DNA of 64,000 nucleotides from Beijerinckiaceae bacterium. Lineage in GTDB: Bacteria > Pseudomonadota > Alphaproteobacteria > Rhizobiales > Beijerinckiaceae. The position numbers were made by a program, and so were the translations under genes. The notes under the pieces are model-generated. The model made no database searches, was not told the origin of the DNA, and saw only the letters and a list, made by a program, of their open reading frames with translations. The stretch spans positions 114,030-178,029 of the forward strand of contig WSYC01000012.1 of NCBI GenBank assembly GCA_009773635.1. The letters run 5' to 3'. Positions 1-64,000 of this stretch are shown here, in pieces; the first letter of the stretch is position 1, and the number at the start of each line of letters is the position of its first letter.

Positions 1-1224
1 ATCATAGAGATTATTGGCCGTGGCACTAAGGCCAAGCCGCAGGCGCAGCATGGAAACGCGGGGATCCGCCTTCTCCGGCTGGAGCGGCGCACCTTCCATC
101 CAGTTGGCGGGCAGCGTCCCGGTGGGGTGCGGCGCGCCCTCGGCGCCCGCCACCGACCCGGTGAGAACCGGCGCGGACAACTCCTCGCGCAGTTTGGCGA
201 GCGATTTGCGCAAGGCCTTGTAGCCTGCATGCTGTGGCTGATAGGCGAGAAGCACCCCTTCGACGCCGCGAGCATCCGCCGCCCTGAGGCGGTCGAGCAC
301 TTCGCCTGGCGCGGGAATAGCGAGCGTCGGGGTCATCAGTGCCGAAAGCCGCGAAGGCTCCAGTCGCCCGCCCCGCGCATCACGCGCATAAAGGAACGCC
401 GCGAGGCTGGCCTGAACATCAACCTCGGCGCGCTTCTCGGCAGGAACCGCCCCCTTGCGGGTCTGCGGCAGCGCGGAGACGAGCCGGACCGGGTCGAGCC
501 CGTCCTGATCGGCTGCGCCCAACACGGCGGCGAGCGCCTCGACCTTCGGCGACAGCAGGACATCCGCGCCCTTTTCCGCAAGCCAGAAGGGCCGGAATTC
601 GGCGGCGGCATAGGCCGCGACAAACCCGTCGATTTCAGTCGGCTTCAGGCGATATCTGGTGCGCGAGGGCTCCAGCATGGCCCGCAGACGCGTCTCGTCC
701 ATATCGAGGCGAAGTGCGGATTCCGCAGGCTTGACACCGGAGACAACGGTCTCGGTAACAGCGGCCGGCTCGACGGCTTTCGGCACCTCAACGGAAACGA
801 CAACAGCCGGCGGCTCCGGCAGGTCGAGCGCCCCGGCATCCGCCGCAGGCTGGGCCAGTTCAACAGGCTTATCGGTGATCGGGGAGGGATCGATGGCCGC
901 AACGGCGGGCTTGCCCGGCGCGATATCGTCGAATTTGGCATCGGCGACCGGCAATTCCGGCAGCACCAGCCTCTCGACAGCCGCAACTGGATTCTCGACA
1001 GGCTTCGTGGGCGGGGCCGCATCGCGGGCGACGCTTTGCAGATCACGGGCGGTGGCCTCGGCAACATCCGGCGGAACGGGCAAGGCCACCTCCGCCTGCG
1101 ACGGCTCGGCCGTCTGCGCGAAAGCGCCGGAGGATATCATCAGTGCCGCAGACAGCAACGAGGCCGTGAGCAGGCAACCCGCATGAAAGACCGGCCGGAG
1201 CGATTTCTTTCTGAAACCGGACAC
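1..1224 (-). CDS. L,D-transpeptidase family protein (YcbB/LdtD-like), N-terminal part; runs off the left window edge
   Basis: Not in the ORF track because there is no stop in the window. Manual translation: GTG start at 1224 after GAGGG, a signal-like segment (LLTASLLSAALMISSGAFAQ) and a Pro/Ala-rich linker. These are followed by YcbB scaffold-like motifs (YAAAEFRPFWL...AADQDGLDP) and the start of a PG-binding motif (RVSMLRLRLGL...YD). Confidence 0.75.
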   Translation of the reverse strand, partial: MSGFRKKSLRPVFHAGCLLTASLLSAALMISSGAFAQTAEPSQAEVALPVPPDVAEATARDLQSVARDAAPPTKPVENPVAAVERLVLPELPVADAKFDDIAPGKPAVAAIDPSPITDKPVELAQPAADAGALDLPEPPAVVVSVEVPKAVEPAAVTETVVSGVKPAESALRLDMDETRLRAMLEPSRTRYRLKPTEIDGFVAAYAAAEFRPFWLAEKGADVLLSPKVEALAAVLGAADQDGLDPVRLVSALPQTRKGAVPAEKRAEVDVQASLAAFLYARDARGGRLEPSRLSALMTPTLAIPAPGEVLDRLRAADARGVEGVLLAYQPQHAGYKALRKSLAKLREELSAPVLTGSVAGAEGAPHPTGTLPANWMEGAPLQPEKADPRVSMLRLRLGLSATANNLYD

Positions 1225-1354
1225 CTGAATACCCTCGTTACCGATCAAAGCCATGATCCCTCGTCACCTCGCTAGGTCCAACGAAAACGAAACACCGTCA
1301 AGTGTGGCAACGCACAATGCAGTTATTCAGATTATGCCTGTTGCGGAAATATCC

Positions 1355-2854
1355 TTAAGCAACTCGTGATTCATCGAATGTTTCAGCATCCGCTTCGTCT
1401 GCTTCGATGCCAAGCTCCTTGAGCTTGCGATAGAGCGTTGAACGGCCAATCCCCAGCTTGCGCGCAACTTTCGACATCTGCCCGCGATAATGGTCGAGCG
1501 CGAAGCGGATGGTATCGCCCTCGACCTGTTCAAGCGGGCGGACATCGCCGGTCTGGTCGAGCAGGGTCAGCGCGGAGGGGTCCTTGATTTCGACGCGGAC
1601 AATCTCGCGTTCGGGGCGCATCTGCGGCATGGGGGTCGACGTGAGCGCGGGAATACGGACGTCGAAGCCATCGACCGCCTGCGCGACCTGCGGAAAATCG
1701 GCAATGGTCAACTCGTCGCCCTCGCAGAGGATGACGGCGCGGAACATCGCGTTTTCGAGCTGACGGACGTTGCCCGGCCAGTCAAAACGGGAAATGAGCG
1801 CCATCGCCTCGGCGGAAATGCCGCGGATAGAGCGGCCCTCTTCGGCCGCAATCCGGGCGAGGAAACGCCGCGCCAGCGCCGGAATATCCTCGCGGCGGTT
1901 CCTGAGCGGGGGGATCGTGATCGGGAAGACGTTGAGGCGGTAATAAAGGTCTTCGCGGAAGCGCCCCTGCCGGACAGCTTCAATGAGATCGCGGTTCGTC
2001 GCCGAGACCAGGCGGATATCGACCTTCACGGTTTTGCGCCCGCCGACGGGATCGACTTCGCCTTCCTGGATGGCGCGCAGCAGTTTGACTTGCGCATCGA
2101 GCGGCAATTCCGAGACTTCATCGAGGAAGAGCGTGCCGCCGTTGGCTTCAACGAACTTGCCGGCGTGTTTTTCGGTCGCGCCGGTAAAGGCCCCCTTCTC
2201 GTGGCCAAAGAGGATCGATTCGACGAGGTTGGCGGGAATGGCGCCGCAGTTGACGGTGACGAAGGGCTTGCCGCGTCGATCACTCGCGCCCTGAAGTGCC
2301 CGGGCAAAGACTTCCTTGCCGACGCCGGATTCACCTTCCAGCAATACAGGAATGCCGGATTTCGCGGCGCGCTCGCCGAGCCGGATCGCGCGGGCCATAT
2401 CCGGGGCGTTCGAGGTCAGATCGTTGAAATTCAACGCGCCGGTGGAGCGCTTGGCGAGGCGTCGCACTTCGCCTTCAAGCGCATCGACCCTGAGCGCGTT
2501 CTTGATCGAAACGGAAAGTCGTTCGGCGCCGACCGGCTTGACGACGAAATCCACGGCTCCCGCACGCATCGCGCTGATGACCGTCTCGATCGAGCCATGC
2601 GCAGTTTGCACGACAACCGGAGGGCGATCTTCCATGGCATGCAGACGCTCAAGCACTGCCATGCCATCGAGATCGGGCATGACGAGATCGAGCACCATAG
2701 CGTCTACGGAAGGCTTGGTCTTGTCGGCCAGACGATCGAGCGCCTCGGCCCCGCCCTCGACAGCCTCGGGCTCATAGCCGAAGCGGCGCACCATTTCGGT
2801 CAGCAGACGGCGCTGGACGGGATCGTCATCAACAACAAGAACGGTGGCGCTCAT
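1355..2854 (-). CDS. Sigma54-dependent response regulator (REC-AAA+-HTH), TacA-like
   Basis: Receiver domain (VLVVDDD...DLVMP), Walker A GESGVGKE, GAFTGA loop, Fis-type HTH. ATG at 2854 is preferred over TTG at 2869. The TacA-like call rests on recalled synteny with pepF and an L,D-transpeptidase. Confidence 0.9.
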   Translation of the reverse strand: MSATVLVVDDDPVQRRLLTEMVRRFGYEPEAVEGGAEALDRLADKTKPSVDAMVLDLVMPDLDGMAVLERLHAMEDRPPVVVQTAHGSIETVISAMRAGAVDFVVKPVGAERLSVSIKNALRVDALEGEVRRLAKRSTGALNFNDLTSNAPDMARAIRLGERAAKSGIPVLLEGESGVGKEVFARALQGASDRRGKPFVTVNCGAIPANLVESILFGHEKGAFTGATEKHAGKFVEANGGTLFLDEVSELPLDAQVKLLRAIQEGEVDPVGGRKTVKVDIRLVSATNRDLIEAVRQGRFREDLYYRLNVFPITIPPLRNRREDIPALARRFLARIAAEEGRSIRGISAEAMALISRFDWPGNVRQLENAMFRAVILCEGDELTIADFPQVAQAVDGFDVRIPALTSTPMPQMRPEREIVRVEIKDPSALTLLDQTGDVRPLEQVEGDTIRFALDHYRGQMSKVARKLGIGRSTLYRKLKELGIEADEADAETFDESRVA

Positions 2855-2934
2855 CAGGCTGCTTTTCAACTGTTAGCCGAACAGCGATTCGCGGCCCGGT
2901 TGTTTCGTTTCGAGACCAGTGTCGCGGATTGACG

Positions 2935-2949
2935 TAAACAGGTTGTAAA
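2935..2949 (-). promoter_or_regulatory. Degenerate CtrA-box-like site upstream of the TacA-like gene
   Basis: Minus strand TTTA-caacctg-TTTAC versus consensus TTAA-N7-TTAAC, one mismatch per half. Confidence 0.35.
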
Positions 2950-3083
2950 TCCTGATAAGAAGTTTTCGATCTATGATTGATTGAAGCCGCCCGATACGCC
3001 AATGAGCAGGGATCGACCGGAATTCGATGTCAGGCTCCCGGTACTGCCGAACCGAATTCCGGGCTCAGGAGAGAGAACTGGCC

Positions 3084-4961
3084 ATGACCCCCGACTTCTT
3101 CCCGCAGAAGACCCCCTTTCCGCAGAAGGTCCTGTCGCCGCAGAAGCCCGGTGCAGCCGACGCAAAGCCCGCGAGCGCCGAGCTGGGTCCCTTGCCGGAA
3201 TGGAAGCTTGAGCACCTCTATCCCGGCATGGATTCCCACGAATTTGCGGATGATGTCGCGGCGATGGAGCGGGAGGCGTCGGCCTTCGCCACAACCTGCA
3301 AGGGCAAACTCGCGGCGCTGGCCGGCGGACCGGATGGCGCAAAGGTGCTGTTCGATATCATCCGCCAGTATGAGGCGATCGAGGACCGTATGGGCCGGAT
3401 CATCTCCTACGCCGGGCTGATCTACTCCACCGATACGACCAACCCCGCGCATGGCAAGTTCTACGGCGACACGCAGGAAAAGGTGACGAACGCTTCCTCC
3501 GAGCTGTTGTTCTTCACGCTGGAGTTGAACCTTCTCGACGACGCCTTGATGGACCGCCTCATGCAGGCCGAGCCGCTGGCGCATTACAAGCCGTGGCTTG
3601 TCGATCTCCGTCTCGACAAACCCTTCCAGCTCGAAGACCGGCTCGAACAGCTCTTCCACGAGAAATCCACGACCGGTCGCTCGGCCTGGAACCGCTTGTT
3701 CGATGAAACCATGGCCAGCCTGAAATTCGACGTCGACGGCGAGATCCTCTCGCTCGAACCCACCCTCACCCGCTTCCAGGATGCGGATGAGGGCAAGCGC
3801 AAATCCGCCGCGATGGCCATCGCCAAGACTTTGGGCGAAAATGGCCGCCTGTTCACGCTCATCACCAACACGCTGGCGAAAGACAAGGAAATCTCCGACC
3901 GCTGGCGCGGGTTCGAGGATGTTGCCGACAGCCGCCACCTCGCCAACCGCGTCGAACGCGATGTCGTCAATGCGATGGTCGATGCCGTCGAGGCCGCACA
4001 TCCGCGCCTTTCGCATCGCTATTATGCGCTGAAGGCGAAGTGGTTCGGCAAGGACAAGCTCGAATTCTGGGACCGCAACGCGCCGCTGCCGAAGGTTCCG
4101 CAGCGGACGATCCCCTGGACCGAGGCGCGCGATTGCGTGCTCGATGCCTACAAGGGCTTCGCGCCGGAAATGGCCGCGATCGCCAAGCGCTTCTTCGATG
4201 AAGGCTGGATCGATGCGCCGACGCGCCCCGGCAAGGCGCCGGGTGCCTTCGCGCACCCGACCGTGCCCTCGGCGCATCCTTACGTGCTCGTGAATTACCT
4301 CGGCAAGCCGCGCGATGTGATGACGCTCGCGCATGAGCTTGGCCACGGCGTGCATCAGGTGCTCGCCGGGCCGAACGGCGCGCTGATGGCGCCGACGCCG
4401 CTCACCTTGGCGGAAACGGCCTCCGTCTTCGGGGAAATGCTGACCTTCCGCAAGCTGCTCGCCGAAACAAAAGATCAGGCCGCCCGCAAGGCGCTCCTCG
4501 CCGGCAAGGTCGAGGACATGATCAACACCGTCGTGCGGCAGATCGCGTTCTATTCCTTCGAGCGCCGCGTGCATACCGAGCGCCGCAATGGCGAGCTCAC
4601 GACCGAAAAGCTCAACGAGATCTGGCTGGAGGTGCAGGCGAAGAGCCTCGGCCCGTCGATCAACCTCTCGGCAGGCTACGAGACCTTCTGGGCCTATATC
4701 CCGCATTTCATCCACTCGCCGTTCTATGTGTATGCCTATTCCTTTGGCGATTGCCTCGTGAATTCGCTCTATGGCGTCTACCAGAGTGCGGACCCGAAAT
4801 TCGTCGAGAACTATTTCGCGCTGCTCGCGGCCGGCGGCACCAAGCACCACTCGGAGCTGCTGAAGCCTTTCGGGCTCGATGCACGCGATCCCGCCTTCTG
4901 GCAGATCGGCCTCAAGGTGATCGATGGCATGATTACCGAACTTGAGAGCATGGAGGGCTGA
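3084..4961 (+). CDS. pepF: M3 family oligoendopeptidase F
   Basis: Zinc motif HELGH, W+L++LY N-terminal motif, HF...FYVYAY. ATG at 3084 follows GGAGAGAG. Confidence 0.92.
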   Translation: MTPDFFPQKTPFPQKVLSPQKPGAADAKPASAELGPLPEWKLEHLYPGMDSHEFADDVAAMEREASAFATTCKGKLAALAGGPDGAKVLFDIIRQYEAIEDRMGRIISYAGLIYSTDTTNPAHGKFYGDTQEKVTNASSELLFFTLELNLLDDALMDRLMQAEPLAHYKPWLVDLRLDKPFQLEDRLEQLFHEKSTTGRSAWNRLFDETMASLKFDVDGEILSLEPTLTRFQDADEGKRKSAAMAIAKTLGENGRLFTLITNTLAKDKEISDRWRGFEDVADSRHLANRVERDVVNAMVDAVEAAHPRLSHRYYALKAKWFGKDKLEFWDRNAPLPKVPQRTIPWTEARDCVLDAYKGFAPEMAAIAKRFFDEGWIDAPTRPGKAPGAFAHPTVPSAHPYVLVNYLGKPRDVMTLAHELGHGVHQVLAGPNGALMAPTPLTLAETASVFGEMLTFRKLLAETKDQAARKALLAGKVEDMINTVVRQIAFYSFERRVHTERRNGELTTEKLNEIWLEVQAKSLGPSINLSAGYETFWAYIPHFIHSPFYVYAYSFGDCLVNSLYGVYQSADPKFVENYFALLAAGGTKHHSELLKPFGLDARDPAFWQIGLKVIDGMITELESMEG

Positions 4962-5009
4962 TTGCGCGTCGAGGGCTGACTTTCCAGCGGCTGCCCCCAT
5001 ATTCAGGAC

Positions 5010-6371
5010 ATGTCTGATTCCGAGAAGAACCGTTTTTCCGCCCGCGCGAGCCGCTATGCCCGTGTCGGGGCCAATATGGGCGGCGTGGCCGCCCGCATGG
5101 CGGGCAGCCTCATTGCCGGTCGCACCAGCGATGGCGACCGCGCCAACGCTGCGGCGCTGACCCGCGCTCTCGGCGGCCTCAAGGGCCCCCTCATGAAGGT
5201 CGCGCAACTGCTCGCGACCATCCCCGAAGCCATTCCGGCCGAATACGCCGAAGAACTTCGCCAACTGCAATCCGAAGCGCCGCCGATGCCGTATGTGTTC
5301 GTGCGTCGACGCATGGCTGTCGAACTCGGGCCGGACTGGCTGGCGAAATTTGGCAGCTTCGAGAAGGAACCCGCCGCCGCCGCGTCGCTCGGTCAGGTGC
5401 ATCGCGCGACCACTCTGGAAGGCCGGAAACTCGCCTGCAAGCTGCAATACCCGGATATGGAATCGGCCGTCGAGGCCGATCTTAGCCAGCTGAACCTCCT
5501 GTTCTCGCTGCATCGGCAGATGAATGGCGTGATCGACACGTCCGAGATCAAGCAGGAAATCGGTGCCCGCATCCGCGAGGAACTCGATTATCTCAGGGAA
5601 GCCCGTCACGCCGCACTCTACAAGGAAATGCTGGCCAACGAGCCACTGATCCGCGTGCCCGAAACCCTGCCGGCGCTCTCGACAAAACGCCTCCTGACAA
5701 TGGAATGGCTCGACGGCGAGAAAATCCTGGGCTTCAAGGACGCCGATCAGGACATCCGCAACCGGCTGGCGACCGCGATGTTCCGGGCATGGTGGCACCC
5801 CTTCAGCCATTACGGCGTCATCCACGGCGATCCCCATCTCGGCAACTACACGGTGTTCCGCGACGGGAATGGTGAGCCCGGAGGCATCAACCTTCTTGAC
5901 TACGGTTGCATCCGCATTTTCCCGCCGACCTTCGTCGCCGGCGTCGTCGATCTCTATCGCGGCATTCTCGAAGGCGACGAAGCGCGTACCGTGCAGGCCT
6001 ACGAGACCTGGGGCTTCAAGAACCTGACCAAGGATCTCGTCGAGATCCTCAACATCTGGGCACGGTTCATCTACGGTCCGCTGCTGGATGACCGCGTGCG
6101 CACCATCGCGGATGGCGTCTCGCCCGGCCAATACGGCCGCAAGGAAGCCGCCCGCGTGCATCAGGCGCTGAAAGAAAAGGGGCCGGTGACCATTCCACGC
6201 GAATTCGTGTTCATGGACAGGGCGGCGATCGGGCTCGGTGGTGTGTTCCTGCATCTCGATGCCAGAATGAATTTCTTCCGGCTTTTCAACGATGAAATCG
6301 CCGGTTTCAGCACTGCGGCAGTAGCGGAGCGGCAGGGCGCAGCGCTCGCGCGTGCCGGCTTGACGATCTGA
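5010..6371 (+). CDS. ABC1/AarF/UbiB family atypical kinase
   Basis: LKGPLMKVAQ, AAASLGQVHRA, ACKLQYP, HGDPHLGN and LLDYGC motifs. Confidence 0.9.
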   Translation: MSDSEKNRFSARASRYARVGANMGGVAARMAGSLIAGRTSDGDRANAAALTRALGGLKGPLMKVAQLLATIPEAIPAEYAEELRQLQSEAPPMPYVFVRRRMAVELGPDWLAKFGSFEKEPAAAASLGQVHRATTLEGRKLACKLQYPDMESAVEADLSQLNLLFSLHRQMNGVIDTSEIKQEIGARIREELDYLREARHAALYKEMLANEPLIRVPETLPALSTKRLLTMEWLDGEKILGFKDADQDIRNRLATAMFRAWWHPFSHYGVIHGDPHLGNYTVFRDGNGEPGGINLLDYGCIRIFPPTFVAGVVDLYRGILEGDEARTVQAYETWGFKNLTKDLVEILNIWARFIYGPLLDDRVRTIADGVSPGQYGRKEAARVHQALKEKGPVTIPREFVFMDRAAIGLGGVFLHLDARMNFFRLFNDEIAGFSTAAVAERQGAALARAGLTI

Positions 6372-6517
6372 CCAGTTCATGCGGGCTTCGCGCCCGCTAG
6401 AGACATCCTTCCCGGCGTGCATGGCGCAAGCATTCACGCTTTGAAGCAATTGCGTGACGCAGCAGTTTCCGCTAGATGCGAAAGCAACGCCAACGACACG
6501 GAATTGAGGGGAAGCCC

Positions 6518-6730
6518 ATGGCCGCCGACAATCATCACCACGATGTTCCCGCGATGGATTACGCCGAGCACGATAAGACGTTCGACCTTTTCGCCGGGCT
6601 GATCAAATGGGGCACCGTTGGCTCGATTGGCATCACGCTGCTGGCGGGCGCGGCAACCAATACGATTTCGTGGCTTTTTGCCATCGTTGTCGCGGTTCTG
6701 ATGACGGCGATTGTCGCCAAATTCTTCTGA
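6518..6730 (+). CDS. aa3-type cytochrome c oxidase subunit IV family small membrane protein
   Basis: MDYAEHDKTFDLF..LIKWG motif followed by TM helices; RBS GAGGGGA before ATG 6518. Confidence 0.8.
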   Translation: MAADNHHHDVPAMDYAEHDKTFDLFAGLIKWGTVGSIGITLLAGAATNTISWLFAIVVAVLMTAIVAKFF

Positions 6731-6849
6731 TTCCAGAGCCTTGCGGCTTCCCGGTTTTCCGGGCAGTTGCGTTCCTGTGTGGCGGATGCTGCCGAACCAC
6801 TCTCGCTCGGCACCCGCCTGAGATTTGGCCATGAATAACGGGGGCCGGC

Positions 6850-7986
6850 ATGCGTATTGCTGTTCTTGATGAGACCAAAAATGGCGAGCCGCGCGTTGCG
6901 GCAACCCCGGAAACGATTCTCAAGCTCAAGCCCCTTGGCGCGGTTTTCGTGATCGAGAAGGGCGCGGGTACTGCGTCGAGCATTTCGGATGCCGCCTTCG
7001 AGGCCGCCGGTGCCACCATCGCCAAGAATGCCGCCGATGCGCTGAAGGACGCCGATGTCGTCCTCGCCGTGCGCCGCCCGAAGGGTGAGCTTGCGGCCAA
7101 AATGAAGAAGGGCGCGATCGTTCTTGCGATCATGGATCCCTACGGTAACGCCGAGGCGCTCCAGCCTTTCGCGGACAAGGGTGTTGCAACCTTCGCGATG
7201 GAACTGATGCCGCGCATCACCCGCGCGCAGGTGATGGACGTGCTTTCATCGCAGGCGAACCTCGCCGGCTATCGCGCCGTGATCGACGCGGCGGAAGTCT
7301 ATGGCCGGGCCTTCCCGATGATGATGACCGCCGCCGGCACTGTGCCTGCCGCCCGCGTTTTCGTGATGGGCGCCGGCGTCGCCGGTTTGCAGGCCATTGC
7401 GACCGCGCGTCGCCTCGGCGCGATCGTGACCGCAACGGACGTTCGTCCCGCTGCAAAAGAGCAGGTCGCCTCGCTCGGTGCGAAGTTCGTCGCCATCGAG
7501 GACGAGGAATTCAAGCAGGCCGAAACCGCCACGGGCTATGCCAAGCCGATGTCCGCCGAATATCAGGCAAAGCAGGCGGCGCTCGTCGCCGAACACATCG
7601 CCAAGCAGGATATCGTCATCACCACAGCGCTGATCCCCGGCCGTCCAGCGCCAAAGCTCGTCTCGAAGGCGATGGTGGAATCGATGCGTATGGGCTCGAT
7701 TGTCGTCGATCTCGCGGTTGAACGCGGCGGCAACTGCGAATTGTCGGTGGCGGATGTCATCACTGACCACAAGGGCGTGAAACTCATCGCCTGGTCGAAC
7801 ACGCCGGGCCGGCTCGCGCCAACGGCCTCCGCGCTCTACGCGAAAAATCTCTATGCCTTCCTCGAAACGATGATCGACAAGAAGGCCGGCACGCTGGCGG
7901 TCAACTGGGACGACGAACTCGTCAAAGCCACCTGCCTCACGAAGGACGGGGCGCTGGTTCACCCGATCTTCGCCCCGAAAGCCTAA
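6850..7986 (+). CDS. pntA: NAD(P) transhydrogenase subunit alpha, part 1 (domain I)
   Basis: E.RVAATPET, RITRAQ.MDVLSSQANLAGY, GAGVAGLQA, TTALIPGRPAP. Confidence 0.97.
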   Translation: MRIAVLDETKNGEPRVAATPETILKLKPLGAVFVIEKGAGTASSISDAAFEAAGATIAKNAADALKDADVVLAVRRPKGELAAKMKKGAIVLAIMDPYGNAEALQPFADKGVATFAMELMPRITRAQVMDVLSSQANLAGYRAVIDAAEVYGRAFPMMMTAAGTVPAARVFVMGAGVAGLQAIATARRLGAIVTATDVRPAAKEQVASLGAKFVAIEDEEFKQAETATGYAKPMSAEYQAKQAALVAEHIAKQDIVITTALIPGRPAPKLVSKAMVESMRMGSIVVDLAVERGGNCELSVADVITDHKGVKLIAWSNTPGRLAPTASALYAKNLYAFLETMIDKKAGTLAVNWDDELVKATCLTKDGALVHPIFAPKA

Positions 7987-8031
7987 ATCCGAACTCGATT
8001 TCGACCCCGCGCTTCGCCGGAGGAGACGACC

Positions 8032-8478
8032 ATGGCAGATACCCCGCAACAGATCATCGAACAGGCCAAAGCCGCGCAAGCCGCCGCTGAAGCCGCATTC
8101 GCGAAAGCGCAGGCCGCGTTGCAGGCAGCCGAAAAGCTGGCTGAAGTTGGTGGCGCAGCCGCCGCTGCCGCCACCGGCGGCATGGTCGACCCCACGGTTT
8201 TCCGCTTTGCCATCTTCATCATGGCGATTTTCGTCGGCTACTACGTGGTCTGGTCGGTGACGCCGGCGCTGCACACGCCGCTGATGTCGGTCACCAACGC
8301 GATTTCCTCGGTCATCGTCGTCGGTGCTCTGCTATCGGTCGGTGTCTCGCTGACATCGGAGGGCACAACCGCCGCGCGCGGCTTTGGCTTCCTCGGGCTG
8401 GTGCTGGCGAGCGTGAATATCTTCGGCGGCTTCCTCGTCACATCCCGCATGCTCGCCATGTACAAGAAGAAGGGCTGA
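8032..8478 (+). CDS. pntA: NAD(P) transhydrogenase subunit alpha, part 2 (membrane)
   Basis: [17 protein letters not shown] and [12 protein letters not shown] motifs; Ala-rich N-terminal extension. Confidence 0.95.
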
Positions 8479-8482
8479 GCCG

Positions 8483-9886
8483 ATGAGCGCCAATATCGCC
8501 AACCTCCTCTATCTCGTCTCCGGCGTCCTCTTCATCCTCGCGCTACGCGGGCTCTCGCACCCCTCGACATCTAGGCAGGGCAATATCTTCGGCATGTCCG
8601 GCATGGCGATCGCCATGGTGACGACGCTGCTGCTCTCGCCGCCATCCGGGTTTGGTGGTTGGGGTCTTGCGATCCTCGGCCTCGCGATCGGCGGCGGGTT
8701 CGGCGCCTACATGGCGAAAAAGGTCGAGATGACCAAGATGCCGCAACTGGTGGCGTTCTTCCACGCGCTTGTCGGCCTGTCCGCCGTGTTCGTGGCCGCC
8801 GCCGCGCTCTATGCGCCGCAGGCCTTCGGCATCGGCATCATCGGCAAGATCAAGGGCGCCAGCCTGTTTGAAATGGCGCTCGGCGTCGCCATCGGTGCGG
8901 TGACGTTTACCGGCTCGGTCATCGCCTTCCTGAAGCTCGACGGGCGGATGAGCGGCAAGCCGATCATGCTGCCGCAGCGCCACGCGATCAACATCGCGCT
9001 CGCCGTGTTGCTGGTGGTGCTGATCGGCCTCTTCATCGGCACCGAAAGCCAGGTCGTGTTCTGGATGATCGTGGCGGTTTCCCTCGCGCTCGGCGTGCTG
9101 CTGATCGTCCCGATCGGCGGCGCGGACATGCCCGTGGTCGTCTCGATGCTCAACTCCTATTCGGGCTGGGCGGCAGCGGGCATCGGTTTCACGCTCGGCA
9201 ACCTCGCGCTGATCATTACCGGTGCACTGGTGGGTTCCTCCGGCGCGATCCTCAGCTACATCATGTGCAAGGGCATGAACCGCAGCTTCATTTCCGTCAT
9301 TCTCGGCGGTTTTGGCGGCGAGACGACCGGAGCGGCGGCAGGCGAAAAGGAATCGCGCCCCGTGAAGCAGGGCTCGGCGGATGACGCCGCCTTCATCATG
9401 AAGAATGCCTCCAAGGTCATCATCGTGCCCGGTTACGGCATGGCGCAGGCGCAGGCCCAGCACGCGCTCCGCGAGATGGCCGACACGCTGAAAAAGGAAG
9501 GCGTCGAGGTCAAATACGCGATCCATCCGGTCGCGGGTCGCATGCCCGGCCATATGAATGTGCTGCTGGCCGAGGCCAACGTGCCCTACGACGAGGTGTT
9601 CGAGCTTGAGGACATCAACTCGGAATTCGCGCAGGCGGATGTCGCCTTCGTGATCGGTGCGAACGACGTCACCAATCCCTCCGCGAAAACCGATCCGGCC
9701 TCGCCGATCTTCGGCATGCCGATCCTTGATGTCGAGAAAGCCAAGACCGTGCTCTTCATCAAGCGCGGCATGGGTTCGGGCTATGCCGGCGTCGAGAACG
9801 AACTCTTCTTCATGGACAACACCATGATGCTGTTCGGCGACGCCAAGAAGATGACCGAGGAAATCGTCAAGGGTCTCGCGCACTGA
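8483..9886 (+). CDS. pntB: NAD(P) transhydrogenase subunit beta
   Basis: MPQLVAFFH, GGADMPVVVSMLNSYSGW, PGYGMA.A.AQ, IHPVAGRMPGHMNVLLAEA. Confidence 0.98.
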   Translation: MSANIANLLYLVSGVLFILALRGLSHPSTSRQGNIFGMSGMAIAMVTTLLLSPPSGFGGWGLAILGLAIGGGFGAYMAKKVEMTKMPQLVAFFHALVGLSAVFVAAAALYAPQAFGIGIIGKIKGASLFEMALGVAIGAVTFTGSVIAFLKLDGRMSGKPIMLPQRHAINIALAVLLVVLIGLFIGTESQVVFWMIVAVSLALGVLLIVPIGGADMPVVVSMLNSYSGWAAAGIGFTLGNLALIITGALVGSSGAILSYIMCKGMNRSFISVILGGFGGETTGAAAGEKESRPVKQGSADDAAFIMKNASKVIIVPGYGMAQAQAQHALREMADTLKKEGVEVKYAIHPVAGRMPGHMNVLLAEANVPYDEVFELEDINSEFAQADVAFVIGANDVTNPSAKTDPASPIFGMPILDVEKAKTVLFIKRGMGSGYAGVENELFFMDNTMMLFGDAKKMTEEIVKGLAH

Positions 9887-9895
9887 GCTGGCGCG

Positions 9896-10714
9896 ATGAG
9901 GCTTGCATTCGCACGCATCCCGCTCGCACTGGCTGCCGCGGTCTATCTTGCGGCAGCGGGCTACATGGCGACCTTCCAGCGCAGCTTTCTCTACAAGCCC
10001 GCGCCAGCCTGGATCTCGCCGGAGAGCCAGAACATCCCGCGTGCCCTGCCCTACCGGCTCAAGCTCGTTGACGGCACGGTTCTCGCGGGCTGGCGCGTGC
10101 CCGCGACAAGGCCCGATGCCGTGACCTACCTCTATTTTCACGGCAATGCGAACGGACTTGACCGCCGCACCAGCCGCTTCCGGCTGATGACCGCCGATGG
10201 TTCGGGCCTCGTCGCGCTGTCGTATCGCGGGTACGGCAGCAGCGAGGGCGCGCCGACCGAGGCGCTGCTCCACGCCGATGCCGAGGCGATCTATGCGGAG
10301 ATCGCGAAAACAATACCGCCCGAGCGGATCGTGATTTTCGGTGAATCGCTGGGCACGGGTGTCGCGCTCAATCTCGCGCGCAAGGTGAAGGCGAAGGCCG
10401 TCATTCTCGACAGCCCCTATCTCTCCGTGCTGGCGCGCGGGCAGGCGGATTATCCTTGGCTACCGGTCTCGCTGCTGCTGATCGACCAGTTCCGCTCCGA
10501 TCTCTGGATCGGCGAGGCCAAAGCGCCGGTTCTCATCCTGCATGGCACCGCGGACCGGATCATCCCGCCCGATGATTCGGCAAAGCTGGCCGCGCTCGGC
10601 AGGCCGGGCGCTGTCACGCGCAAGCTCTACCCGGATCAGCCGCATGTCGTGCCCTACGACAAGGGCCCGGACCGCGATGTTCCGGCGTTTCTCGAAACTT
10701 TGGCGGTCCGCTGA
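9896..10714 (+). CDS. Alpha/beta hydrolase (BEM46/ABHD-like)
   Basis: N-terminal TM, YFHGNA, YRGYG.S.G.P, nucleophile motif GESLG, HGTAD. Confidence 0.88.
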   Translation: MRLAFARIPLALAAAVYLAAAGYMATFQRSFLYKPAPAWISPESQNIPRALPYRLKLVDGTVLAGWRVPATRPDAVTYLYFHGNANGLDRRTSRFRLMTADGSGLVALSYRGYGSSEGAPTEALLHADAEAIYAEIAKTIPPERIVIFGESLGTGVALNLARKVKAKAVILDSPYLSVLARGQADYPWLPVSLLLIDQFRSDLWIGEAKAPVLILHGTADRIIPPDDSAKLAALGRPGAVTRKLYPDQPHVVPYDKGPDRDVPAFLETLAVR

Positions 10715-11205
10715 TGGCCGGTCCCGACGTAACCCTGCGCGACTACTCCCGCGAGACGGACTTCGAGGCCGTTGTCGCGCTCCATCAGGAGCTGAACCGC
10801 GTCGAAGCCGACCTTGGTGCGATGCGCGACGCCCGCCATGAGGCGGCCATCGCCTGTCTGCACGAGGATACCCGCGCCATCCGCAGTGCGCGCGGCGAGC
10901 AGCTCGTGGCCATCGTCAATGACGAAATCGTCGGCTATGTCGCGCTTGAACTCTCCGAATTCGGCGCTTTCGTGCCGCCACCGATGCAGGCGCATGTCCA
11001 CATCAAGAACCTCGTAGTCGCCCCCACGCATCGGCGGTTGGGGATCGGCGCGCTGTTCCTGCAGCGGGCGGAAGAGCTGGCAAGACTGCATGATCGCCGT
11101 CTGGTGACGCTCAGCTTCGTCGCGGGGAATGCGATCGCGGAAGCCGCCTATACGCGCGCAGGCTTCCGCCCGGTCGCGATCGAGATGGCCAAAATCATCG
11201 AGTGA
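10714..11205 (+). CDS. GNAT family N-acetyltransferase
   Basis: Acetyl-CoA motif VAPTHRRLGIGALFL; N..A...Y...GF. Confidence 0.85.
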   Translation: MAGPDVTLRDYSRETDFEAVVALHQELNRVEADLGAMRDARHEAAIACLHEDTRAIRSARGEQLVAIVNDEIVGYVALELSEFGAFVPPPMQAHVHIKNLVVAPTHRRLGIGALFLQRAEELARLHDRRLVTLSFVAGNAIAEAAYTRAGFRPVAIEMAKIIE

Positions 11206-11235
11206 TCGATCGGGTCGGGTGCGGAACAGTCCGCC

Positions 11236-12123
11236 TCAGAACAACCCGCCGCCGCGCGAGCCTGAAAGCCCCTGCTTCGCGATGCGATTGCCATTGTCGA
11301 TCGCGAGTGCGCGCTGGAAGCTTTCCTGCGCCTCGGTCTTCTTGCCAGCCCGGTCCATGGCGATGCCGCGCAGGGCCCAGCTGTCGGCGCTGCGATTGTC
11401 GACATTGAGCGCCGCGTTGAAATCCTCGATCGCCGCATCGAACTTGCCGATGGCGATCAGGCTTTGCCCGCGCGCCTGATACGGTGGCGCGACGTAAGGA
11501 TTGCGGTCGATCGCGGCATCAAAATCGCCAATCGCGAGGGGATGCTGGCCCTGCGCCTGATAGACGAGTCCGCGCCCGTGGTAGGCTTCAGCTCCCGATG
11601 GATTGAGCTGCACGACACGGCCGAGATCGGCGATCGCTTCCGCGAGGTTACCCTGCGCACGGTAGAGATTGCCGCGCCCGAGATAGGCCGGGTGATAATT
11701 GGGTTCTGCTGTCAGCGCGCGGTTGAAATCCGACAGTGCCGCATCGTTGCGACCAATCTGCCGGAAGGCGAGTGCCCGGTTGGTATAGGCGGCGGCATAG
11801 TTCGCATTGAGCTGGATCGCGCGGTTGAAATCGGCGATCGCCTCCTGGAACTTGCCGGACTTCGCCAGCGCGACGCCGCGCGTATTATAAGCCTGTGGAT
11901 CGTTCGGATTGGCACTGATCACGCCGGAGAGCGAGCCGATGTTGGTCTGCGATGCCTGAAGGGCTGCGGCATCATCGACCTCGGCGATCCCCGTGGGGTT
12001 CAGCCCGCCAACGGTTTCGCATGCAGCAAGGCCGGTCGCGAGCGTTGCCACAACGACAAGGGCCCGGATTGATGTCGACGCGTCCCGCCGTCCGGCCGAC
12101 GCCACAAATCCATCACGGATCAT
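11236..12123 (-). CDS. Tetratricopeptide-repeat lipoprotein
   Basis: Lipobox LAAC followed by about 6-7 TPR repeats (AY.NRA/G...A..DF..A+). ATG at 12123 is preferred. Confidence 0.88.
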   Translation of the reverse strand: MIRDGFVASAGRRDASTSIRALVVVATLATGLAACETVGGLNPTGIAEVDDAAALQASQTNIGSLSGVISANPNDPQAYNTRGVALAKSGKFQEAIADFNRAIQLNANYAAAYTNRALAFRQIGRNDAALSDFNRALTAEPNYHPAYLGRGNLYRAQGNLAEAIADLGRVVQLNPSGAEAYHGRGLVYQAQGQHPLAIGDFDAAIDRNPYVAPPYQARGQSLIAIGKFDAAIEDFNAALNVDNRSADSWALRGIAMDRAGKKTEAQESFQRALAIDNGNRIAKQGLSGSRGGGLF

Positions 12124-12247
12124 CAAAACAGCCCTTCTTCTCGCCAACGCCCTGGGAACACGCTCGATTGCACGCATTCCTGCCACGGCTACCGCACGAT
12201 TGCAGCGAAAACTTGCTGCAGCATTACCGCGACCACATTCTGAATAC

Positions 12248-12277
12248 AAAAAAGCGCCCGAAAAGACGAGCGCTTTC
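12248..12277 (-). terminator. Rho-independent terminator of rpsU
   Basis: Minus strand aaagcgctcg-tcttt-tcgggcgct followed by a T-run. Confidence 0.65.
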
Positions 12278-12314
12278 GCATGCCTGCCTGCTTCCGACCC
12301 GAGGCCGGCACAAA

Positions 12315-12356
12315 CCGACCCTTACTTGCCGACCCTTACTTGCCGACCCTTACTTG
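12315..12356. repeat. 3 x 14-bp perfect tandem repeat (ccgacccttacttg) overlapping the rpsU stop codon
   Basis: Units start at 12315, 12329 and 12343; a further ccgaccc lies at 12294. Confidence 0.95.
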
Positions 12357-12580
12357 ACCTTCTTGACCGGCATCGGCAGCAGGCCTTCGCGCTGAAGCTT
12401 CTTGCGATGCAGCTTGCGGGCGCGACGCACGGCTTCCGCATCCTCGCGGGCGCGCTTCTCGGACGGCTTCTCGTAGTGGCCGCGCAGCTTCATCTCGCGG
12501 AAAATACCTTCGCGCTGCATCTTCTTCTTCAGCGCACGCAAGGCTTGATCGACATTGTTATCGCGGACGAGGACCTGCAA
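12350..12580 (-). CDS. rpsU: 30S ribosomal protein S21
   Basis: [25 protein letters not shown]...YEKPSEKR; TTG start. Confidence 0.98.
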
Positions 12581-12648
12581 CGTTGGCTCCGATGGATCTT
12601 ATGACAGGAAAACTGGCTGCCCCACGCGAGGCACCCCCGAAGTGCGCG

Positions 12649-12677
12649 CGTATATCAAATCCGAAATTGCTTGTCTA
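12649..12677 (-). promoter_or_regulatory. Sigma70-type promoter of rpsU
   Basis: TAGACA-17 nt-TATACG on the minus strand, about 70 nt upstream of the start. Confidence 0.55.
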
Positions 12678-12743
12678 TCTGCTGAAACGTCGAATTTGGC
12701 GCTTTTCCGGCTGAAAACCGCACATCATCGCCCGCGGGCCACA

Positions 12744-13814
12744 CTACAGAAGCCGGTTGACATGGCCCATCTTGCGGCCATCCCGCATTTCGGTCTTGCC
12801 GTAAAGATGCAGATGCGCGCGCCCGTCAGCGAGAATCTCATGCCAGCGTGCCGCGTCCGATCCGATCAGGTTGATCATCTCGACCGACCCCAGGCGCGTG
12901 GTATCGCCCAGCGGCCAGCCGGCAACGGCCCGGATATGCTGCTCGAACTGGCAGGTGAAGGCGCCGTCCATCGTCCAGTGGCCGGAATTGTGCACACGCG
13001 GCGCGATTTCGTTGACGATGACTTGCCCGGCTTCGTCGACCAGGAAGAATTCGACCGCAAACGTCCCGACATAGTCGAGCGCCTCGGCAATCTTCCGCGC
13101 GGTTGCAATGGCCTCGCGCGCGGCCGTCCCCGAAATCGTCGCCGGCACCACCGAGCGATGCAGGATGTGGTTACGATGTTCGTTCTCGGTGACATCGAAG
13201 GCCGCAAAGGCGCCCTCCACACCGCGCGTCGCGACAACCGAAACCTCGCGATCAAACCGCACAAAGCTTTCAAGAATGCCCTGCTGCCCGCGCAGGATCG
13301 CAAATGCGGCGGCGATTTCGGCGGCAGTCAGGATTTTTGCCTGCCCCTTGCCATCATAGCCGAAGCGGTTGGTTTTCAAGACCGCCGGCAGGCCGATCCG
13401 GTCAATGGCGGCTTTCAGATCATCGAGCGAATTGACCTCGGCGAAATCGGCTGTCCGCGCCCCGAGCGCGCGTGCAAGGCGTTTTTCGGCGAGGCGATCC
13501 TGCGTCACCTCCAGCGCCTTTGACCCCGGACGCACAGGTCTCAGGCCCTCCAGAAACCGCACGGTTTCCACCGGCACGTTCTCGAATTCGTAGGTGATGG
13601 CGGAAACGGAGGCGGAAAAAGCCGCCAGCGCGGCTTCATCGCGGTAGTCGCCGAGGGTCGCGCGGGTGGAAACCGAAAACGCCGGGCTATCCGCCTCCGG
13701 CGCGAAAATATGGCAGGAAAGCCCCAGTCGCGCCGCCGCCAGCGCCAGCATACGGGCCAATTGGCCGCCGCCGAGAATACCGATGGTCTCGCCGGGAGAA
13801 AGCCTGTCGTTCAT
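12744..13814 (-). CDS. purK: N5-carboxyaminoimidazole ribonucleotide synthase
   Basis: GILGGGQLARML, GYDGKGQ, NEIAPRVHNSGHWT, RKMGH. Confidence 0.97.
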   Translation of the reverse strand: MNDRLSPGETIGILGGGQLARMLALAAARLGLSCHIFAPEADSPAFSVSTRATLGDYRDEAALAAFSASVSAITYEFENVPVETVRFLEGLRPVRPGSKALEVTQDRLAEKRLARALGARTADFAEVNSLDDLKAAIDRIGLPAVLKTNRFGYDGKGQAKILTAAEIAAAFAILRGQQGILESFVRFDREVSVVATRGVEGAFAAFDVTENEHRNHILHRSVVPATISGTAAREAIATARKIAEALDYVGTFAVEFFLVDEAGQVIVNEIAPRVHNSGHWTMDGAFTCQFEQHIRAVAGWPLGDTTRLGSVEMINLIGSDAARWHEILADGRAHLHLYGKTEMRDGRKMGHVNRLL

Positions 13815-14302
13815 CAGGCGCCGTCGACCGGGATATCCGCCACGGAAGCGGTCTGTTTCGCGCGCCAGGCCTCAAGACGGTCCATCAGCCCGACGTCGTT
13901 CAGCGCCAGGATCGAGGCTGCGAGCAGCCCGGCGTTGATGGCGCCGGCCTTGCCGATCGCCAACGTGCCGACGGGAATCCCGCCCGGCATCTGCACGATC
14001 GAGAGCAGCGAATCCTGCCCCGAAAGCGCTTTGGATTCAACGGGAACGCCGAGAACCGGCAGGCTTGTCATCGAGGCTGTCATGCCCGGCAGATGCGCCG
14101 CACCACCAGCACCGGCAATGATCACCTTGAAGCCCGCAGCACGTGCACTCTTGGCGAACGTATAGAGCCGCTCCGGCGTGCGGTGCGCGGAAATGATCCG
14201 GTCCGCATGGGCAACACCGAGCGCATCGAGCACCTCGGCGGCGTGTCGCATCGTCGGCCAATCGGATTGGCTGCCCATGATGATCGCAACGGAAGGCTTC
14301 AC
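13814..14302 (-). CDS. purE: N5-CAIR mutase
   Basis: [37 protein letters not shown]; GTG start at 14302 after GGAGG. Confidence 0.97.
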
Positions 14303-14419
14303 CCCGACCTCCAGTTCACCGCATTCCCCGAAAAACAGCCATTGCCCGCCGGGGTCTTGATGAAGGGTCAGCGCATTAGGCGAAGCCAGCGAGATTGGCA
14401 AGCAGAATGATGGTTCATC

Positions 14420-14638
14420 TCAGGCGATGATATCCGGTGTCAGCCGATCAGAGACCGCTGCAACGCGATCACGCAGGAAGAGTTTGCGCTTCTTGAGCCG
14501 CTGGATTTGCAGCTGGTCGAAGGAGCCGAGCTGTTCGAGCGCTGCGATCGCGGCATCGAGATCGCGATGCTCGATATTGAGCCGGTGCAACTCCGCTTCC
14601 AGCGCCTGACGCTCTTCGTCCGACACCTGAACCCGCAT
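14420..14638 (-). CDS. DUF465/YdcH family small coiled-coil protein
   Basis: EHRDLD..I...RLKKRKLFLRD. Confidence 0.85.
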   Translation of the reverse strand: MRVQVSDEERQALEAELHRLNIEHRDLDAAIAALEQLGSFDQLQIQRLKKRKLFLRDRVAAVSDRLTPDIIA

Positions 14639-14729
14639 CTTTTTCCTCGCTACCCGATCAATATTCAGATGGTGCGAATTCTAGCAGATTTCGCGGCCCG
14701 AGCACCCACGCAACGCAGCATGAAACGCG

Positions 14730-14745
14730 TTAACCCTTCGCTAAC
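14730..14745 (+). promoter_or_regulatory. Near-consensus CtrA box between the divergent DUF465 genes
   Basis: TTAA-cccttcg-CTAAC, one mismatch. Confidence 0.45.
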
Positions 14746-14856
14746 GGCGTTGTCCACAGCCGAATACGGAAGATGCGCCGCCTCACTTTTGGACTTGTGC
14801 CCCCCATGGTTTGTGACACACTCAAGATCCTGACACTGGGAACGGAGGTTTCTGCG

Positions 14857-15051
14857 ATGTCGATGACGGCGCATATTGCCGAACTGGAGCGCAAACATCA
14901 GGCGCTCGATAAACGTATCGCCGACGAATTGGCGCACCCCAACAAAGATACCGTGCGAATCGCTGCCCTGAAGCGACAGAAGCTCGTCCTGAAGGATGAA
15001 ATCCTGCGCCTGCGGGAAGCCCCGGGTACAGGCAAGCCTTCCTTGCACTGA
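14857..15051 (+). CDS. DUF465/YdcH family small coiled-coil protein
   Basis: HIAELERKHQALDKRI...LKRQKLVLKDEI; GGAGG RBS before ATG 14857. Confidence 0.87.
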   Translation: MSMTAHIAELERKHQALDKRIADELAHPNKDTVRIAALKRQKLVLKDEILRLREAPGTGKPSLH

Positions 15052-15120
15052 GGCTCGACAGCGGAGAACGACGGCTCTTGCCTTCAGAGGGCCTGTCGGG
15101 CGCCAAAATGCCTCGGATAC

Positions 15121-15151
15121 AAAAACGCCGCCTTCAGAACGAAGACGGCGC
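15121..15151. terminator. Terminator hairpin between convergent genes
   Basis: cgccgccttc-agaac-gaagacggcg with an A-run on the left, which is a T-run on the minus strand. Confidence 0.6.
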
Positions 15152-15194
15152 ATTGTGTGGTTTCGCCCTGGATTGTAAGCGGGCTCTGACTGCG

Positions 15195-15563
15195 TCAGGT
15201 CAAGGCGCGTTCGACCTGCGCAACGATTGCGATCGGGCCGAAGAAGAAGGCCTGACGAACCGGCTTGCCGAGATGATCGGCCTCGGCGCCCGCCTGCATG
15301 ACCGGCTTGCCCAGATGATCCGACTCGGCGCCAGCCTGCATGACCGGCTTGCCCAGATGATCCGACTCGGCGCCAGCCGAACGAACCGGCTTGCCCAGAT
15401 GGTCGGCCTCGGCGCCCGCCTGCATGACCGGCTTGCCGAAATGATCCGACTCGGCGCCCGACTGCATAACCGGCTTGCCGGCATGTGTGGTATCGGGGGC
15501 AGCGGCAATGGTGGTGACGGCGAGCGCCGCAGCAAAGGCGGTGCCCAGCAAAATCTTGTTCAT
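15195..15563 (-). CDS. Secreted hypothetical protein with 14-aa tandem repeats (HLGKPVMQAGAESD)
   Basis: RBS CAGGAG, Sec-type signal MNKILLGTAFAAALAVTTIAAA, five full repeats plus one partial, hydrophobic C-terminal tail; 122 aa. Confidence 0.8.
   Translation of the reverse strand: MNKILLGTAFAAALAVTTIAAAPDTTHAGKPVMQSGAESDHFGKPVMQAGAEADHLGKPVRSAGAESDHLGKPVMQAGAESDHLGKPVMQAGAEADHLGKPVRQAFFFGPIAIVAQVERALT
15259..15486. repeat. 42-bp coding tandem repeat array (about 5.4 copies)
   Basis: accggcttgcc recurs at 15259, 15301, 15343, 15385, 15427 and 15469, an exact 42-nt period. Confidence 0.95.
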
Positions 15564-15800
15564 GGTCTTCTCCTGTGATTGCTTGACGGGAAGGCCGTTT
15601 CCCGTTGCCGGAGCAACGCGCCATCCGTCATTCGATGGATGGAATCTAGGGAGAGGTGGCGTCACATGCCAATCAACAGGGGGTGTCAACTCGCTCACGA
15701 AAGCATCGGCAAACGTGAGCCATCATCACGCGTCGGTGAAGAAGACCGCGCATCCAATTGCCACAATCGGGGGTAACGCGCGCCCTGCCTGCCGCTGGCC

Positions 15801-17447
15801 TCATTCGAGGCGTTTTGCCAGATCGCGCAGGACGTATTTCTGGACCTTGCCGGTCGAGGTCTTCGGGAGATCGCAGAATACCACCGTGCGCGGCACCTTG
15901 AACGCAGCAAGATGCTGGCGGGCATAGGTGACGATCTCGGCCTGCGAAACCGTGGTACCCGGCTTCAACTCGATGAAGGCGCAGGGGTGCTCGCCCCATT
16001 TTTCATCAGGCCGCGCGACCACCGCCACCAGCATCACCGCCGGATGCTTGAAGAGCACATCCTCCACCTCGATCGAGGAGATGTTTTCACCGCCGGAGAT
16101 GATGACGTCCTTCGAGCGGTCCTTGAGCTGGATATAACCATCGGGGTGCATCACCGCGAGATCGCCCGAATGGAACCAGCCACCGGCAAAAGCCTCCTCG
16201 CTCGCTTTCGGGTTCTTGAGATAGCCTTTCATCACGATGTTGCCCCGGAACATCACTTCGCCCATCGTCTGCCCGTCCCAGGGCACGGGGTGCATGGTTT
16301 CGGGGTCGAGCACATCGAGGTCTTCGAGGCCTGGGTAATTCACGCCCTGTCGCGCCATGCGCGGCCCGCGCTCCGCCTCCGGCAGGCTGTCCCAATCGTC
16401 CTTCCAGTCGTTGACGACGGCCGGACCATACGTTTCGGTGAGGCCATAGACGTGAACGACATCGAAGCCGGCACCCTTCATCGCCGCGAGCACGGATTCG
16501 GGCGGCGGCGCAGCCGCTGTGATGAACTTCACACGGTGGGTGAAGGCGGACTTGTCCGCCTCCTGCGCGTTCAGCAGCGTCGACATGACAATCGGCGCGC
16601 CACACAGATGCGTGACGCCATGCGTCGTTATCGCGTCGAAGATCGCCTTCGCCCGCACGTGGCGGAGGCAGACATGCGTGCCCCCCACGGCGGAGAGCGT
16701 CCAGGGGAAGCACCAGCCGTTGCAATGGAACATCGGCAGCGTCCAGAGGTAGATCGGGTGCTTGCCGATGTCGGTCGCGAGGCTGTTGGCGAAACACATC
16801 AGATAGGCCGAGCGGTGCGAATAGACGACGCCCTTCGGATTGCCTGTGGTGCCGGAGGTATAGTTGAGCGCGATAGCATCCCATTCATCATCGGGTCGTG
16901 TAAAACGGGCATCAAGATCGCCCGTGGCCCGGAACGTGTCGGCTTCTTCCAGGAACAGGGCGACAGGCGCGGCGGGACTTCCTGCCTCTTTCCATTCGCC
17001 ATCCCGGAATTCGATGACGCGTGGCGGATTGGCCATGCCGTCAAGCGCCACCTTGAGCAGCCCGGAGAACTCGGTATCGACAAACACGAGTTTGGCTTCG
17101 CCGTGTTCGAGAATGAATCGCACCATGGGCGCGTCGAGCCGGGTGTTGATGGTGTTGAGAACTCCGGCTGTCATCGGCACGGCGTAGTGAAGCTCGAGCA
17201 TCAGCGGGATATTGGGGAGCAGCGCCGCCACCGTATCGCCCTTGCCGATTCCTGCCTTGCGAAGCGCGGAGGCCATCCGGCGGCTGCGGGCATAGAGTTC
17301 GCCGTAGAGGATGCGCTCATCGCCATGGATGACGGCCAACCGCTCCGGGAAGGCCTTGGCTGCGCGTTCCAGGAACGAGAGCGGGGTCAGCGGCTGGAAA
17401 TTGGCCATTCGCCGGTCAAGATCACGTTCGTATTGCGTGGTGGCCAT
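15801..17447 (-). CDS. Acyl-CoA synthetase (AMP-forming, medium-chain/DmdB-like)
   Basis: NYTSGTTGNPKG, LPMFHCNGW, YGLTET, SGDL...DR.KDVIISGGENI; ATG at 17447. Confidence 0.93.
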   Translation of the reverse strand: MATTQYERDLDRRMANFQPLTPLSFLERAAKAFPERLAVIHGDERILYGELYARSRRMASALRKAGIGKGDTVAALLPNIPLMLELHYAVPMTAGVLNTINTRLDAPMVRFILEHGEAKLVFVDTEFSGLLKVALDGMANPPRVIEFRDGEWKEAGSPAAPVALFLEEADTFRATGDLDARFTRPDDEWDAIALNYTSGTTGNPKGVVYSHRSAYLMCFANSLATDIGKHPIYLWTLPMFHCNGWCFPWTLSAVGGTHVCLRHVRAKAIFDAITTHGVTHLCGAPIVMSTLLNAQEADKSAFTHRVKFITAAAPPPESVLAAMKGAGFDVVHVYGLTETYGPAVVNDWKDDWDSLPEAERGPRMARQGVNYPGLEDLDVLDPETMHPVPWDGQTMGEVMFRGNIVMKGYLKNPKASEEAFAGGWFHSGDLAVMHPDGYIQLKDRSKDVIISGGENISSIEVEDVLFKHPAVMLVAVVARPDEKWGEHPCAFIELKPGTTVSQAEIVTYARQHLAAFKVPRTVVFCDLPKTSTGKVQKYVLRDLAKRLE

Positions 17448-17643
17448 GGGTTTCTCCCGGTAAAATTTCTTGGTGCGAACCGCACGATAAACAACAGCCT
17501 TCGCGTATGAAGGCAACAAAGTCTCGCTCAACCGGGCTTTGAGCACAAGATTGCCTGAATTACGGGTTCGATTTGATTGACTCAGGGGCGCTTGCTGGTA
17601 ACGAAGGCGCGAACAGACCCTGGCTCCTGAGAATAGGAATTAC

Positions 17644-19626
17644 ATGCTCGATCGCGCTATGCATGACGCGATGGCCAATGCCATTCGCGCGCTCTCCATG
17701 GATGCGGTGGAAGCCGCGAAATCCGGTCACCCCGGCCTGCCGATGGGCGCGGCCGATATCGCGACGGTGCTGTTCCGCGATCATCTGAAATACGATCCCG
17801 CCGATCCCAAGTGGCCGGACCGCGATCGCTTCATCCTCTCCGCCGGCCATGGCTCGATGCTGCTCTATTCGGTGCTGCATCTCATCGGCGTGAAGGGTGT
17901 CAGCCTCGATGACATCAAGGCCTTCCGCCAGCTCGGCTCGAAAACGCCGGGCCACCCGGAATTCGGCCACACCGAGGGCGTCGAGACCACCACCGGCCCG
18001 CTCGGGCAGGGCCTTGCGATGAGCGTCGGCTTCGCGCTCGGCGAACGCCTGCTGGCACACCGCTTCGGCAAGCTCGTCGACCACATGACCTATGTGCTCG
18101 CCTCCGACGGCGACCTGATGGAAGGCATTTCACAGGAAGCCATCACGCTCGCCGGCCACCTCAAGCTCAACAAGCTCGTCGTGCTCTGGGACGACAACGG
18201 CATCTCGATCGATGGGCCGCTCTCGGTTTCCGACACCACTGACCAGCTCAAGCGCTTCGAGAGCGCCGGATGGGCCGCCAGCCGCGTCGATGGGCATGAT
18301 CCGGTCGCGATTTCCAAAGCCATCGAGGCCGCGAAGAAATCCGACAAGCCGGTGCTGATCGCCTGCGTCACCACCATCGGTTACGGCTCGCCCAACAAGG
18401 CGGGCAAGTCCTCCTCGCACGGCTCGCCGCTCGGAGCGGATGAACTCAAGGCGACCAAGGAGAAGCTCGGCTGGAAACATGGGCCGTTCGAGATCCCGGC
18501 GGATATCCGCGCGCTCTGGGGCGCGACGGCGAAGCGCGGCGCTCAAGCCCGCGCCGAATGGCTCAAGCGGCTTGAGGCCAAGCCGAAGACGAAGGCGGCC
18601 TTCGAGGCTGCGCTCTCCGGCGATCTGCCGAAGGCCTACACCAAGGCGATGAAGGCGCTCAAGCTTGATGCCGCCGCCAAGCCGCAGGAGATCGCGACGC
18701 GCCGTGCCGGCGAAATCACGCTGGAGCATATCTCGCCGGTGCTGCCTGAACTCATTTCCGGCTCTGCCGATCTCACGGGGTCGAACAACACCAAGACCAA
18801 GGACATGGGCATCGTCAAACCCGGCGATTTCTCGGGTCGCTTCATCCACTACGGCATCCGCGAGCACGCGATGGCTGCCGCGATGAACGGCATGGCGCTG
18901 CACGGAGGCCTCATTCCGGCTTCCGGCACCTTCCTCGTGTTCTCGGATTACTGCCGCCCCTCGATCCGCCTCTCGGCGCTGATGAACCAGCGTGTCGTTT
19001 ACGTGATGACGCATGATTCGATCGGCGTCGGCGAAGATGGCCCGACGCATCAGCCGGTGGAGCATGTCGCCGCGCTGCGCGCCATCCCGAACTGCGATGT
19101 CTTCCGCCCTTGCGACCTCACCGAGACCGCGGAAAGCTGGGATTGCGCGCTTCAGAACAAGTCCGGCCCGTCCGTTCTGGCCCTCACCCGCCAGAACCTG
19201 CCGCAGCTCCGCAAGGATGCCGGCACGAAGAACCTCACGGCATCAGGCGCCTACGAGCTTCTCGGCGCCGATGGTCGGGCAGAGGTGACGATCTTCGCTT
19301 CGGGCTCGGAAGTCAGCCTCGCGGTGAAAGCGCGCTCCATGCTGCTGGCGGAAGGCATTCTTGCCCGCGTCGTCTCGGTGCCGTCGATCGACCGCTTTCT
19401 GGCGCAGCTGGAAACCTATCGCAAGAAGGTGATCGGCCGTCCGAAGGTGAAGATCGCGATTGAAGCGGGCATCCGCCTTGGCTGGGATGCGATCATCGGC
19501 GCTGATGGCACCTTCATCGGCATGGAAGGCTTCGGCGCGTCCGGCCCGGCTGGCAAGGTTTACCAACACTTCGGAATTACCGCCGAAGCGGTGGTTGCAG
19601 CGGCTAAAGGAAAGCTGAAGCGCTGA
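17644..19626 (+). CDS. tkt: Transketolase
   Basis: [50 protein letters not shown]. Confidence 0.98.
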
Positions 19627-19715
19627 GGCTTTTAGCAACGGTTCAGGTTCGGGCCTTTATTCGGCCCAAAGTTTGTTGATATCGGGTCCGGCGGGTGCCG
19701 GCTAAGGAGAGAGAC

Positions 19716-20723
19716 ATGGCTGTGAAGGTAGCGATCAACGGTTTCGGGCGTATCGGCCGCAATGTGCTGCGCGCGATCGTGGAATCGGGCCGCAAGGACA
19801 TTCAGGTCGTCGCGATCAACGATCTCGGCCCGGTCGAGACCAACGCGCATCTCTTCCGCTTTGATTCAGTGCATGGAAAGTTCAACGGTACCGTGAAGGT
19901 TGACGGCGACACCATCGATGTCGGCACCGGCCCGATCAAGGTCACCGCCATCCGCAACCCCGCCGAGTTGCCGCACAAGGCGCTGGGCGTTGATATCGCA
20001 CTCGAATGCACGGGCATTTTCGTCTCGCGCGACAAGGCCGCCGCGCATCTCGAAGCCGGCGCGAAGCGCGTTCTGGTGTCCGCGCCCTGCGATGGTGCTG
20101 ATCTCACGGTCGTCTTCGGCGTCAACCACCAGAAGCTGACGAAGGATCATCTCGTCGTCTCCAACGCCTCCTGCACCACCAACTGCCTCGCGCCGGTCGC
20201 GAAAGTGCTGAACGATGTCATCGGCATCGAGCGCGGCATGATGACGACGATCCACTCCTACACCGGCGATCAGCCGACGCTCGATACCATGCACAAGGAT
20301 CTCTACCGCGGCCGTGCGGCGGCGCTCTCGATGATCCCGACCTCGACCGGCGCCGCCAAGGCTGTCGGCCTCGTTCTGCCCGAACTCAACGGCAAGCTCG
20401 ATGGCGGCGCGATCCGCGTGCCGACCCCGAACGTTTCGGTCGTCGACCTCAAGTTCCTCGCCAAGCGCGAGACCTCGAAGGACGAGATCAACGCCGCGAT
20501 CAAGGCCGCGGCCGATGGCGCGCTCAAGGGCATCCTCGGCTATACCAATGCGCCGAACGTCTCGGTCGATTTCAACCACGATCCGCATTCGTCGATCTTC
20601 CACATGGACCAGACCAAGGTGATGGGCGGCACACTGTGCTCGATCCTCACCTGGTATGACAACGAATGGGGTTTTTCGAACCGCATGTCGGATACGGCAG
20701 TTGCGATGGCCAAGCTGATTTAA
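19716..20723 (+). CDS. gap: Glyceraldehyde-3-phosphate dehydrogenase (type I)
   Basis: [28 protein letters not shown]. Confidence 0.99.
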
Positions 20724-20749
20724 TTCGCCCAACCCAACAGGAGCCGGCC

Positions 20750-21124
20750 ATGAACGATCGCATCGAACCCACCGTTGATCCGACCGCCGAGCCGGCTCCT
20801 GCGCCGCGCACCGCGCCGAAATCCGCCCTCGACCAGCTCAGCCGCATCGAGGAAAAGGCGGCGCGGATCGAAGAGAAATTCGCACGCTACGAAGCGCTCT
20901 TCGGACGCGTCGAGCACCGGCTTGATATCGCGGCGCAGCGCGTCGAGATCGCGGCGAAATCGGTGGATGCGGTCGAGCTTTCAACGGAAGTCGCCACGCT
21001 GCGCGCCAAGATCGACAAGGTGCCGCGCTTCGTCTCCCTCGTTACCACGGCCTTCATCACCGCCGTGGCGACGACCATTCTCGTCGTCCTCGTTCTCAAA
21101 CTGTTCCCCGGCCTCGTGAAATGA
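20750..21124 (+). CDS. Hypothetical coiled-coil protein with C-terminal TM helix
   Basis: AGGAG RBS, host-like codon usage, GTGA/ATGA overlap with pgk. Confidence 0.8.
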
Positions 21125-22326
21125 CTGCCTTCAAGACGCTCGACGATCTCGTTGCACGCGGAAAGCGCGTGCTTGTGCGCGTCGATCTCAACGTGCCCAT
21201 GGAAAATGGCCGCATCACCGATGCCACCCGCCTCGACCGCATCCTGCCGACGCTGAAGGACATCGCCGACAAGGGCGGCAAGGTGATCCTGCTCGCGCAT
21301 TTCGGCCGACCGAAGGGCGAGACCTTCGAGGAGCGCGCCAACGCGGCGGAGAGCCTCGCGCCGGTGGTGGGTGAGCTTGCCAAACGCTTGAGCCAGCCGA
21401 TCGCCTTTGCGCCGAACTGCATCGGCGAGGTCGCCGAACAGGCCGTTGCTGCCATGAAAGATGGCGACGTGCTCTGCCTCGAGAACACCCGCTTCCACAA
21501 GGCCGAGGAAAAGAACGGCGCGGATTTCATCGCCGCGCTCGCGCACCTCGGCGATGCCTATGTCAATGACGCCTTCTCCGCCGCGCACCGCGCCCATGCC
21601 TCCACGGAAGGGCTGGCGCACGCGCTGCCCGCTTACGCTGGCCGGACGATGGAAGCCGAGTTGAAGGCGCTCGATGCCGCCCTCGGAACCCCCAAGCGCC
21701 CGGTGATGGCGATTGTCGGCGGCGCGAAGGTTTCCACCAAGCTCGATCTTCTCGGCAACCTCGTCTCGAAGGTTGATTGCCTCGTCATCGGCGGCGGCAT
21801 GGCCAATACGTTTCTTGCCGCCCGCGGCGTCAATGTCGGCAAGTCGCTCTGCGAGCATGATCTCGTCGCCACCGCGCGCGAGATCGAGGTGAAGGCAAAG
21901 ACCGCCGGTTGCGAGATCATCCTGCCGGTGGATGGGTTGCTATCGAAAGAGTTCAGGGCCAACCCGCCCCATCGTGCAGCATCGGTGAACGAAGTTGCGG
22001 CCGACGAGATGATCCTCGACGCCGGGCCTGTATCGGCCAAGGCGATCATCGCGAAGCTCGACGGCATGAAAACGCTGGTCTGGAACGGCCCGCTCGGTGC
22101 GTTCGAGCTGGCGCCGTTCGATACGGCAACCGTCGCCGTCGCCAAGGCTGCCGCCGCGCTTACGACCAAGGGAGCGCTTGTTTCCGTCGCCGGGGGCGGT
22201 GATACCGTCGGCGCGCTCAACCACGCTGGCGTGGCCGATGACATGACCTATATCTCGACCGCCGGCGGCGCCTTCCTCGAATGGATGGAAGGCAAGGAAT
22301 TGCCGGGGGTCAAGGCGCTCGGGTAA
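21121..22326 (+). CDS. pgk: Phosphoglycerate kinase
   Basis: [43 protein letters not shown]. Confidence 0.99.
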
Positions 22327-22334
22327 CAACAGCG

Positions 22335-22727
22335 ATGAATGACGCCCGCTGTTTCTGGTGTTCTTTTTTCATGGTCCTAAGCCCCTATGCGGTTGCTCAG
22401 GCTGAAGTGCCCAAATTGCTTCTGTGTGCTTGGGACATGACAATGGAAGACGACACTCATGCTCACGGAACAGGGTGGAGACTAAAAATTGACAACGAGC
22501 ACAAACAGCTTTTTGGCCTAGGAGAAGCCCCCGCGAAAATAAAATCTCAATCCTCCAGTGAAATCACGTTTGAGGGTGAACGTGTTTTCAAAGGGAGGAT
22601 CATCGAAAATTTCGTGGGGAGTCTTTTGCCTAATGGTCGCGGCACGGTTCGTTTCAAGGAAACAACTGGGATGGATCAAAGACGGGGAACTTACTTGTTG
22701 TATTGCAAGCCCGATCTAGTCCCCTAA
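22335..22727 (+). CDS. Low-GC hypothetical secreted protein (ORFan-like)
   Basis: 130 aa, signal-like N-terminus ending AVAQA, Cys near each end of the mature part. Hand-counted GC is about 46% (138/300 over 22441-22740). Confidence 0.6.
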   Translation: MNDARCFWCSFFMVLSPYAVAQAEVPKLLLCAWDMTMEDDTHAHGTGWRLKIDNEHKQLFGLGEAPAKIKSQSSSEITFEGERVFKGRIIENFVGSLLPNGRGTVRFKETTGMDQRRGTYLLYCKPDLVP

Positions 22728-22771
22728 AAAGCATACATAAAATAAAAGATCACGCGAAGGAGTAACATGAC

Positions 22772-23839
22772 ATGGCCCGCATCACCTTGCGCCAACTGCT
22801 CGACCACGCCGCCGAGAACGATTACGGCGTGCCCGCCTTCAACATCAACAACATGGAGCAGGCGCTGGCGATCATGGCCGCGGCCGATGCTGCCGACGCC
22901 CCCGTCATCATTCAGGCGAGCCGCGGCGCGCGTTCCTACGCCAATGACATCATGCTCAAGCACATGATGGACGCGGTGACCGAAATTTACCCGCATATCC
23001 CGGTCTGCGTGCATCTTGACCACGGCAACGAGCCCGCAACCTGCATGACCGCAATCCAGGCCGGCTTCACCTCGGTGATGATGGACGGTTCGCTGAAAGC
23101 CGACGGCAAAACGCCGGGCGACTGGGATTACAACGTCGGCGTGACGAAGGCGGTGACGGAGATGAGCCACCTCGGCGGCATCTCGGTCGAAGGTGAACTC
23201 GGCGTGCTCGGCAGCCTCGAAACTGGCGAGGGCGAGAAGGAAGACGGCCATGGCTTCGAGGGCAAGCTCAGCCACGACCAGCTCCTCACCAACCCGGACG
23301 AAGCGGTGAAGTTCGTCAAGGAAACCAAGGTCGATGCGCTCGCGATCGCGATGGGCACCTCGCACGGCGCCTACAAGTTCACCCGCAAGCCCGATGGCAA
23401 GGTGCTCGCGATGAATGTCATCGAGGAAATCCACCGCAAGCTGCCGAACACGCATCTTGTGATGCACGGTTCTTCATCCGTGCCGCAGGAGCTTCAGGAC
23501 ATCATCAACGCCTATGGCGGCGTTATGAAACCGACCTGGGGCGTGCCGGTGGAGGAAATCCAGCGCGGTATCAAGCATGGCGTGCGCAAGATCAATATCG
23601 ACACCGACAACCGCATGGCGATGACCGGGCAGATCCGCAAGGTTTTTGCCGAGCACCCCGGCGAGTTCGATCCGCGCAAGTATCTCAAGCCCGCGATGGA
23701 AGCCATGACCGCGCTCTGCAAGCAGCGGCTGGAGGAATTCAATACCGCCGGCCAGGCCGGCAAGATCAAGAAGATCATCACGCTCAGCGAGATGGCGAAG
23801 CTCTACGCCAAGGGCGCGCTCGACCCGAAGATCGCCTGA
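22772..23839 (+). CDS. fba: Fructose-bisphosphate aldolase class II
   Basis: [43 protein letters not shown]. Confidence 0.98.
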
Positions 23840-23914
23840 TCCCACGGGAACCGAAGGCACCAAGCCTTCGCAAGCGCGAATGCGCGCCCGAGCTTATGCG
23901 AGGGAACCCGAAGC

Positions 23915-23960
23915 AACAGGACGGCGGATGCTATCCAGCATTCGCCCTTTTCCTGTTTTT
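23915..23960 (+). terminator. Terminator after fba
   Basis: aacagga..gcggatgct-atcc-agcattcgc..tcctgtt followed by a T-run. Confidence 0.55.
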
Positions 23961-23976
23961 ATGGCATACGACCCCG

Positions 23977-24621
23977 ATGATCCCGCAATTCTATCTCATT
24001 ACACCCCTCATTGACGACGCCCTCGCCTTCCGCGCGAAGCTCGAACCTGTGCTCTCGACAGGCGCGATCGACGTGCTGCACGCGCGTTTCGCGGCAAAGA
24101 ATGACGCCGAACTCAAAGGCCCGGCAGCAGCACTCAGCAGCGTTGTGCAGGAAGCCGGCACTGCACTGGTCATTGATATGCCCGAGGATTCGCGGCTCGT
24201 CGCGCGGCTCGGGCTCGATGGCGTGCATGTCAGCAAGCCCGGCAAGGCGCTCGACGAGGCGATCTCCAGCCTCAAGCCGGACCGGATTGTCGGCATCGGC
24301 GGCCTCAAAGCGCGCCACGATGCGATGGAAGCCGGTGAGAAGGATGTCGATTACGTGATGTTCGGCGAGCCGCGTGCCGATGGCTCGATCCCGCCACTGG
24401 CACAGACGGTTGAACGCGCGGAATGGTGGGCGACGATCTTCACCCTGCCCTGCGTTGCCTATGCGGAAAGCCTTGAAGCCGTCACGGCGCTCGCGGGCAC
24501 CGGCGCGGAATTCATCGCGCTCGGTCCCTGGGTGTTCGAGACGCCCGACCCCGCGGAAACCGTCGCCGAAGCGCGCCGCCTCGCCAAAGCGCGGGTGCTG
24601 AGCCTCGCCGAACCCGGCTGA
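23977..24621 (+). CDS. Thiamine-phosphate synthase-like TIM-barrel protein (ThiE-like)
   Basis: DGVHV, RHDAMEAGE..VDYVMFGEP, WW...F..PCV, GAEFIAL. Confidence 0.85.
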   Translation: MIPQFYLITPLIDDALAFRAKLEPVLSTGAIDVLHARFAAKNDAELKGPAAALSSVVQEAGTALVIDMPEDSRLVARLGLDGVHVSKPGKALDEAISSLKPDRIVGIGGLKARHDAMEAGEKDVDYVMFGEPRADGSIPPLAQTVERAEWWATIFTLPCVAYAESLEAVTALAGTGAEFIALGPWVFETPDPAETVAEARRLAKARVLSLAEPG

Positions 24622-24747
24622 CGGGATCGCCCGGCAGACTTCAGCACCAATAACGCTTGCCTTGCCGCCCGATTTCCAGCAACAGGCTGGCAACATTCTT
24701 TGCCGCTGTTTCCCAACTCCCTGCCTGACAATCGAAGGTCGAGCCCG

Positions 24748-25560
24748 ATGATCCGCACGCCCCTGATGAATGTGATGACGGCTGCCGCCATCAAGGCCGG
24801 CAAATCGCTCAAGCGCGATTTTGCGGAGTTGCCGTCGCTCGTCATCTCGCGCAAGGGGCCCGGTGATTTCGTCTCCGAGGCGGACAAGAAGGCCGAGCGC
24901 ATCCTGTTTCAGGAACTCGCCAAGGCGCGGCCGGGTTATGGCTTCCTGATGGAGGAATCCGGCACGGTGGATGGCACCGACAAATCGCACCGCTTCCTGA
25001 TCGACCCGCTCGATGGCACGACCAATTTCCTGCACTCCATTCCGCAATTCTCGATCTCGATCGGTCTCGAACGCGAGGATGAGATCGTCGCAGGCCTCGT
25101 CTACAACCCGATCACCGAAGAAATGTTCGTCGCGGAAAAAGGGATGGGGGCCTTCGTCAACGGCGCGACGGGACGCGACAACTACCGCCTGCGCGTCTCG
25201 CCGCGCACGGATTTCGCCGATGCCGTGATCGGCTGCGGCGTGCCGCACGCGGGCCGGGGCGACCATGGCCAGTTCATCCGCGAACTTGCGGGCGTCATGC
25301 CGCGTTGCGCTGGCATCCGCCGACTTGGCTCGGCCGCGCTCGATCTCGCCTTTGTGGCGGCGGGGCGGATGGAAGGTTTCTGGGAGCGCAACCTCTCGCC
25401 GTGGGATATCGCTGCCGGGATCATTCTCGTGCGCGAGGCCGGCGGCTATGCCACGGCACCGGACGGTGGCACGAAAATCTTCGAAGGCCGCTGCGTGATT
25501 GCCGGCAACGAAGTGGCGCATCAGACACTGCTCAAGACCATCGCAAGCGCCAACGGTTGA
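24748..25560 (+). CDS. suhB: Inositol monophosphatase family protein
   Basis: DFVSEAD, IDPLDGTTNFLH, RRLGSAALDLA.VAAGR, WDIAAG. Confidence 0.95.
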   Translation: MIRTPLMNVMTAAAIKAGKSLKRDFAELPSLVISRKGPGDFVSEADKKAERILFQELAKARPGYGFLMEESGTVDGTDKSHRFLIDPLDGTTNFLHSIPQFSISIGLEREDEIVAGLVYNPITEEMFVAEKGMGAFVNGATGRDNYRLRVSPRTDFADAVIGCGVPHAGRGDHGQFIRELAGVMPRCAGIRRLGSAALDLAFVAAGRMEGFWERNLSPWDIAAGIILVREAGGYATAPDGGTKIFEGRCVIAGNEVAHQTLLKTIASANG

Positions 25561-25652
25561 TCGCGACGCCTTCGCGGTTGCCATTCCGCGCCGAACAGTC
25601 TTGACTAGGCACGGTTCCACCGTGCAGGGATCAGGGGTTCGAGGGATATGGA

Positions 25653-26636
25653 ATGGCGAAAGCGCAAACCCGCCGCAGGCTGACATCGCCGGGGTTGTTC
25701 CTGTTCCGGATGCTGGTGTTCCTCGTGCTGGCCGGCCTTGTCCTGCTGGTCATGCAGAAGCAGATCCTCGTCGCCTTCTGGGCCAATCCGGCGCTGAACG
25801 GGCTGATTTTTCTTGTCCTTTTTCTCGGAATTGTCTTTGCCTTCGCGCAGGTTGCGCGGCTGGTGCGCGAAATCCGCTGGGTCAACAGCCGGATCGAAGC
25901 AGACGCGACCAAACCCGCACCCTCCGATCCCGTGTTGCTCGCACCGATGGCGGCCCTGCTCGGCGACAAGATCGGCAGCACCGGCATTTCGACGATCACG
26001 CTGCGCTCGGTGCTCGATTCGATCGGCGGGCGGTTAGACGAGAGTCGCGAGATCTCGCGCTATCTCACCGGCCTTCTGATCTTTCTCGGGCTGCTCGGCA
26101 CCTTCTGGGGCCTCATCGAAACCGTATCCTCGATCGGCGGCGTCATCGAGAAATTGCCGAGCACAGGGGAAAACACCGCGCTGTTCGATGAGTTGAAGCG
26201 CTCGCTCGCCGCCCCGCTCGGCGGCATGGGTATCGCGTTTTCATCCTCGCTCTTCGGCCTCGCGGGGTCACTGACCCTCGGGTTCCTCGATCTGCAGGCC
26301 GGGCAGGCGCAAAGCCGCTTCTTCTACGAGGTCGAGGAATGGCTGTCCGCCGCCGTGCATGACCAGCCGATCGCCACCGGCTCGTCGCTGGAGTGGCGGA
26401 TGGCGCTCGACGGCATTTCCCGCGCGGTGAACGACGCCGGAACCGGCAGGAGTTCGGCACAGGCCATCGCCGGCCTCGCCGAAGGCATCCAGGCCATGGT
26501 GCAGCACATGCGGGGCGAGCAGCAGATGATCCGCACCTGGGTGGAAGCACAGGCCGCTCAACAGGCTGACCTGAAGCGCCTGCTCGAAAAGCTCACACGC
26601 GAGGCGCCCGCGCCCGACGACCGGAAGGCCGAGTGA
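25653..26636 (+). CDS. MotA/TolQ/ExbB proton-channel family protein
   Basis: LIFLGLLGTFWGL and GMGIAFSSSLFGL TM motifs; C-terminal coiled coil. Confidence 0.9.
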   Translation: MAKAQTRRRLTSPGLFLFRMLVFLVLAGLVLLVMQKQILVAFWANPALNGLIFLVLFLGIVFAFAQVARLVREIRWVNSRIEADATKPAPSDPVLLAPMAALLGDKIGSTGISTITLRSVLDSIGGRLDESREISRYLTGLLIFLGLLGTFWGLIETVSSIGGVIEKLPSTGENTALFDELKRSLAAPLGGMGIAFSSSLFGLAGSLTLGFLDLQAGQAQSRFFYEVEEWLSAAVHDQPIATGSSLEWRMALDGISRAVNDAGTGRSSAQAIAGLAEGIQAMVQHMRGEQQMIRTWVEAQAAQQADLKRLLEKLTREAPAPDDRKAE

Positions 26637-27655
26637 TGGCACTCGGGCGCAACCGCGGCCGCGACCGGAGCATCGACTACTGGCCCGGCTTCGTCGATGC
26701 GCTCTCGACGCTGCTGCTCGTCTTCATCTTCCTTCTGGCCGTCTTCATGCTCGGGCAGTTTTTCATCAGCCGCGAAATCGCCGGTAAGGATGATTTTCTC
26801 CAGCAGCTCAACCAGCGTCTTTCGGCCCTCACCGACCTTCTCGCGCTCGAAAAGGATGCCAAGGCCGCCAGCGAACAGCGCGCGATGACGCTGTCAGCGA
26901 CCCTCGCCAACGAGCGCGCCGAGCGCGAACGCCTGCAGGGTCTCGTCGCCGGCACGTCGGACACTCAGGCCCGGATCGGTGAGCTCACCCGCGCGGCGGA
27001 GGATGAGAAAGCATCGGCAACGCGCGCCTTGCGCGAGGTGAGCCTGCTCAGCCAGCAGATCAGTGCCATGCGCCAGCAGTTGCAGGCGCTCGAGAACGCG
27101 CTCGCGACCTCCGAAAACCGCGAGAAAGACGCACAGATGCGGATTTCTGATCTCGGCAGCCGGCTCAACGTCGCGTTGGCGCAGCGGGTGCAGGAGCTGA
27201 ACAAATATCGCTCCGATTTCTTCGGACGCCTGCGCACGGTGCTGAGTTCGCGGCCCGATGTCCGCATCGTCGGGGACCGGTTCGTGTTCCAGTCCGAGAT
27301 TTTCTTCGGCTCCGGCGGCGCGGAAATGGAGGGTGCGGGCAAGGACGAGCTCGACAAGCTCGCCGGCGCGCTGATCGAGCTTGAACGCACGATCCCGCCG
27401 GATATCCCGTGGGTGGCGCGGATCGATGGGCACACAGACAAGCGGCCGCTCTCCGGCGCAGGGCAGTTCAAGGACAACTGGGAGCTGTCGAGCGCCCGCG
27501 CGATCGCTGTCGTGCGCTACCTCAATTCAAAGGGGGTCTCACCGCAGAGACTGGTCGCTGCCGGTTTCGGTGAGTACGCGCCGCTCGACTTCGGCGATAC
27601 GCCCGAGGCGCTCGCCCGCAACAGGCGGCTTGAACTCAAGCTGACCGAGCGCTGA
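26633..27655 (+). CDS. MotB/OmpA-like peptidoglycan-binding membrane protein
   Basis: YWPGFVDALSTLL (conserved TM Asp), long coiled coil, GHTD...NWELSSARA...NRR OmpA-C domain. Confidence 0.9.
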   Translation: MMALGRNRGRDRSIDYWPGFVDALSTLLLVFIFLLAVFMLGQFFISREIAGKDDFLQQLNQRLSALTDLLALEKDAKAASEQRAMTLSATLANERAERERLQGLVAGTSDTQARIGELTRAAEDEKASATRALREVSLLSQQISAMRQQLQALENALATSENREKDAQMRISDLGSRLNVALAQRVQELNKYRSDFFGRLRTVLSSRPDVRIVGDRFVFQSEIFFGSGGAEMEGAGKDELDKLAGALIELERTIPPDIPWVARIDGHTDKRPLSGAGQFKDNWELSSARAIAVVRYLNSKGVSPQRLVAAGFGEYAPLDFGDTPEALARNRRLELKLTER

Positions 27656-28113
27656 TGATCGACATCACAGACGGCCGCGCTGACGATGCGCCGGCGCTTG
27701 CCGAGCTCTGGCGTGCCGCCTGGCAGCTGACCTACCCCGAGATCGATTTTGCCGCCCGCCTGCCGTTTATCCACGGCCAGTTTGGCGAGGCGGCAGAGGG
27801 GCGCTATGCGTTTCGCGTCGCGTGGCACGCAAGCGTACCGCAAGGCTTCACGCTCGTTGAAGGCGAAACCAGCCTCCTTGAACAGATCGTCGTTGCACCG
27901 GAGGCCTGGGGCACGGGCGCGGCGGATGCCCTGCTCGACGATGTGCTCAAACGGCACGGACCGACGCTCTGGCTGGTGGTCAACCAGTTCAATGCCCGCG
28001 CGATCACCTTCTACCAGCGCAAGGGCTTCGTGATTGTCGCCGAGGGCGCCAATGCCGCCGGTCGCCCGACCTACACGATGCGCTTGGCCGCGAAGACGCC
28101 GCTCACGCCGTAA
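27655..28113 (+). CDS. GNAT family N-acetyltransferase
   Basis: QIVVAPEAWGTGAADALL; NARAITFYQRKGF. Confidence 0.87.
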   Translation: MIDITDGRADDAPALAELWRAAWQLTYPEIDFAARLPFIHGQFGEAAEGRYAFRVAWHASVPQGFTLVEGETSLLEQIVVAPEAWGTGAADALLDDVLKRHGPTLWLVVNQFNARAITFYQRKGFVIVAEGANAAGRPTYTMRLAAKTPLTP

Positions 28114-29893
28114 ACTGCAGCGATGCGAGGCGCGCGTAGGTGCCCCCCTTGGCAAGAAGCGCTTCATGCGTGCCTTCCTCGACGATGCGTCCGGCTTCCA
28201 GCACGATGATCCGATCCGCGTTGCGGATGGTCGCAAGCCGGTGCGCGATCACCAGCGCCGTCCGACCGAGCATGGCGCGGTCGAGCGCCTCCTGCACGGC
28301 GCGCTCATTTTCGGCATCGAGTGCCGAGGTTGCCTCATCAAGCAGCAGGATCGGGGCATTGCGCAGGATCGCCCGCGCGATCGCGATCCGCTGCCGCTCA
28401 CCGCCCGAAAGCGTCACTCCGCGCTCGCCGATTTCGGTTTCAAGCCCGTTGGCGAGCTTGTCCGCGAAGGCCGCGACCGCCGCCTGCTCGGCCGCGTGGC
28501 GCACCTCGGCATCCGTCGCATCCGGGCGGGCGACGCGGATATTGCCGGCGATACTGTCGGCGAAGATCACCGGGTCCTGCGGCACGATCGCGACGAGCGA
28601 GCGCAGCCCTGCGAGCGAGAGCTGGTCGATGGATGTGCCATCGATGGAAATCGTGCCGGCCGAAGGATCATAAAACCGCAGCAGCAGCTGGAACAGACTG
28701 GTCTTGCCAGCACCGGAGGGACCGACGATCGCGATCCGCTCGCCCGAGCGCACCGCAAGGTCAACCGGGCCGATCACCTGCCGATCCGGCGCTGTCGGAT
28801 AGGCGAAAGCGACGCCAGCAAAGGCGATCTCGCCGCGGGAAGGACGGGCGGGTGCAACCGGCTCGGCGGGGTCTTTGACCTTCGGCTCGACCGCCATGAG
28901 GTCGGCGATCCGCTGGGCTGCACCGGCGGCCTGATTGAGCTGGCCGAAGACCTCCGACAGCTGCCCGAGAGAACTTGCCGCAAAAACGGCATAGAGCACG
29001 AACTGAGAGAGCCGCCCCGCACTCATCTCGCCCGCGATTACCGCCTTCGCCCCGGTCCAGAGCACGAAGGTGATCGAGGCAAAGGCGATGAAGATGATGA
29101 TCGTGGTCAGCACGGCGCGTGCACCGGTCGCGGCACGCGCGGCCTGAAAAGCGTCCTCAACCGCGCCCGCGAACCGCGTGATCGCAGCTTTTTCGCCGCC
29201 GAACCCCTGAACCGTGCGCACCGCGCCGATCCTCTCGGTGGCAAAGGAGGCGGCTTCCGCCAGCGTATCCTGCGCGGATTGCGATCGCTTGCGCACGCCC
29301 CGCCCCGCCGCGACCAGCGGCAGAACGATGAGCGGAATCGCGAGCAACACCAGCACCGAGAGCTGCGGCGAGGTGAAAATCATCATCGCGACCGCGCCGA
29401 TGAGCAGGATCGCATTGCGCAACGCGATGGAGGCACTGGCACCGAAGGTGGATTTCAGCTCGGTCGTATCCGCTGTCAGCCGCGAGACAATCTCGCCGGA
29501 ACGGGCGGAATCAAAAAACGCGCCGTCAAGCTGCATCACACGCTCGAACACGGCAGCGCGGACGCGGGCGACGACGCGCTCGCCGATCGTCATCACATAG
29601 TAGTAGCGGACGCCGGCGGAGATCGCGAGGCCGAAGGTCAGCAGCACGATCATGCCGAAATAGGCATCAACAAGCCCCCGATTCTCGGCGGAAAAACCGA
29701 AATCCACCATTCGCCGCACGGCGAGGGGCACGGCAAGCGTCAGCACCGCGGCAGCGGTAAGCGCCATGAGGGCGATGCCGATCCGCACCCGCTCCGCCCG
29801 CGCGAAGGGGATGAGAACGACCAGCGAGGAAAAATCGGGGCGCATCGACCGGCGCCGTGCCGGCGCAGGCGCTTCGGGTGGCAAATCAGTCAT
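28103..29893 (-). CDS. ABC exporter, fused permease/ATPase (MsbA-like)
   Basis: Six-TM domain, GPSGAGKT, LSGGERQRIAIARA, LLLDEATSALD, IAHRL. Confidence 0.95.
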   Translation of the reverse strand: MTDLPPEAPAPARRRSMRPDFSSLVVLIPFARAERVRIGIALMALTAAAVLTLAVPLAVRRMVDFGFSAENRGLVDAYFGMIVLLTFGLAISAGVRYYYVMTIGERVVARVRAAVFERVMQLDGAFFDSARSGEIVSRLTADTTELKSTFGASASIALRNAILLIGAVAMMIFTSPQLSVLVLLAIPLIVLPLVAAGRGVRKRSQSAQDTLAEAASFATERIGAVRTVQGFGGEKAAITRFAGAVEDAFQAARAATGARAVLTTIIIFIAFASITFVLWTGAKAVIAGEMSAGRLSQFVLYAVFAASSLGQLSEVFGQLNQAAGAAQRIADLMAVEPKVKDPAEPVAPARPSRGEIAFAGVAFAYPTAPDRQVIGPVDLAVRSGERIAIVGPSGAGKTSLFQLLLRFYDPSAGTISIDGTSIDQLSLAGLRSLVAIVPQDPVIFADSIAGNIRVARPDATDAEVRHAAEQAAVAAFADKLANGLETEIGERGVTLSGGERQRIAIARAILRNAPILLLDEATSALDAENERAVQEALDRAMLGRTALVIAHRLATIRNADRIIVLEAGRIVEEGTHEALLAKGGTYARLASLQFTA

Positions 29894-29984
29894 TTATACG
29901 CCTTGTCCTCGCCCGGAAGACGCCCGGACCGCGACGGCCCGGATCATCCCATAAACTTCCCGTCATCGTTTGGCCGGTCAGCGC

Positions 29985-30013
29985 TTGTCCCGTCAAGCAC
30001 TCTCATGTATAGG
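29985..30013 (+). promoter_or_regulatory. Sigma70-type promoter of rpmE
   Basis: TTGTCC-17 nt-TATAGG. Confidence 0.55.
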
Positions 30014-30095
30014 GGCGCTCTCACAAACAAGGTTCTGGCGTCAGTACGGCGCGCGAGAGCGTCCGGTCGACGGGTTTTTTCGAAAGGCTCCCCCC

Positions 30096-30326
30096 ATGAA
30101 GGCGGATATCCATCCCGACTATCACTTCATCAAGGTCGTCATGACCAATGGCACCGAATTCATCACTCGCTCGACCTACGGCAAGGCCGACGACAAGCTC
30201 AGCCTCGATATCGATCCCAGCTCGCACCCGGCCTGGACCGGCGGCTCGCAACAGCTGATGGACCGCGGCGGCCGCGTCTCGAAGTTCACGTCGAAGTTCG
30301 GCGGCCTCAACTTCGGCAAGAAGTAA
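30096..30326 (+). CDS. rpmE: 50S ribosomal protein L31 (no Zn-binding Cys)
   Basis: [10 protein letters not shown]...[12 protein letters not shown]...GGRVSKF. Confidence 0.97.
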
Positions 30327-30383
30327 GCCTTTCAGGGTGCGGGCGGCGCCTGGCGCCGGCACTTCTCGAAGAGTGCCAAATTG

Positions 30384-30414
30384 AAAAGCCCGCGATTCTC
30401 TCGCGGGCTTTTTT
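30384..30414. terminator. Bidirectional terminator (rpmE / rcdA)
   Basis: aaaagcccgcga-ttctc-tcgcgggctttttt. Confidence 0.85.
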
Positions 30415-30459
30415 CATGGATTCAGGTTCTTGCCCGCGCAGGCAAATGCGATGCCCGGC

Positions 30460-31029
30460 TTATTTGCGGCCAAAAGCCGCCGCCAGCTGGCCGATCTGGC
30501 TCGCAACCGGGTTGGCTGTCTCCTTGGGAGCCTGACCCTTGAGCTCCTGATCGATGCGCTGGATGCGCACCTGAAGGCTCTTCGAGCGGTCGATGAGATC
30601 GCGGAGCGTTTCCGGCAACTGCTCGAACACATCCCCGGCGATCGAGGATTCCTGCATCGCGATGACAACGCGGCGGTGTTCGCGCTCCGCATCGTCACGC
30701 GTGAGCTCGCCCTCGTTCACGGCACGCTGGAGCAGGAGCCAGGACGTCAGCTGCATCAGCCGTGTCGTCAGGCGCATGCTTTCGCTGGCGTAGGCCAAGG
30801 CGATGTTGCGGTCGAGGTTCTTTGATTCGACACGCCCTTCCCCATCAAGATAGCCGGCGGTGGCCTCAACGAGGCCCATGCCCTCGCGGAACAGTGTCAT
30901 GAAGCCTTCTGACGCAAGCATGCGTTCCGTGAAGGATACGGCGCCAGCGCGCAGCCCGGCTTCCTGGGTTCCAATTCCTGCCATCACTGTATCGCGTGTT
31001 TGATCCTGCATGGTGGTCTCCGTCATCAA
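30460..31029 (-). CDS. rcdA: Regulator of CtrA degradation (DUF1465)
   Basis: LFREGMGLVE.TA.YLDG.GR...YA.ESMRLTTRLMQL.SWLLLQRA. Confidence 0.92.
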   Translation of the reverse strand: MMTETTMQDQTRDTVMAGIGTQEAGLRAGAVSFTERMLASEGFMTLFREGMGLVEATAGYLDGEGRVESKNLDRNIALAYASESMRLTTRLMQLTSWLLLQRAVNEGELTRDDAEREHRRVVIAMQESSIAGDVFEQLPETLRDLIDRSKSLQVRIQRIDQELKGQAPKETANPVASQIGQLAAAFGRK

Positions 31030-31158
31030 AATGTGCCGCGCCGGAACAGGAGCGAGCTGATGAGGAACCTTTCTGCAAGACTAACACCATCAGGCGATGG
31101 CGAAATGAAGACAGTATAGGAATGGTTAACGCCGAGGCGCGCGCCTGCCGCAATTGCC

Positions 31159-31259
31159 AAAAAAAAGGATCGCCGGAGCGATCCTGAATAAAGTCCAACA
31201 GGGAGGCGTCAAACAGAGCAGCAGGAGCCACTCGGGATCCGGCGAACCGGAACGCCCAT
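31159..31259 (-). ncRNA. Candidate trans-acting sRNA with anti-SD loop and intrinsic terminator
   Basis: Three hairpins on the minus strand: UCCGG-uucg-CCGGA; GUUUGAC-GCCUCCCU-GUUGGAC; GGAUCGC-uccg-GCGAUCC followed by U8. No credible ORF. Confidence 0.65.
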
Positions 31260-31277
31260 CGTTTTAAACCAAAGGCC

Positions 31278-31292
31278 TTAACGAGACGTTAA
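31278..31292. promoter_or_regulatory. Perfect CtrA box
   Basis: TTAA-cgagacg-TTAA, about 20 nt upstream of the candidate sRNA. Confidence 0.8.
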
Positions 31293-31374
31293 GTTCGTAC
31301 AATTTTCATCAAATGCATGGTATTTTCGCCCATGTTGCTGATTTGCTCGCGAAATCCGCACATGCCCCCGAAAT

Positions 31375-31563
31375 CTACCGCTTGAACAGGGCATCCGCGG
31401 CGGCCTGCGTCGAGAGCTTCCGGGCTCGCGCCTCGGCCAGCCGGGCGATCTCGGCGTGAAGCTGTTCGATCCGCTCGTCGATCTCGGCGATGGCGAGCGG
31501 CGAGAGGTCCTGACCGATCTCGTGGGTCGATTTTTTCCTCGGTTCTGCGTCCTCGTTGAACAT
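31375..31563 (-). CDS. DUF1192 family small protein
   Basis: HEIGQDLS.L.+.E+.ERI..L..EI.RL......K.....AAD.LFK. Confidence 0.88.
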   Translation of the reverse strand: MFNEDAEPRKKSTHEIGQDLSPLAIAEIDERIEQLHAEIARLAEARARKLSTQAAADALFKR

Positions 31564-31779
31564 TCGGGCTCTCCGCGAAGCTGATGTGCATGCCAATCTT
31601 GCGTGCATCAAATCCGGACAGTATAAGGGCGCATTCCCAAATTGGCATCGAGTGTTTCTCGTTGCGGGCCGCCCGGGGAAGGCGGCGCGAACGGGAAGGC
31701 GTATCTGGATGTTGCCCCCGGGCAGGGTGGCAGCAGTAAACTGACAACACGAAGACAAGACATTCAGGAGAACGGATCG

Positions 31780-32454
31780 ATGGCAACGCTTCTTATGGCG
31801 AAAGCGACGGCGGTATGGCTCGTTGAAAACACCGCCCTCACCTTCGATCAGATCGCCGTGTTCTGCACGCTGCATCCGCTCGAAGTGAAGGGCATCGCCG
31901 ATGGCGACGTCGCCGCCGGCATGAAGGGGCTCGACCCCGTGCAGGCCGGTCAGCTCAGCCGCGAGGAACTTGAGCGCGCGGAAGCCGACCCGAACTATCG
32001 CCTCAAGCTCCTTGAGCCGAAGGTCCGCCTGCCGGATCTCAAGCGCACCAAGGGCCCGCGCTATACGCCGGTCTCGAAGCGTCAGGATCGCCCGAATGCG
32101 ATCCAGTGGCTGCTCAAGAACCACCCCGAGCTGAAGGATGCGCAGATCATCCGCCTCGTCGGCACCACGAAATCGACGATCCAGTCGGTCAAGGAACGCA
32201 CCCACTGGAACGCCGGCAACCTCGCGCCGCTCGATCCGGTAACCCTCGGCCTGTGCTCGCAGATCGATCTCGATCTTGAAGTCGGTCGCGCCTCGAAGGA
32301 TCGCCCGGCCAATGTGGTGCCGGATGTCGGGGCGACGCTGATCCCGGCGGAAATGACGACGGCGGCGGAAGCCCCGAAGAAGAAGGTCGAGCTCGACGCC
32401 GAGCACGTCTTCGCCAAGCTGAAAGATCTCAAGCCGCTCGACGACGACGAGTAA
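31780..32454 (+). CDS. trcR: DUF1013 protein (TrcR-like, RNA-polymerase-associated cell-cycle factor)
   Basis: LM.KATAVWLVENT.LTFDQIA.FC.LH.LEVKGIADG; YTPVSKRQDRP.AI.WL. Confidence 0.9.
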   Translation: MATLLMAKATAVWLVENTALTFDQIAVFCTLHPLEVKGIADGDVAAGMKGLDPVQAGQLSREELERAEADPNYRLKLLEPKVRLPDLKRTKGPRYTPVSKRQDRPNAIQWLLKNHPELKDAQIIRLVGTTKSTIQSVKERTHWNAGNLAPLDPVTLGLCSQIDLDLEVGRASKDRPANVVPDVGATLIPAEMTTAAEAPKKKVELDAEHVFAKLKDLKPLDDDE

Positions 32455-32459
32455 GTCGG

Positions 32460-32520
32460 GCATCCCCGCGCAACCGGTGTGAGCCTCGGCTCACGACCGG
32501 CGCGCGTCATGGGGAGATGC
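32460..32520. repeat. Long imperfect palindrome (about 60 nt)
   Basis: gcatcccc-gcgc-ccggt-gtgagcc / ggctcac-accgg-gcgc-gggga-gatgc. Confidence 0.75.
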
Positions 32521-32590
32521 GCTCACCAAATACACCAAAAAGTAGTGTTTTTATCAAATACTCTTTTTGGTTGTATATGGAGTCGTATCC

Positions 32591-33142
32591 GTGCCTTATC
32601 TGATTGATACCTGCGTGCTCAGGGAGTTGCACCTACCCCGCCCGTTCTGGCGCGTTCGCCGGGCGGTTGACGATCTCTGGATTGAAGATGTCCACATGAG
32701 CGTCGTGACCTTCGCGATCATGGAGGGCGGCGCGATCCAGTTGCCGCAGGAATTCAAGCAGCGCCGCGTGCGCGGCTGGATGCAGGACATGCGCCGTAAA
32801 CTCGGCAAGAACCTGCATGGTATCGATTACGAAACCAGCATCATCTGGGGGCAGATCATGTCATCCGCCAATCGACGGCGGCTGCGCTTGCCCTATCACG
32901 ACAGTTTGCTCGCCGCGACAGCGAAACGCCACGAGCTTACGGTGATGACGCGGAATGTCGGCTACTACGCGCCGTTCAGTATCGAGGTTCTCAACCCCTG
33001 GGGCGATCCGAAGGACAGCGATTACGACTACGGTGAGAAGCCGGAGAATGATGCGATCGAGCCGGGCACGACGAGCGCGGAGTTCCTCATTCCGGGCGGT
33101 GACGCAGGCACCCTGGAGGAAGAGACGGCAGCGGCCGCCTGA
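32591..33142 (+). CDS. PIN-domain (VapC-like) protein with acidic C-terminal tail and no adjacent antitoxin
   Basis: YLIDTCVLRE, VSVVT..+ME.G, HDSLLAATAKRHELTVMTRN; GTG start at 32591 after GGAG. Confidence 0.85.
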   Translation: MPYLIDTCVLRELHLPRPFWRVRRAVDDLWIEDVHMSVVTFAIMEGGAIQLPQEFKQRRVRGWMQDMRRKLGKNLHGIDYETSIIWGQIMSSANRRRLRLPYHDSLLAATAKRHELTVMTRNVGYYAPFSIEVLNPWGDPKDSDYDYGEKPENDAIEPGTTSAEFLIPGGDAGTLEEETAAAA

Positions 33143-33174
33143 TCCCCCGATGTCGAAGCAAGGCTCGCCACCCC

Positions 33175-35088
33175 TCAGCCGGCCTTGTATCCGGCCTTGA
33201 GCGCCCCTGCGATTTCATCGAGCACCGCTGGGTCGTCGATCGTCGCCGGAATCGACCAGGCGTCACCGTCGGCGATCTTCTTCATCGTGCCGCGCAGGAT
33301 CTTGCCCGAGCGCGTCTTCGGCAGGCGGTTGACCACCAGCGTGTGCTTGAAGGCGGCAACCGGGCCGATCCGGTCGCGCACGAGACGGACGCAATCCTTC
33401 TCGATCTCGGCCTGCGAGGCATGCACGCCGGCTTTCAGAACCACGAAGCCGAGGGGCACCTCGCCCTTCAGGCTGTCTTTCGCGCCGATCACCGCGCATT
33501 CCGCCACCGAAGGATGCGACGCCAGAACTTCTTCCATGCCGCCCGTCGAGAGGCGATGGCCGGCGACATTGATGATGTCATCGGTGCGACCCATGATGAA
33601 GAGGTAGCCATCCGCATCGCGGTAGCCTGCGTCCGAGGTGTTGTAATAACCCGGATATTCCGCGAGATAGCCGGTCTGGAAGCGCTCTTCGGCGTTCCAG
33701 AGCGTCGGCAGGCAGCCCGGTGGCAGCGGCAGCTTGATCGCGATGGAGCCCATCTTGCCCGCTTCTACCGGCTTGCCGGTTTCATCGAGGATCTGCACAT
33801 CGTACCCCGGCATCGGCACCGTCGGCGAGCCGTGCTTGACCGGCAGGATGCCAAGCCCGAGCGGATTGCCGGCGATGGCCCAGCCGGTCTCGGTCTGCCA
33901 CCAATGGTCGATGACCGGCACCTTGAGGATGTCCTCGGCCCATTTCACGGTATCGGGATCGGCGCGCTCGCCGGCGAGAAACAGCGCCTTGAAACCGGCA
34001 AGGTCATACTTGGCGAGGTATTCGGCCCTGGGGTCTTCCTTGCGGATCGCGCGGAAGGCGGTGGGTGCGGTGAAGAGCACCTTGATCCTGTAATCGGAAA
34101 TCATCCGCCAGAAGGCGCCGGGGTCAGGTGTTCCGACCGGCTTGCCCTCGTAGACGATGGTGGTGCAGCCCTTCAAGAGCGGCGCATAACAGATATAGGA
34201 ATGCCCGACGACCCAGCCGACATCGGACGCCGCCCAATAGACATCGCCGGCCTCGACGCCATAGAGCGCGCCCATTGACCAGTTGAGCGCCACCATGTGG
34301 CCGCCGTTGTCACGCACGACGCCCTTGGGCTTGCCGGTGGTGCCGGAAGTATAGAGGATATAGAGCGGGTCCGTCGCGGCCAGCGGTTCCGGTGCGAGCG
34401 GGCCGGCGCCCTCTGCGATCAGTTCCGCACGCAGGGCCATCCAGTCATAATCGCGACCTTCGATCAGGCTCGCCTGCTCTTGCGGGCGCTGAAGGATGAT
34501 CGTCGTTTCAGGCTTGTGCTGCGCTTCCGCGATTGCGCGGTCGAGCAGCGGCTTGTAGTGCACAACCCGGCCCGGCTCGACGCCGCAGGATGCTGCCAGG
34601 ATGAGCGTGGGCCGGGCATCGTCAAGGCGGGTCGCGAGTTCATGCGCGGCAAACCCGCCGAACACCACCGAATGCACCGCACCGATGCGCGCGCAGGCCA
34701 GCATCGCGACGAGCGCCTCGGGCACCATCGGCATATAGATGATGACGCGGTCGCCCTTGCCGACGTTGAAGCGCTTCAGCATGTGCCCGACGAGTTCGAC
34801 CTCGCGCAGCAGCTCTGAATAGCTCAGGGTGCGCCGGGTATCGGCGACGGGCGAATCGTAGATGATCGCGGGCTGGTTGCCGCGCCCGGCGGCGATATGG
34901 CGGTCGAGGCAATTCTGGCTGGTGTTGCAGACGCCATCCGCGAACCAGCGGCCGTAGACGCCGGCTTTGGGATCAAAAATCGTTTGAGGGAGCTTGATCC
35001 AGTCGATATCCGCAGCGGCCTCGCGCCAGAAGCCCTGGGGATCGCTCTGCCAGCGGGCATAAACCTCGTGATAGCGGCTCGTCTGCAT
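33175..35088 (-). CDS. prpE: Propionyl-CoA synthetase
   Basis: W..D.EGFW, YILYTSGTTGKPKGVVRDNGGH, DHWWQTETGW, LPKTRSGKILR. Confidence 0.93.
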   Translation of the reverse strand: MQTSRYHEVYARWQSDPQGFWREAAADIDWIKLPQTIFDPKAGVYGRWFADGVCNTSQNCLDRHIAAGRGNQPAIIYDSPVADTRRTLSYSELLREVELVGHMLKRFNVGKGDRVIIYMPMVPEALVAMLACARIGAVHSVVFGGFAAHELATRLDDARPTLILAASCGVEPGRVVHYKPLLDRAIAEAQHKPETTIILQRPQEQASLIEGRDYDWMALRAELIAEGAGPLAPEPLAATDPLYILYTSGTTGKPKGVVRDNGGHMVALNWSMGALYGVEAGDVYWAASDVGWVVGHSYICYAPLLKGCTTIVYEGKPVGTPDPGAFWRMISDYRIKVLFTAPTAFRAIRKEDPRAEYLAKYDLAGFKALFLAGERADPDTVKWAEDILKVPVIDHWWQTETGWAIAGNPLGLGILPVKHGSPTVPMPGYDVQILDETGKPVEAGKMGSIAIKLPLPPGCLPTLWNAEERFQTGYLAEYPGYYNTSDAGYRDADGYLFIMGRTDDIINVAGHRLSTGGMEEVLASHPSVAECAVIGAKDSLKGEVPLGFVVLKAGVHASQAEIEKDCVRLVRDRIGPVAAFKHTLVVNRLPKTRSGKILRGTMKKIADGDAWSIPATIDDPAVLDEIAGALKAGYKAG

Positions 35089-35349
35089 GACATCCCTCCC
35101 GTCAACACCAATCGCCCGGCTTCCGGACTTGTTGCCATGCTTTTAGCGCTTTTGCTCGGGAAGATCGCTTAGCAATTTGTGGAACAACCGCCCGGGTTTG
35201 AACAAAATGCGACCGTTTTTTTAAGTAACGAAATCGCGCCGGCGCGGTTGACCAAGCCGTGATCCGCTGCATAAGGTCCGCGTCTCTTGTATGCGACAGG
35301 CCCTCAACACAGCAGGTCGCCGCCCGGAACGGGCAATGGGAAAACGATT

Positions 35350-35619
35350 GTGAGCGATCCTATCCGAGAAGCGCTTGCGCGCCTGTCCACGGCGATTGAC
35401 CGGCTCGACACCGTCTCGCTGCGCCATGCCGACGGCGATCGCGCGCGCGCCACGCTTGAGACCGAGCTCTCGCTGATGCGGGAGGACCGCCACCAGCTCG
35501 CCCGGCTGCTCGACGAGGAGAAGTCCTCACGCACAACCGCCGAAATGAGCCTGGGCGATCTCGCTCCCCGGATAGACCGCGCGATTGCGGCCATCCGCAC
35601 CAGTCTCACCCAGAGCTGA
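35350..35619 (+). CDS. DUF4164 family coiled-coil protein
   Basis: AL.RL..A+DRL...E+..+..DR..LA..LD; conserved position upstream of zapA; GTG start. Confidence 0.8.
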   Translation: MSDPIREALARLSTAIDRLDTVSLRHADGDRARATLETELSLMREDRHQLARLLDEEKSSRTTAEMSLGDLAPRIDRAIAAIRTSLTQS

Positions 35620-35639
35620 GCCAAGGAACGCGATACCCC

Positions 35640-36011
35640 ATGGCGCAGGTTACGGTAACGATCGATGGCAAACAGTTCCGCATGGCGTGCGAGGACGGCC
35701 AGGAACGCCACCTCGAAGGCCTCGCTGGCCACATCGACGGTCGCATCAAGATGATGCGCGAAAGCTTCGGCGAAATCGGCGATCTCCGCCTCACAGTGAT
35801 GGCCGCGCTGATGGTCGCGGACGAGTTTTTTGAGGAACGCCGCAAGGGCGAGGAGATCAAGGCCACCATCGAGGCCGACAGGGCCGCCCGCACGCAGGCC
35901 GCGGAAGGCGTCTCGCAGCGCGATATGGCGATCGCCGGTGCCATCGACGGGCTGACCAGCCGCGTCGAGCGCGTGGCGCGCATGCTCGCCGCGCCGCAGT
36001 CCGACAACTGA
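35640..36011 (+). CDS. zapA: Cell division protein ZapA
   Basis: V.V.I.G+.FRMACEDGQE.HL..LA...GEIGDLRL.VMAALMVADE. Confidence 0.95.
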   Translation: MAQVTVTIDGKQFRMACEDGQERHLEGLAGHIDGRIKMMRESFGEIGDLRLTVMAALMVADEFFEERRKGEEIKATIEADRAARTQAAEGVSQRDMAIAGAIDGLTSRVERVARMLAAPQSDN

Positions 36012-36129
36012 GCCGATTGGCCCCGGTCGCAGGCGGAATATCCCGATATTGGTGCATTCAGCCTGTGCAACCCGTGCTTCCGCTCGGATGCCCCCTTCTC
36101 TTCTCGCCCCGAAGCGCTTACATTGATCT

Positions 36130-36287
36130 TGCGGGGCTGCGGAATGCGGCAGGTTATACGTATTCCCCGGGGCCTTAACAATCCCTAGGGAGCTGTACCT
36201 ATCCGGACCCGTGGGTCCGGGTACACGGCGCCCACCTACTTATGTAGGTTCCCGGGATCGACACTCCACCGGTTCTGTGGCTCCGCA
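36130..36287 (+). ncRNA. ssrS: 6S RNA
   Basis: Downstream of zapA. Terminal pairing gcggggctgcgg/ctgtggctccgc. Central alphaproteobacterial 6S motifs ccccggggcc...agggagctg...ggcgcccacctacttatgtagg..cccggg; about 158 nt. Confidence 0.9.
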
Positions 36288-36328
36288 CTTTCTTTCGCCG
36301 CCGATCATGGATCGGCTGCGTTTTTTCT

Positions 36329-36397
36329 GGTCGTGTTCTCTTCACGCGAACCGGTTTCATCCCCGCCTTCACGGGGACATGCTTCGCTTGAAAATTC
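36329..36397 (-). repeat. CIR/RIME/BRU-RS-like intergenic repeat with an inserted hairpin
   Basis: Minus strand ttttcaagcgaag-[catgtccccgtgaaggcggggatg]-aaaccggttcgcgtgaagagaa; related copy at 63087. Confidence 0.7.
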
Positions 36398-36416
36398 TTC
36401 CTGATTTCGAGGCCTC

Positions 36417-37238
36417 ATGCGCATTCTGTTTCTGGGTGATGTCGTCGGCAAACCGGGCCGCGAGGCTGTCCAACGCCACCTTCCTTCCCTCCGCGCCCGC
36501 TGGAACCTCGATTGCGTCGTGATCAACGGCGAGAACTCCGCCGGAACGATCGGGATCACCGAGGCGATCTGCAACGAATTCATCGATGCCGGTGCCGATG
36601 CCGTCACGCTTGGCAACCATTCCTGGGACCAGCGCGAGGCGCTCGTGTTCATCGAGCGCGAGCACCGTCTGATCCGCCCGGCAAACTTCTCCAAGGGCAC
36701 GCCGGGGCGCGGCTCCGCGCTTGTTGAGGCGCGCGATGGCCGCCGCGTTCTCGTTATCAACCTCATTGGCCGCGTTTACATGGGCCTTGCGGATGATCCC
36801 TTCGTCGAGATCGAACGGCAGATCGCCGCCTGCCCGCTCGGGGCCGGTTGCGACGCGATGCTGATCGACATGCACGCCGAAGCCACCAGCGAAAAACAGG
36901 CGATGGCGCATTTCGTCGATGGTCGCGCCTCCATCGTCGTCGGCACGCATACCCATGTGCCAACAGCCGACCACCATATCCTCGCGGGCGGCACGGCCTA
37001 TCTGACGGACGCCGGCATGTGCGGCGACTATGATTCGATCCTCGGCTGCGAGAAGACTGCACCGATGCACCGTTTCCTCCATTCGACGCCCTCGGGCCGC
37101 TTCGAGGTGCCGGACGGCGAGGCGACGCTGTGCGGCTTCGCTGTCGAGACCGACGACAAAACGGGCCTCGCCAAGGCCTGCTGGGCGGTGCGCATCGGCC
37201 CGATGCTTGAGACAAGCCTGCCGAAGGGGTGGGAATAA
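36417..37238 (+). CDS. ymdB: TIGR00282/YmdB family metallophosphoesterase
   Basis: FLGDVVGKPG, NGENSAG, TLGNH, DMHAEATSEK, VGTHTHVPTAD. Confidence 0.95.
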   Translation: MRILFLGDVVGKPGREAVQRHLPSLRARWNLDCVVINGENSAGTIGITEAICNEFIDAGADAVTLGNHSWDQREALVFIEREHRLIRPANFSKGTPGRGSALVEARDGRRVLVINLIGRVYMGLADDPFVEIERQIAACPLGAGCDAMLIDMHAEATSEKQAMAHFVDGRASIVVGTHTHVPTADHHILAGGTAYLTDAGMCGDYDSILGCEKTAPMHRFLHSTPSGRFEVPDGEATLCGFAVETDDKTGLAKACWAVRIGPMLETSLPKGWE

Positions 37239-37325
37239 CCTCACCGCGCCCGGGCTTCCCTTTTCCCGCCAGTTTTTCTATAAGCCCGCCACTTCCTTCA
37301 CCCCGTTCACGTTTCGAGGCAGCGC

Positions 37326-38072
37326 ATGGCCGGTCACAGCCAATTCAAGAACATCATGCACCGCAAGGGCAAGCAGGATGCCGTGCGCTCGAAAATGTTC
37401 TCGAAGTTCGCGCGCGAAATCACTGTCGCCGCCAAGATGGGCACGCCCGACCCCGCGATGAACCCGCGTCTGCGCATGGCCGTGCTGGCCGCCCGCGCCG
37501 AAAACATGCCGAAAGACAACATCGAGCGCGCGATCAAGAAGGCGATCGGCGGCGATGCGGAGAGCTACGACGAGGTGCGTTACGAGGGCCGTGGCCCCGG
37601 CGGCGTGATGCTGATCGTCGAGGCGCTGACCGATAACCGCAACCGGACGTCTGCCGCCGTGCGCTCCTATTTCACCAAGGCGGGCGGCGAGTTGGGCGCA
37701 ACGGGCTCAGCGACCTTCATGTTCGACCGCATCGGCGAGATTGCCTACCCTGCCACCGCCGGCGATGCAGACGCGGTGATGGAAGCCGCCATCGAGGCCG
37801 GCGCGGAGGATGTCATCTCCGACGAGAACGGGCACACGATCCTCTGCGCCTTCGCCGATCTCTCGGATGTCTCGAAGGCGCTGGAAGCGAGCCTCGGCGC
37901 GCCCTCCTCCGCCAAGGGCATCTGGAAGCCGCAGAACAACGTGATGGTTGATCTCGAAAAGGCGCAATCGGTGATGAAGCTCATCGACAACCTCGACAAC
38001 GACGACGACGTGCAGAACGTGTTCTCGAACTTCGAGGTTTCCGACGAGGATATGGCCAAGCTCACGGCGTGA
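37326..38072 (+). CDS. yebC: YebC/PmpR family protein
   Basis: [17 protein letters not shown]; YEG.GPGGV; DDVQNV.SN. Confidence 0.97.
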
Positions 38073-38268
38073 CTTCTTGCCCGAGGGGCAGCCTTTCGAC
38101 TGCTCTCTCGGGCGGTTCCCCCCAACGGATGCTGGCGTTTCCTGCTCGGCGTCGCGTTGCTCCTAGCTTCGGCCTTCAGCCTCGCAGGGCACCCGGCCAC
38201 CCACAGATTTTCGGGCCCAGTGGCCATTTCACCTTTCGTTCTCGTTTTCCGCTGCATAACTTGCGGCC

Positions 38269-38772
38269 ATGGAGCCCTCTGCACGAATCAAATCCATCAC
38301 GCGAATCATCGGCATCGATCCCGGCCTCCGCCACACCGGCTGGGGCATCGTGGAGATCGAGGGTTCGCGCCTGAGCTATGTCGCCTGCGGTGCGGTGGAA
38401 CCCTCCCCCAAGGCCGATTTCGCGGACCGGCTGGCCGCGATCCACGAGGGGCTGCGCATCGTGATCCATGACCATGCGCCGCATGAGGCTGCGGTCGAGG
38501 AAACCTTCGTCAACAAGGATGCACGGGCGACGTTGAAGCTCGGCGCGGCGCGGGGCATCGCCCTGCTGGTGCCGGCACAGGCCGGGCTCAAGGTCGCGGA
38601 ATACGCGCCCAATCAGGTCAAGAAGAGCGTTGTCGGCGCCGGGCATGCCGAAAAGGCGCAGATCCGCCTGATGGTGAAGGTGCTGCTGCCCAAAGCGGAG
38701 TTTCGCACCGATGACATGGCCGATGCGCTGGCCATCGCCATCTGCCATGCGCATAATCGGGTGCGGGGATGA
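38269..38772 (+). CDS. ruvC: Holliday junction resolvase RuvC
   Basis: [23 protein letters not shown]+, D.ADALAIA.CH. Confidence 0.97.
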
Positions 38773-38781
38773 TAGCGGTTC

Positions 38782-38878
38782 GTGTCATTCCCGACGATGC
38801 GCAGCATCGAGCGGGAATCCAGAGACTGGTAAGAACTGGATTCCCGTCCGCCGGCTTCGCCGTCGCCGGGAATGACAC
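38782..38878. repeat. Complete REP/RIME-like palindromic doublet
   Basis: GTGTCATTCCCG-hairpin-CGGGAATCCAG, 13-nt spacer, CTGGATTCCCG-hairpin-CGGGAATGACAC. Confidence 0.85.
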
Positions 38879-38893
38879 TATTGAGGACGCACC

Positions 38894-39511
38894 ATGATCG
38901 GCAAACTCAAGGGCATCATCGACTCTTACGGCGAGGACACCGTAATTCTGGATGTCCACGGCGTCGGTTATCTCGTGCATTGCTCATCCCGCACGTTGCA
39001 GGCGCTGCCGCAACCGGGCGAGGCGGCAACGCTGCACATCGAGACCGTCGTGCGCGAGGATATGATCCGGCTTTTTGGCTTTGCCAGCACGGGCGAACAG
39101 CAATGGTTCAACATCCTCCTCTCTGTGCAGGGTGTCGGGCAGAAGGTCGCACTCGCGATCCTCTCGACGCTGAAGCCGTCCGAACTCGCCAATGCCATCG
39201 CGATGAAAGACAAGGCGGCGATCGCCCGCACCTCCGGTGTCGGCCCCAAGCTCGCCGAGCGCATCTGCGTCGAACTGAAGGACAAGGCACCCGCCTTCGG
39301 CAGCGTCGATCCGGCGGTGGTGAAGCTCGCCGGCGAGCTGGACGAAGGCCGCGTCAAGGGCCCGGTGAAGGATGCGATTTCGGCGCTCATCAACCTCGGC
39401 TATGGCCAGCCGCAGGCGGCGGCGGCAGTCGCGGCGGCAGCGGCGGCGCTGGGCGAGGCCGCCGAAACCGGCGCGCTCATCCGGCAAGGGCTGAGGGAGT
39501 TGGCGAAGTGA
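38894..39511 (+). CDS. ruvA: Holliday junction branch migration protein RuvA
   Basis: MIGKLKG, DVHGVGY, VREDMI.LFGF, V.GVG.K.AL, DAISAL.NLGY. Confidence 0.97.
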
Positions 39512-39996
39512 ATGACGAAATCCACAAGAGCGCACTCCGCAGCGGCCGCATCAAGAGCGCGCTGTTCCTTATGCTGGTCGGCCTGCCGCTCGCGGGGTTC
39601 CTGCTCGGGGTGATGGCGGTGCCGGTCCAGCTCTTCGATTTGCCGGGAGCAAGCACCGGCGTCGGCACGAAAGTGTTCGGCGCAGGCTTCGTCTTCGCCT
39701 TGTTCTCGTTTCTGGGGAGCGCACCGGTTGCCATGCTGGCCATCGCGATCGGCGGAATTTTCCTTGCACGCGGAAATGTCATTGCACTTCGCTCCCTCCT
39801 GCTCGCGCTGGCCATCACACTCGCGGTCTGCGGCCTCGTTCTGTCGATCCTGACCGGCGCGCTCGTCAGGCTTTCGAACATTCCCGGCGTCCTTGCCGCC
39901 TTCGTGAGCGTCGCCATCCCCCTTCTTGCCAGTGCGGCCATCTGCTGGCGGATCACACGGCGCTGGCACTCCAGTGCCGTAGCCGGGAGTACATGA
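39508..39996 (+). CDS. Hypothetical multi-TM membrane protein
   Basis: GTG start overlapping the ruvA stop (GTGA); about four hydrophobic helices. Confidence 0.65.
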
Positions 39997-39997
39997 C

Positions 39998-40489
39998 GTG
40001 ATACAAATTCCTCCGATGCTGAGCCTGCGTCCGATCGAGGACAAGAGCGAGATTGCCGCCTTCATGGTCGGCACATGGGGCTCGACACGCATGATGGTGG
40101 CGATGCAGGTCTACGATGTCATGGCCATCGAGGCGACCGGGCTCTATGATGCCGAGAACAAACTGGTTGCCTTCGCCAGCTGGGCGTTGCGGGACAAGAC
40201 GGCCTATCTCTGCGCGCTGCATGCGCTCGTGGAAGGCAAGAGTTACGCGCGGCACCTGCTTGCCGCCCTGATGCCGGTGCTGAAGGACAAGGGCGCGCGG
40301 ACGATCCGTGCCATGATCACGAACGACAACATGCCGGCGCTGACCTTTTACCAGAAAAACGGCTTCCGGTTTGCGACCCTCTATGTCGGCGGGGTCGACG
40401 CCTATCGCCCGACCATGCCCGGCATGCGGACGCATGGCTATCAGGACATTCCGATCCGTGATGCGCTGGAGCTGGAGATGATCCTGTGA
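39998..40489 (+). CDS. GNAT family N-acetyltransferase
   Basis: +[14 protein letters not shown] motif; stop overlaps the ruvB start. Confidence 0.82.
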
Positions 40490-41526
40490 CGCGGCCCGGC
40501 CTCCTCAACCCCGAAAAGCGCGACGATGATGTCGACAGCTCCATCCGCCCGCTCCAGCTTGGCGAGTTCATCGGGCAGGCGCAGGCACAGGAGAACCTGA
40601 AGGTCTTCATCCAGGCCGCGAAAGCGCGCGGCGAGGCGCTTGATCACGTGCTTTTCGTCGGCCCGCCCGGCCTCGGCAAGACGACGCTGGCGCAGATCGT
40701 CGCGCGCGAACTCGGCGTCAATTTCCGCTCGACCTCCGGCCCGGTGATCGCCAAGGCCGGCGATCTTGCCGCGCAACTCACCAACCTCGATGAGCGCGAT
40801 GTGCTGTTTATTGACGAGATCCACCGCCTCAACCCGGCGGTCGAGGAAATTCTCTACCCCGCGATGGAGGATTACCAGCTCGATCTCATCATCGGCGAAG
40901 GCCCCGCCGCGCGTTCAGTGAAGATCGACCTGCCGAAGTTCACGCTTGTTGGCGCGACCACGCGCGCGGGCCTGCTGACAACGCCGTTGCGCGACCGTTT
41001 CGGCATCCCCATCCGCCTCAATTTTTATACGGTGGAGGAGCTGGAGCTGATCGTCACGCGCGGCGCGCGGGTGCTCGGCATCGGCATGAGCGCGGATGGC
41101 GCCAACGAGATCGCCCGCCGGGCGCGCGGCACGCCGCGCATCGCGGGCCGCCTGTTGCGCCGCGTGCGCGATGTCGCGATTGTGGAAGGTGCGGACAAGG
41201 TGACGCGTGCTATCGCGGATAAAGCCCTCACCATGCTCGATGTCGACAAGATCGGGCTTGATCTGATGGACCGGCGCTATCTCCTCACCATTGCCGAGAA
41301 ATTCTCGGGTGGCCCGGTGGGCATCGAGACCATGGCGGCGGCGCTTTCAGAACCGCGCGACGCCATCGAGGATATCATCGAGCCGTTCCTCTTGCAGCAG
41401 GGCTTTCTCCAGCGCACCCCGCGCGGGCGGCTTCTCACCGATGCCGCCTTCCGTCACCTCGGCATGGCAGTTCCGAGCCGGCAGCCGCCGCAGCTCGGGC
41501 TGTTCGAGGGTGAGGAGGAAGCCTGA
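40486..41526 (+). CDS. ruvB: Holliday junction helicase RuvB
   Basis: [54 protein letters not shown]. Confidence 0.99.
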
Positions 41527-41530
41527 GGCT

Positions 41531-42457
41531 TCAGCTCTTCTTCTGCTTGCGCTCGCGATCCAGTTCTTCGATGACGGCCACCACATCGAGGTAATCCTCG
41601 TGTCTGGCCGGCGCGAAACGGCTGACCTGACCGTCGGTGAGCGCCTTGAAAACATCCGGCGCACGCTCTTTCAACGCGAGCATGGCCTCACGCACCGCAT
41701 CCTGAAGTGCCTGCGGCAGATTGGCGCGCACGCAGAACGGGCTGTTCGGGATCAGCGGCGAGGTCCAGATGATGCGCGTCGATCCCTTGGCCACCATGCC
41801 GCGACCCTCAAGGCGCTGCACCATGCCACTGGTCTCGTTGGTCCAATAGGTTGAGGCCGCCTCATATTGCCCCTTCACCACACCGATCACCGAATTTTCA
41901 TGGCTGCCGGAAAACACGGAGGCGGAGAAATGCGTCGCCGGATCGAAGCCTTGCTTTTTCATGAAATACTGCGGGAAGGCATAGCCTGATGTCGAATTGG
42001 GATCCGCAAACAGGAAGGGCTTGCCCTTGAGATCCGCCAGCGTCTTGATCGGGCTGTCGGCGCGCACGATCACGACTGAATAATAACCCTCGGCCCCGTT
42101 GTTATCGACATCCCGGAAGATCGGCCTGAGCTTGTCGCCCATGACTCGGCGGCCGAGCGAATAGACGGCCGGCCCGAAGCGCGAGCACTCGATCTGATCG
42201 CCACGCATCCCCTCGACAAGGCCAGCATAGTCGGCGACACGGTAGGTTCTGGTCGGCACGCCCAGGACCTCGGTCAGGTATTTTGCAACCGGCTCCCAGC
42301 GGGCGAGCGCACCGGTTTCGTTTTCGGCGGATGAAACGCCGACGCGAATTTCCTTGATGTCCTGGCGCCAGTCCGCCTGAGCGCGCAAAACGCCGGGCAT
42401 GAAGACACTGGCGGCGATACCCGTCATGACGGTACGGCGGCTGGCTTTGAAAGACAT
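41531..42457 (-). CDS. phnD: Phosphonate/phosphite ABC transporter substrate-binding protein (orphan)
   Basis: Twin-Arg-like signal SRRTVM, Y....E.+, GYYSVVIVR.DS, FADPNSTSGY..P, GSHE; ATG at 42457. Confidence 0.85.
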   Translation of the reverse strand: MSFKASRRTVMTGIAASVFMPGVLRAQADWRQDIKEIRVGVSSAENETGALARWEPVAKYLTEVLGVPTRTYRVADYAGLVEGMRGDQIECSRFGPAVYSLGRRVMGDKLRPIFRDVDNNGAEGYYSVVIVRADSPIKTLADLKGKPFLFADPNSTSGYAFPQYFMKKQGFDPATHFSASVFSGSHENSVIGVVKGQYEAASTYWTNETSGMVQRLEGRGMVAKGSTRIIWTSPLIPNSPFCVRANLPQALQDAVREAMLALKERAPDVFKALTDGQVSRFAPARHEDYLDVVAVIEELDRERKQKKS

Positions 42458-42502
42458 GATCGTTGCTCCCCGGACTGCAAGTGGGCAACATACCCGGCGA
42501 TC

Positions 42503-42542
42503 ATGACGCGCTGACCGCGGTTTCATGACACGACATTGACAA
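42503..42542 (-). promoter_or_regulatory. Pho box (PhoB site) upstream of phnD
   Basis: Minus strand TTGTCAA-tgtc-GTGTCAT with a third half-site GCGTCAT 22 nt further on, giving 11-bp phasing. Confidence 0.7.
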
Positions 42543-42550
42543 GGCTCTCC

Positions 42551-42955
42551 ATGGCACGAGCAACCCTCCCCCTCCGCATCTACTACGAGGACACGGATTT
42601 CTCCGGCTTCGTCTATCACGCGCGCTACCTGCATTTTTTCGAGCGCGGGCGCACGGAGGCCCTGCGTGCCCTTGGCATCGACCAGCGCGCGCTGTTCGAG
42701 GCAGAGGGCGGGCCGCAGAGCTTCGTCGTCCGCGCCATGAGCATCGACTTCAAAAGCCCCGCCCGCATGGATGACATGGTGGAGGTCGAAACCCGCGTCA
42801 CCGAGATCGGCGGCGCGACGATCGGAATGCGTCAGACGCTCGCGCGCGGCGCGGAGGTGCTGGCCACAGCCGATGTCACCATCGCTTTCCTCGGCAACGG
42901 CAAACCAAAGCGGTTGCCTCACGCGATGCGCGAAAAATTTGCTGCATTGCAGTAA
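42551..42955 (+). CDS. ybgC: Tol-pal-associated acyl-CoA thioesterase
   Basis: RIYYEDTD.SG.VYHA.YL.FFERGRTE. Confidence 0.93.
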   Translation: MARATLPLRIYYEDTDFSGFVYHARYLHFFERGRTEALRALGIDQRALFEAEGGPQSFVVRAMSIDFKSPARMDDMVEVETRVTEIGGATIGMRQTLARGAEVLATADVTIAFLGNGKPKRLPHAMREKFAALQ

Positions 42956-43031
42956 AGAGCCCGCACGGCATAAGGGTATCTTCTTTTCCCGCAACTCTTG
43001 CGATCAGCAAGCTGGGGCGGAAAGTGCCGCA

Positions 43032-43050
43032 TAAACCAAGCATTAACCAT
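43032..43050 (+). promoter_or_regulatory. Near-consensus CtrA box upstream of tolQ
   Basis: TAAA-ccaagca-TTAACCAT. Confidence 0.5.
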
Positions 43051-43217
43051 AAGGGTTGATTGATGGAATGGCTTGGGTTCGATCCTCCGTGGTCGCGCCC
43101 CGTTCGGGTTTGATGCCTCAGTTTGGTCGCAAAACCGGATCAAGAGCCACCATCACAAGGGGTTTACCCCGCGCCGACCGGGTGATCACGCCGCAACCCC
43201 GGACAGAAGGACCAGAG

Positions 43218-43934
43218 ATGCCGCACTCAGACGTTGCCACCGATCTTTCGCTCGTATCGCTCTTTCTCAACGCCCACTTCATCGTGAAGCTGGTGATGCT
43301 GGGGCTGGCGGGCGCGTCGGTCTGGTCCTGGGCCATCATCATCAACAAGTCGATCATGCTGCGCGCGATGAAAGCGCGGATGGACGAGTTCGAGGACACT
43401 TTCTGGTCCGGCCAGAGCCTCGACGAGCTCTATCGCTCGCTCGCCAACAAGACGACGGACGGGTTCGCGGCGCTGTTCATGGCGGCGATGGGCGAATGGC
43501 GCCGCGCTTTCGAAGGTTCGGGCCGCGGCTTTGCCAGCCTGCAGACCCGCATCGACAAGGTGCTCGATGTCTCAATCAGCCGCGAAGTCGAGCGGCTTGA
43601 ATCCAAGCTGCTGGTGCTCGCGACCATCGCCTCGGTCGGCCCCTACATCGGGCTTTTCGGCACGGTTTTCGGCATCATGACCACTTTCCGCTCGATCGCG
43701 GCGTCGAAGAACACCTCGCTGGCGGTTGTCGCACCCGGCATCGCCGAAGCGCTGTTCGCGACCGCCATCGCGCTGGTGGCGGCGATCCCCGCCAACATTC
43801 TCTACAACAAGTTCGTCAAGGACGTTTCGCGCACGCAAGGCCGCCTCGAAAGCTTCGCGGATGAGTTTTCCGCCATCCTCTCGCGTCAGATCGACGAACG
43901 CGCCGGGCAGGCTGGCCCGCGCAACGTCGCCTGA
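43218..43934 (+). CDS. tolQ: Tol-Pal system protein TolQ
   Basis: S+WSWAII+.K, GPYIGLFGTV.GIM, VAPGIAEAL.ATA; ATG 43218 after GAAGGA. Confidence 0.96.
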   Translation: MPHSDVATDLSLVSLFLNAHFIVKLVMLGLAGASVWSWAIIINKSIMLRAMKARMDEFEDTFWSGQSLDELYRSLANKTTDGFAALFMAAMGEWRRAFEGSGRGFASLQTRIDKVLDVSISREVERLESKLLVLATIASVGPYIGLFGTVFGIMTTFRSIAASKNTSLAVVAPGIAEALFATAIALVAAIPANILYNKFVKDVSRTQGRLESFADEFSAILSRQIDERAGQAGPRNVA

Positions 43935-43946
43935 GGGGTACCGCAC

Positions 43947-44393
43947 ATGGCGATGGCAATGAACGCAGGAGGGGGAAGCGGCAAGCGCCGGCGGGGCAAG
44001 CGCTCGGCGCCGATGGCCGATCTCAACATGATCCCCTTCATCGACGTGATGCTGGTGCTCCTCGTGATCTTCATGGTCGCGGCGCCGTTGCTGACGACCG
44101 GCGTGCCGGTGGACCTGCCAAAAACCGGCGCGAGCCAGCTCAACATCGAGCAGAAGCCACTGGCCGTGACGATCGACGACAAGGGCGTGATCAAGCTGCA
44201 GGAGAAGGAAGTCAGGCTCGAAGCGCTGGCTGCCGAGATTACCGCTATCGCCAAGCAGGGCTTTGACGAGCGCATCTACGTGCGCGGCTCGGCGCAGGTC
44301 GAATACGGCAAGGTCGCAGCGGTGATGGGCGTGCTGCAGAAGGCCGGCTATACCAAAATCGGGCTGATCCACGCGCCCGCGACGACGAAGTAA
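43947..44393 (+). CDS. tolR: Tol-Pal system protein TolR
   Basis: +N+.PFIDVMLVLL+IFMV.AP+...V.VDLP. Confidence 0.95.
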   Translation: MAMAMNAGGGSGKRRRGKRSAPMADLNMIPFIDVMLVLLVIFMVAAPLLTTGVPVDLPKTGASQLNIEQKPLAVTIDDKGVIKLQEKEVRLEALAAEITAIAKQGFDERIYVRGSAQVEYGKVAAVMGVLQKAGYTKIGLIHAPATTK

Positions 44394-44407
44394 GGAGGCA
44401 ACGCCCG

Positions 44408-45571
44408 GTGGCGATCGACCTTCGCGGCACTGTGAAGCGGTTCCTCGACTGGCGTCAGCCGGGGGGCGCGCTGTCGGTCGGGGCGCATACGCTGCTCCTC
44501 GTTGCGAGCGTCTATGCCTTCAATTCCGCGCAGCCGTTCCAGCCGGCGACCGAGGCGCTTGCGGTCGATGTCGTCTCGGAAAAAGATTTCAACGAGATGA
44601 TGAAGGGCGACAAGACCTCGAAAATCATCGCCAAGGAACCCGAGCGCCGCGTCGACCGCGTGGCGGAAATCAAGGATGACAAGGACCCCGGCGTTGAGAA
44701 GAAGGACGTGCCCGTCGCCCCCTCGAAGCAGGAGGCGAAATCCGAGCCCGAACCGAAACTTGCCGCCATCGTGCCGCCGACGCGCCCGCCCGAACTGCGC
44801 GTGACGCCGCCAACGCCCAGCCCGCCGGTGAAGGCCGAGGAAGACGACGAGATCGACGAGAAGGCCGAATTGTTGCGCCGGAAGAAGATCGAGGATCAGA
44901 AAAAGGCCGAGGATGCTGCCAAGGCGGCGGCGGAGGCCAAGCGCAAGCTCGATGAGAAACTGAAGGCGGACGCGCAGGCCAAGGCAGCCGAGGACAAGAA
45001 GAAGCTTGATGATGCCCTGAAAGCCGAGGCGGAGGCTGAAAAACGCGCCGAGGACAAGCGCAAGGCCGACGAGAAGAAGGCGCGCGAAGACAAGGCGAAG
45101 AAGGAACAGGCCGCGAAGGAAGCAGCAGAGGAAAAGGCGCGCAACGACCGCATCCGGAATGTCCTCAATCAATCGAAAGAGCCGGCGGCCTCAACGGGCG
45201 CGACCGGGGCTGCTGTTGCAAGCCGGTCAACGGCGGGGACTGCGACCGCGACAGGAACCAAATTGTCGCCAAGTCAGCTTGGACAGCTCGGTGAGATTCT
45301 CAAAGAACAGATGGAGAGATGCCTCTCCGTTCCGTCGGGCATAAATCCCAAAACAAAGCCGATCGCGCTGATCTATTTCAATAGAGATGGGACACTTTCC
45401 GGTGCTCCGATCTTGCAGAACAGCTCCGCCGAGCCAGCATTTCGAGTTCTCGCAGAGGCCGGTATTCGTGCTCTGCGACAATGTCAGCCTTACAAAGTTC
45501 CTGATCGCTTCATGAGTGCCTTCGAACAGTGGAAGGTCACCACCATCTTCATCTCGCGTCCCGACAATTGA
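44408..45571 (+). CDS. tolA: Tol-Pal system protein TolA
   Basis: N-terminal TM with S...H motif, Lys/Glu/Ala-rich helical domain, C-terminal domain with a C...C pair; position between tolR and tolB. Confidence 0.9.
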   Translation: MAIDLRGTVKRFLDWRQPGGALSVGAHTLLLVASVYAFNSAQPFQPATEALAVDVVSEKDFNEMMKGDKTSKIIAKEPERRVDRVAEIKDDKDPGVEKKDVPVAPSKQEAKSEPEPKLAAIVPPTRPPELRVTPPTPSPPVKAEEDDEIDEKAELLRRKKIEDQKKAEDAAKAAAEAKRKLDEKLKADAQAKAAEDKKKLDDALKAEAEAEKRAEDKRKADEKKAREDKAKKEQAAKEAAEEKARNDRIRNVLNQSKEPAASTGATGAAVASRSTAGTATATGTKLSPSQLGQLGEILKEQMERCLSVPSGINPKTKPIALIYFNRDGTLSGAPILQNSSAEPAFRVLAEAGIRALRQCQPYKVPDRFMSAFEQWKVTTIFISRPDN

Positions 45572-45604
45572 TTTAATGGCCACCCCCAAGATGAGCATCA
45601 CGCC

Positions 45605-46948
45605 ATGAACCGCCCGTTCCAGCTCTTCCGCCCTGTGTTGTTCGCGTTGGGTTTGATCGCCGCGCTGGTTGCGCCGCTCTACATCGCCGGAGAGGCGCAG
45701 GCACAGGCCGGCTGCCGCGCCGGGGAGCTCTGCATCGATCTCAACCCGCGCAATTTCAAGCCGATGCCGATCGCGATTGTCGATTTCGGCGGGGATACGC
45801 AGGGGCCGCAGGTCAGCCAGATCATCGCGGCGAATTTGAAGCGCTCCGGCGTCTTCGAGCCCATCGACCCCGCCCGCCACCCCGAGCGCGGGCTTGGCTT
45901 CGATGCCGTCCCGAATTTTGCCGCCTGGCAACAGGCCGGCGCGCAGGCCATCGTGACCGGCCGCGTGGTGCGTGACGGCGCGCGCATGGCCGTGGAATAT
46001 CGTCTCTGGGATGCGACCGCCGGCAAGCAGATCGTCGGGCAGAAACATGCGATCGACCCCCAGAACTGGCGCCGCCTCGCGCATCTCGCGTCCGATGCGG
46101 TCTACGAGCGCATGACCGGCGAGACCGGTTTTTTTGACACCCGCATCGTCTTTGTCGACGAGACCGGCCCGAAGGAAAAGCGCAAGAAGCGCCTCGCGAT
46201 CATCGATCAGGACGGGGCTAATTTCCGCGCGATCTCATCGGGCAATGAAACCCTGCTGACCCCGCGGTTCTCGCCGCGCGGGGATCGCGTCGCCTTCATG
46301 GCGCTCGATGATTCCGGCCGCGCCAACGTGCAGGTGCTGGACCTCGGCTCGGGCCGGCGCGCGGTGGTCGGCGGCAATGCGACGAGCTTCTCGCCGCGTT
46401 TCGCACCGAACGGGGCGCAGCTCGCGCTCAGCGTCGAGAGCGCGGGCAACACCAATCTGGCGATGGCGGATATTGCGTCGGGCGCCATCCGCCCGCTGAC
46501 CTCCGGCGGCGCGATCGACACCGCGCCATCCTTTTCGCCGGATGGCGGGCAGATCGTGTTCGAGAGCGATCGCGGCGGCGGCCAGCAGATCTACATCATG
46601 GGCGCGGATGGCTCCGGCGCACGACGCATTTCCTTCGGAGAAGGCCGCTATTCAACGCCGGTGTGGTCGCCGAAGGGGGATTACATCGCCTTCACCCGCC
46701 AGAAGGGCAACACCTTCGCCATCGGCATCATGAAGCCGGATGGCTCGGGCGAGCGCATCCTCACCGAAGGGTATCACAACGAAGGCCCGAGCTGGGCGCC
46801 GAACGGGCGCTACATCATGTTCTTTCGCGAAGCGGGCGCAGGGCCGAAGCTGTTCATGGTCGATGTCACCGGGCGTGTTGATGTGCAAATCCCGACGCCG
46901 GCTTTCGCGTCCGATCCGGCGTGGTCGCCACTGCTGTCGGCGAAATGA
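45605..46948 (+). CDS. tolB: Tol-Pal beta-propeller protein TolB
   Basis: PIAI.DF, FDTRI.FV.E.G, repeated P.FS/WSP.G propeller blades. Confidence 0.97.
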   Translation: MNRPFQLFRPVLFALGLIAALVAPLYIAGEAQAQAGCRAGELCIDLNPRNFKPMPIAIVDFGGDTQGPQVSQIIAANLKRSGVFEPIDPARHPERGLGFDAVPNFAAWQQAGAQAIVTGRVVRDGARMAVEYRLWDATAGKQIVGQKHAIDPQNWRRLAHLASDAVYERMTGETGFFDTRIVFVDETGPKEKRKKRLAIIDQDGANFRAISSGNETLLTPRFSPRGDRVAFMALDDSGRANVQVLDLGSGRRAVVGGNATSFSPRFAPNGAQLALSVESAGNTNLAMADIASGAIRPLTSGGAIDTAPSFSPDGGQIVFESDRGGGQQIYIMGADGSGARRISFGEGRYSTPVWSPKGDYIAFTRQKGNTFAIGIMKPDGSGERILTEGYHNEGPSWAPNGRYIMFFREAGAGPKLFMVDVTGRVDVQIPTPAFASDPAWSPLLSAK

Positions 46949-46951
46949 CCC

Positions 46952-47053
46952 CGTGACAAGCGGCATGATCGGGGCTACGGCTGCGGCCAATGCCCGGCCT
47001 GCGAGCTGCGCGCGAACGGTTTTTCGCGGTATCTGGCACTGAGGCAGCGTTGA
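46952..47053 (+). pseudogene. queC: 3'-terminal relic of 7-cyano-7-deazaguanine synthase
   Basis: Translates [33 protein letters not shown], matching the QueC C-terminal Zn motif (H.WGYGCG.CPAC.LR..G). No start codon and the upstream ~200 aa are absent. Confidence 0.8.
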
Positions 47054-47115
47054 AACAGGGTGGCTGATCCCTCAAAGCTCCAAGGCATCGCGCCGGGGCC
47101 AAAGCGAGACAAATC

Positions 47116-47682
47116 ATGACGACAATCGAGAACTTGCGCCGCCGCGAAGGAATTCTGTTCCTCATCGCCTTCACCGCCTGCGTGCCTGCTGCCAACTGGT
47201 TGATCCAGAATGTCGGCACCTTCTGCGTCCCGAACGGTCCCTGCCTCATCCCCGTCGCACCGGGTTTGACTGCCCCAAGCGGTGTGCTGCTGGTCGGTAT
47301 CGCGCTGGTGCTGCGCGATCTCGTGCAGCGGCGGCTGGGGTTGAACTGGGCCTTTGCGGCCATCGCTTTGGGTGGGCTTCTCTCGGCGCTCTTCGCCCCG
47401 CCGGCGCTGGTGGTGGCGTCCGTTGCCGCATTCCTGCTGTCGGAAATCGTCGATCTCATGGTGTTCACGCCGTTGCAGCGGCGCGGGCCGGTGGTGGCTG
47501 CGGTCGTGAGCAGCCTTGTCGGGCTCGTAGTCGACAGCATCGTGTTTCTCTGGCTGGCCTTCGGCGGGCTTGAGTTTCTCACCGGGCAGATCGTCGGCAA
47601 GGCGCTGATGGTGCTGATCGCCATCCCCGTTCTCGCCTGGATCCGCACGCGCGATGCAAGGCTGGGGATTGCACCAGCTTGA
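47116..47682 (+). CDS. VUT family (YhhQ-like) queuosine-precursor transporter
   Basis: G..LVLRD.VQ..LG, AS..AFL.SE..D..VF..L, S..VG..VDS..FL.LAFG; multi-TM. Confidence 0.82.
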   Translation: MTTIENLRRREGILFLIAFTACVPAANWLIQNVGTFCVPNGPCLIPVAPGLTAPSGVLLVGIALVLRDLVQRRLGLNWAFAAIALGGLLSALFAPPALVVASVAAFLLSEIVDLMVFTPLQRRGPVVAAVVSSLVGLVVDSIVFLWLAFGGLEFLTGQIVGKALMVLIAIPVLAWIRTRDARLGIAPA

Positions 47683-47892
47683 GTCGACGACCGGAATTCA
47701 ACGAAATTTCAAGACTTTGTTCACCATTCGCCGCAAAGTCGCCACGCATGGCGCCTCTATTGGGCGTTGAACATGCTTGACGGAAGCTTTCGTTAATCCA
47801 ACGGAATTTAAGAAATTCTCAAGGGGCGAGTTCAACAACACCGGATCCATCCGGGGTTGCATGACGTTCGTTCATTCGAAGGAGTATCTGGG

Positions 47893-48387
47893 ATGGTTCC
47901 CGCATTTTTCACCGCGCGCGTCTCGCGCTTCGCCGCCATCATGCTGGTTGCCGGGCTTCTGAGCGCCTGCGCTTCCAAGACCGATCCGAATGTTGATGGC
48001 GCCGGAGGGCCCAACACGCCGGGATCGATCCAGGATTTCGTCGTCAACGTCGGTGACCGCGTGTTCTTCGATTCCGATTCCTCGGAAATCAACAGCGCCG
48101 GGCAGGCAACGCTCGACAAGCAGGCGCAGTGGCTCAACCAGTATCCGCGCTATTCCTTCACGATCGAAGGCCATGCGGACGAGCGCGGCACGCGCGAATA
48201 CAACTTCGCGCTGGGTGCGCGCCGCTCCGAATCGGCCAAGAACTATCTGATCGCACGCGGCGTCGGGGCCAATCGCATCCGCACGACGTCGTTTGGCAAG
48301 GAGCGCCCGGTCGCGGTCTGCAATGACATCTCGTGCTGGTCGCAGAACCGGCGTGCGGTGACGGTGCTCGGCGGGGCCGGGGGCTGA
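47893..48387 (+). CDS. pal: Peptidoglycan-associated lipoprotein
   Basis: Lipobox LSAC, VGDRVFF..DS, EGHADERGTREYN.ALG.RR, QNRRA. Confidence 0.97.
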   Translation: MVPAFFTARVSRFAAIMLVAGLLSACASKTDPNVDGAGGPNTPGSIQDFVVNVGDRVFFDSDSSEINSAGQATLDKQAQWLNQYPRYSFTIEGHADERGTREYNFALGARRSESAKNYLIARGVGANRIRTTSFGKERPVAVCNDISCWSQNRRAVTVLGGAGG

Positions 48388-48462
48388 TCTTCAACCCTTG
48401 GCGATAACCCTCGTGCTACAAGATGCTTTATTCCCCTTCCCGGGGTCTGCTAGACTGAAGAC

Positions 48463-49386
48463 ATGGTCAGGATGATCCGCTTCTCTCGTGCTGCATTCAC
48501 GCTCATCGCCCTTTTCGTTGGGGCGATGCAGTGTGTCACGATCGCCCGTGCGCAGGATGCTGCGGATTTCATCCTCCGGCTCGACCGGCTGGAGGCGGAA
48601 AACCGTCGCCTCACCGGGCAGGTCGATGAGTTGAAATTTCAGCTCAGACGGCTTGAAGATCAAATCAAGCGCTTCCAGACCGATTCGGATACGCGCTTCC
48701 GCGATCTCGAAGGCAATCGGGGCGGCATCCGGCCTGCCCCCAATGCCGGCCAGCCCGTACCGGGTCCGGTCACGCCGCAGAAGCGGTCCGATGCGTTCGA
48801 TCCTGCCACGTCAAATACAGCGCCCGGCGCACCCCGCCCGCTCGGTTCGACCGGCGTCGCCACGCCGCCCGGCGCTCCTCTGTCGGCCGGCACCCTGCCG
48901 CCCGGTGGTCGGCTGGTACAGGATGGTGAACTCGGCGCGCCGCTCGATGTTTCCGGCCAGCGGCGCCCGCCTGTCCCGCCGCCGGTGACGGATATGCCAC
49001 GCGGCGATGCCAAATCGGACTTTGATTTCGCCAAATCCCTCGTCGATCGCGGCGATTACGAACTCGCGGAAGGGGCTTTCAAGGATTACATGCGCACCTA
49101 CCCGAAGGACCGGCGCGTCCCCGATGCCACGTTCTGGCTCGGCGAGAGCTATCTGCGGCGCACGCGCTACCGCGAAGCTGCAGAACATTTCCTGACGGTC
49201 ACCAGCAAATATTCCAATGTGCCCAGAGCCCCGGAGGCGATGCTCAAGCTCGGCATTTCCCTGCGCGGTCTTGGCGCGATCCAGGAAGCCTGCGGCACCT
49301 TCGCGCAGGTCGGCAAGAAATATCCCAATGCATCGGCTGCCATCAAGCAGGCGGTCGAGCGCGAGAGGGGCCGGGCACAGTGCTAG
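48463..49386 (+). CDS. cpoB: Tol-Pal protein YbgF/CpoB
   Basis: Signal peptide, coiled coil, TPR domain with A.FWLGESY and APEAMLKLG.SL. Confidence 0.93.
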   Translation: MVRMIRFSRAAFTLIALFVGAMQCVTIARAQDAADFILRLDRLEAENRRLTGQVDELKFQLRRLEDQIKRFQTDSDTRFRDLEGNRGGIRPAPNAGQPVPGPVTPQKRSDAFDPATSNTAPGAPRPLGSTGVATPPGAPLSAGTLPPGGRLVQDGELGAPLDVSGQRRPPVPPPVTDMPRGDAKSDFDFAKSLVDRGDYELAEGAFKDYMRTYPKDRRVPDATFWLGESYLRRTRYREAAEHFLTVTSKYSNVPRAPEAMLKLGISLRGLGAIQEACGTFAQVGKKYPNASAAIKQAVERERGRAQC

Positions 49387-50332
49387 ACGACGAGGACAGC
49401 GGCCTGATCGACCAGCTTCCTCTGACAGCGGAAGAGGCTCTGGCGCTGCTGCGTGGCGCGCTGGGCAGCGACGATTGCTCCGGCATCCTGCTGTGTGTTT
49501 CCGGTGGCCCTGATTCGATGGCCATGCTCGGGCTGTGTGCGGCGGCGCGCGCCTATCTTCCTCCCCTCGCGGTCGCTACCGTCGACCACGGTTTGCGGGC
49601 CGAATCGAAGGATGAAGCGGCATTCGTCGCGGATTTCTGCCGCGAGCTCGAACTGCCGCATTGCACGCTTATCTGGACCGACGGGCCTTCCGGCGCGGTC
49701 AATCAGGAAACAGCCCGCAAGGGGCGCTACGCGCTGCTCCTGAGATCGAGCGCGGCCCGATGCGGCATATCCGGCCGTTTCTGGAAGTGCCCAAGACCCG
49801 CCTCGTCAGCACCTGCACCCAGAACAACTGGCTCTACGCACGGGACCCCTCCAATCAGGACCCGCGCTTTACCCGCACCCGCATGCGGGCGCTGATGCCA
49901 ATTCTCGCCGGCGAAGGGCTGACAAACGAGCGGCTTGGAACACTCGCCGCGCGCGCCCGCCGCTCCGAAGATGCCCTCGATCATGTGGCGCGGCGCTCCG
50001 TGGAAAGCGCGATCATCCGCCGCGCGCCGGACGGCGGCGCGATCCGGCTGAAGGCCGACCCGTTCTATACCGAGCCTTTCGATCTCGCACTTCGGATGCT
50101 CCGGCGCTCGATGCTGGCGATCGGCGGCGAAAATGATCGGGAACTGCAGATCTCTTTGGCCAAGCTCGAACGCCTGCTCAAGAACCTGCGGATGGCGATC
50201 CGGGATCAGCGGCCGTTCCGCCAGTCGCTGGCCTGGACGGTGATCGCTCATGGCGGCGGGTATCTCGAGGTGCGCACAGCGCCTCCACGCCGCAGCACCA
50301 AAGGCACTGAACGCGCCGCCGGAAAGCGCTGA
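49380..50332 (+). pseudogene. tilS: tRNA(Ile)-lysidine synthetase with internal deletion and frameshift at about 49740
   Basis: Frame 1 carries VSGGPDSMAM, VDHGLR and ARKGRYALL. The sequence then shifts frame into IRPFL.VPK.RL and DPSN.DPRF.R.R.R. The H..DDQAET/RGSG segment between them is absent. Confidence 0.85.
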
Positions 50333-50376
50333 ATGCGATGAAATTAACCGGCAGGACGCGAAAAGATTTCGCGCTT

Positions 50377-50405
50377 CTTGGCAATTGGTTCTGCCACGCC
50401 TAAAT
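50377..50405 (+). promoter_or_regulatory. RpoH (sigma32)-type promoter of ftsH
   Basis: CTTGGC-16 nt-CCTAAAT, resembling CTTGAA-N16-CCTATAT. Confidence 0.5.
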
Positions 50406-50473
50406 ACTCTTCCAGATACGGGCGTTTTCCGGCCTCTGCCGGAAGCCCAAGGAACCGGTGAGACGCCCCCTCC

Positions 50474-52396
50474 ATGAACCCGAATTTCCGCAATATTGCC
50501 CTTTGGGCCATCATTCTCCTGCTGGTTCTCGCGCTGGTGTCGGTTTTCCAGAGCCCGTCCACGCGATCCGCCGGGCATGAAATCCCCTATTCCGCGTTCG
50601 TCGACAGCGTGGAAAAGGGCAAGGTTGAACGCATCATCACGTCCGGCTACGACATTCAGGGCGCCTTCAACGATGGTTCCGGCACTTTCCAGAGCTACGG
50701 GCCAGTGGACGAGAAGCTGCGGGAGAAGATGCGGGACAAGGGCGTGAACGTCTCCTACCGCTCCCCGAACGCGGACACCCCGTGGTACATGTCGCTGATC
50801 ATGAACTGGCTGCCGCTGGTGTTTTTCCTCGGCGTGTGGATCTTCATGTCGCGCCAGATGCAGAACGGTGCCGGCCGCGCGATGGGTTTTGGCAAATCGA
50901 AGGCCAAGCTGCTGACCGAAGCCCACGGCCGCGTGACCTTCGAGGATGTTGCGGGCATCGATGAAGCCAAGGAAGACCTGCAGGAAATCGTCGAATTCCT
51001 GCGCGACCCGCAGAAATTCCAACGCCTTGGCGGGCGCATTCCGCGCGGCGTGCTGCTGGTTGGTCCGCCGGGCACGGGTAAAACCCTCACCGCGCGTGCG
51101 GTTGCCGGCGAAGCCAATGTGCCGTTCTTCACGATTTCCGGCTCGGACTTCGTGGAAATGTTCGTCGGCGTCGGCGCGTCCCGCGTTCGCGACATGTTTG
51201 CGGAAGCGAAAAAGAATGCACCCTGCATCATCTTCATCGATGAAATCGACGCCGTCGGCCGCCATCGCGGTGCTGGCCTCGGCGGCGGCAACGACGAGCG
51301 CGAGCAGACGCTGAACCAACTCCTCGTCGAGATGGACGGCTTCGAGGCCAACGAGGGCGTGATCATCATCGCCGCGACCAATCGCCCCGACGTTCTCGAT
51401 CCGGCGCTGCTGCGTCCGGGTCGTTTCGACCGCCAGATCGTGGTGCCTCTGCCGGATGTCAACGGCCGCGAGCGCATCCTGCGCGTCCATTGCCGCAAGG
51501 TGCCGATGGCACCGGACGTCAACCTGAAAACGCTTGCCCGCGGCACGCCCGGCTTTTCGGGCGCGGACCTGATGAACCTCGTCAACGAAGCGGCATTGCT
51601 CGCCGCGCGCCGCAGCCGCCGCCTCGTCACGCACCTCGAGTTCGAGGACGCGAAGGACAAGGTGATGATGGGTGCTGAACGCAAATCCATGGCGATGTCT
51701 GCCGAGGAAAAGAAGAATACAGCCTACCACGAGGCCGGCCACGCGATCATCGCGCTCAAGGTGGCGGGCATCGACCCGATCCACAAGGCAACGATCATCC
51801 CGCGCGGCCGGGCACTCGGCATGGTGATGACCCTGCCGGAGAGCGACCGCTACTCGATGTCGCGCGAGAAGAGCCTCGCCCGGCTGGTGATGCTGTTTGG
51901 TGGCCGCGAGGCCGAAATCATCACCTTCGGGCCGGAAAAGGTCACCAACGGTGCGACCGGCGACATCCAGATGGCGACCGGCCTTGCGCGCGCCATGGTG
52001 ATGGAATGGGGCATGAGCGAGCGGCTTGGCCGCGTGCGCTATGCCTCGAACCAGCAGGAAGTGTTCCTCGGGCATTCGGTATCGCAGACCACCAACATGT
52101 CCGATGAAACCGCCAAGCTGATCGACGAGGAAGTCCGCAAGTTGATCGAGGAAGGCGAAACCGCCGCCCGCAAGATCATCACCGAGAACAAGGATCAGTT
52201 TGTCGCGATCGCCGAAGCCCTGCTCGAGTTCGAGACGCTGACCGGCGATGAACTCCGCGCTCTCATGGACGGCAAGCGTCCGACGCGTGAAGACCCGGAC
52301 GAACCGGCCACGCCGCGCGGTTCCGCCGTGCCGACCTCCGGCAAACCGCGTCCGCCCGAAGCCGAAGGCGGCATGGAGCCGCAGCCGCAAGGTTAA
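50474..52396 (+). CDS. ftsH: ATP-dependent zinc metalloprotease FtsH
   Basis: Two TMs, [17 protein letters not shown], second region of homology, HEAGH. Confidence 0.99.
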
Positions 52397-52435
52397 ATTC
52401 CGCTGAGCAAGGCTGAATCGCCTGGAACTGACAGC

Positions 52436-52460
52436 AAAACGGGCCTTAAGGGTCCGTTTT
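52436..52460. terminator. Terminator after ftsH
   Basis: aaaacgggcc-ttaa-gggtccgtttt. Confidence 0.6.
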
Positions 52461-52527
52461 CTGCATTTGAGGACAAGACTTGCCTGACAGGTCCGAATGC
52501 GGCAAGGCAATCGGGTGGGTATAGGGG

Positions 52528-53874
52528 ATGAGCATGGCGCGGAAATATTTCGGAACCGATGGCATTCGCGGGCGCGCGAACGGCAAGATCACGCCGGAAC
52601 TCGCGCTCAAGGTCGGGCAGGCCGCCGGCCTCGTCTTCCAGCGCGGCGATCACCGCCACCGCGTGCTGATCGGCAAGGATACCCGCCTTTCCGGCTACAT
52701 GATCGAGACCGCGCTGGTTGCCGGGTTCACCTCCATCGGTATGGATGTGATGCTCACCGGCCCGATCCCCACGCCGGGTATGGCCATGCTGACGCGCTCG
52801 ATGCGCTGCGATATCGGCGTGATGATCTCGGCCTCGCACAATGCCTACGAAGACAACGGCATCAAACTGTTCGGGCCGGATGGCTACAAGCTCTCGGACG
52901 AGGTTGAAGCTGCGATTGAGGCCCTGCTCGACCAGGATATTTCCGGCCGCCTCGCGCCGCCCAAAGCCATCGGCCGGGCACGCCGCATTGATGACGCGCA
53001 GGCGCGCTACATCGAATTCGCCAAGCGCACCCTGCCGCGCGCGCTCGATCTCGACGGCATGCGCATCGTCGTCGATTGTGCCAATGGTGCCGGCTACCGC
53101 GTCGCGCCGGAAGCACTCTGGGAGCTGGGGGCCGAAGTCATCACCATCGGCACCGAGCCGGATGGCTTCAACATCAACCGCGATGTCGGATCAACCTCGC
53201 TGAATGCTCTCCAGCAGAAGGTGCGCGAGATGCGCGCCGATATCGGCATCGCGCTCGACGGCGACGCGGACCGCGTCATGATCGTCGACGAAAAAGGCCA
53301 TGTCGTCGATGGCGACCAGCTGATGGCGGTGATCGCGACAAGCTGGCAGCAGGACGGGCGGCTGACCAAACCCGGCATCGTCGCGACCATCATGTCGAAC
53401 CTCGGGCTGGAACGTTATCTCGCCAGCGTCGGCCTTACACTCGCCCGGACGCAGGTCGGGGATCGCTATGTGCTCGAACACATGCGCGAACACGGCTTCA
53501 ACGTCGGTGGCGAGCAATCGGGCCACATCATCCTGTCCGATTATTCGACCACCGGCGACGGGCTGATCGCGGCCTTGCAGGTGCTCGCCGTGCTCCGGCG
53601 CGACAATCGCCCGGTCAGCGAGATCTGCCACCGGTTCGAGCCGCTGCCGCAAATCCTCAAGAACGTGAAGACGCGCTCCACGCAGGTGCTGGCCAATGAT
53701 GCCGTCAACAGCGCGATTGAAAAGCTGCGGGCAACGCTCGGGGCCAGCGGCCGCCTCGTCATCCGCCCTTCCGGCACCGAGCCGGTGATCCGCGTGATGG
53801 CCGAGGGCGATGATCGCGACCGCGTCGAGCAGGTCGTCGATGATGTCATCGAGGTGATCACCCGCGCGAGTTGA
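52528..53874 (+). CDS. glmM: Phosphoglucosamine mutase
   Basis: [39 protein letters not shown]. Confidence 0.98.
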
Positions 53875-53979
53875 TCGACAGAGCGGACTTCGCCAACACC
53901 CTGTAAAACGGATCGCCCGGCGGCGAGAAAGCGCCCGTATTCAGGCTGTTTCAGAAGATGTTAGGGATAATTTTTAAGG

Positions 53980-53995
53980 TTAAGCGCCCCTTAAC
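53980..53995 (+). promoter_or_regulatory. Perfect CtrA box upstream of the outer-membrane protein gene
   Basis: TTAA-gcgcccc-TTAAC, with an extra TTAA at 53974. Confidence 0.8.
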
Positions 53996-54071
53996 CAAGT
54001 TCTGGCATGGTTCCTAATGTTCGATTCCAGCGGCATGAAAAGGCCGCTCGATATGCATGAAGGGATATCAC

Positions 54072-54899
54072 ATGCGCAGCCTCCAGACGCTTCGTGCGGC
54101 GGGTATTGCAGCACTTCTGGCGACCGCCTCGACCGGCATCGCCTCGGCTGCAGACATGCTTGCACCGCCCCCGCCGCCGCCGATGATGCAGGCCCCGCCG
54201 CCGCTGGATGTGGGCGGAGGCTTCTATCTTCGCGGCGATGTCGGCACGGGCCTCTACAGCAACTCCAGCATCCGCACCGTTCCGGCCGTTGCCGGCCTGC
54301 GCACGATCGACAGCTCGATCGACGGCACGCATTTCATCGGGATCGGCGCTGGCTACCAATACAATTCCTACCTGCGCACGGACTTCACAGCCGAGTATCG
54401 CCTCGATGCCAAGCACCGGCACACCGACGTTTTCACCGGCCCGCCGGTTAACTCCAACCTGATCACCGGCAAGGTCGGCGGCTTCGTGGCGCTGGCCAAC
54501 GCCTATGTCGATCTCGGCACCTGGCATCGCATCACGCCGTTTGTCGGCGTCGGCGCCGGTTTTGCCACGATGACGATGGGCAAGACGACCGATTACAATC
54601 TCACCGCCGGCGGCGCTGTCGGCGGCACGGGGCCGTCGAAAACCCAGACCCGCTTCGCCTGGGCCCTCCACGCCGGTGTCGGCTACGATCTCACGCAGAA
54701 CTGGAAGGCCGAAGCTGCCTACCGCTACCTGCGCATCGGCGACGTCAACGGCGGTCAGGTCACCTGCGCCGGCGCCTGTCCCTACAACGTCCGGATCAAC
54801 AGCCTCGCCAGCCACGACATCAAGGTCGGCCTGCGCTATGCCTTCGCCGACATGGCCGCGCCGATGTATGCGCCCGGCCCGCTGGTGCGGAAGTACTGA
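54072..54899 (+). CDS. Outer-membrane beta-barrel protein (Omp25/RopB-like)
   Basis: Signal ending ASAADM, Pro-rich linker, GFYLRGDVG, G.G.GYQ+N..LR.D.T.EY, NAYVDLGTW..ITP+VG.G.G. Confidence 0.9.
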   Translation: MRSLQTLRAAGIAALLATASTGIASAADMLAPPPPPPMMQAPPPLDVGGGFYLRGDVGTGLYSNSSIRTVPAVAGLRTIDSSIDGTHFIGIGAGYQYNSYLRTDFTAEYRLDAKHRHTDVFTGPPVNSNLITGKVGGFVALANAYVDLGTWHRITPFVGVGAGFATMTMGKTTDYNLTAGGAVGGTGPSKTQTRFAWALHAGVGYDLTQNWKAEAAYRYLRIGDVNGGQVTCAGACPYNVRINSLASHDIKVGLRYAFADMAAPMYAPGPLVRKY

Positions 54900-54932
54900 A
54901 TTCGTCTGAAGGGTCTCGAAACCGAAGACAGG

Positions 54933-54958
54933 ACGGCGCGGCTCCCCGCGCCGTTTTT
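54933..54958 (+). terminator. Terminator after the omp gene
   Basis: acggcgcgg-ctcc-ccgcgccgt followed by a T-run. Confidence 0.85.
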
Positions 54959-55043
54959 GTTGTCGGGTGAACAGAAGAAATTTCGTCTTCCTCACCGCGG
55001 GCGATTGCTTTTTCTCCGCAACAGGCGTAGCTCCATCGGCGGG

Positions 55044-55092
55044 ACATCTCCCCCCAACGGGAGGCGCCCATCTGTAAGGATGGAGATCACAG
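55044..55092 (+). promoter_or_regulatory. serC leader RNA motif (putative cis-regulatory element)
   Basis: CUCCC-ccaac-GGGAG, GCGC linker, CCAUC-uguaag-GAUGG overlapping the RBS. This matches the recalled two-hairpin alphaproteobacterial serC element. Confidence 0.65.
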
Positions 55093-56259
55093 ATGACGAT
55101 GACGGCCCCCGCCGCGCTCCCGCGCGTTGCAACTTTCTCTTCCGGTCCTTGCGCCAAACGGCCGGGCTGGTCCCTTAAAGCCCTCGCTGATGCCCCGCTT
55201 GGCCGCTCGCACCGCGCGAAGATCGGCAAGGCGAAGCTCAAGCTCGCAATCGACCTCACCCGCGAAATCCTGCAAGTGCCGGCGGATTACCGCATCGGCA
55301 TCGTCCCGGCGTCCGATACCGGCGCAGTCGAGATGGCGATGTGGTCGCTGCTCGGCGCCCGCCCGGTGACCATGGTCGCTTGGGAAAGCTTCGGCGAAGG
55401 CTGGATCACGGACGTCACCAAGCAGCTCAAGCTCGCCGATGTCGAGACCGTCAAGGCGCCCTACGGCGAATTACCGAACCTGAAGAAAATCGACACGAAG
55501 AACCGCGATGTCGTCTTCACCTGGAACGGCACGACCTCGGGCGTACGCGTGCCGGACGCCGACTGGATCGCCGGGGATCGCGAAGGTCTCACGATCTGCG
55601 ACGCCACCTCCGCTGCTTTCGCGCAGCGCCTCGATTGGGCGAAGCTCGATGTCACCACCTTCTCCTGGCAGAAGGTGCTCGGCGGCGAGGCTGCGCATGG
55701 CATGCTCATTCTCTCCCCGCGCGCTGTGCAGCGGCTTGAGACCTACAAGCCGGCCTGGCCGCTGCCGAAGATCTTCCGCCTGACCTCCGGCGGCAAACTG
55801 ATCGAGGGCATTTTCCAGGGTGAGACGATCAACACACCGTCCATGCTCTGCGTCGAGGATTACATCGATGCGCTGATGTGGGCGAAAAAGGTCGGCGGGC
55901 TCGATGGCCTCGTCAAGCGCGCGGATGCCAACACCCGCGCCATCGCCAGCTTCGTGAAGAACACGCCGTGGATCGATTTCCTCGCCGTCAAACCCAAGAC
56001 GCGCTCGAACACCTCGGTCTGCCTCAAGTTCACCGACCCCAAGGTCGTGGCGCTGCCGGCGGACAAGCAGGCGGAGTTCGCCAAGGGCGTCGTCGCGACG
56101 CTGGAGAAGGCGGGCGCCGGCCTCGATCTCGGCCATTACCGCGATGCCCCTCCGGGCCTCAGGATCTGGTGCGGCGCGACCGTACAGACCCGCGACGTGA
56201 AAGCGCTGATCCCGTGGATCGAATACGCGTTTGCCAAGCAGCTCGCGACACTCAGCTGA
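55093..56259 (+). CDS. serC: Phosphoserine aminotransferase
   Basis: [51 protein letters not shown]. Confidence 0.97.
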
Positions 56260-56264
56260 CAATG

Positions 56265-56358
56265 CCATGCCCGCCCTTGGGGCGGGTATCCATGCCTTTC
56301 CTTTTCTTTCCCCTTTTCTGGATTCCCGCTCGGGCCTCTGGCCCGTCGGGAATGACAC
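56265..56358. repeat. Composite REP-like element between serC and serA
   Basis: Left arm catgcccgccc-ttg-gggcgggtatcca, pyrimidine spacer, right arm CTGGATTCCCGCTCG-hairpin-CGTCGGGAATGACAC. The right arm is the reverse complement of the 38782 arm. Confidence 0.8.
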
Positions 56359-56372
56359 CCTGAGGTGATCCC

Positions 56373-57962
56373 ATGACCAAACCCCGCGTTCTCATCTCCG
56401 ACGCCCTTTCTCCCGCCGCCGTGCAGATCTTCAAGGATCGCGGCATCGACGTGACCTTCGATCCGAGCCTCGGCAAGGACAAGGACAAACTCGCTGCTGT
56501 GATCGGCGAGTATGATGGCCTCGCCATCCGTTCCGCCTCCAAGGCCACCGCGAAGCTGCTCGAAGGTGCACCGAACCTCAAGGTGATCGGCCGCGCCGGC
56601 ATCGGCGTCGATAACGTCGATATCCCCGCCGCGACCGCCAAGGGCATCATCGTGATGAACACGCCCTTCGGCAATTCGATCACCACCGCCGAACACGCGG
56701 TGGCGCTGATGTTCGCGCTCGCCCGCCAGCTTCCGGCGGCGGATGTCTCCACCCAGGCCGGCAAGTGGGAGAAGAACCGCTTCATGGGCGTCGAGCTTGA
56801 AGCCAAGACGCTGGGGCTGATCGGTGCCGGCAACATCGGCTCGATCGTCGCGCGCAAGGCTGTTGGTATCGGCATGAAGGTCGTGGCCTTCGACCCCTAC
56901 CTCTCGCCGGAGCGCGCCGTGCAGATCGGTGTCGAGAAGGTGGAACTCGAAGACCTGCTCCGTCGCGCCGATTTCATCACGCTCCATGTGCCGATGACCG
57001 AGCAGACGAAGAACCTGATTTCGGCTGAGGCGCTTGCCAAGTGCAAGAAGGGTGTGCGCATCATCAACTGCGCGCGCGGCGGGCTGGTCGACGAGCAGGC
57101 GCTGGCGGATGCGATTCTGTCCGGTCATGTCGCGGGCGCGGCCTTCGACGTCTTCTCGGTGGAGCCTGCCGAATCGAACCCGCTGTTCGGGCTTGAGAAT
57201 GTGATCTGCACGCCGCATCTGGGTGCCTCGACCAACGAGGCGCAGGAGAATGTCGCGCTTCAGGTCGCCGAGCAGATGTCGGATTATCTGCTGACCGGCG
57301 CGATCACCAACGCGGTGAACTTCCCGTCGATTTCGGCAGAGGAAGCCCCGAAGCTGAAGCCCTTCGTCGCGCTTGGCGAGAAGCTCGGCGGCTTCCTCGG
57401 CCAGTTGACGGAAGCGCCGATCAAGTCGATCCGTATCCAGTATGAGGGCGAGGTCGCAAACCTCAATGTCCGCCCGATCACGGCCGCTGCGATCACCGGC
57501 GTGCTCCGTCCCTTCCTGCCGGAAGTGAACATGGTCAACGCGCCGATGACCGCGAAGGAGAAGGGCATCCAGGTCGATGAGGTCAAGCGCCACGCCGAAG
57601 GCGAGCACGAAAGCCGCATCTATATCGAGGTTGTCGCCGAGGACATGCCGCGCAACGCCGCCGGCACGGTCTATCAGGATGGCAAGCCGCGCATCATCGA
57701 AATCCGCGGCATCAAGATGGACGCGGAATTCGCGCCCCACATGCTCTACGTCCGCAATGACGACAAGCCGGGCTTCATCGGCAACTTCGGTTCCTTGCTC
57801 GGCCAGAACAAGATCAACATCGCAACCTTCAACCTCGGTCGCAACCAGCCGGGCGGGGATGCGATCTGCTTCGTCGCGGTGGATGATGCCATCAGCGACG
57901 ATGTGCTGAAAGCGATCCACGCCATCCCGCACGTCAAGCGCGCGCGGCGACTGAAGTTCTGA
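56373..57962 (+). CDS. serA: D-3-phosphoglycerate dehydrogenase
   Basis: GRAGIGVDNVD, GLIGAGNIGS, INCARGGLVDE, TPHLGAST.EAQ; C-terminal ACT domain. Confidence 0.98.
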   Translation: MTKPRVLISDALSPAAVQIFKDRGIDVTFDPSLGKDKDKLAAVIGEYDGLAIRSASKATAKLLEGAPNLKVIGRAGIGVDNVDIPAATAKGIIVMNTPFGNSITTAEHAVALMFALARQLPAADVSTQAGKWEKNRFMGVELEAKTLGLIGAGNIGSIVARKAVGIGMKVVAFDPYLSPERAVQIGVEKVELEDLLRRADFITLHVPMTEQTKNLISAEALAKCKKGVRIINCARGGLVDEQALADAILSGHVAGAAFDVFSVEPAESNPLFGLENVICTPHLGASTNEAQENVALQVAEQMSDYLLTGAITNAVNFPSISAEEAPKLKPFVALGEKLGGFLGQLTEAPIKSIRIQYEGEVANLNVRPITAAAITGVLRPFLPEVNMVNAPMTAKEKGIQVDEVKRHAEGEHESRIYIEVVAEDMPRNAAGTVYQDGKPRIIEIRGIKMDAEFAPHMLYVRNDDKPGFIGNFGSLLGQNKINIATFNLGRNQPGGDAICFVAVDDAISDDVLKAIHAIPHVKRARRLKF

Positions 57963-57988
57963 TCCCAAACCGCTGCCGGACGACAATC

Positions 57989-58013
57989 AGGGCGCCCTTA
58001 CGGGCGCCCTTTT
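57989..58013. terminator. Terminator between convergent serA and DMT genes
   Basis: agggcgccc-ttac-gggcgccctttt. Confidence 0.75.
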
Positions 58014-58017
58014 CGCA

Positions 58018-58917
58018 TCAACGCTTGGCGCGTTCGGCGATGGCGATGCCGCCGAAAACAAGCACCAGTGCGGCCGCATGGTGCCAGCCGAAGGGCTCAC
58101 CAAGGAATAGTACCGCGAGCCCGGAGCCGATCACCGGCACGAGGTTGGCGAAAATCCCGGCCCTGCCGGGGCCGATCAACTCGACGCCGCGCATGAAGAA
58201 GATCTGCGCAAGGAAACTCGGAACAATCCCGACGAAGGCGAGCACCGCCCAGCCTTTCAGCGTCGGCAGCTGCGCCTTGCCCAGCGCAATCTCGGCTGCG
58301 AGGAAGGGGAGCGAAATCACCCCGGCAACAACCGCCAGCGCCGCGAAGAACACGATGCTCGGAATGGCGGGCCGCTCCTTGAGCTTGACTGTGTAACCCG
58401 CGTAAAACGCGCAGGCGATGATCATCAGGATATCGCCGATGTTGAAGGAAAACTCGCGCAGGCGCTCGGGGTGGCCGTTGGTCGCGGTCAGGATCACGCC
58501 GAAGATGGTCAGCGCGACCCCGAGGATCTGGAGCCCGCGCACCGGCGTGCGATAGGCCAGGAATGCGCCGAGCAACACGCAGATCGGGATCGCGCCCTGC
58601 AACAGCGACATGTTCACCGCCGTGGTGAATTGCGCCGCCGAATACATCATCACGTTGAAGGCGGTGTAGCCGAGCGCCCCCATCATCCCCATATAGACGG
58701 GGTGAGCACGGATGACCGGAAGGGCCTGCCGCAACTCCTTGCCGTAGAAGGCCGCCAGCAGCACCGCGACGAGGAGCCAGCGCCCGGCTGTCAGCACCAT
58801 CGGCGATATCTGGCCGACCGAGAACCGCGCGACAACCGCATGCGCGCCCCAGAACAGCATGGTCAGCGACAGCAGGAGATAGGCATTCGAAGAGAGGGAA
58901 CGGAATTTTGATGACAT
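58018..58917 (-). CDS. DMT/EamA family transporter
   Basis: Ten TM helices in two EamA repeats (LFWG...V.R; G..RAG+F.NLVPV...E). Confidence 0.92.
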   Translation of the reverse strand: MSSKFRSLSSNAYLLLSLTMLFWGAHAVVARFSVGQISPMVLTAGRWLLVAVLLAAFYGKELRQALPVIRAHPVYMGMMGALGYTAFNVMMYSAAQFTTAVNMSLLQGAIPICVLLGAFLAYRTPVRGLQILGVALTIFGVILTATNGHPERLREFSFNIGDILMIIACAFYAGYTVKLKERPAIPSIVFFAALAVVAGVISLPFLAAEIALGKAQLPTLKGWAVLAFVGIVPSFLAQIFFMRGVELIGPGRAGIFANLVPVIGSGLAVLFLGEPFGWHHAAALVLVFGGIAIAERAKR

Positions 58918-58992
58918 TTTCCGGGGGTCATTGTGCAGGAGGGCAAGGCAGGATATCCGATTCCGGTCGCAACACGAGATCGGCAGGTGGGC

Positions 58993-59853
58993 ATGTCTGT
59001 GCGCTTCCTTATCATTGAAGGCAATATCCGCGATGTCCGCGAGAGCTATCGCGCCGGCACTGGCGTCTCACCGGCGGAAGGTTATGGCAACGTCCTTCTG
59101 GGCATCGCCGGCGGCGGCAGCTACGATATTCTCAATGCGACCGACGCGGATGCGAGCCTGCCCAAGGGCAAGATGTTCAAGGATTACGACGCTGTCGTCA
59201 TCACCGGCTCGGCGCTGAACCTGTGGAAACAGGAACCGGAATCGATGCGGCAGGTCGAGGTTGCCCGCGCGGTCTACCGTGCCAATGTGCCCTTCTTTGG
59301 CTCGTGCTGGGGGCTTCAGGTCGCCGCTGTCGCAGCGGGGGGCGACGTGCAGCCGAACCCGCGCGGGCGCGAAATGGGGTTCGCGCGCCGGATCACACCG
59401 CTGGCGGCAGGGCTCAAGCATCCGCTGCTGGCCGGGCGGCCGGTCTCGTTCGATGCGCCCTGCTCACACCTCGATGAGGTCTCGACGCTGCCACCGGATG
59501 CGACCCTGCTGGCATCCAATGCCGTTTCGCAGGTTCAGGCCGCCGAATTCCGCTTTGAGGGCGGCACCTTCTGGGGCGTGCAATACCACCCGGAATATTC
59601 CTTCGCCGAACTCGCCTTCCTGATCGATCGTCGCATGGGCGCGCTGATGAACGAGGGGTTCTTCGCGAATGAGGCCGAGAAGAACAGCTATGTCGCCGAC
59701 CTCATGGCTGTTGGCGCGAACCCGTCCCTCAACCACATCGCCTGGCGCTACGCGCTCGGACCGGATCTGCTCGACGCGGACCAGCGGGTGACGGAACTGA
59801 GGAATTTCATTGAAATACGGGTGAAGCCACACGCATTTTCGCGCGCCGCCTGA
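58993..59853 (+). CDS. Class I glutamine amidotransferase-like protein
   Basis: VITGS, nucleophile motif PFFGSCWGLQ, SH.DEV, GVQYHPE. Confidence 0.9.
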   Translation: MSVRFLIIEGNIRDVRESYRAGTGVSPAEGYGNVLLGIAGGGSYDILNATDADASLPKGKMFKDYDAVVITGSALNLWKQEPESMRQVEVARAVYRANVPFFGSCWGLQVAAVAAGGDVQPNPRGREMGFARRITPLAAGLKHPLLAGRPVSFDAPCSHLDEVSTLPPDATLLASNAVSQVQAAEFRFEGGTFWGVQYHPEYSFAELAFLIDRRMGALMNEGFFANEAEKNSYVADLMAVGANPSLNHIAWRYALGPDLLDADQRVTELRNFIEIRVKPHAFSRAA

Positions 59854-59932
59854 ATTCCACCGCGAAGCCGCCACACCTTCGCCCGGCCCCGGCGATGCTT
59901 TCCCGCATTGCATTTTTCATGGGAGCGATGAC

Positions 59933-61627
59933 ATGTTTCATACGGCGATACCGGCACGACAGATTTTGAACTGCAGCTTGGCCGCGGCCACCTTGATGGC
60001 CTCCTGCTCGCTGATAGCGGTCACGGTTGCCAGCGCTGCGACGCTGGATGGGGCATCCCGGGTTTCTGACGTAACGCTCTACCCGGACGCTGCCATCGTG
60101 AAGCGCCAGCTCATGCTCGATGTGCCTGCCGGCGACCATGAAATCCTGATCCCGGATCTGCCGGCCTCGCTCGACCCCGCATCGCTGCGGGTCGAGGGCA
60201 GTGCCACCGACCGGGTCGTGATCGGCACGGTTGATTTCAAACTCCGTGCGAACATCCCCGACGCAGACAAGACCGCCAACCAGCGCAAGGTGAAAGCGCT
60301 CAAGACGGAGCGCGACCGTGTGACCGACAAGGTCGACGCCGCCGAGAACCGCAAGGCCATGATCCAGCGCCTCGCGCAGCACGGGGGCAGTGGTGAGGGC
60401 AAGGATGCCAGACTTGATCTTGAGCAGTGGACGAGGGCCTTCGAACTCGTTGGCAAGAACCTGCAGGCGATCAACGATGAGTTGCGAGGCCTTCGCCTCG
60501 AAATCGAGCGGATCGATGCCGAGATCGGCGCGCTCGAGGGCCCGCCGGGCCGCATTGTCCTGCCCGGAAAGGATAGCCTGCGCATTGCCACGATCGGCGT
60601 TGAAGCCGGCGCGGCAACCAAACTGTCGCTGACCATCAGCTATCGCGTCAACGGTGCCGGCTGGCGGCCGATCTACGATGCGCGGCTCGATACGCGCGGT
60701 GCGGCGCCAAAGCTCGAGATGACCCGCCGCGCCATGATCCGCCAGAATTCGGGTGAGGACTGGAACGAGGCCAAATTGACGCTCTCCACCCTCTCGGTAT
60801 CGCGCGGCACGGCCGCACCACACCTGCGCGGCGAGAAGGTTGCGTTTTATGAACGACCGGTCGCGCGGCCGATGTCCATGAACCGCATGGCAGCACCGTC
60901 TGCGGAGATGGTCGCAAGCCAGATCGACGCAAAGCAGGATACTCCCGCCGCGCCGAAACCGATCGAGGAAGCGCAGGCGCAGATGGAGACCGGCGTCTAC
61001 CAGACCGAGTTCCTGGTGCCCGGCAAGATCACCCTGACATCCGGCGGAGCCGAAAAAAGCGTACGCCTTGGCAGCGAGAAGCCCGATCCGAAGATCATCC
61101 TGCGCGCTGCTCCGGTCATCGATCCCACCGCCTTCCTCGAAGCGAGCTTCGAGCAATCCGGCGAAGCGCCCCTGCTGCCGGGCGAGGTGCTGCTCAGCCG
61201 GGATGGGGCCTATATCGGACGTGGCCGACTGCCGCTGGTCGCGCCGGGCGACACCGCCAAGCTCGGCTTCGGCTCGGATGACCGTGTGAAGATCGCCCGC
61301 GTCCCCGTGGGCCGGAAGCTGCGCGAGCCCGGTTTCCTCAGCTCCAACAAGAGCGACAAGTTCGAGTTCAAGACCACCGTGAAAAACCTGCACGGCTTCC
61401 CGGTCAATATCATCATTGAGGATCGCATCCCCGTCAGCGAGGATCAGGCGATTACGGTCGAGCGCCTGCCGGAGCTGACCAAGCCGGATGCCGAGGCTCC
61501 CGATGACCGGCGCGGCATCATCGTCTGGACGCCGACACTCAAGCCGCAGGAAGAAAAGGCCTTTATCACGGCCTACCGAATCCGTTGGCCGGCCTCCCGC
61601 GAAACCCGTGTGACGCCCCTGCCCTGA
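59933..61627 (+). CDS. DUF4140/DUF4139 (MuiA-like, TIGR02231-like) secreted protein
   Basis: Signal peptide, V..VTLYPD.A.V.R, SY.V..A.W.P.YDAR, I.Q..GEDW....LTLST. Confidence 0.88.
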   Translation: MFHTAIPARQILNCSLAAATLMASCSLIAVTVASAATLDGASRVSDVTLYPDAAIVKRQLMLDVPAGDHEILIPDLPASLDPASLRVEGSATDRVVIGTVDFKLRANIPDADKTANQRKVKALKTERDRVTDKVDAAENRKAMIQRLAQHGGSGEGKDARLDLEQWTRAFELVGKNLQAINDELRGLRLEIERIDAEIGALEGPPGRIVLPGKDSLRIATIGVEAGAATKLSLTISYRVNGAGWRPIYDARLDTRGAAPKLEMTRRAMIRQNSGEDWNEAKLTLSTLSVSRGTAAPHLRGEKVAFYERPVARPMSMNRMAAPSAEMVASQIDAKQDTPAAPKPIEEAQAQMETGVYQTEFLVPGKITLTSGGAEKSVRLGSEKPDPKIILRAAPVIDPTAFLEASFEQSGEAPLLPGEVLLSRDGAYIGRGRLPLVAPGDTAKLGFGSDDRVKIARVPVGRKLREPGFLSSNKSDKFEFKTTVKNLHGFPVNIIIEDRIPVSEDQAITVERLPELTKPDAEAPDDRRGIIVWTPTLKPQEEKAFITAYRIRWPASRETRVTPLP

Positions 61628-61673
61628 CCTCCCTACCACCGGTTGCGCATGGTAAAAAAGGCGCAATCCCCGG

Positions 61674-61695
61674 AAAGCGGGAGTCTTCCCGCTTT
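61674..61695 (+). terminator. Terminator-like hairpin after the DUF4139 gene
   Basis: aaagcggga-gtct-tcccgcttt. Confidence 0.6.
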
Positions 61696-61790
61696 ACCCT
61701 GCGATGCCCTTTCGTTATCCCGGTCTTTTAAGGACGGGTGTGATGGCCGGATTTCGGGCCATGCACCCCAGCAAGCGGGATTGAGAACCG

Positions 61791-63083
61791 ATGGCCAATG
61801 TGGTCGTGGTCGGCGCCCAGTGGGGCGACGAAGGCAAGGGCAAGATCGTCGACTGGCTCTCGGAGCAGGCCGATATCGTGGTGCGCTATCAGGGCGGGCA
61901 CAACGCCGGGCATACGCTGGTGATCGACAGCGTGGTCTACAAGCTCAGCCTGCTGCCCTCCGGCATCGTACGCGGCGGTAAATTGTCCGTCATCGGTAAC
62001 GGCGTCGTCGTTGACCCCTTCCATCTCATCGAGGAAATCGAGAAGCTCCGCAGCCAGGGCGTCGTTATCACGCCGAAGGAGCTGAAGCTGGCGGATAACG
62101 CCTGCCTGATCCTGCCGTTGCACCGCGAACTCGACGCCTTCCGTGAAGGTTCGAACAGCGGCACCAAAATCGGCACCACCAAGCGCGGCATCGGCCCCGC
62201 CTACGAGGATAAGGTCGGCCGCCGCGCGATCCGCGTGCGCGATCTCGCCGAACCCGAAGCACTCGGCCCGAAGGTCGATCGCATGCTGGCGCATCACAAC
62301 GCGCTCCGGCGCGGCATGGGCCTCGAGGAGGTCAACGCCGGCGCGCTGCTCGCGCTGCTCCGCGACGTCGCACCGAAAATCCTGCCCTATATGGACCGCG
62401 TCTGGGACACGCTGGATCACGCCCGCCGCGAGGGCAAGCGCATCCTGTTCGAGGGTGCGCAGGGCGCTTTGCTGGATGTCGATCACGGTACCTACCCCTA
62501 CGTCACCTCGTCGAACACCGTTTCCGGTCAGGCCTCGACCGGCTCCGGCCTCGGCCCCGGCGCGATCGGTTTCGTGCTCGGCATCGTCAAGGCCTACACC
62601 ACCCGTGTCGGCGAAGGCCCGTTCCCATCCGAACTCTTCGATGAGATCGGCCGCAAGATCGGCGAGAACGGCCGCGAATTCGGCACCGTCACCGGGCGCC
62701 CGCGGCGCTGCGGCTGGTTCGATGCCGTGCTGGTGCGCCAGACGATCAAGACCTCCGGCATCGATGGTATCGCGCTGACCAAACTCGATATTCTCGACGG
62801 TTTCAGCGAGATCAAGGTCTGCGTCGGCTACCAGCTCGACGGGCATATGATCGATTACCTGCCCGCCAGCGAAAGCGCGCAGAAGCGCCTTGAACCGGTC
62901 TACGAAACCATCCCCGGGTGGGCCGGCTCCACCGCCGGCGGACGCAGCTGGGCGGATCTTCCCGCAGAGGCGATCAAATACGTCCGCCGCATCGAGGAGT
63001 TGATCGGCGCGCCTGTCGCCCTGCTTTCGACCAGCCCGGAACGGGATGACACCATCCTCGTCAAAAACCCCTTCGAGGTCTGA
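61791..63083 (+). CDS. purA: Adenylosuccinate synthetase
   Basis: [49 protein letters not shown]. Confidence 0.99.
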
Positions 63084-63086
63084 CCG

Positions 63087-63134
63087 GAGCATTCCCAAGC
63101 GAAGGAAAAGCCGCTTCGCGTGAAGAGAATGCGA
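63087..63134 (+). repeat. CIR/RIME-like intergenic repeat (second copy)
   Basis: gagcattcccaagcgaag...ccgcttcgcgtgaagagaatgcga, related to 36329-36397. Confidence 0.65.
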
Positions 63135-63150
63135 GCACATTAGGATAGCC

Positions 63151-64000
63151 ATGGCGGACTACTACCCCCTTCTCAGCCGCGCGATCGCGGGGCTTGCCGG
63201 CAGACCGGAAAGCGACCGTCACGCCATTTATGGCCGGGCGCGCGAGGCGCTGGAACGGCAGCTTCGGGGATTCGAGCCTCCGCTGGGCGACGAGGCCATC
63301 CGCGCCGAACTTGCGGCCCTCGAAGAGACGATCGCGCGCATTGAGGATGAGCAGAACGGGCGCTCCGCCGAAGCGTTGCCGACCGCGCCTCCAGCTCCAT
63401 CCGAACCCAAGATTGAAGCAAAATTCAAGACTGAGCCTGAATCCGAGATCAAGCCGGATTCCGGGGCTGAATCGGGGTCAAGAACCGAGTTGAAACCCTC
63501 CGCTGCCCCTGATGCGGCGGCCCGGATCGATGAATCCATCCCGCCGGTTACGCCCGCCGCGCGCATCACCGGCCCGAGCCCGTTCAAGGCCAGCCGCCCG
63601 ACGGTCAACGACCTTCCTCCCCCTCAGTCTGCACCGGTTCCTCCGACGCCCACGCCTGAGGCTCTGAGTGAGGCGGAGCCGGATGCTCCGGTCCGGGATG
63701 GCGATCTCGCCAGTGCATCGGGCATGCCCGGAACTGCCCCCGAGCCGATGGCGGACGCATCGATGGATGACGTCACGATCCAGCCGATGCTGCGCCCGCG
63801 CATGCCCACGCGGCGAGCCGGTGAAACCGACACCCGGAAAAAGCCGCTCGCGCTGTTCGCCGGCATCGCGATCGTTGCCATGGCCGTCATGGGATTGATC
63901 GCCCTTTCCCGGCGTGATGGCCCGGATCTGGCAAAAACACCCCCGATCATCACGGCACCGGAATCAAACCCGGATGCCTCGAAGACCGAAGGCCGTCTTG
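63151..64000 (+). CDS. Conserved Rhizobiales membrane protein, partial (runs off the right edge)
   Basis: Not in the ORF track. ATG at 63151 gives MADYYPLLSRAIAGL...R.AIY.RAR.AL..QL, then a long Pro/Glu-rich linker and a TM helix (KPLALFAGIAIVAMAVMGLIAL) at about 63841-63910. Confidence 0.8.
   Translation, partial: MADYYPLLSRAIAGLAGRPESDRHAIYGRAREALERQLRGFEPPLGDEAIRAELAALEETIARIEDEQNGRSAEALPTAPPAPSEPKIEAKFKTEPESEIKPDSGAESGSRTELKPSAAPDAAARIDESIPPVTPAARITGPSPFKASRPTVNDLPPPQSAPVPPTPTPEALSEAEPDAPVRDGDLASASGMPGTAPEPMADASMDDVTIQPMLRPRMPTRRAGETDTRKKPLALFAGIAIVAMAVMGLIALSRRDGPDLAKTPPIITAPESNPDASKTEGRL

Follow-up and report, generated by a model that had tools for sequence, protein, structure and literature searches.

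The 14-aa repeat array on the minus strand of the 64,000-nt stretch of DNA analysed here (the window) belongs to a real, selected gene that has its own promoter and terminator. By sequence comparison, its family is uncharacterised, lies outside any known family and is very narrowly distributed, being confined to a small group of bacteria from soil and water. The product remains a well-delimited hypothetical protein, and its mechanism is not establishable from the sequence alone. Our tentative reading, which we hold to be possible rather than probable, is that the protein is disordered, resides in the periplasm and binds copper or divalent metal via Glu/Asp-His(-Met) sites.

A selected repeat gene with its own promoter and terminator

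The sequence-only reading had described a gene that stands alone and encodes a Sec-exported protein consisting almost wholly of 14-aa units, and the open reading frame (ORF), the signal peptide layout, Tandem Repeats Finder and the unit table agree with this description (Table 1). The ORF translation gives a protein of 122 aa in the order MNKILLGTAFAAALAVTTIAAA / PDTTHAGKPVMQS GAESDHFGKPVMQA GAEADHLGKPVRSA GAESDHLGKPVMQA GAESDHLGKPVMQA GAEADHLGKPVRQA / FFFGPIAIVAQVERALT, with the units in the middle. Tandem Repeats Finder places the array at 15259-15479 (period 42, 5.3 copies, 87% matches, score 328), and it is the sole large tandem array of the window. At the protein level six units are present; the first, APDTTHAGKPVMQS, is degenerate and the other five are clear. 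One synonymous base separates units 4 and 5. The 42-nt period had been called exact, which is too strong, as the units are only 87% identical.

Table 1. Features of the repeat gene and its surroundings (window coordinates)
Feature	Position	Strand	Description	Basis
Coding sequence	15195..15563	-	122 codons + stop, TGA at 15195-15197	ORF and translation
Predicted Sec-type signal peptide, residues ~1-22	15498..15563	-	MNK, hydrophobic ILLGTAFAAALAVTTI, AAA	read from sequence
Six 14-aa units	15249..15500	-	42 nt each	Tandem Repeats Finder and unit table
C-terminal tail, 17 aa	15198..15248	-	FFFGPIAIVAQVERALT; 11-residue hydrophobic run	
Antisense ORF, 166 aa	15078..15578	+	mirrors the repeat (…RLAQMIRLGASLHD…)	
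Ribosome-binding site	15567..15574	-	AGGAGAAG; GGAG 6 nt before ATG	
Promoter-like site, sigma-70-like	15643..15672	-	TTGGCA-N18-TAGATT; -10 (C)TAGAT(T)	scan
Intrinsic terminator	15115..15151	-	GC-rich 12-pair stem + T run; stem/T run 15151-15125	
Conserved upstream DNA blocks	15669..15768	-		alignments of 6 loci
Upstream block	15768-15750	-	GATTGTGGCAATTGGATGC	
Half-sites	~15742-15694	-	TCAC-N6-GTGA-N7-TCACG-N14-CGTGAGC	
Upstream block	15686-15669	-	ACACCCCCTGTTGATTGG	

The signal peptide of the window protein contains neither a Cys lipobox nor a twin-Arg motif. The same n/h/c layout, also free of Cys and twin-Arg, is common to all 11 relatives despite their sequence divergence, and the product is predicted to be Sec-exported and of the soluble periplasmic type. 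With 11 residues, the hydrophobic run of the C-terminal tail is too short to span a membrane. Such a tail had been pointed out before; it exists in the window protein but is not a family trait, since it is missing from four relatives (P0003, P0005, P0006 and L001). The tails of P0002, P0004, P0014 and P0027 are only loosely similar. The mature protein is mildly acidic (pI ~6), with a GRAVY of -0.3 and no Cys. AlphaFold2 returned a mean pLDDT of 45 and a pTM of 0.15 with no helix or strand, a no-fold result that is weak evidence because the alignment behind it is shallow (7 sequences). As far as this model goes, the mature protein is probably a disordered chain.

Across 43 units from 11 proteins the consensus is A-E-x-[D/T]-H-x-G-K-P-V-M-x-A, or with counts A(28)-[E37/D6]-[A/T/S]-[D22/T13/S4]-H(40)-x-G(41)-K(36)-P(38)-V(42)-[M28/R8/I5]-x-A(36). 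Outside the L001/P0005/P0006 lineage, Met is kept in 25 of the 28 units. Within that lineage Ile, Arg or Thr stands in place of Met in most units, and 1 of the 129 residues of the mature L001 protein is Met. The units of L001 are 13 or 14 residues long. Gln for His is found in 3 of the 43 units, two of the four in P0004 and one of the four in P0001.

Across the array ORFs are open on both strands, and the variability at each codon position was therefore tested on 22 units from four orthologues (window, L001, L003 and L005). In the minus-strand frame the entropy is 0.66/0.50/1.15 at codon positions 1/2/3, so that the third position has twice the entropy of the first two. The invariant Val uses four codons, Ala three, and Glu and His two each. 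The low entropy at the first two positions compared with the third indicates that the minus-strand frame is coding and under purifying selection. The 166-aa ORF on the opposite strand was considered as a gene and rejected, as variability in the array is lowest at its third codon positions and its start and N-terminus are not kept in the orthologues; it is a mirror artefact of the GC-rich repeat. That the repeat is no protein gene at all, but an antisense ORF or a non-coding repeat, is hardly credible: both strands are open across the array, but the signal peptide and ribosome-binding site are conserved, an antisense start is not, and the codon-position pattern likewise speaks against it.

The RNA evidence consists only of assembled metatranscriptome contigs, which are not strand-specific. 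In a sludge metatranscriptome (X8), contigs from a ~92% identical relative cover the gene and its flanks at ~15x depth. In a bioreactor metatranscriptome (X23), a 150-nt contig is identical to the inside of the L001 gene, whose immediate flanks are not covered at identity. These contigs suggest that the gene is transcribed.

The earlier claim that the gene has its own ribosome-binding site and terminator is borne out by the GGAG in front of the ATG and by the 12-pair stem with its T run (fold z-score -3.1), which is located between the repeat gene and the convergent DUF465 gene (14773-15051, +). The GGAG/GGAA block is retained in orthologues. In the promoter, TTGGnA and CTAGnT (GTAATT in L005) keep a fixed spacing across six orthologous loci with a variable spacer sequence. 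A structured leader, which had also been claimed, was abandoned because the hairpins of the 5' UTR are not conserved and show no covariation; the fold z-score is -1.38.

Conserved DNA blocks stand between the stop codon of the acyl-CoA synthetase gene and the repeat-gene promoter. Common to the six upstream regions are GATTGTGGC(A)ATTGGATGC, the half-sites listed in Table 1, and ACAC-N4-C-N-GTTGATTGG, which adjoins the -35 hexamer. RNAalifold on these six regions gave no covariation (term +1.17) and Rfam had no match at the locus at E <= 1, and the blocks are therefore read as promoter and DNA binding sites. They are probably binding sites of a regulator and form a candidate operator. Each block occurs once in the window, and other half-site matches there are mismatched and at chance level. 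A metagenome-wide scan with GCGTGA-N7-TCACG-N14-CGTGAGC returned 46 matches, none with an adjacent promoter block or repeat gene; many of them appear inside coding sequence and are chance-like. Comparison with the consensus sites of Fur/Mur, Irr, RirA, Zur, NikR, CueR and CusR/CopR gave no convincing fit, nor did comparison with those of FixK/FNR, PhoB, EcfG, sigma-54 and sigma-32. NikR sites were also looked up in the literature, and the search yielded nothing usable for this clade. Elsewhere in the window, Rfam matches at gathering score are 6S RNA (36131-36287, +), the alphaproteobacterial sRNA BjrC1505 (31160-31299, -) and a serC leader (55037-55088, +); the window has no tRNA genes.

Distribution and genomic slot of the family

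The family had not been recognised in the earlier reading, in agreement with our searches: neither the protein nor the family profile had a significant match in Pfam, NCBIfam, PHROGs or PDB. A literature search on repeat motifs and on periplasmic disordered His-repeat proteins was unproductive, and tblastn with a four-unit consensus found no paralogue in the window. A word-seeded search of 5.8 billion protein clusters returned 6 relatives by single sequence and 10 by profile. The exhaustive HMMER profile search of 1.84 billion representatives added only P0014, P0018 and P0027 as true members. Both large searches together yield about 11 relatives, and ~9 are found among the 1.84 billion representatives. 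The members have 45-156 aa and 2-9 units, and the sole names among them read 'hypothetical protein [Rhabdaerophilum sp.]'. Genome loci come from Rhizobiales bacterium SYSU XM002, from two Rhabdaerophilum MAGs and from a MAG labelled Methylobacterium. Rhabdaerophilum belongs to the Rhabdaerophilaceae of the Hyphomicrobiales.

Neighbours are readable at seven loci (window, L001, L003, L005, L006, L007 and L056), and in all seven the gene occupies the same slot, in the order transketolase, AMP-binding acyl-CoA synthetase, repeat gene, two DUF465 genes, purE, purK and rpsU. The DUF465 genes, at 14420-14638 (-) and 14773-15051 (+) in the window, flank a short intergenic region, and the pair is kept in all syntenic loci examined. 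At the 3' end of rpsU (12350-12580, -) the window carries a perfect tandem repeat of 14 nt in three copies, CCGACCCTTACTTG (12315-12356).

The neighbourhood had been proposed as a place to look for conserved proteases, ATP-grasp ligases or metal transporters. Only housekeeping genes were found, none of them pointing to a dedicated partner: the conserved neighbourhood has no protease, metal transporter or curli-type gene, and its only ATP-grasp protein is PurK. Within +/-8 kb of L005 and in the window neighbourhood there is no modifying enzyme, protease or exporter. The two-unit member P0018 (65 aa; L055 1617-1814) is found in a different context of lower GC, divergent from a LysR-type regulator and near a two-component pair. 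This pair was considered as a heavy-metal type and turned out to be OmpR/EnvZ-like instead.

Candidate functions of the repeat array

Among the three ideas offered in the sequence-only reading, a metal sponge, a multi-core peptide precursor and a beta-solenoid or amyloid subunit, the metal sponge is the most plausible, because the best-kept polar positions of the unit are acidic and His, usually with Met. These positions are candidate ligands (acidic in 43/43 units, His in 40/43), and the predicted disorder and the mildly acidic pI of ~6 are in line with such a role. Once exported and freed of its signal peptide, the protein would remain periplasmic and disordered. Each of its units would form a small carboxylate-imidazole(-thioether) site from His, the Glu and Asp that precede it at distances of one and three residues, and the Met that follows it at a distance of six. 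In this picture the array would take up several Cu, Zn or Ni ions at modest affinity and work like the periplasmic metal buffers of the SilE/PcoE type without kinship to them, and the operator-like blocks upstream would make its expression conditional.

The characterised small periplasmic His/Met/acidic repeat proteins of Gram-negatives, SilE and PcoE, bind metal and are disordered in its absence. Like them, the repeat protein is small, Cys-free, predicted to be Sec-exported and disordered, and contains repeated His, Met and acidic residues; with these features in common it may work like them. The differences are also clear. Homology to SilE/PcoE was not detected, with no such model listed in the Pfam and NCBIfam scans at E <= 10. 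HxxM or MxxH pairs are absent, each unit having one His and at most one Met in the arrangement H-x5-M, and the 14-aa units form an exact tandem, whereas the motifs of SilE/PcoE are dispersed. In contrast to SilE/PcoE of the sil/pco/cus clusters, the repeat gene is chromosomal and sits in a housekeeping slot at the seven loci, and Met is not universally kept in its family.

Several results stand against the metal-binding reading. The conserved neighbourhood contains no metal transporter, oxidase, chaperone or metal-sensing regulator, and the upstream motifs match none of the metal-regulator boxes compared. Met is largely lost in the L001/P0005/P0006 lineage, and His is changed to Gln in the 3/43 units described above. 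P0018 adjoins the LysR-type regulator and the OmpR/EnvZ-like pair, not a heavy-metal two-component system. G-K-P-V, which contains no ligand, is as strictly kept as His, and this is a better fit to a specific recognition motif than to a loose metal sponge. If the metal-binding reading is true, the family would represent an independent invention of a disordered periplasmic metal buffer, built from an exact tandem motif, whose valency could be tuned through the number of repeats; the 14-residue peptide would then be a compact, testable module.

The array may alternatively present a short linear motif in many copies, either to engage a specific partner in the envelope by strand addition or to self-assemble into a fibre. 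We regard this as rather unlikely. In its favour, G-K-P-V and Ala match His in conservation, at signal peptide identities of only ~40% across lineages. In addition, the commonest non-family matches inspected in the exhaustive profile search are proteins with a DLTGKP repeat of 14-aa period, and these match PHROG tail-fibre families. The proteins with the FSGxYxDLxGKPxL repeat that were compared with window positions 15249-15500 are P0010, P0015, P0026, P0035 and P0036. The consensus is AGAEADHLGKPVMQ in the window family and FSGAYADLTGKPTL in the phage repeat; hhalign sets both in register with a probability of 94.8% and E 5e-8, and a column-permutation test that preserves period and composition gave p = 5.5e-5. 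This p value may nevertheless be due to chance, since profile scores are inflated by repetitive sequence, and repeat families are numerous in the database. Common to both repeats are the 14-residue period and an in-register G-A-x-A-D-x-x-G-K-P, with 7 of 14 consensus positions shared. In the window family, however, the aromatic/aliphatic core is replaced: where the phage repeat has its defining F, Y and L, the unit has Q/A, E and H. At E <= 0.01 the window protein matches no PHROG tail-fibre family. Unlike the long phage fibre proteins, the members of the repeat family are short (45-156 aa) and have a signal peptide. Neither repeat has a solved structure, and no partner gene is linked to the array. 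The units may share ancestry with the FSGxYxDLxGKPxL repeat seen in tail-fibre-like proteins of phages, and the unit may be a domesticated, de-hydrophobised tail-fibre repeat.

It is improbable that the gene is simply a young, lineage-restricted one with little or no specific function, kept by chance while its copy number drifts. Its extremely narrow distribution (~11 clusters among 5.8 billion, ~9 among 1.84 billion) would suit such an origin, as would a slot that is otherwise conserved and housekeeping while the tail and the copy number vary. But the motif is clearly under purifying selection, the promoter and the operator-like blocks are conserved, and the gene is retained between lineages whose proteins are only ~45-50% identical. 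With these properties and its conserved slot, the gene is a clear-cut case of taxonomic restriction, useful for studying the origin and expansion of small secreted repeat genes.

A Sec-exported multi-core precursor, cut in the periplasm into peptides of 13-14 residues that serve as signals, antimicrobials or metal carriers, is quite improbable. The bufferins are a known case of exported RiPP precursors that carry Sec signals. As in bufferin, ustiloxin-type (fungal) and yeast alpha-factor precursors, a signal peptide is followed here by near-identical short units, and the mature protein begins, and in four relatives also ends, exactly at a unit boundary. Unlike all of these, it shows no recognisable processing sites, dibasic or other, lacks Cys and is not linked to a modifying enzyme or protease. 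The unit has neither a core-versus-spacer pattern nor a recognisable cleavage site, its length varies between 13 and 14 in L001, and the conserved neighbourhood offers no protease, modifying enzyme, exporter or ATP-grasp ligase other than PurK. The precursor idea finds no support in these housekeeping neighbours; if true, it would describe a multi-core ribosomal peptide system in a Gram-negative without dedicated linked enzymes.

We consider equally poor the prospects of a beta-solenoid or functional-amyloid subunit with one rung per 14-aa unit. The period is regular, Gly and Pro could form a turn and V-M-x-A a strand, and the AlphaFold2 model has isolated single-residue strand calls at or near the Val positions. 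Secretion and the presence of Gly, Gln, Ala and Val in each unit are also shared with curli CsgA and other repeat amyloids. However, the same model, from its shallow alignment, contains no strands of >=3 residues, and hydrophobic residues are few per unit. In contrast to CsgA, the protein has no predicted beta structure and no curlin repeat match, nor does it match any other solenoid family in Pfam, and csgB/E/F/G-like accessory genes are absent nearby. The proposal does not hold up well against the low pLDDT, the missing secondary structure and the missing curlin match.

Variation in unit number

The isolate genome L001, from Rhabdaerophilum calidifontis SYSU XM002 (gene at 5905-6375), has nine units, arranged as three super-repeats of 40 aa (14+13+13 residues), and the near-identical MAG proteins P0005 and P0006 have three units, or one super-repeat. 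The exact L001 protein has no copy in a collection of 15 billion proteins. Short-read unitigs of the window-bearing runs X1 and X2 break within the array, where the k-mer depth is 1.6-3.7x that of the flanks; these unitigs do not verify the copy number in the window. The differences in unit number between relatives may be real, or they may come from repeat collapse in short-read assemblies. Copy-number variation had been anticipated from the near-identical units, and unit number does differ, in the range of 2-9 units across relatives and in L006, which has 4 units against 6 in the window within flanking DNA that is ~88% identical. Such a change in unit number is as expected from unequal recombination on the 42-nt repeat.

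Follow-up and report, generated by a model that had tools for sequence, protein, structure and literature searches.

Background

In Caulobacter crescentus the CtrA-activated small RNA CcnA (CCNA_R0094) acts through a CCCC loop on GGGG stretches located beside the ribosome-binding sites of ctrA and gcrA, and its authors reported no clear homologue in Sinorhizobium meliloti (PMC8959179). EcpR1 (SmelC291) and GspR (SmelC775) of S. meliloti are trans-acting sRNAs of the Rhizobiales that touch cell-cycle mRNAs; EcpR1 targets dnaA and gcrA and is conserved more widely in the Rhizobiales, and GspR targets ctrA. In Rhodobacter sphaeroides, SorX (RF02784) and SorY (RF02651) belong to an oxidative-stress regulon. 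Finally, BjrC1505 is an alphaproteobacterial sRNA that was first reported in Bradyrhizobium japonicum and of which a relative has been detected by Northern blot in Methylorubrum extorquens; the one published functional statement that we found names acetolactate synthase as a predicted target and no cell-cycle gene.

RcdA is an adaptor for CtrA proteolysis, and in Caulobacter the rcdA gene is a member of the CtrA regulon (PMC4287350). In S. meliloti, ChIP-seq data place CtrA in the rcdA promoter region, and rcdA expression, as followed with microarrays, qPCR and lacZ fusions, was unchanged on CtrA depletion, and the authors of that study concluded that the control of rcdA by CtrA is not a conserved trait (PMC4433202).

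We report that an RNA encoded between a DUF1192 gene and rcdA in a 64,000-nt stretch of DNA from a Beijerinckiaceae bacterium (the window) is, as judged from its sequence, a new and divergent copy of the catalogued, functionally unstudied BjrC1505 family. The window itself adds only this divergent copy of a catalogued RNA, and the useful part is the comparative result: a widespread sRNA has a fixed address between DUF1192 and rcdA, next to trcR, with a CtrA box at activating distance in nearly all of the genomes listed (Bradyrhizobium, Devosia, Stappia, Bosea, Methyloceanibacter, Parvibaculum and others). The synteny with rcdA and the conservation of the CtrA box across the BjrC1505 family appear to be unreported, and in the literature that we searched we found no description of a family-wide link to CtrA and rcdA. 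These data yield a testable hypothesis for the regulation of the BjrC1505 family.

Results

Organisation of the locus

On the minus strand of the window the gap between the DUF1192 gene and rcdA is 363 nt long and holds, in this order, a TTAA-N7-TTAA box, a -10-like TAAAAC hexamer and a structured RNA followed by a terminator. The DUF1192 gene (31375..31563, minus strand), the domain assignment of which was confirmed, has its stop codon 83 nt upstream of the box, and no terminator of its own was found in these 83 nt. The gene directly downstream of the RNA is indeed rcdA, as the preliminary description of this DNA had it: its product matches Pfam DUF1465 (E 4e-54) and the RcdA crystal structure entry PDB 3CTW (E 1e-35), and the gene (30460..31011, minus strand) starts 147 nt past the sRNA terminator. 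A further gene, trcR, which represents another cell-cycle regulator family, lies beyond DUF1192 in divergent orientation. The gene boundaries at the locus agree with independent gene calls made on the same DNA, and ctrA is absent from the 64-kb window. As a side observation, the window DNA matches groundwater metagenomes.

Between the sRNA terminator and rcdA a TTAACCAT half-site (31129-31122, minus strand) and a TATACT hexamer (31117-31112, minus strand) had been noted earlier. Both are present, the pair is also found in close relatives (contigs of one metatranscriptome), and together they may constitute a lineage-specific, rcdA-proximal promoter. The TTAACCAT half-site is, however, not conserved. 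TTAACCA occurs between the terminator and rcdA in 23 of the 112 related loci among the matches listed, and most of these copies overlap the ATG start codon in Bradyrhizobium; the half-site is therefore no family feature, and the idea that TTAACCAT marks a conserved rcdA promoter was rejected.

Assignment to the BjrC1505 family

Searching Rfam with cmscan, a check that had been proposed for this locus, gave a match to RF02356 (BjrC1505) at 31160-31299 on the minus strand with 62.5 bits and an E-value of 2.5e-9 (gathering score 50). The match covers positions 1-140 of the 140 positions of the model, and no other Rfam family scored above threshold at 31160-31299. Because the match to a catalogued family is full length and above threshold, the RNA can no longer be considered novel. 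The earlier guess that it might belong to a known family was thus right as regards a catalogued family, while suhB, the alpha-r families and GspR did not stand as alternatives: suhB and the alpha-r families were rejected since Rfam gave only BjrC1505 above threshold, and GspR was rejected on the basis of its locus between SMc03844 and SMc03845 and its restriction to Sinorhizobium. The GspR locus is far from rcdA (SMc03989); moreover, GspR is induced by stress and in stationary phase, and no CtrA box has been reported for it. The EcpR1 locus presumably lies elsewhere than the BjrC1505 locus.

The two Rhodobacter RNAs share CCUCCCUGUUGGAC and a terminator with the window RNA. Their scores were 19.6 bits for SorX (threshold 46.6 bits) and 18.2 bits for SorY (threshold 111 bits), i.e. 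far below threshold, and both were therefore rejected as members of the same family; their 5' parts are unrelated to the window RNA. We also considered whether "1505" in the name BjrC1505 is a coordinate and rejected this, since bll1388 (at 1,505,824) is absent from all of the family loci listed.

The window copy has the same four hairpins (SL1 to SL4), the invariant CUCUGUUUGACGCCUCCCUGUU core and the terminator of the BjrC1505 family, and its flanking genes are the same as those of the B. diazoefficiens copy. It is nevertheless divergent, with 62.5 bits compared to 129 bits in Bradyrhizobium, and it differs by a 1-nt deletion with compensating changes in SL2 and by a UUCG loop in SL1.

Structure of the RNA

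The 95-nt RNA from 31253 to 31159 (minus strand) has an MFE fold of -36.4 kcal/mol (z = -4.6), and none of 200 shuffled sequences folded as well, which bears out the previously proposed minus-strand structured RNA of roughly 100 nt. Four hairpins make up the sRNA (31159..31253, minus strand) according to the Rfam match, the fold and the consensus structure. An RNAalifold consensus of 41 non-redundant sequences recovered all four helices with compensatory changes in 8 of the 20 pairs, and the features of the 3' domain of the BjrC1505 model, i.e. SL1, the GAGUGG..CCACUC hairpin, the CCUCCC hairpin and the terminator, are present in the MFE fold as well as in the consensus of the 41 relatives.

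SL1 (31238..31251, minus strand), at the 5' end, is the UUCG hairpin described before; it reads UCCGG-UUCG-CCGGA in the MFE fold, and its stem varies among relatives (CCAG/CUGG, CCGG/CCGG, CCAC/GUGG, CCAU/AUGG and CCAA/UUGG). SL2, GAGUGGC-UCCU-GCUGCUC (31216..31233, minus strand; MFE fold and family consensus), carries the first C/U-rich motif in its loop, which is UCCU in the window copy compared to CUCCUGU in the family consensus. Outside the stretch that served as search pattern SL2 is the best conserved part of the RNA, with at least 90% conservation among the family loci listed. The SL2 hairpin had been overlooked in the preliminary description. SL3 (31193..31214, minus strand; MFE fold and consensus) is a weak, G-U-rich stem of 8 bp that presents the anti-Shine-Dalgarno motif CCUCCC (31206-31201) in its loop, and SL4 (31159..31185, minus strand), identified in the terminator scan, is an intrinsic terminator whose 8-bp stem carries a UCCG loop and continues into U8. 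Specifically, SL4 corresponds to AGGAUCGC-UCCG-GCGAUCCU at 31185-31166 with the U-run at 31166-31159, and compensatory changes were detected in it among the relatives in the RNAalifold consensus. Hence the CCUCCC-presenting stem and the strong terminator with U8, both proposed earlier, were recovered, and the data support a discrete small RNA gene ending at a terminator. The features of an anti-Shine-Dalgarno sRNA are present, that is, C/U-rich loops (CCUCCC in SL3, UCCU/CUCCUG in SL2) and a terminator with U8, in support of the presentation of anti-Shine-Dalgarno sequences by SL2 and SL3.

Distribution and conserved synteny

Scanning the reference genomes with the RNA core gave at least 120 loci, which are distributed over Bradyrhizobium, Tardiphaga, Afipia, Nitrobacter, Pseudolabrys, Bosea, Microvirga, Chelatococcus, Ancylobacter, Devosia, Bauldia, Hyphomicrobium, Methyloceanibacter, Stappia/Roseibium, Breoghania, Parvibaculum and Thermopetrobacter, and include many uncultured Hyphomicrobiales. 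Thirteen diverse relatives were checked and all of them score as RF02356 (55-129 bits). Of the 120 loci listed, 111 have rcdA downstream on the same strand, no more than a few hundred bases away, so the position directly upstream of rcdA that had been noted for the window holds both here and in these relatives; DUF1192 is the same-strand upstream neighbour in 95 of the 120. Some of the exceptions are near the end of a locus, which may account for them.

The CtrA-type box

The perfect TTAA-N7-TTAA box reported earlier was confirmed at 31292-31278 on the minus strand (31278..31292; TTAACGTCTCGTTAA), with its first base at approximately -39 relative to the putative transcription start. The 64-kb window has two matches to TTAA-N7-TTAA against 0.03 expected from shuffles, and the second perfect box is in the promoter region of an outer-membrane protein gene, a gene class that is controlled by CtrA in Brucella.

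To follow the box across the family, the search was anchored on the RNA core and covered 65-85 nt upstream, allowing at most one mismatch. A box with at most one mismatch was found at the same offset in 114 of the 116 loci among the matches listed (51 perfect, 63 with one mismatch), while random stretches of the same loci reached such a box in ~0% of the trials. The CtrA-type box at promoter distance from the RNA is accordingly supported. Anchoring on the box gave the family consensus TTAAC-N5-GTTAAGCTTTC, with TTAT.ACT next and the first stem beyond it. A G takes the place of the canonical C behind the second half-site.

We considered whether the box might instead be part of an RNA hairpin. 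The half-sites are essentially invariant, the five central bases occur in 74 forms among 89 distinct boxes, and in the would-be TTAAC/GTTAA stem the third pair is a T-T clash in 29 of the 89 boxes while the fifth pair is complementary in 39. No compensatory changes were detected in this stem among the 89 distinct family sequences. Fixed half-sites, a variable spacer and uncompensated T-T pairs are expected of a protein-binding DNA site and not of an RNA helix, and the hairpin was rejected on these grounds. This bears on the Rfam model, in which the match in the window begins 7 nt before the box and the 5' domain helices (positions 1-45) fail to form, with 8 non-canonical pairs in the window copy (cmscan). 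The uncompensated variation of the box suggests that the first ~45 positions of RF02356 describe promoter DNA rather than RNA, i.e. that the model includes ~45 nt of promoter DNA, and with the positions read in this way the failed 5' helices were not counted against family membership. Taken together with the literature, the comparison strengthens the predicted control of the box by CtrA, which we regard as well-supported but unproven.

Transcription start and transcripts in relatives

The position of the transcription start was transferred from dRNA-seq data for A. fabrum C58, where rcdA (Atu3742) has a "secondary" TSS with a 263-nt UTR, the upstream 51-mer of which is TTCGTTTACCATTAACCAAAAATTAAGCTTTCTGAGAGATTACTATACATG (PMC10469942). 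This 51-mer shares the box, GCTTTC and the TTACT element with the window. Its last base is presumably the TSS, as we understand the TSSpredator table format. On this basis the distal TSS of A. fabrum is located 39 nt past the T with which the homologous box TTAACCAAAAATTAAGCTTTC opens, and the "primary" TSS of rcdA, 73 nt from the start codon, is a further 190 nt downstream (PMC10469942). By analogy the start in the window would be a G at 31253 (minus strand, within ~2 nt), directly before SL1, which would place the -10-like hexamer TAAAAC (31261..31266, minus strand; TAT.AC in the family), with its putative promoter role, at -13 to -8 and the box at -39 to -25. The TTAT.ACT element is found 25-32 nt past the first base of the box in the family consensus. 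For comparison, full CtrA motifs that activate in Caulobacter begin near -35, e.g. at -39 in ctrA P2 (PMC4287350).

In S. meliloti the CtrA motif predicted upstream of rcdA is TAACCCTTTCTTAAG, and 5' ends were mapped 34, 43, 88 and 91 nt past it (PMC3616915). These ends have the expected sense, but those at 34 and 43 nt are ~10 nt beyond the Agrobacterium geometry and would put the box at ~-49. The transcripts upstream of rcdA in A. fabrum and S. meliloti may be BjrC1505 members, as suggested by the similarity of their promoters. A search for these two loci in a plasmid collection found no match, and the homologues retrieved with RcdA were all Mesorhizobium-type proteins.

RNA-seq data were also available for Bradyrhizobium relatives. 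In one run, one contig stops precisely on the final U of the terminator, ~115 nt without any contig follow the U-run, and the rcdA contig begins ~45 nt before the start codon with a depth much greater than that of the sRNA. In Bradyrhizobium relatives there are RNA contigs that begin upstream, cross the box and reach the U-run, which shows that some transcripts start upstream. Since these contigs cross the box and DUF1192 has no terminator of its own, it is likely that read-through from DUF1192 also feeds the sRNA terminator. Moreover, in a sludge metatranscriptome the depth rises from ~15 to 55-190 over the exact interval from 31157 to 31255, and 31250/31253 is the end point of several contigs, in agreement with the putative start at 31253. 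Both observations are confounded by the conservation across species of the RNA core, but not of its flanks, which alone would give the same picture, and the metatranscriptome depth was accordingly downgraded as proof of transcript ends.

Candidate targets

The preliminary description suggested an RNA-level feedback arm in the CtrA circuit and named rcdA among the genes for target prediction. The rcdA ribosome-binding site is GAGGCGU in 36 of the 112 family loci listed compared to 8 of 424 control start regions, and GAGGCGU is the perfect complement of ACGCCUC in SL3. This element is, however, absent at the ribosome-binding site of the window's own rcdA, and three relatives from metagenomes in which the seed G is mutated (ACACCUC, ACUCCUC) keep GAGGCG unchanged; the metagenome scan for such seed variants gave mostly unrelated chance matches and only five family members. 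Given the lack of covariation in the three seed variants and the absence in the window, pairing with the rcdA ribosome-binding site is unsupported and is not claimed here. A duplex-energy target scan of the window returned long spurious duplexes and was uninformative, and neither of these two analyses yielded a target for the suggested feedback arm.

Discussion

We consider it rather probable that BjrC1505 is a CtrA-activated, independently terminated and trans-acting sRNA in which CUCCUG and CCUCCC pair with G-rich ribosome-binding regions. This reading builds on the family membership, the structure, the conserved synteny and the conserved box at a fixed distance documented above, and it borrows the TSS position, the occupancy of the box by CtrA in vivo and the discrete RNA by analogy from relatives described in the literature. 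For the source organism we infer CtrA activation, anti-Shine-Dalgarno action in trans and any targets. Phosphorylated CtrA would bind the TTAA-N7-TTAA box, the position of which would overlap the -35 region, and activate transcription from ~31253; the ~95-nt transcript would stop at the intrinsic terminator (U8, 31166-31159), while rcdA would depend mainly on a proximal promoter of its own. The exposed CUCCUG (SL2) and CCUCCC (SL3) would most likely pair in trans with G-rich ribosome-binding regions, probably with Hfq, and alter the translation of their targets as other alphaproteobacterial anti-Shine-Dalgarno sRNAs do, and CtrA would in this way act at the post-transcriptional level late in the cell cycle. 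Given its place just upstream of rcdA and behind a conserved CtrA-type site, BjrC1505 probably represents an RNA output of the cell-cycle circuit that has so far gone unrecognised.

The adjacency to rcdA could also be read differently, with BjrC1505 being chiefly a cis-acting leader of rcdA, the CtrA box the cell-cycle promoter of that gene, the terminator a conditional attenuator that determines how much of the CtrA-driven transcription arrives at rcdA, and the short RNA a by-product or of secondary role. In 111 of the 120 loci listed the sRNA is a direct neighbour of rcdA in the same orientation, no other conserved CtrA site is present from the terminator to rcdA (112 loci listed), the distal start in A. 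fabrum ("secondary" TSS, 263-nt UTR; PMC10469942) and the mTSS in S. meliloti, where the four listed 5' ends are at most 91 nt from the box (PMC3616915), were both assigned to rcdA, and rcdA belongs to the Caulobacter CtrA regulon (PMC4287350). We nevertheless hold a primarily cis-acting role to be unlikely, as the terminator is strong, conserved and maintained with compensatory changes, no alternative antiterminator pairing is evident, and the loops are conserved in sequence beyond structure alone, like trans-acting seeds. Moreover, rcdA of A. fabrum has a primary TSS of its own at 73 nt from the start codon (PMC10469942), the Bradyrhizobium contigs show a gap after the U-run and a depth at rcdA well above that at the sRNA, and rcdA in S. 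meliloti did not respond to CtrA depletion (PMC4433202). A leader function and an independent sRNA are compatible and not mutually exclusive.

That the region only serves the DUF1192 mRNA as its 3' UTR and terminator, with any short RNA arising by processing and the box being no promoter element, now appears highly improbable; a hairpin that is no more than the DUF1192 terminator had been named at the outset as a refuting outcome. DUF1192 has no terminator in the 83 nt before the box, the Bradyrhizobium contigs begin before the box and extend to the U-run and the Rfam model starts upstream of the box, all as this reading would have it; however, dRNA-seq in A. fabrum maps the distal 5' end as a primary end immediately past the homologous box and its -10 element (PMC10469942), the box, the -10-like element and the start of SL1 keep a fixed spacing across families, and the conservation pattern of the box is that of a DNA motif and not of an RNA helix. 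In addition, 25 of the 120 loci listed have the sRNA and the box with no DUF1192 detected, although some of these are cut by the locus ends. We judge it somewhat less improbable, yet still quite unlikely, that the sRNA gene is independent but that its box is bound by another factor or is a mere AT-rich promoter element, with no cell-cycle control by CtrA. The G in place of the canonical C after the second half-site, the one mismatch in 63 of the 114 boxes and the misfit of the S. meliloti 5' ends to the -39 geometry (PMC3616915) point in this direction, while the exact full CtrA site with the required 7-nt spacing at a position typical of activation, the CtrA ChIP-seq signal upstream of rcdA in S. 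meliloti (PMC4433202) and the placement of the second perfect box of the window, which falls in an outer-membrane protein gene's promoter region, argue for CtrA.

Returning to the CtrA-activated sRNA, its resemblance to CcnA concerns the CtrA-box promoter, the late cell-cycle logic and the C-rich loop. CcnA, 182 nt long, is encoded within the replication origin and its promoter carries the box at -23, whereas the window RNA is ~95 nt and lies beside rcdA, and the two differ in structure as well; the likeness, drawn from a comparison of descriptions, would be one of functional analogy and not of membership. With this qualification BjrC1505 is a candidate for the missing CcnA-like RNA of the Rhizobiales. 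A more far-reaching proposal, which we put forward tentatively and consider possible though less than even, is that BjrC1505 serves the Hyphomicrobiales as their cell-cycle riboregulator under activation by CtrA and is a functional counterpart of CcnA, that the "rcdA" CtrA site of the Rhizobiales drives this sRNA, and that its anti-Shine-Dalgarno loops tune the translation of cell-cycle or envelope genes in predivisional cells. If true, the CtrA circuit would have an RNA arm in physical linkage with the gene for the CtrA-proteolysis adaptor.

Finally, a CtrA box that drives a terminated sRNA would offer an explanation for the S. meliloti data, in which CtrA is bound upstream of rcdA and the rcdA mRNA is unresponsive to its depletion: with the box serving the sRNA and a separate promoter serving rcdA, both observations are accounted for. 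The data fit this explanation, in which the link between the S. meliloti site and BjrC1505 is one that we infer, and it would reinterpret the published "rcdA promoter" CtrA sites and the distal rcdA TSSs in Sinorhizobium and Agrobacterium.

The sRNA gene and its neighbours

The BjrC1505 sRNA gene (31159-31253, minus strand) is part of a compact cell-cycle gene cluster in the window, which also comprises trcR (31777-32454, plus strand; Pfam 'transcriptional cell cycle regulator TrcR'), the DUF1192 gene (31375-31563, minus strand) and rcdA (30460-31011, minus strand). Upstream sequence loosely related to the trcR stretch was detected in 17 of the 120 listed family loci, a count that is no proper measure of trcR linkage since the probe was a wrong-frame translation. 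A gene for a PIN-domain protein (32567-33142, plus strand) adjoins trcR.

Among the listed family loci, 36 of 112 carry GAGGCGT as the rcdA ribosome-binding site compared to 8 of 424 control genes, and the motif, which is complementary to ACGCCUC in SL3 of the sRNA, is positioned at -15 to -7 relative to the rcdA ATG (e.g. L016, L036, L060, L067, L084, L093 and L105). No covariation was observed between GAGGCGT in the rcdA ribosome-binding site and the seed variants of the sRNA, and the rcdA start region of the window lacks the motif.

With respect to the extent of the Rfam model, positions 1-45 of RF02356, i.e. its 5' third, align with 31255-31299, where the CtrA box and -10 element lie, and the helices modelled in this part are without covariation support across 89 distinct sequences. 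Promoter DNA has probably been included in the model.

Contig junctions and a putative repeat

In two metatranscriptome contigs (run X6) the 5' edge of the sRNA, position 31253, is joined to 31615/31616 such that approximately 361 nt are skipped. The far side of the junction resembles the DUF1192 promoter region; the contigs could originate from a relative without DUF1192, or the junction could reflect a chance similarity over 30 nt. At the B. diazoefficiens locus (L027), the interval from DUF1192 to the sRNA gene contains a stretch of 32 nt (7284-7315) over which depth in a Bradyrhizobium-like RNA-seq run is very high, at about 450, and in which many of the run's contigs stop. This stretch is probably a dispersed repeat element.

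A second CtrA-type box and other RNA elements

Besides the sRNA box, the 64-kb window has a single further perfect TTAA-N7-TTAA, at 53980-53994 on the plus strand (TTAAGCGCCCCTTAAC). It is located ≈65 nt upstream of an ORF (54057-54899, plus strand) encoding an outer-membrane beta-barrel protein (Pfam OMP_b-brl), and is plausibly a second candidate CtrA-controlled promoter.

A serC leader was predicted at 55037-55088 (plus strand; RF00517, 62 bits). At a Pfam threshold of E 0.001, the predicted ORF directly 3' of it (55093-56259, plus strand) had no family match; this would be odd for a serC gene. Finally, 6S RNA (Rfam RF00013, 88 bits) maps to 36131-36287 on the plus strand, about 5 kb from the sRNA gene, and two other family loci (L042 and L065) likewise have 6S RNA no more than a few kb from their BjrC1505 copy.

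What the first reader, a model, noticed from the sequence alone, without database searches (positions are those of the whole stretch)
45185..45540. TolA C-terminal domain is a low-GC patch, suggesting receptor-domain swapping
Within one intact ORF, hand-counted GC falls to about 53% (158/300 over 45241-45540) from about 62-65% in sampled upstream tolA windows. The patch has a run of A/T-ending and rare codons (AGT, CTT, GGA, ATT, AGA, ATA, AAT, ACA, AAA), and host-like codons resume at about 45535. The patch coincides with domain III, which in E. coli is the surface hijacked by filamentous phage g3p and group A colicins. A recombinational replacement of just this domain would be a phage- or bacteriocin-evasion mechanism acting on a core envelope gene, which I do not recall being described in Rhizobiales.
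Basis: partly seen in the sequence, partly recalled or inferred. Interest (0 to 1): 0.66.

Follow-up and report, generated by a model that had tools for sequence, protein, structure and literature searches.

The report
Swapped receptor domain in tolA
The last third of the core envelope gene tolA, the periplasmic domain that filamentous phages and colicins hijack in E. coli, has been replaced here by a foreign, lower-GC version, and close relatives carry at least three other versions at the same spot.

Summary
The low-GC patch is real. GC3 falls from 0.81 to 0.57, and rare codons rise from 4/269 to 25/118. It is one allele of a modular replacement of TolA domain III.

Two contigs from the same lineage (L003, L004) match the window at 94-100% DNA identity across tolQ, tolR, tolA domains I-II and tolB. 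From 45214 to 45580 identity is only 47%. An unbiased breakpoint scan and contig joints in other metagenomes both place the breakpoints at 45213/45581. Synonymous divergence is 0.14-0.27 in the flanks and saturated (2.6) in the patch.

Thirteen orthologues, L003 among them, keep host-like GC3 in domain III (0.71-0.86), so low GC is not intrinsic to the domain. Trees for the N-terminal part and for domain III disagree.

The patch still folds as a confident TolA-III domain (pLDDT 91; TM 0.65-0.77 to solved TolA-III). Independent assemblies reproduce the mosaic.

At least four allele classes occur across public metagenomes. A second Rhizobiales lineage shows the same swap, there together with the TolB N-terminus.

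No donor, phage or plasmid source was found. Phage or bacteriocin evasion is plausible but untested.

The parts
42536..42955 (+). ybgC-like thioesterase, first gene of the tol-pal cluster
   Evidence: Pfam 4HBT, E 8e-17. It holds the same position in relatives.
43218..43934 (+). tolQ. The likely start is the ATG at 43218, giving 238 aa as in relatives; the mechanical ORF starts at 43056.
   Evidence: Pfam MotA_ExbB, E 3.5e-32. Relatives encode 238-aa products. DNA identity to L003 is 95-98%.
43947..44393 (+). tolR
   Evidence: Pfam ExbD, E 4e-27. DNA identity to L003 is 93-100%, apart from a short divergent patch at about 44170-44235.
44408..45571 (+). tolA, an intact 387-codon ORF with a GTG start
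   Evidence: TIGR02794 tolA_full scores 83.4 bits against a cutoff of 59.45. The AF2 model has a TM helix, a long helix at residues 155-256 and a C-terminal alpha/beta domain.
44408..45213 (+). Resident part of tolA: the membrane anchor, the Pro-rich segment, helical domain II and the first part of the linker
   Evidence: DNA identity is 94% to L003 and L004; protein identity is 94-97%. GC3 is 0.807. dS is 0.14 and dN 0.018 against L003.
45214..45580 (+). Replaced segment. It covers the second half of the disordered linker, all of TolA domain III, the stop codon and 9 nt of the intergenic spacer.
   Evidence: Identity to L003 and L004 is 47%. The best two-breakpoint partition is 45213/45581 (LLR 261). 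Contigs of runs X4, X5 and X10 join 45213 to 45581 with 382 other letters in between. GC3 is 0.568. dS is 2.6. This sequence was found only in runs of one study, plus a roughly 94% variant in X6.
45260..45568 (+). TolA domain III fold (residues 285-387). Helices are at 288-305, 343-358 and 366-375; strands are at 319-324, about 330-336 and 377-381.
   Evidence: The domain-only AF2 model has pLDDT 90.7 and pTM 0.79. Foldseek matches TolA-III structures 1lr0, 4g7x_B, 6s3w, 2x9a_B and 3qdr_A at TM 0.56-0.77. Family-invariant core residues are kept: C305, C359, P361 and W375.
45398..45400 (+). Codon 331 (Ser), polymorphic within the source population (S331F)
   Evidence: P0001 differs from the window protein only at this residue. 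The exact window protein is P0270.
45605..46948 (+). tolB
   Evidence: Pfam TolB_N and PD40. DNA identity to L003 is 95%; dN is 0.002 and dS 0.21.
45704..45748 (+). Predicted mature N-terminus of TolB (QAGCRAGELCIDLNP), the inferred TolA-III-binding box. It is not replaced in the window. It is replaced together with domain III in L004 and in L020/L021.
   Evidence: The box is identical in the window and L003. L004 has SGCAEGRLCIDL and L001 has NCGPGTLCIDL. The L004 replaced segment runs to about 45730. The role of the box is inferred from PDB 6s3w, TolAIII bound to a peptide from the TolB N-terminus (title).
46952..47038 (+). Remnant of queC (last 29 codons), a deletion scar next to the tol genes
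   Evidence: tblastn gives 76% identity to QueC residues 206-234. Relatives carry an intact queC here.
47857..48387 (+). pal (OmpA-family lipoprotein)
   Evidence: Pfam OmpA, E 1e-21.
48463..49386 (+). cpoB/ybgF (TolA-binding TPR protein)
   Evidence: Pfam TolA_bind_tri and TPR families.

Best explanation
The patch is an imported allele of TolA domain III.

Shown: a tolA gene otherwise typical of this Rhizobiales lineage (related to Beijerinckiaceae) had its last 118 codons, its stop codon and 9 nt more (45214-45580) replaced by the homologous segment of a very divergent tolA with lower GC. One crossover lies in the conserved Gly/Ser/Thr/Ala-rich linker. The other lies at the conserved tolB ribosome-binding site and start. 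A complete structural module was therefore exchanged in frame.

Shown: the new module keeps the TolA-III fold and the invariant core residues. It stays next to an unchanged TolB, so TolA very probably still works in the Tol-Pal machine.

Shown: the same spot carries at least four allele classes in relatives with near-identical flanks. In L004 and in a second lineage (L020/L021) the exchanged piece also includes the TolB signal peptide and N-terminal box. That box is encoded directly downstream and, by analogy with solved complexes, is the TolA-III ligand.

Inferred: the polymorphism is kept by selection from agents that must dock on TolA-III in the periplasm, such as filamentous phages or Tol-dependent bacteriocins. 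A swapped domain would remove their docking surface while preserving envelope function.
For: Divergence profile:
- DNA identity to L003 is 94.2% over 43680-45213, 47.3% over 45214-45580 and 95.3% over 45581-46930 (Fisher p 1.6e-115).
- The likelihood scan picks 45213/45581.
- Independent contigs in runs X4, X5 and X10 show a joint at exactly 45213->45581.
- dS is 0.14-0.27 in the flanks and 2.6 in the patch. For L003 against L004 it is 0.03 in the flanks and saturated in the patch.

Composition:
- GC3 is 0.568 in the window's domain III and 0.415 in L004's.
- It is 0.788 in L003 and 0.71-0.86 in the other twelve orthologous loci.
- The CAI-like index falls from 0.727 to 0.375.

Phylogeny:
- In ordinary pairs domain III is more conserved than the N-terminal part: N >= 0.9 gives domain III 0.93-1.0.
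- Window-P0002 is 0.97 against 0.47.
- NJ trees place the window's domain III outside its own clade.

Not an assembly artefact:
- A 2395-bp Logan contig spans both junctions with 0 differences.
- The exact protein is carried on three differently named contigs (an ENA k119 contig, a Logan contig and a 211-kb contig held by NCBI among other sources).

Fold retained: pLDDT 90.7, and Foldseek hits TolA-III structures.

Several alleles in nature.

Second lineage: L020 and L021 have flanks at 88-97% and domain III plus the tolB 5' end at 45-57%. GC3 in L020 domain III is 0.585 against 0.75 upstream.

The beta-strands are the most diverged elements: beta1 is 0/6 identical to the family consensus and beta3 plus tail 17%. 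Colicin A binds TolA by beta-strand addition (PMC3365938). Colicin N and g3p compete with TolB for one site on TolA (PMC4339652).
Against: - No donor was identified. The best match to the window's domain III among 1.84 billion representative proteins is 49% identical.
- Nothing turned up in phage, plasmid or viral-contig collections.
- The selective agent is unknown. No Tol-dependent phage or bacteriocin is known for this organism and none was looked for in the source metagenomes.
- All evidence comes from metagenome contigs, not isolates.
- The window's allele sits next to an unchanged TolB box, so continued function is inferred, not shown.
- The L004 allele rests on a single 1586-bp contig.
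Confidence: 0.8

Rival explanations
1. The exchange is real but its cause is not parasite evasion. It could be a neutral or hitch-hiking import in a recombination-prone region. It could also be a replacement selected for compatibility with TolB, Pal or other envelope partners.
For: - The neighbourhood shows other events: a short divergent tolR patch, a queC deletion and domain II repeat differences in L004.
- In L004 and in L020/L021 the TolB N-terminus changes together with domain III. This looks like co-transfer of an interacting pair.
- No phage or bacteriocin evidence was obtained.
Against: - The breakpoints respect the domain boundary in three independent events (window; L004; L020/L021). 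The same module is hit each time.
- The rest of tolA and tolB is under strong purifying selection (tolB dN 0.002).
- At least four allele classes persist across many habitats.
- In the window, the TolB box did not change.
Confidence: 0.35
2. Low GC and odd codons are an intrinsic feature of TolA domain III, set by amino-acid composition or expression constraints. The feature would be inherited vertically and shared by orthologues.
For: Domain III has a different amino-acid composition from the Ala/Lys/Glu-rich domain II, and GC1 and GC2 also shift.
Against: - Thirteen orthologous loci, L003 among them, have domain III GC3 of 0.71-0.86, similar to their N-terminal parts.
- L003, the closest relative, has 0.788.
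- Domain III DNA is well conserved among resident-type orthologues, but the window deviates.
Confidence: 0.02
3. The patch is a metagenome assembly chimera that joins domain III of another organism into this contig.
For: The window derives from a metagenome, and both junctions lie in conserved sequence where assemblers can switch.
Against: - The Logan unitig-based contig of run X1 spans 43900-45850 with 0 mismatches at uniform depth.
- Contigs from X2, X3 and X21 cover the junctions or the patch.
- The identical protein is found on an ENA k119 contig, on the Logan contig and on a 211-kb contig held by NCBI among other sources.
- A chimera would need another tolA sharing >=31-mers on both sides, which would itself be a closely related genome with a different domain III.
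Confidence: 0.03
4. Domain III diverged in place, through targeted hypermutation (for example a diversity-generating retroelement) or through extreme positive selection.
For: Variation is confined to a C-terminal ligand-binding domain, as in DGR targets.
Against: - No second copy or template repeat of the patch exists anywhere in the 64-kb window.
- Synonymous sites are saturated (dS 2.6 against 0.14-0.27), and the change extends past the stop codon.
- GC3 shifts wholesale.
- Divergence covers framework residues, not a subset of adenine-templated positions.
Confidence: 0.02

Closest known systems
TolA domain III of E. coli, V. cholerae and P. aeruginosa (PDB 2x9a, 1tol, 4g7x, 3qdr, 6s3w, 1lr0)
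   Same: The predicted alpha/beta fold is the same (TM 0.56-0.77). So are the position at the end of a TM-anchor, long-helix, globular-domain protein and the tolQRAB-pal operon context.
   Different: Sequence identity is only 14-19%. In those species the domain is described as a fixed hub. TolA is reported as uniform among P. aeruginosa strains (PMC7549136), and E. coli variation is described for the domain II repeat tract (PMC3477136). Here the whole domain exists as several very different alleles within one lineage.
Mosaic alleles of phage and bacteriocin receptor genes and other antigenic loci, made by homologous recombination (outer-membrane porins, TonB-dependent receptors, pilins, pbp mosaics). 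This comparison rests on general knowledge.
   Same: The signature is the same: sharp breakpoints in conserved flanks, saturated divergence inside, atypical GC, several alleles in one population and tree incongruence.
   Different: The target is a periplasmic domain of a core inner-membrane-anchored protein, not a surface-exposed loop or protein. The exchanged unit can include the partner's binding motif (the TolB N-terminus), because that motif is encoded immediately downstream.
Intragenic tandem-repeat variation of E. coli tolA (PMC3477136)
   Same: Both are natural intragenic polymorphism in tolA.
   Different: The E. coli case is copy-number change of repeats in domain II by slippage. Here it is replacement of domain III by divergent homologous sequence.
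Diversity-generating retroelement targets
   Same: Variation is concentrated in a C-terminal binding domain.
   Different: No template repeat is present in the window, and synonymous sites and framework residues are also replaced. It is not a member.

Membership tests
TolA (cell envelope integrity protein, TIGR02794) | Match to the full-length equivalog HMM above its curated cutoff | tested here: met
   TIGR02794 scores 83.4 bits against a cutoff of 59.45, over residues 21-376.
TolA (cell envelope integrity protein, TIGR02794) | N-terminal membrane anchor with conserved Ser/His, followed by a long helical domain II | tested here: met
   S23 and H27 are invariant in 37 homologues. The AF2 model has helices at 21-40 and 155-256.
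TolA (cell envelope integrity protein, TIGR02794) | C-terminal domain with the TolA-III fold | tested here: met
   The domain model has pLDDT 90.7. The top eight Foldseek PDB hits are all TolA-III entries (1lr0, 4g7x_B, 6s3w, 2x9a_B, 3qdr_A, 3qdp, 1s62, 6fw4) at TM 0.56-0.77.
TolA (cell envelope integrity protein, TIGR02794) | Position between tolR and tolB in a tolQRAB-pal cluster | tested here: met
   Pfam hits on the flanking genes are MotA_ExbB, ExbD, TolB_N/PD40, OmpA and TolA_bind_tri.
TolA (cell envelope integrity protein, TIGR02794) | Pfam domain annotated on homologues (PF27683) | not testable with these tools
   PF27683 is absent from the local Pfam copy. P0031, which carries it in the precomputed table, also gives no hit.
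Recombinant (mosaic) allele made by homologous replacement | Abrupt, statistically supported change of divergence against close relatives | tested here: met
   Identity is 94-95% in the flanks and 47% in the patch (Fisher p 1.6e-115). The breakpoints are at 45213/45581. The same joint appears in other runs.
Recombinant (mosaic) allele made by homologous replacement | Phylogenetic incongruence between the segment and the rest of the gene | tested here: met
   NJ trees of residues 1-130 and 285-387 disagree. Pair analysis agrees.
Recombinant (mosaic) allele made by homologous replacement | Synonymous divergence elevated in the segment, which excludes selection alone | tested here: met
   dS is 2.6 in the patch and 0.14-0.27 in the flanks.
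Recombinant (mosaic) allele made by homologous replacement | Identified donor lineage | tested here: not met
   The best hit among 1.84e9 representatives is 49% identical. No phage, plasmid or viral source was found. The word-index search was uninformative because it did not recover even the window's own protein.
Receptor domain under parasite-driven diversifying or balancing selection | Several divergent alleles coexisting in natural populations with near-identical flanks | tested here: met
   There are at least four allele classes across about 15 runs. Run X6 holds window-type, L003-type and another allele together.
Receptor domain under parasite-driven diversifying or balancing selection | A phage or bacteriocin shown to use the domain in this organism, with allele-specific sensitivity | not testable with these tools
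   This needs cultures and experiments. [quoted passage not shown]
Diversity-generating retroelement target | Template repeat near the variable region and adenine-specific substitutions | tested here: not met
   No second copy of the patch was found by blastn or tblastn in the 64-kb window. The replacement includes synonymous sites and the stop codon.

The most novel reading that the evidence does not exclude
TolA domain III, alone or together with the adjoining TolB N-terminal box, behaves as an exchangeable cassette in environmental Rhizobiales. Highly divergent, low-GC alleles circulate by homologous recombination anchored in the conserved linker and the tolB start. They are kept as a balanced polymorphism by filamentous phages or Tol-dependent bacteriocins that must dock on this periplasmic hub. 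This would be a resistance strategy that changes the parasite's docking surface on a core machine without losing the machine.
Probability: 0.35. Interest if true: 0.8.

Novelty: new member of a known kind. Interest (0 to 1): 0.62.

Why it matters
Tol-Pal is a core envelope machine, and TolA-III is its periplasmic hub. In the model organisms it is treated as conserved, and it is the obligatory docking point for Ff, IF1 and CTXphi phages and for group A colicins.

Whole-domain allelic replacement of this hub, recurring in two lineages and sometimes co-transferring the TolB ligand motif, has two implications. First, even a periplasmic interaction domain of a core gene can be modular and exchangeable in nature. 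Second, it gives a testable natural system for asking how much of TolA-III is needed for Tol-Pal function and how much is free to vary under parasite pressure. It also points to undiscovered Tol-dependent phages or bacteriocins in groundwater and sludge Rhizobiales.

Practically, it warns that tolA and tolB 5' regions are unreliable phylogenetic markers, and that low-GC patches inside core genes can mark domain-level horizontal transfer.

Tried and rejected
- The word-index protein search with domain III alone found nothing, not even the window's own protein. It is uninformative rather than negative.
- The genome-contig scan with a single protein returned only two distant loci. The metagenome scan returned nine, none at species level.
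- tblastn of domain III against the phage and plasmid collections gave only weak partial hits (<=38% identity).
- IMG/VR scans with the window and L004 domain III found nothing. Foldseek against BFVD found nothing significant. There is therefore no evidence for a phage-borne donor or decoy.
- A search for a second copy, silent cassette or DGR template in the window was negative.
- Pfam gives no domain for this TolA, and PF27683 is missing from the local library.
Allele typing in other runs therefore had to rely on joints and 30-nt loose ends relative to the window.
- Greedy ORF picking for a GC3 null distribution was contaminated by shadow ORFs of this high-GC genome. I used only ORFs with overall GC3 >= 0.73 for the comparison.
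- Cluster look-up of the nearest domain III representatives gave no organism names.
- Three literature searches found no report of TolA-III allelic replacement.

Full report
**Locus.** The finding lies in a canonical tol-pal cluster. The order is ybgC (42536-42955), tolQ (43218-43934), tolR (43947-44393), tolA (44408-45571), tolB (45605-46948), a Vut_1/YhhQ-like gene (47116-47682), pal (47857-48387) and cpoB (48463-49386). The 387-aa product of 44408-45571 passes the TolA equivalog model TIGR02794, at 83.4 bits against a cutoff of 59.45. Homologues named by their sources are TolA of Beijerinckiaceae, Rhabdaerophilum, Methylobacterium, Microvirga and Bosea.

**The observation.** The hand count is exact: 158 G+C in 45241-45540 (52.7%), against 63.8% in the first 269 codons and 63.2% for the window. 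The drop is mainly at third positions. GC3 is 0.807 upstream and 0.568 in codons 270-387. A CAI-like index built on the neighbouring tol-pal genes falls from 0.727 to 0.375. Rare codons number 25 of 118 in the patch and 4 of 269 upstream. Among ORFs of the window with overall GC3 >= 0.73, no other has a 118-codon stretch below 0.65.

**What it is.** The two closest homologues in public data (P0002 at 81% and P0003 at 78% overall) are 94-98% identical to the window's TolA over the first ~270 residues. They have quite different C-terminal domains, and all three differ from each other.

Their contigs are L003 (4033 bp) and L004 (1586 bp), from other metagenomes. They match the window at 94-100% DNA identity through tolQ, tolR, tolA domains I-II and tolB. 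From 45214 to 45580 identity is 47%.
- A likelihood scan over all two-breakpoint partitions picks 45213 and 45581 (LLR 261). Fisher's test of patch against flanks gives p = 1.6e-115.
- Contigs in three other runs (X4, X5, X10) show a joint 45213->45581 with 382 unrelated letters in between.
- Synonymous divergence is 0.14 (tolA N-terminal part), 0.27 (tolR) and 0.21 (tolB), but 2.6 in the patch.
- For L003 against L004 it is 0.03 against saturation.

Saturated synonymous sites, a boundary 9 nt beyond the stop codon and the GC3 shift exclude divergence in place. They indicate replacement by a homologous but very distant sequence.

**Which allele is foreign.**
- L003's domain III is 86-88% identical to that of relatives whose N-terminal parts are only 68-77% identical, and it has host-like GC3 (0.788). 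It is the resident type.
- In ordinary pairs domain III is more conserved than the rest of TolA. Pairs with N-terminal identity >= 0.9 have domain III identity 0.93-1.0.
- The window's domain III is 42-53% identical to every one of the other 36 aligned homologues, and P0003's is 42-58%.
- In NJ trees the three proteins form a tight clade for residues 1-130. For residues 285-387 only P0002 stays there. P0003 and the window sit on long branches outside, the window with distant TolAs whose N-terminal parts are basal.
- GC3 of domain III is 0.71-0.86 in thirteen orthologous loci, L003 among them. It is 0.568 in the window and 0.415 in L004.

**Anatomy of the exchange.**
- The left crossover (codon 269/270) lies in a Gly/Ser/Thr/Ala-rich linker. 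AF2 predicts it to be disordered (pLDDT < 50 for residues 261-282) and its sequence is conserved in the family.
- The right crossover lies at the conserved tolB ribosome-binding site and start. A whole structural module was therefore exchanged.
- L004 has other breakpoints relative to L003. The left one is at about 45276, the start of the first helix of domain III. The right one is at about 45730, inside tolB.
- The L004 segment carries a new TolB signal peptide and a changed mature N-terminus: SGCAEGRLCIDL instead of the family-wide GCRAGELCIDL.
- By analogy with PDB 6s3w (TolAIII bound to a TolB N-terminal peptide; title), this is the TolA-III ligand. It is encoded immediately downstream of domain III, so both sides of the interface can move as one ~0.5-kb piece. 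The role of the box here is inferred.
- In the window the TolB box is unchanged.

**Function retained?**
- The ORF is intact.
- Family-invariant residues (M302, C305, G311, P314, P318, G328, N338, E350, A351, R354, A355, R357, C359, P361, W375) are kept.
- AF2 models the domain at pLDDT 90.7 and pTM 0.79.
- Foldseek's top hits are all TolA-III: P. aeruginosa 1lr0, V. cholerae 4g7x_B (with CTXphi pIII), 6s3w, E. coli 2x9a_B (with IF1 g3p), and 3qdr/3qdp (colicin A study). TM is 0.56-0.77.
- The elements most changed relative to the family consensus are the beta-strands (beta1 0/6 identical; beta3 plus tail 17%) and helix 3. Helix 1 and the Cys-Gln-Pro-Tyr loop are the best kept.
- Published work shows colicin A binding TolA by beta-strand addition (PMC3365938). 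It also shows colicin N and g3p competing with TolB for one site (PMC4339652).

This pattern fits variation of docking surfaces, but it is only suggestive.

**Not an artefact.**
- A Logan contig of run X1 covers 43900-45850 without a mismatch at even depth. X2, X3 and X21 add supporting pieces.
- The exact protein occurs on an ENA k119 contig (52 kb), the Logan contig and a 211-kb contig held by NCBI among other sources.
- A sister sequence (P0001) differs by one residue, S331F, inside domain III.

**Population picture.** The 5' 800 bp of tolA is found in at least 20 runs from 14 studies: groundwater, sludge, wastewater, bioreactors and sediment. The patch is found as near-identical words only in four runs of one groundwater study. 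Junction typing gives these classes:
- window type in X1, X2, X3 and X21, plus a ~94% variant in sludge run X6;
- L003 type in X4, X5 and X10, and matching ends in X6, X8, X9, X17 and X18;
- L004 type in X11;
- a fourth left end (GGTTGTCAACACGCGC...) in X7 and X13, from two studies;
- a further right end in X6.

**Generality.** Among 118 full-length homologues, other pairs combine similar N-terminal parts with discordant domain III. One pair was checked at DNA level. L020 and L021 (JGI metagenomes, a different Rhizobiales lineage) are 88-97% identical across tolQ-tolR-tolA(I-II) and tolB. They are 45-57% identical over domain III, the spacer and the tolB 5' end. L020's domain III has GC3 0.585 against 0.75 upstream, and the TolB N-termini differ. 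P0026 (L001) is a weaker third candidate.

**Source of the allele.** No donor was found.
- The exhaustive HMMER search of 1.84 billion representatives gives 802 hits, the best at 49% identity.
- No silent copy or DGR template lies in the window.
- Phage, plasmid, IMG/VR and BFVD searches are negative.

The donor is an unsampled lineage with lower GC, or a long-lived allele pool.

**Mechanism and cause.** Shown: homologous replacement of a complete domain, repeated independently with different breakpoints, giving several coexisting alleles of a fold-conserving module in a gene otherwise under purifying selection. Inferred: selection by agents that dock on TolA-III. I put about 0.35-0.4 on that cause. 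The main rival is neutral or partner-compatibility-driven exchange in a recombination-prone neighbourhood. That neighbourhood also shows a short tolR patch, a queC deletion scar and a domain II repeat difference.

**Comparison with the known.** Mosaic receptor genes made by recombination are a familiar kind. I found no report of this for TolA-III. A P. aeruginosa study explicitly notes the uniformity of TolA among strains (PMC7549136). E. coli tolA variation is described for the domain II repeats (PMC3477136). I therefore file this as a new member of a known kind, with one unusual feature: the partner's binding motif can travel with the domain.

Noticed in passing
window 46952-47038: queC is deleted in this lineage. 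Only the last 29 codons remain directly after tolB (76% identity to QueC residues 206-234). Relatives, including the closest one (L003), carry an intact queC between tolB and the Vut_1/YhhQ-like gene.
   Followed up: partly
window 44170-44235 (tolR codons ~75-97): A short patch of high divergence from L003 (23 differences in 60 nt) sits inside an otherwise 95-100% identical tolR. GC3 is normal (0.89). It is probably a second, smaller recombination tract from a closer donor.
   Followed up: partly
window 45398-45400 (TolA codon 331): A sister sequence from an ENA assembly (P0001) differs from the window's TolA by a single residue, S331F, in a loop of domain III. The X2 Logan contigs also break about 10 nt upstream of this codon (45387/45388).
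   Followed up: partly
L020 ~2440-2925 vs L021: A second, unrelated Rhizobiales lineage shows the same modular discordance. TolA domain III, the spacer and the TolB signal peptide and N-terminus are 45-57% identical between contigs that are 88-97% identical elsewhere. The variant allele again has low GC3 (0.585).
   Followed up: yes
L004 (window-equivalent 45581-45730) and L001: The otherwise invariant TolB N-terminal motif GCRAGELCIDLNP is altered exactly in the genomes whose TolA domain III is aberrant. L004 has GCAEGRLCIDL and L001 has NCGPGTLCIDL. The window's motif is unaltered.
   Followed up: partly
window 44980-45050 vs L004: L004/P0003 also differs from the window and L003 in a block of the Ala/Lys/Glu repeats of domain II. 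This recalls the tandem-repeat variation described for E. coli tolA.
   Followed up: no
window 22336-22727: This is the lowest-GC stretch of the window (44.7%). It is a small ORF with an apparent signal peptide (MNDARCFWCSFFMVLSPYAVAQA...), lodged between pgk and fba. It looks like an inserted orphan gene.
   Followed up: no
window 36131-36287 (+), 31160-31299 (-), 55037-55088 (+): Rfam matches above gathering score: 6S RNA, the alphaproteobacterial sRNA BjrC1505 (which explains the low-GC dip near 31 kb) and a serC leader.
   Followed up: no
proteins P0125, P0139, P0127, P0132: The exhaustive search returned short stand-alone TolA-III-like proteins (about 120 aa) and proteins with two TolA-III-like stretches. 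They could be fragments, or free-standing or duplicated domain III genes.
   Followed up: no

Follow-up and report, generated by a model that had tools for sequence, protein, structure and literature searches.

A recent, lineage-specific deletion in tolB-linked queC beside an intact VUT transporter gene and a conserved leader motif in a groundwater alphaproteobacterium

The window, by which we mean the whole 64,000-nt stretch of DNA that was analysed, contains a tol-pal region in the gene order tolQ-tolR-tolA-tolB-pal-cpoB. The matching Pfam domains occur in the expected order (MotA_ExbB, ExbD, TolB_N/PD40, OmpA and TolA_bind_tri/TPR). Between tolB and pal lie a fragment of queC, a conserved leader motif and a complete VUT-family gene. 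The features of the locus are as follows.

43218-43934, plus strand: tolQ, a called gene with the Pfam MotA_ExbB/ExbD set on the identical contig L083, mapped to the window
43947-44393, plus strand: tolR, a called gene with its Pfam family on L083, mapped to the window
44408-45571, plus strand: tolA-like gene, called on the identical contig L083 and mapped to the window
45605-46948, plus strand: tolB, 447 aa, with a TGA stop at 46946-46948 (Pfam TolB_N, E 1e-24; PD40, E 3.5e-25)
46946-46951, no strand: deletion junction, placed by blastn against L081 and run contigs and by comparison by eye
46952-47053, plus strand: queC remnant, codons 205-237 and stop (Pfam/NCBIfam QueC, tblastn, alignment to 3BL5)
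47054-47115, plus strand: conserved leader RNA motif (alignment of 14 sequences, covariance model, minimum-free-energy folds)
47116-47682, plus strand: VUT/QPTR (YhhQ/COG1738 family) membrane protein, 188 aa (Pfam Vut_1)
47893-48387, plus strand: pal, OmpA-family lipoprotein (Pfam OmpA)
48463-49386, plus strand: cpoB/ybgF (TolA_bind_tri and TPR families; called genes on L083 and L081)

The window TolB is 82-92% identical to TolB of its relatives. The insertion of queC and VUT between tolB and pal is found in this clade only, a family-level group of uncultured Hyphomicrobiales (Beijerinckiaceae/Rhabdaerophilum-like) with the gene order tolQ-tolR-tolA-tolB-queC-leader RNA-VUT-pal-cpoB. In the relatives, queC starts 0-20 nt past the tolB stop. 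A promoter and terminator scan from tolB to pal detected neither a promoter-like site nor a terminator in the tolB-VUT interval of the window, suggesting that VUT is probably transcribed from the tol promoter. Both queC and VUT of the relatives are probably read from the tol transcript as well.

After the tolB stop codon, the tolB frame continues for 34 sense codons and ends at a stop at 47051-47053. The remnant proper comprises 33 of these codons and the stop, and corresponds to the 3' end of queC. Its peptide matched Pfam QueC PF06508 at positions 188-209 of 210 (E 6.3e-5; 23 bits, cutoff 22) and NCBIfam QueC PRK11106 at positions 193-217 of 231 (E 6e-6), both matches being confined to the C-terminus of the profile. 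A relative with a full-length QueC is represented by L081, a 5.1-kb sludge metatranscriptome contig that was found through the closest VUT homologue (96% identical). By tblastn, 32 of the 33 remnant residues (97%) are identical to residues 205-237 of the L081 QueC, and the DNA is identical at 97 of 99 nt, with two differences. As a sequence match, this identity is far beyond chance. An earlier note on this DNA, made from the letters alone, had read the stretch as a C-terminal queC relic directly after the tolB stop, followed 62 nt later by a complete VUT/YhhQ-like gene. The profile matches and the L081 alignment bear out the coordinates and the sequence of the relic, and the VUT gene is complete and stands where the note had placed it.

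Only part of the QueC zinc site is left. The remnant keeps three of the four Zn-ligand cysteines, all in CGQCPAC; the first zinc cysteine, in HSCY in L081, falls inside the deleted part. Also absent are the catalytic core and the SGGQDS PP-loop, which occupies residues 13-18 of the L081 QueC when aligned to PDB 3BL5. No start codon occurs between the tolB stop and the remnant, and we found no open reading frame there with a start codon and a four-cysteine zinc site. Because it lacks a start codon, the PP-loop and the core, the remnant cannot encode the enzyme. These comparisons indicate that the DNA is of QueC origin and is now a pseudogene fragment.

We compared the window with L081, which is 96.5% identical at the nucleotide level (blastn) and carries tolB, a full 237-aa queC, VUT, pal, cpoB, tilS and ftsH in that order. 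The alignment stops at the tolB stop and resumes at queC codon 205. Between 46946 and 46950, 616 bases of L081 are replaced by the three bases GAC (46947-46949), a net loss of 613 bp. These three bases can be assigned to neither flank of the deletion, and the tolB stop is TGA in the window and TAA in L081. The tolB-queC spacer and queC codons 1-204 have been deleted, with the start codon, the ATP-binding PP-loop, the core and the first zinc cysteine; the tolB stop, the 33 terminal queC codons, the leader and VUT have been kept. The deletion ends about 100 nt upstream of the leader motif, which is untouched. ATCTC occurs near both ends of the deleted segment in L081, and recombination between these repeats was rejected as the origin of the deletion, since it would not give the junction seen in the window, AAAT-GAC-CCCGTGAC. 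In the window lineage, the alignment shows one deletion event, which removed 613 bp net.

The same comparison dates the event. Because the remnant differs at only 2 of 99 nt from the intact gene of a relative that is 96.5% identical, the loss of queC is recent by this sequence measure. The earlier note had also called the loss recent, on the ground that the relic has no internal stops; the comparison with L081 supports the claim, although its original argument is weak for 33 GC-rich codons.

We then asked whether the junction recurs outside the window. The exact 45-nt junction string was present in five other assemblies, three from ENA and two Logan run assemblies, on contigs up to 75 kb long. 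In the groundwater runs X1 and X2, contigs span the junction without differences at depths of 7 and 8.6, and their contigs contain no competing allele at the junction. The sludge runs X5 and X6 carry the 616-base insert; the joint of X5 on the window skips 3 letters, with 616 letters between. Given the identical junction in five assemblies and the lack of an alternative allele in two groundwater runs, misassembly, which the earlier note had named as something that would overturn its reading, does not account for the junction. In the groundwater populations sampled, no allele other than the deletion was seen. Rare variants are lost from contigs, and fixation is thus shown at the level of contigs only.

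The window has a second gap of its own. At 49744/49745, 127 bp are absent from tilS, which is split into open reading frames at 49380-49895 and 49661-50332. The 127 bp are present in L081, L083 and L085 and in contigs of runs X1-X3. The gap frameshifts the essential tilS gene, and two other assemblies break their contigs at this place. The tilS gap, contradicted by every other assembly, most likely arose as an artefact when the window was assembled.

Genes that adjoin one another across many genomes give a view of the state before the deletion. A scan of a genome collection with VUT yielded 80 alphaproteobacterial loci, of which 66 have queC directly upstream of VUT. In 56 of these 66 linked loci, the two genes overlap or are at most 24 nt apart, and most overlap. 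The arrangement tolB-queC-VUT-pal is confined to the Beijerinckiaceae/Rhabdaerophilum-like group, represented by nine loci of the scan together with L081, L094, L107, L115 and L144-L148. It is the normal arrangement of the clade, and a full queC is present in all of the other members (L081 and 17 of 17 other relatives). Since every other group member has a full queC, the deletion is unique to the window lineage. Judged from this linkage, VUT is the ancestral partner of queC, and the organism had both arms beforehand. The event is thus the loss of the synthesis arm from an ancestral pair, with no new pairing.

A further set of loci in the scan, from Ferrovibrio and its relatives (L046, L050, L062, L067, L070, L075, L077 and L080), has no queC ahead of VUT. 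At these loci a divergent QueC-like gene (28-32% identity) adjoins VUT; it is on the opposite strand at all of them except L062. Most of the loci have a conserved promoter-like stretch, TTGC...CCGTATAT/C, upstream of VUT.

The retained VUT protein belongs to Pfam Vut_1 (PF02592), scoring 41.5 bits against a gathering score of 27.2 (E 2.2e-10). It falls below the equivalog cutoffs of NCBIfam TIGR00697, "queuosine precursor transporter" (43.4 against 50.95 bits), and of PRK11212 (24.2 against 252 bits). Homologues of the 188-aa protein number in the thousands, and their NCBI label is only "VUT family protein". The gene is associated with queuosine genes in the genome, queC standing upstream of it at the 66 linked loci. 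On the basis of family membership and very strong linkage to queC, VUT is a putative preQ0/preQ1 importer.

The spacer from the queC stop to the VUT ATG is exactly 62 nt long (47054-47115). The earlier note had this length right but did not mention that the spacer holds a conserved RNA leader. Conservation of the spacer greatly exceeds that of the surrounding coding DNA. We aligned 14 distinct leader sequences from taxa whose VUT proteins are 4-28% different and found invariant or near-invariant blocks in the order ACAGGG-UGGCUGAU-CCCU-NAAAGCCC-variable part-GGGCCAAAGCGAG-N5-8-AUG. In the window, stem P1 is formed by AGGG (47057-47060) and CCCU (47069-47072), which enclose the invariant loop UGGCUGAU (47061-47068), with CAAA as the linker. 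The variable hairpin P2 runs from GCUCC (47077-47081) to GGGGC (47095-47099), and the invariant CAAAGCGAG at 47100-47108 stands right ahead of the VUT ATG. The variable part, a hairpin that measures 3 to 17 nt, folds in 11 of 11 sequences tested by minimum free energy, and its inner stem is different in almost every taxon. A CAAAGC block is duplicated in the leader, and its second copy abuts the ribosome-binding region.

This motif appears to be narrowly distributed. A covariance model built from it (R1) gave a single match at each locus (67-82 bits), in every case just upstream of VUT and restricted to the tolB clade. The window match covers 47049-47118, and there was nothing comparable elsewhere in 724 kb. 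When metagenome contigs were scanned with the pattern TGGCTGAT-N5-AAAGC-N4-34-CCAAAGCG, three of 53 matches were true (L094, L107 and L115), which indicates that the motif is confined to a narrow clade. The remaining matches were rejected as chance, including a repeated gut-metagenome element. This element, an unrelated and near-identical imperfect palindrome, CGCTTTGGCTGATCGGCAAAAGCCGATCCGCCAAAGCG, occurs in L091, L096, L097, L102, L103 and about 20 more human-gut loci.

Searches against Rfam gave no relevant match, including to preQ1-I, -II and -III, for either the interval 46500-48000 or the 86 nt at 47040-47125, at E up to 10. The leader likewise does not match the preQ1-I covariance model (RF00522), and our literature search found no paper on an alphaproteobacterial preQ1 riboswitch linked to queC. 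Covariation amounts to one compensatory AU-to-GC change in P1, in L004, and none in the outer P2, which is no better than in shuffles (111/500), and the thermodynamic stability of the leader is unremarkable (z 0.66). Two other roles were considered and set aside. The insert lengths are not multiples of three and every frame contains stops or shifts, which excludes a coding element; the variable spacing argues against a promoter or operator.

A pseudoknot can nevertheless be drawn between GGCU (47062-47065) and AGCC (47076-47079), where all bases are invariant, so that no covariation signal is possible. The GGCU loop is pairable with either copy of CAAAGC, and it would pair alternately with one of the two blocks, the second of which lies beside the ribosome-binding site. 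The base before the 3' strand of P1 (CCCU) is U and not the specificity C of preQ1-I. The leader is a candidate cis-regulatory RNA, possibly a riboswitch, and the motif probably governs the translation of VUT. The more specific proposal, which we put forward tentatively and with considerable doubt, is that this leader of 60-80 nt could be a new riboswitch class that senses a 7-deazapurine (preQ1/preQ0) and controls VUT translation within the tol-pal operon. If it is a riboswitch, the queC deletion would have left a ligand-controlled importer as the sole source of preQ0. If it senses a 7-deazapurine, preQ1-type control of yhhQ-family genes would extend from Gammaproteobacteria to Alphaproteobacteria, with a different RNA.

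Together, these comparisons show that a recent, lineage-specific deletion destroyed the tolB-linked queC and left the ancestral transporter gene and its leader intact. The locus would no longer supply QueC. Without QueC from this locus, the cell cannot turn CDG (7-carboxy-7-deazaguanine) into preQ0, unless another copy exists. Its preQ0/preQ1 would most likely be obtained from the community via the retained transporter. The account that we favour, with moderate confidence, is that the deletion shifted the organism from de novo synthesis plus salvage to salvage only. Dependence on salvage and cross-feeding is a reasonable inference and not a finding. The earlier note had described the locus as caught in a switch from synthesis to salvage. 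The loss of the queC arm beside an intact VUT agrees with this description; the notion of replacement falls away, VUT being an ancestral partner of queC (66/80).

A different outcome would be that the whole queuosine pathway is being abandoned and that VUT is intact only because it has had too little time to decay. Queuosine has been lost repeatedly in bacteria (PMC11570991), and the deletion is very recent. When the changes in VUT were polarised with eight outgroups, derived changes at first and second codon positions numbered nine in the window lineage against three in L081; at third positions the counts were 10 and 13. One residue stands out: P125 (L125P, codon at 47488-47490) is found in none of 120 homologues, 87.5% of which have leucine. 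It is the sole unusual residue of an otherwise consensus-like VUT. The skew hints at some relaxation or adaptation after the loss of queC, but a relative-rate test for relaxed selection was not significant (one-sided p 0.077; range 0.077-0.15). Against abandonment, VUT has the consensus residue at 90 of the 90 positions with a conservation of at least 90% across the 120 homologues, it has no frameshift or stop, its overall dN/dS against L081 is 0.08, and the leader motif is unchanged. On balance, we consider abandonment of the pathway unlikely.

The loss would be redundant if the genome encoded, away from this locus, a further functional queC or some other means of making preQ0. queC is normally a single-copy gene. 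The tolB-linked copy is universally conserved in the clade, as expected of the working copy, and a tblastn search with QueC found no other queC-like sequence in the window (next-best E 0.69). About 80 kb around the locus, examined with Pfam lists and tblastn with QueC, contained no second queC, none of queD, queE, queF, tgt and queA, and no other que gene; these 80 kb are the extent of the que-gene search and argue neither way on a second queC. Redundancy thus strikes us as improbable.

The remnant could also have been kept for a function of its own: it might extend TolB by read-through, encode a small cysteine-rich peptide or provide 5' sequence that VUT needs for its expression. Its frame continues that of tolB across a single TGA and then C, as had been noted from the letters, and it differs from L081 at 2 of 99 nt, compared with 6-9% in the flanking blocks. 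The frame follows from the size of the net loss (613 = 3x204+1), however, and the chance of an in-frame placement is one in three. The low divergence also takes in the first 120 nt of VUT, in keeping with a mosaic like that left by recombination. Over 46745-51130, divergence between the window and L081 is indeed mosaic: the tolB 3' end and most of VUT have a synonymous divergence of about 0.3, whereas the queC stub, like pal, cpoB and ftsH, stands at 0.025-0.1. Between neighbouring genes, dS spans 0.025-0.31. This pattern suggests homologous recombination between related lineages. Moreover, the remnant has neither a start codon of its own nor a promoter-like site, and the conserved part of the leader begins only at the queC stop codon. 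A retained function is therefore very improbable. Finally, that the queC deletion is itself an assembly artefact can be dismissed almost entirely: the window does have one unsupported deletion already, the 127 bp in tilS at 49744/49745, but the queC junction is identical across five assemblies from different assemblers and k-mer sizes, and in two runs it is crossed by Logan contigs that show neither a mismatch nor a competing form.

A salvage-only organism, our preferred reading, would fit a wider pattern. Queuosine precursors are shared goods in microbial communities, and losing their synthesis while keeping an importer is a recognised way of becoming metabolically dependent. Most of the published losses are old and come from host-associated bacteria; here, the loss is one fresh deletion in a free-living groundwater lineage. 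The deletion lineage and its intact sister form a natural near-isogenic pair for the cost and benefit of losing queC.

The alignment of the complete L081 QueC with B. subtilis QueC (PDB 3BL5; E 6e-69) runs from one end of the protein to the other, and the remnant corresponds to the C-terminal CGxCxxCxLR zinc-binding segment. Unlike B. subtilis QueC, the window keeps the last 33 residues only.

The retained transporter can be set beside E. coli YhhQ. YhhQ/QPTR imports preQ0 and preQ1, and in E. coli it coexists with de novo synthesis (PMC5372724). The window VUT shares with it the Vut_1 family, linkage to queuosine genes and ancestral coexistence with de novo synthesis. E. coli YhhQ has 221 aa and the window VUT 188 aa; VUT lies below the YhhQ equivalog cutoffs, and its substrate is putative.

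The leader invites comparison with the preQ1-I type III riboswitch, which lies upstream of yhhQ in Gammaproteobacteria (PMC10622847, PMC11625349). The preQ1-I fold is an H-type pseudoknot with an A-rich L3 and a specificity cytosine just 5' of the 3' strand of P1 (PMC11625349). Like the type III riboswitch, the leader is a small conserved RNA upstream of a yhhQ-family gene that ends by the ribosome-binding region, and a compact H-type pseudoknot can be drawn in it, with P1 (AGGG/CCCU), a pairing of GGCU with AGCC or AGC, and an A-rich linker. Unlike preQ1-I, the leader matches no Rfam preQ1 model, has U in place of the specificity C and a loop that is not pyrimidine-rich, and contains a variable hairpin and a duplicated CAAAGC block. 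The type III riboswitch is a 5' leader, whereas the window motif lies inside an operon, after queC.

Bacteria have repeatedly lost synthesis genes and kept QPTR and tgt, for example Bartonella (PMC11570991), which belongs to the same order as the window organism, Hyphomicrobiales. As in the known cases of synthesis loss and QPTR salvage (PMC5372724, PMC11570991), a gene for preQ0 synthesis is gone, a COG1738/PF02592 transporter is kept, and the ancestor of the window lineage had both routes. Unlike host-associated Bartonella, the window organism is a free-living groundwater bacterium; for its other que genes, the comparison covers about 80 kb around the locus. The Bartonella-type cases also differ in that, at this locus, a single fresh deletion has left a 3' stub in place and an intact sister lineage exists at 96.5% identity. 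Gene loss of this kind is already known, and the window lineage adds a fresh and well-documented case.

Follow-up and report, generated by a model that had tools for sequence, protein, structure and literature searches.

The frameshifted tilS gene of a Rhabdaerophilum-like MAG: a probable scaffold-join error

The tilS locus and its lesion

The stretch of DNA that was analysed (64,000 nt; hereafter the window) carries the gene order tolB - yhhQ (Vut_1) - pal - cpoB - tilS - ftsH, which is the usual alphaproteobacterial block. The tilS gene is preceded by cpoB/ybgF (TolA_bind_tri plus TPR; 48463..49386, plus strand) and followed by ftsH (50474..52396, plus strand). It is present in two parts that are read in different frames. 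The 5′ part (49380..49744, plus strand) corresponds to codons 1-121 plus 2 nt; its frame starts with the GTG at 49380, includes the PP-loop ATP-binding motif SGGxDS in the form SGGPDS, and runs to ...RKGRYALLL. The 3′ part (49745..50332, plus strand) corresponds to codons 165-359 plus the stop, and lies in a different frame from the 5′ part. Here the homologous TilS reading continues after the junction as EIERGPMRHIRPFL..., with the stop codon at 50330-50332, and the NCBI record holds a 190-aa protein derived from this part. The two parts meet at 49744..49745 (plus strand), and the 127 nt that should lie between them (tilS nt 366-492) are lacking, at what would be a silent scaffold join. No microhomology was found at this junction.

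The same gap was seen with the family profiles. PF01171 matched at positions 2-88 in the 5′ part and 137-181 in the 3′ part, and TIGR02432 at positions 2-91 and 142-185, respectively; about 48 profile positions (89-136) are missing between the two halves. The H-x-x-DDQ-x-ET block, which occupies about these positions, is absent from the window copy of tilS. With TIGR02432 the two frames scored 58.3 and 33.6 bits, both below the curated cut-off of 93.6. Relative to the intact allele described below, the missing 127 nt amount to 42 codons plus 1 nt and encode SHARTIDASHIATAHTLDDQAETVLMRMASGSGMTGLGAMRPN, including HTLDDQAET; when the closest species (about 78% nt identity) was used as the reference, the window tilS was again shorter by exactly 127 nt. 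These results confirm an earlier note on this DNA, made from the sequence, in that tilS is frameshifted and lacks the H..DDQAET segment, and its estimate of 40-45 missing amino acids, or ~130 nt, was accurate. The note had also placed the junction at 49739-49742; the two halves do join in this region, although the exact position is 49744|49745. A second tilS, or the missing segment at another place in the genome, had been suggested as worth a search, and neither is present: the 127 nt were not found in the rest of the genome, and its 35 contigs hold no other PF01171 gene.

The minus strand opposite tilS and ftsH contains an open frame of 927 codons (49727-52510), which is a high-GC shadow ORF and not a gene.

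Intact alleles and contig ends in other assemblies

Other assemblies covering this locus were fetched via the exact products of two anchor genes, cpoB (307-aa) and ftsH (640-aa). The exact cpoB product was found on four other contigs, and the exact ftsH product was also found on other contigs. An intact 359-aa tilS is present in two other metagenome assemblies, on ERZ27284380:k139_127521 and Logan SRR8863439_72712. The intact allele carries HTLDDQAET and scores 153.3 bits with TIGR02432, against the cut-off of 93.6. The window tilS equals this allele minus nt 366-492, with 0 mismatches over the remaining 953 nt: the 5′ part is 100% identical to nt 1-365 and the 3′ part to nt 493-1080, so that the description of both halves as undecayed in the earlier note holds. 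The flanks differ from those of the intact-tilS contigs by at most 1 mismatch in >8.7 kb.

Intact TilS was also found among relatives. Three sister strains (three further runs, 96.5-98% nt identity) have a 360-aa TilS, and all same-genus genomes with a match show one continuous PF01171 hit over positions 2-181. Among named relatives, the intact TilS protein is closest to that of a Rhabdaerophilum MAG (81% identity). The underlying gene is an ordinary TilS (TIGR02432/PF01171) of the short alphaproteobacterial form, in the usual tol-pal-cpoB-tilS-ftsH neighbourhood, from which the window copy differs in that profile positions 89-136 are lost and the remainder is out of frame.

In the assemblies in which tilS is not intact, contigs end at the junction. 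ERZ27284375:k119_355090 stops exactly at tilS nt 365 (window 49744), and ERZ27284375:k119_399401 begins within the missing segment, at tilS nt 375, and continues through ftsH. Logan SRR8438314_7871 stops at tilS nt 363 (window 49742). Among the other assemblies compared, no contig passes directly from the 5′ part to the 3′ part. Assemblies without an intact tilS break at this stretch instead of reading across it, in samples that may have reads or a library in common with the sample of the MAG itself. In exact-product look-ups, no other record contained the 171-aa ORF product that spans the junction. Likewise, no record was obtained for hypothetical partial TilS products with a start at codon 165 or 166, or for the hypothetical product of a middle unitig (codons 83-164). 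All of these look-ups rely on guessed gene calls and are for this reason uninformative. An exact search of JGI metagenome contigs with 34 nt of the left flank gave no match.

The start of k119_399401 lies exactly 118 nt (k-1, MEGAHIT) before the right junction (9 + 118 = 127), and the window can be written as k119_355090 followed by k119_399401 minus its first 118 nt. The assembly of the window was apparently made with k=100, and we can only call this offset a coincidence at roughly the 1-4% level, left over by a model in which the contigs are dead ends. Alternatively, the join might have been made on the graph, with the assumed overlap being dropped.

Similar lesions in the MAG and the nature of the assembly

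The genome was scanned for frame breaks with codon log-odds trained on its long ORFs, a break being a point at which the coding signal switches to a different frame of that strand while the stop codon of the first frame is still far downstream. The scan recovered the tilS junction together with equally clean breaks in other conserved genes, at which family-profile coordinates revealed missing or duplicated positions, the case of ccoO being only probable. The uvrA gene is frameshifted at C6:349303|349304, where profile position 727 is followed by 759, and is exactly 89 nt short of the intact 979-aa copies in ERZ27284380 and ERZ27284375. Its flanks are 100% identical to those of the intact copies over 8144 and 2283 nt, there is no microhomology, and a Logan contig begins 1 nt inside the right junction. 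Judged by these sequence comparisons, the uvrA lesion is a join artefact of the same kind as that proposed for tilS.

Profile positions are also missing from maeB (C3:39119; 359 then 378, about 18 positions missing) and from an ABC-F ATPase gene (C19:86798; about 150 then about 170, about 30 positions missing). In uvrC (C5:76813; profile position 340 then 340) there is a 7-nt duplication (CGAGAAG). A hydantoinase/oxoprolinase is affected twice, by a small indel in the A domain (C12:55883; 128 then 133) and by a 22-nt duplication in the B domain (C12:53794; 332 then 326). In the probable case, ccoO (C26:81018), the 5′ part ends at position 181 of 219. A further clean frame break was observed at C5:146051. 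Apart from tilS and uvrA, the breaks are associated either with a loss of about 10-100 nt or with an exact duplication (7, 17 or 22 nt). A number of independent indels (7-130 nt) that affect housekeeping genes and are free of substitutions are unlike gene decay. They match what is produced when contig ends are abutted, i.e., a duplication where the ends truly overlap and a deletion where they are truly separated. The breaks in maeB, the ABC-F ATPase, uvrC, the hydantoinase/oxoprolinase and ccoO, and that at C5:146051, probably represent additional silent scaffold joins. As a possible marker of many more mis-joins, exact tandem duplications of 10-44 nt were considered and then dropped as evidence; of those with a unit that is not a multiple of 3, most lie outside coding sequence and look natural, and two or three break a frame.

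The genome to which the window belongs comprises 35 contigs (3.24 Mb), is scored as 98.7% complete and 0% contaminated, and is used as a species representative. It contains 14 runs of N, each of 3-48 nt, which represent scaffold gaps whose sizes were estimated. An overlap of exactly 99 nt is shared by two of its contig ends, and C21 stops 19 nt (118 minus 99) short of the end of a k=119 contig, which is the difference expected for k=100 and k=119 unitigs entering the same repeat. The N runs, the 99-nt overlap and the 19-nt offset point to a short-read de Bruijn assembly in which k did not exceed 100 and contigs were scaffolded with paired ends, a combination typical of IDBA-UD. Scaffolders may also join contigs without inserting Ns, as would have happened at tilS.

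Local assembly errors in MAG scaffolds, in which the consensus is not supported by even one read, were described by Chen et al. 2020 (Genome Res, PMC7111523). Several such errors occur in a genome, protein-coding genes are corrupted by them, and scaffolds from IDBA-UD are suspected to be prominently affected (PMC7111523). The MAG analysed here resembles those cases in its k=100 signature and its N-filled scaffold gaps. It differs in the route of identification: the published errors were recognized by missing read support, whereas here other assemblies and the recurrence of the pattern were used.

AUA decoding and the origin of the gap

The earlier note had raised the possibility that the organism decodes AUA codons in another way, and the tRNA genes and the codon usage of the whole genome were analysed. 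ARAGORN found 44 tRNAs, three of which have the anticodon CAU: an initiator-type tRNA with the C1/A72 mismatch, an elongator tRNA-Met, and a third one (C5:149419-149494) with a C4-G69/C5-G68 acceptor stem. The third is probably tRNA-Ile2(CAU), if the features that we take to be the E. coli identity elements apply. The tRNA-Ile(UAU) proposed in the note was not detected: there is no UAU anticodon among the 44 tRNAs, a set that is incomplete in this draft. ATA codons are still used: their frequency in long genes is ~0.4 per 1000 codons, and about 635 high-scoring coding segments of the genome contain them. The example given in the note, at 45341-45343, indeed lies in the open tolA frame. With tRNA-Ile2(CAU) probably kept, tRNA-Ile(UAU) and a second tilS not found, and hundreds of genes using AUA, TilS is still needed, as had been claimed, and the proposal of another decoding route finds no support.

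Some other tRNAs are also absent from the assembly, namely those of the rRNA operon (Ile-GAU and a normal-length Ala-UGC), tRNA-Phe and tRNA-Ser(GCU); the rRNA operon itself is apparently absent. Since tRNA-Ile(GAU), tRNA-Phe and tRNA-Ser(GCU) are missing, the tRNA inventory is incomplete despite the completeness score of 98.7%. Two calls of "tRNA-Ala(UGC)" of 90-95 nt (C12:104725 and C21:30513) look like false positives.

An intact allele with identical flanks exists elsewhere, contigs end at the junction, and similar lesions recur in the same MAG; from these results we estimate a probability of about 90% that the 127-nt gap is a local assembly (scaffold-join) error in a low-coverage scaffolded MAG, and does not reflect the DNA of the organism. 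The lesion is almost certainly not a real feature of the organism. Of the two explanations offered in the earlier note, an assembly or clonal artefact is thus favoured by the intact alleles, the contig ends and the recurring lesions, and decoding by another route is not. According to this model, coverage over tilS nt 366-492 would be absent or very low in the read set of the MAG, and the assembly would have broken inside tilS, with two contigs ending there. The scaffolder would then have linked both contig ends by read pairs, presumably without inserting Ns, and the sequence between them would have been lost, leading to the frame shift. The organism, a Rhabdaerophilum-like alphaproteobacterium, would have an ordinary intact 359-aa TilS and make lysidine on tRNA-Ile2(CAU).

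An alternative is that a real and very recent 127-bp deletion exists in some cells, as a minority or dead-end variant beside the intact allele, and that the assembler followed it. The fully undecayed state of both tilS halves fits such an event, and the contig ends at or near the junction in two other assemblies could be de Bruijn branch points. Nevertheless, in the k=119 assembly the contig ending at nt 365 does not run into the 3′ part, and the 3′ contig passes nt 493 unbroken from inside the "deleted" segment, so that this graph shows no route connecting nt 365 with nt 493. A simple graph with two alleles predicts that the downstream contig starts at nt 493 and the upstream Logan contig ends at nt 365, and was rejected as a poor fit to the observed positions (375 and 363); the Logan contig ends at both tilS and uvrA lie 1-2 nt off this prediction. 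The absence of the junction-spanning product from all other records also argues against a coexisting deletion, as do the at least 6 other clean indels in conserved genes, which show zero flank divergence where checked and are implausible for one lineage. In addition, loss of TilS is normally lethal (PMC3919564, PMC3575796). We consider a coexisting deletion improbable.

It is very doubtful that the cells from which the MAG was obtained really carry the 127-bp deletion, which would make them a free-living alphaproteobacterium that has no functional TilS and yet keeps tRNA-Ile2(CAU) and AUA codons; if this were true, AUA would be decoded by an unknown route. Least credible of all is an organism truly without TilS that decodes AUA via tRNA-Ile(UAU), a relaxed tRNA or a second enzyme: Mycoplasma mobile, with a tRNA-Ile UAU (PMC3575796), and a B. 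subtilis tilS-deletion suppressor strain (PMC3919564) are precedents in which the tRNA was replaced (PMC3575796, PMC3919564), and the incomplete tRNA set of the draft, which lacks the rRNA-operon tRNAs, leaves room for a tRNA-Ile(UAU), but against it stand the 44 tRNAs with no UAU anticodon, the kept CAU tRNA with its C4-G69/C5-G68 stem, the lack of a second PF01171 gene, the continued use of AUA in hundreds of coding segments, an identical population with an intact tilS, and the undecayed state of both halves. The likeness to TilS-independent decoders is superficial and consists of a genome without a functional tilS frame; unlike them, this genome has no detected tRNA-Ile(UAU) and keeps tRNA-Ile2(CAU), and the intact gene is found in the same population.

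If the gap is a scaffold-join error, as we propose, the case offers no new biology of AUA decoding. It rather calls for caution, in that a MAG with scores of 98.7% completeness and 0% contamination contains silent joins by which essential or conserved genes (tilS, uvrA, uvrC, maeB and probably ccoO) are disrupted. If such joins were taken for gene losses, the conclusions drawn on translation, DNA repair or respiration in this lineage would be wrong.

The window also contains a relic of queC (46949-47682). Four other assemblies share it, with 100% identity, and therefore, unlike the tilS lesion, the queC relic is not an assembly artefact. In the sister strain SRR21942386 (about 97% nt identity), queC is retained directly upstream of the Vut_1/yhhQ gene.
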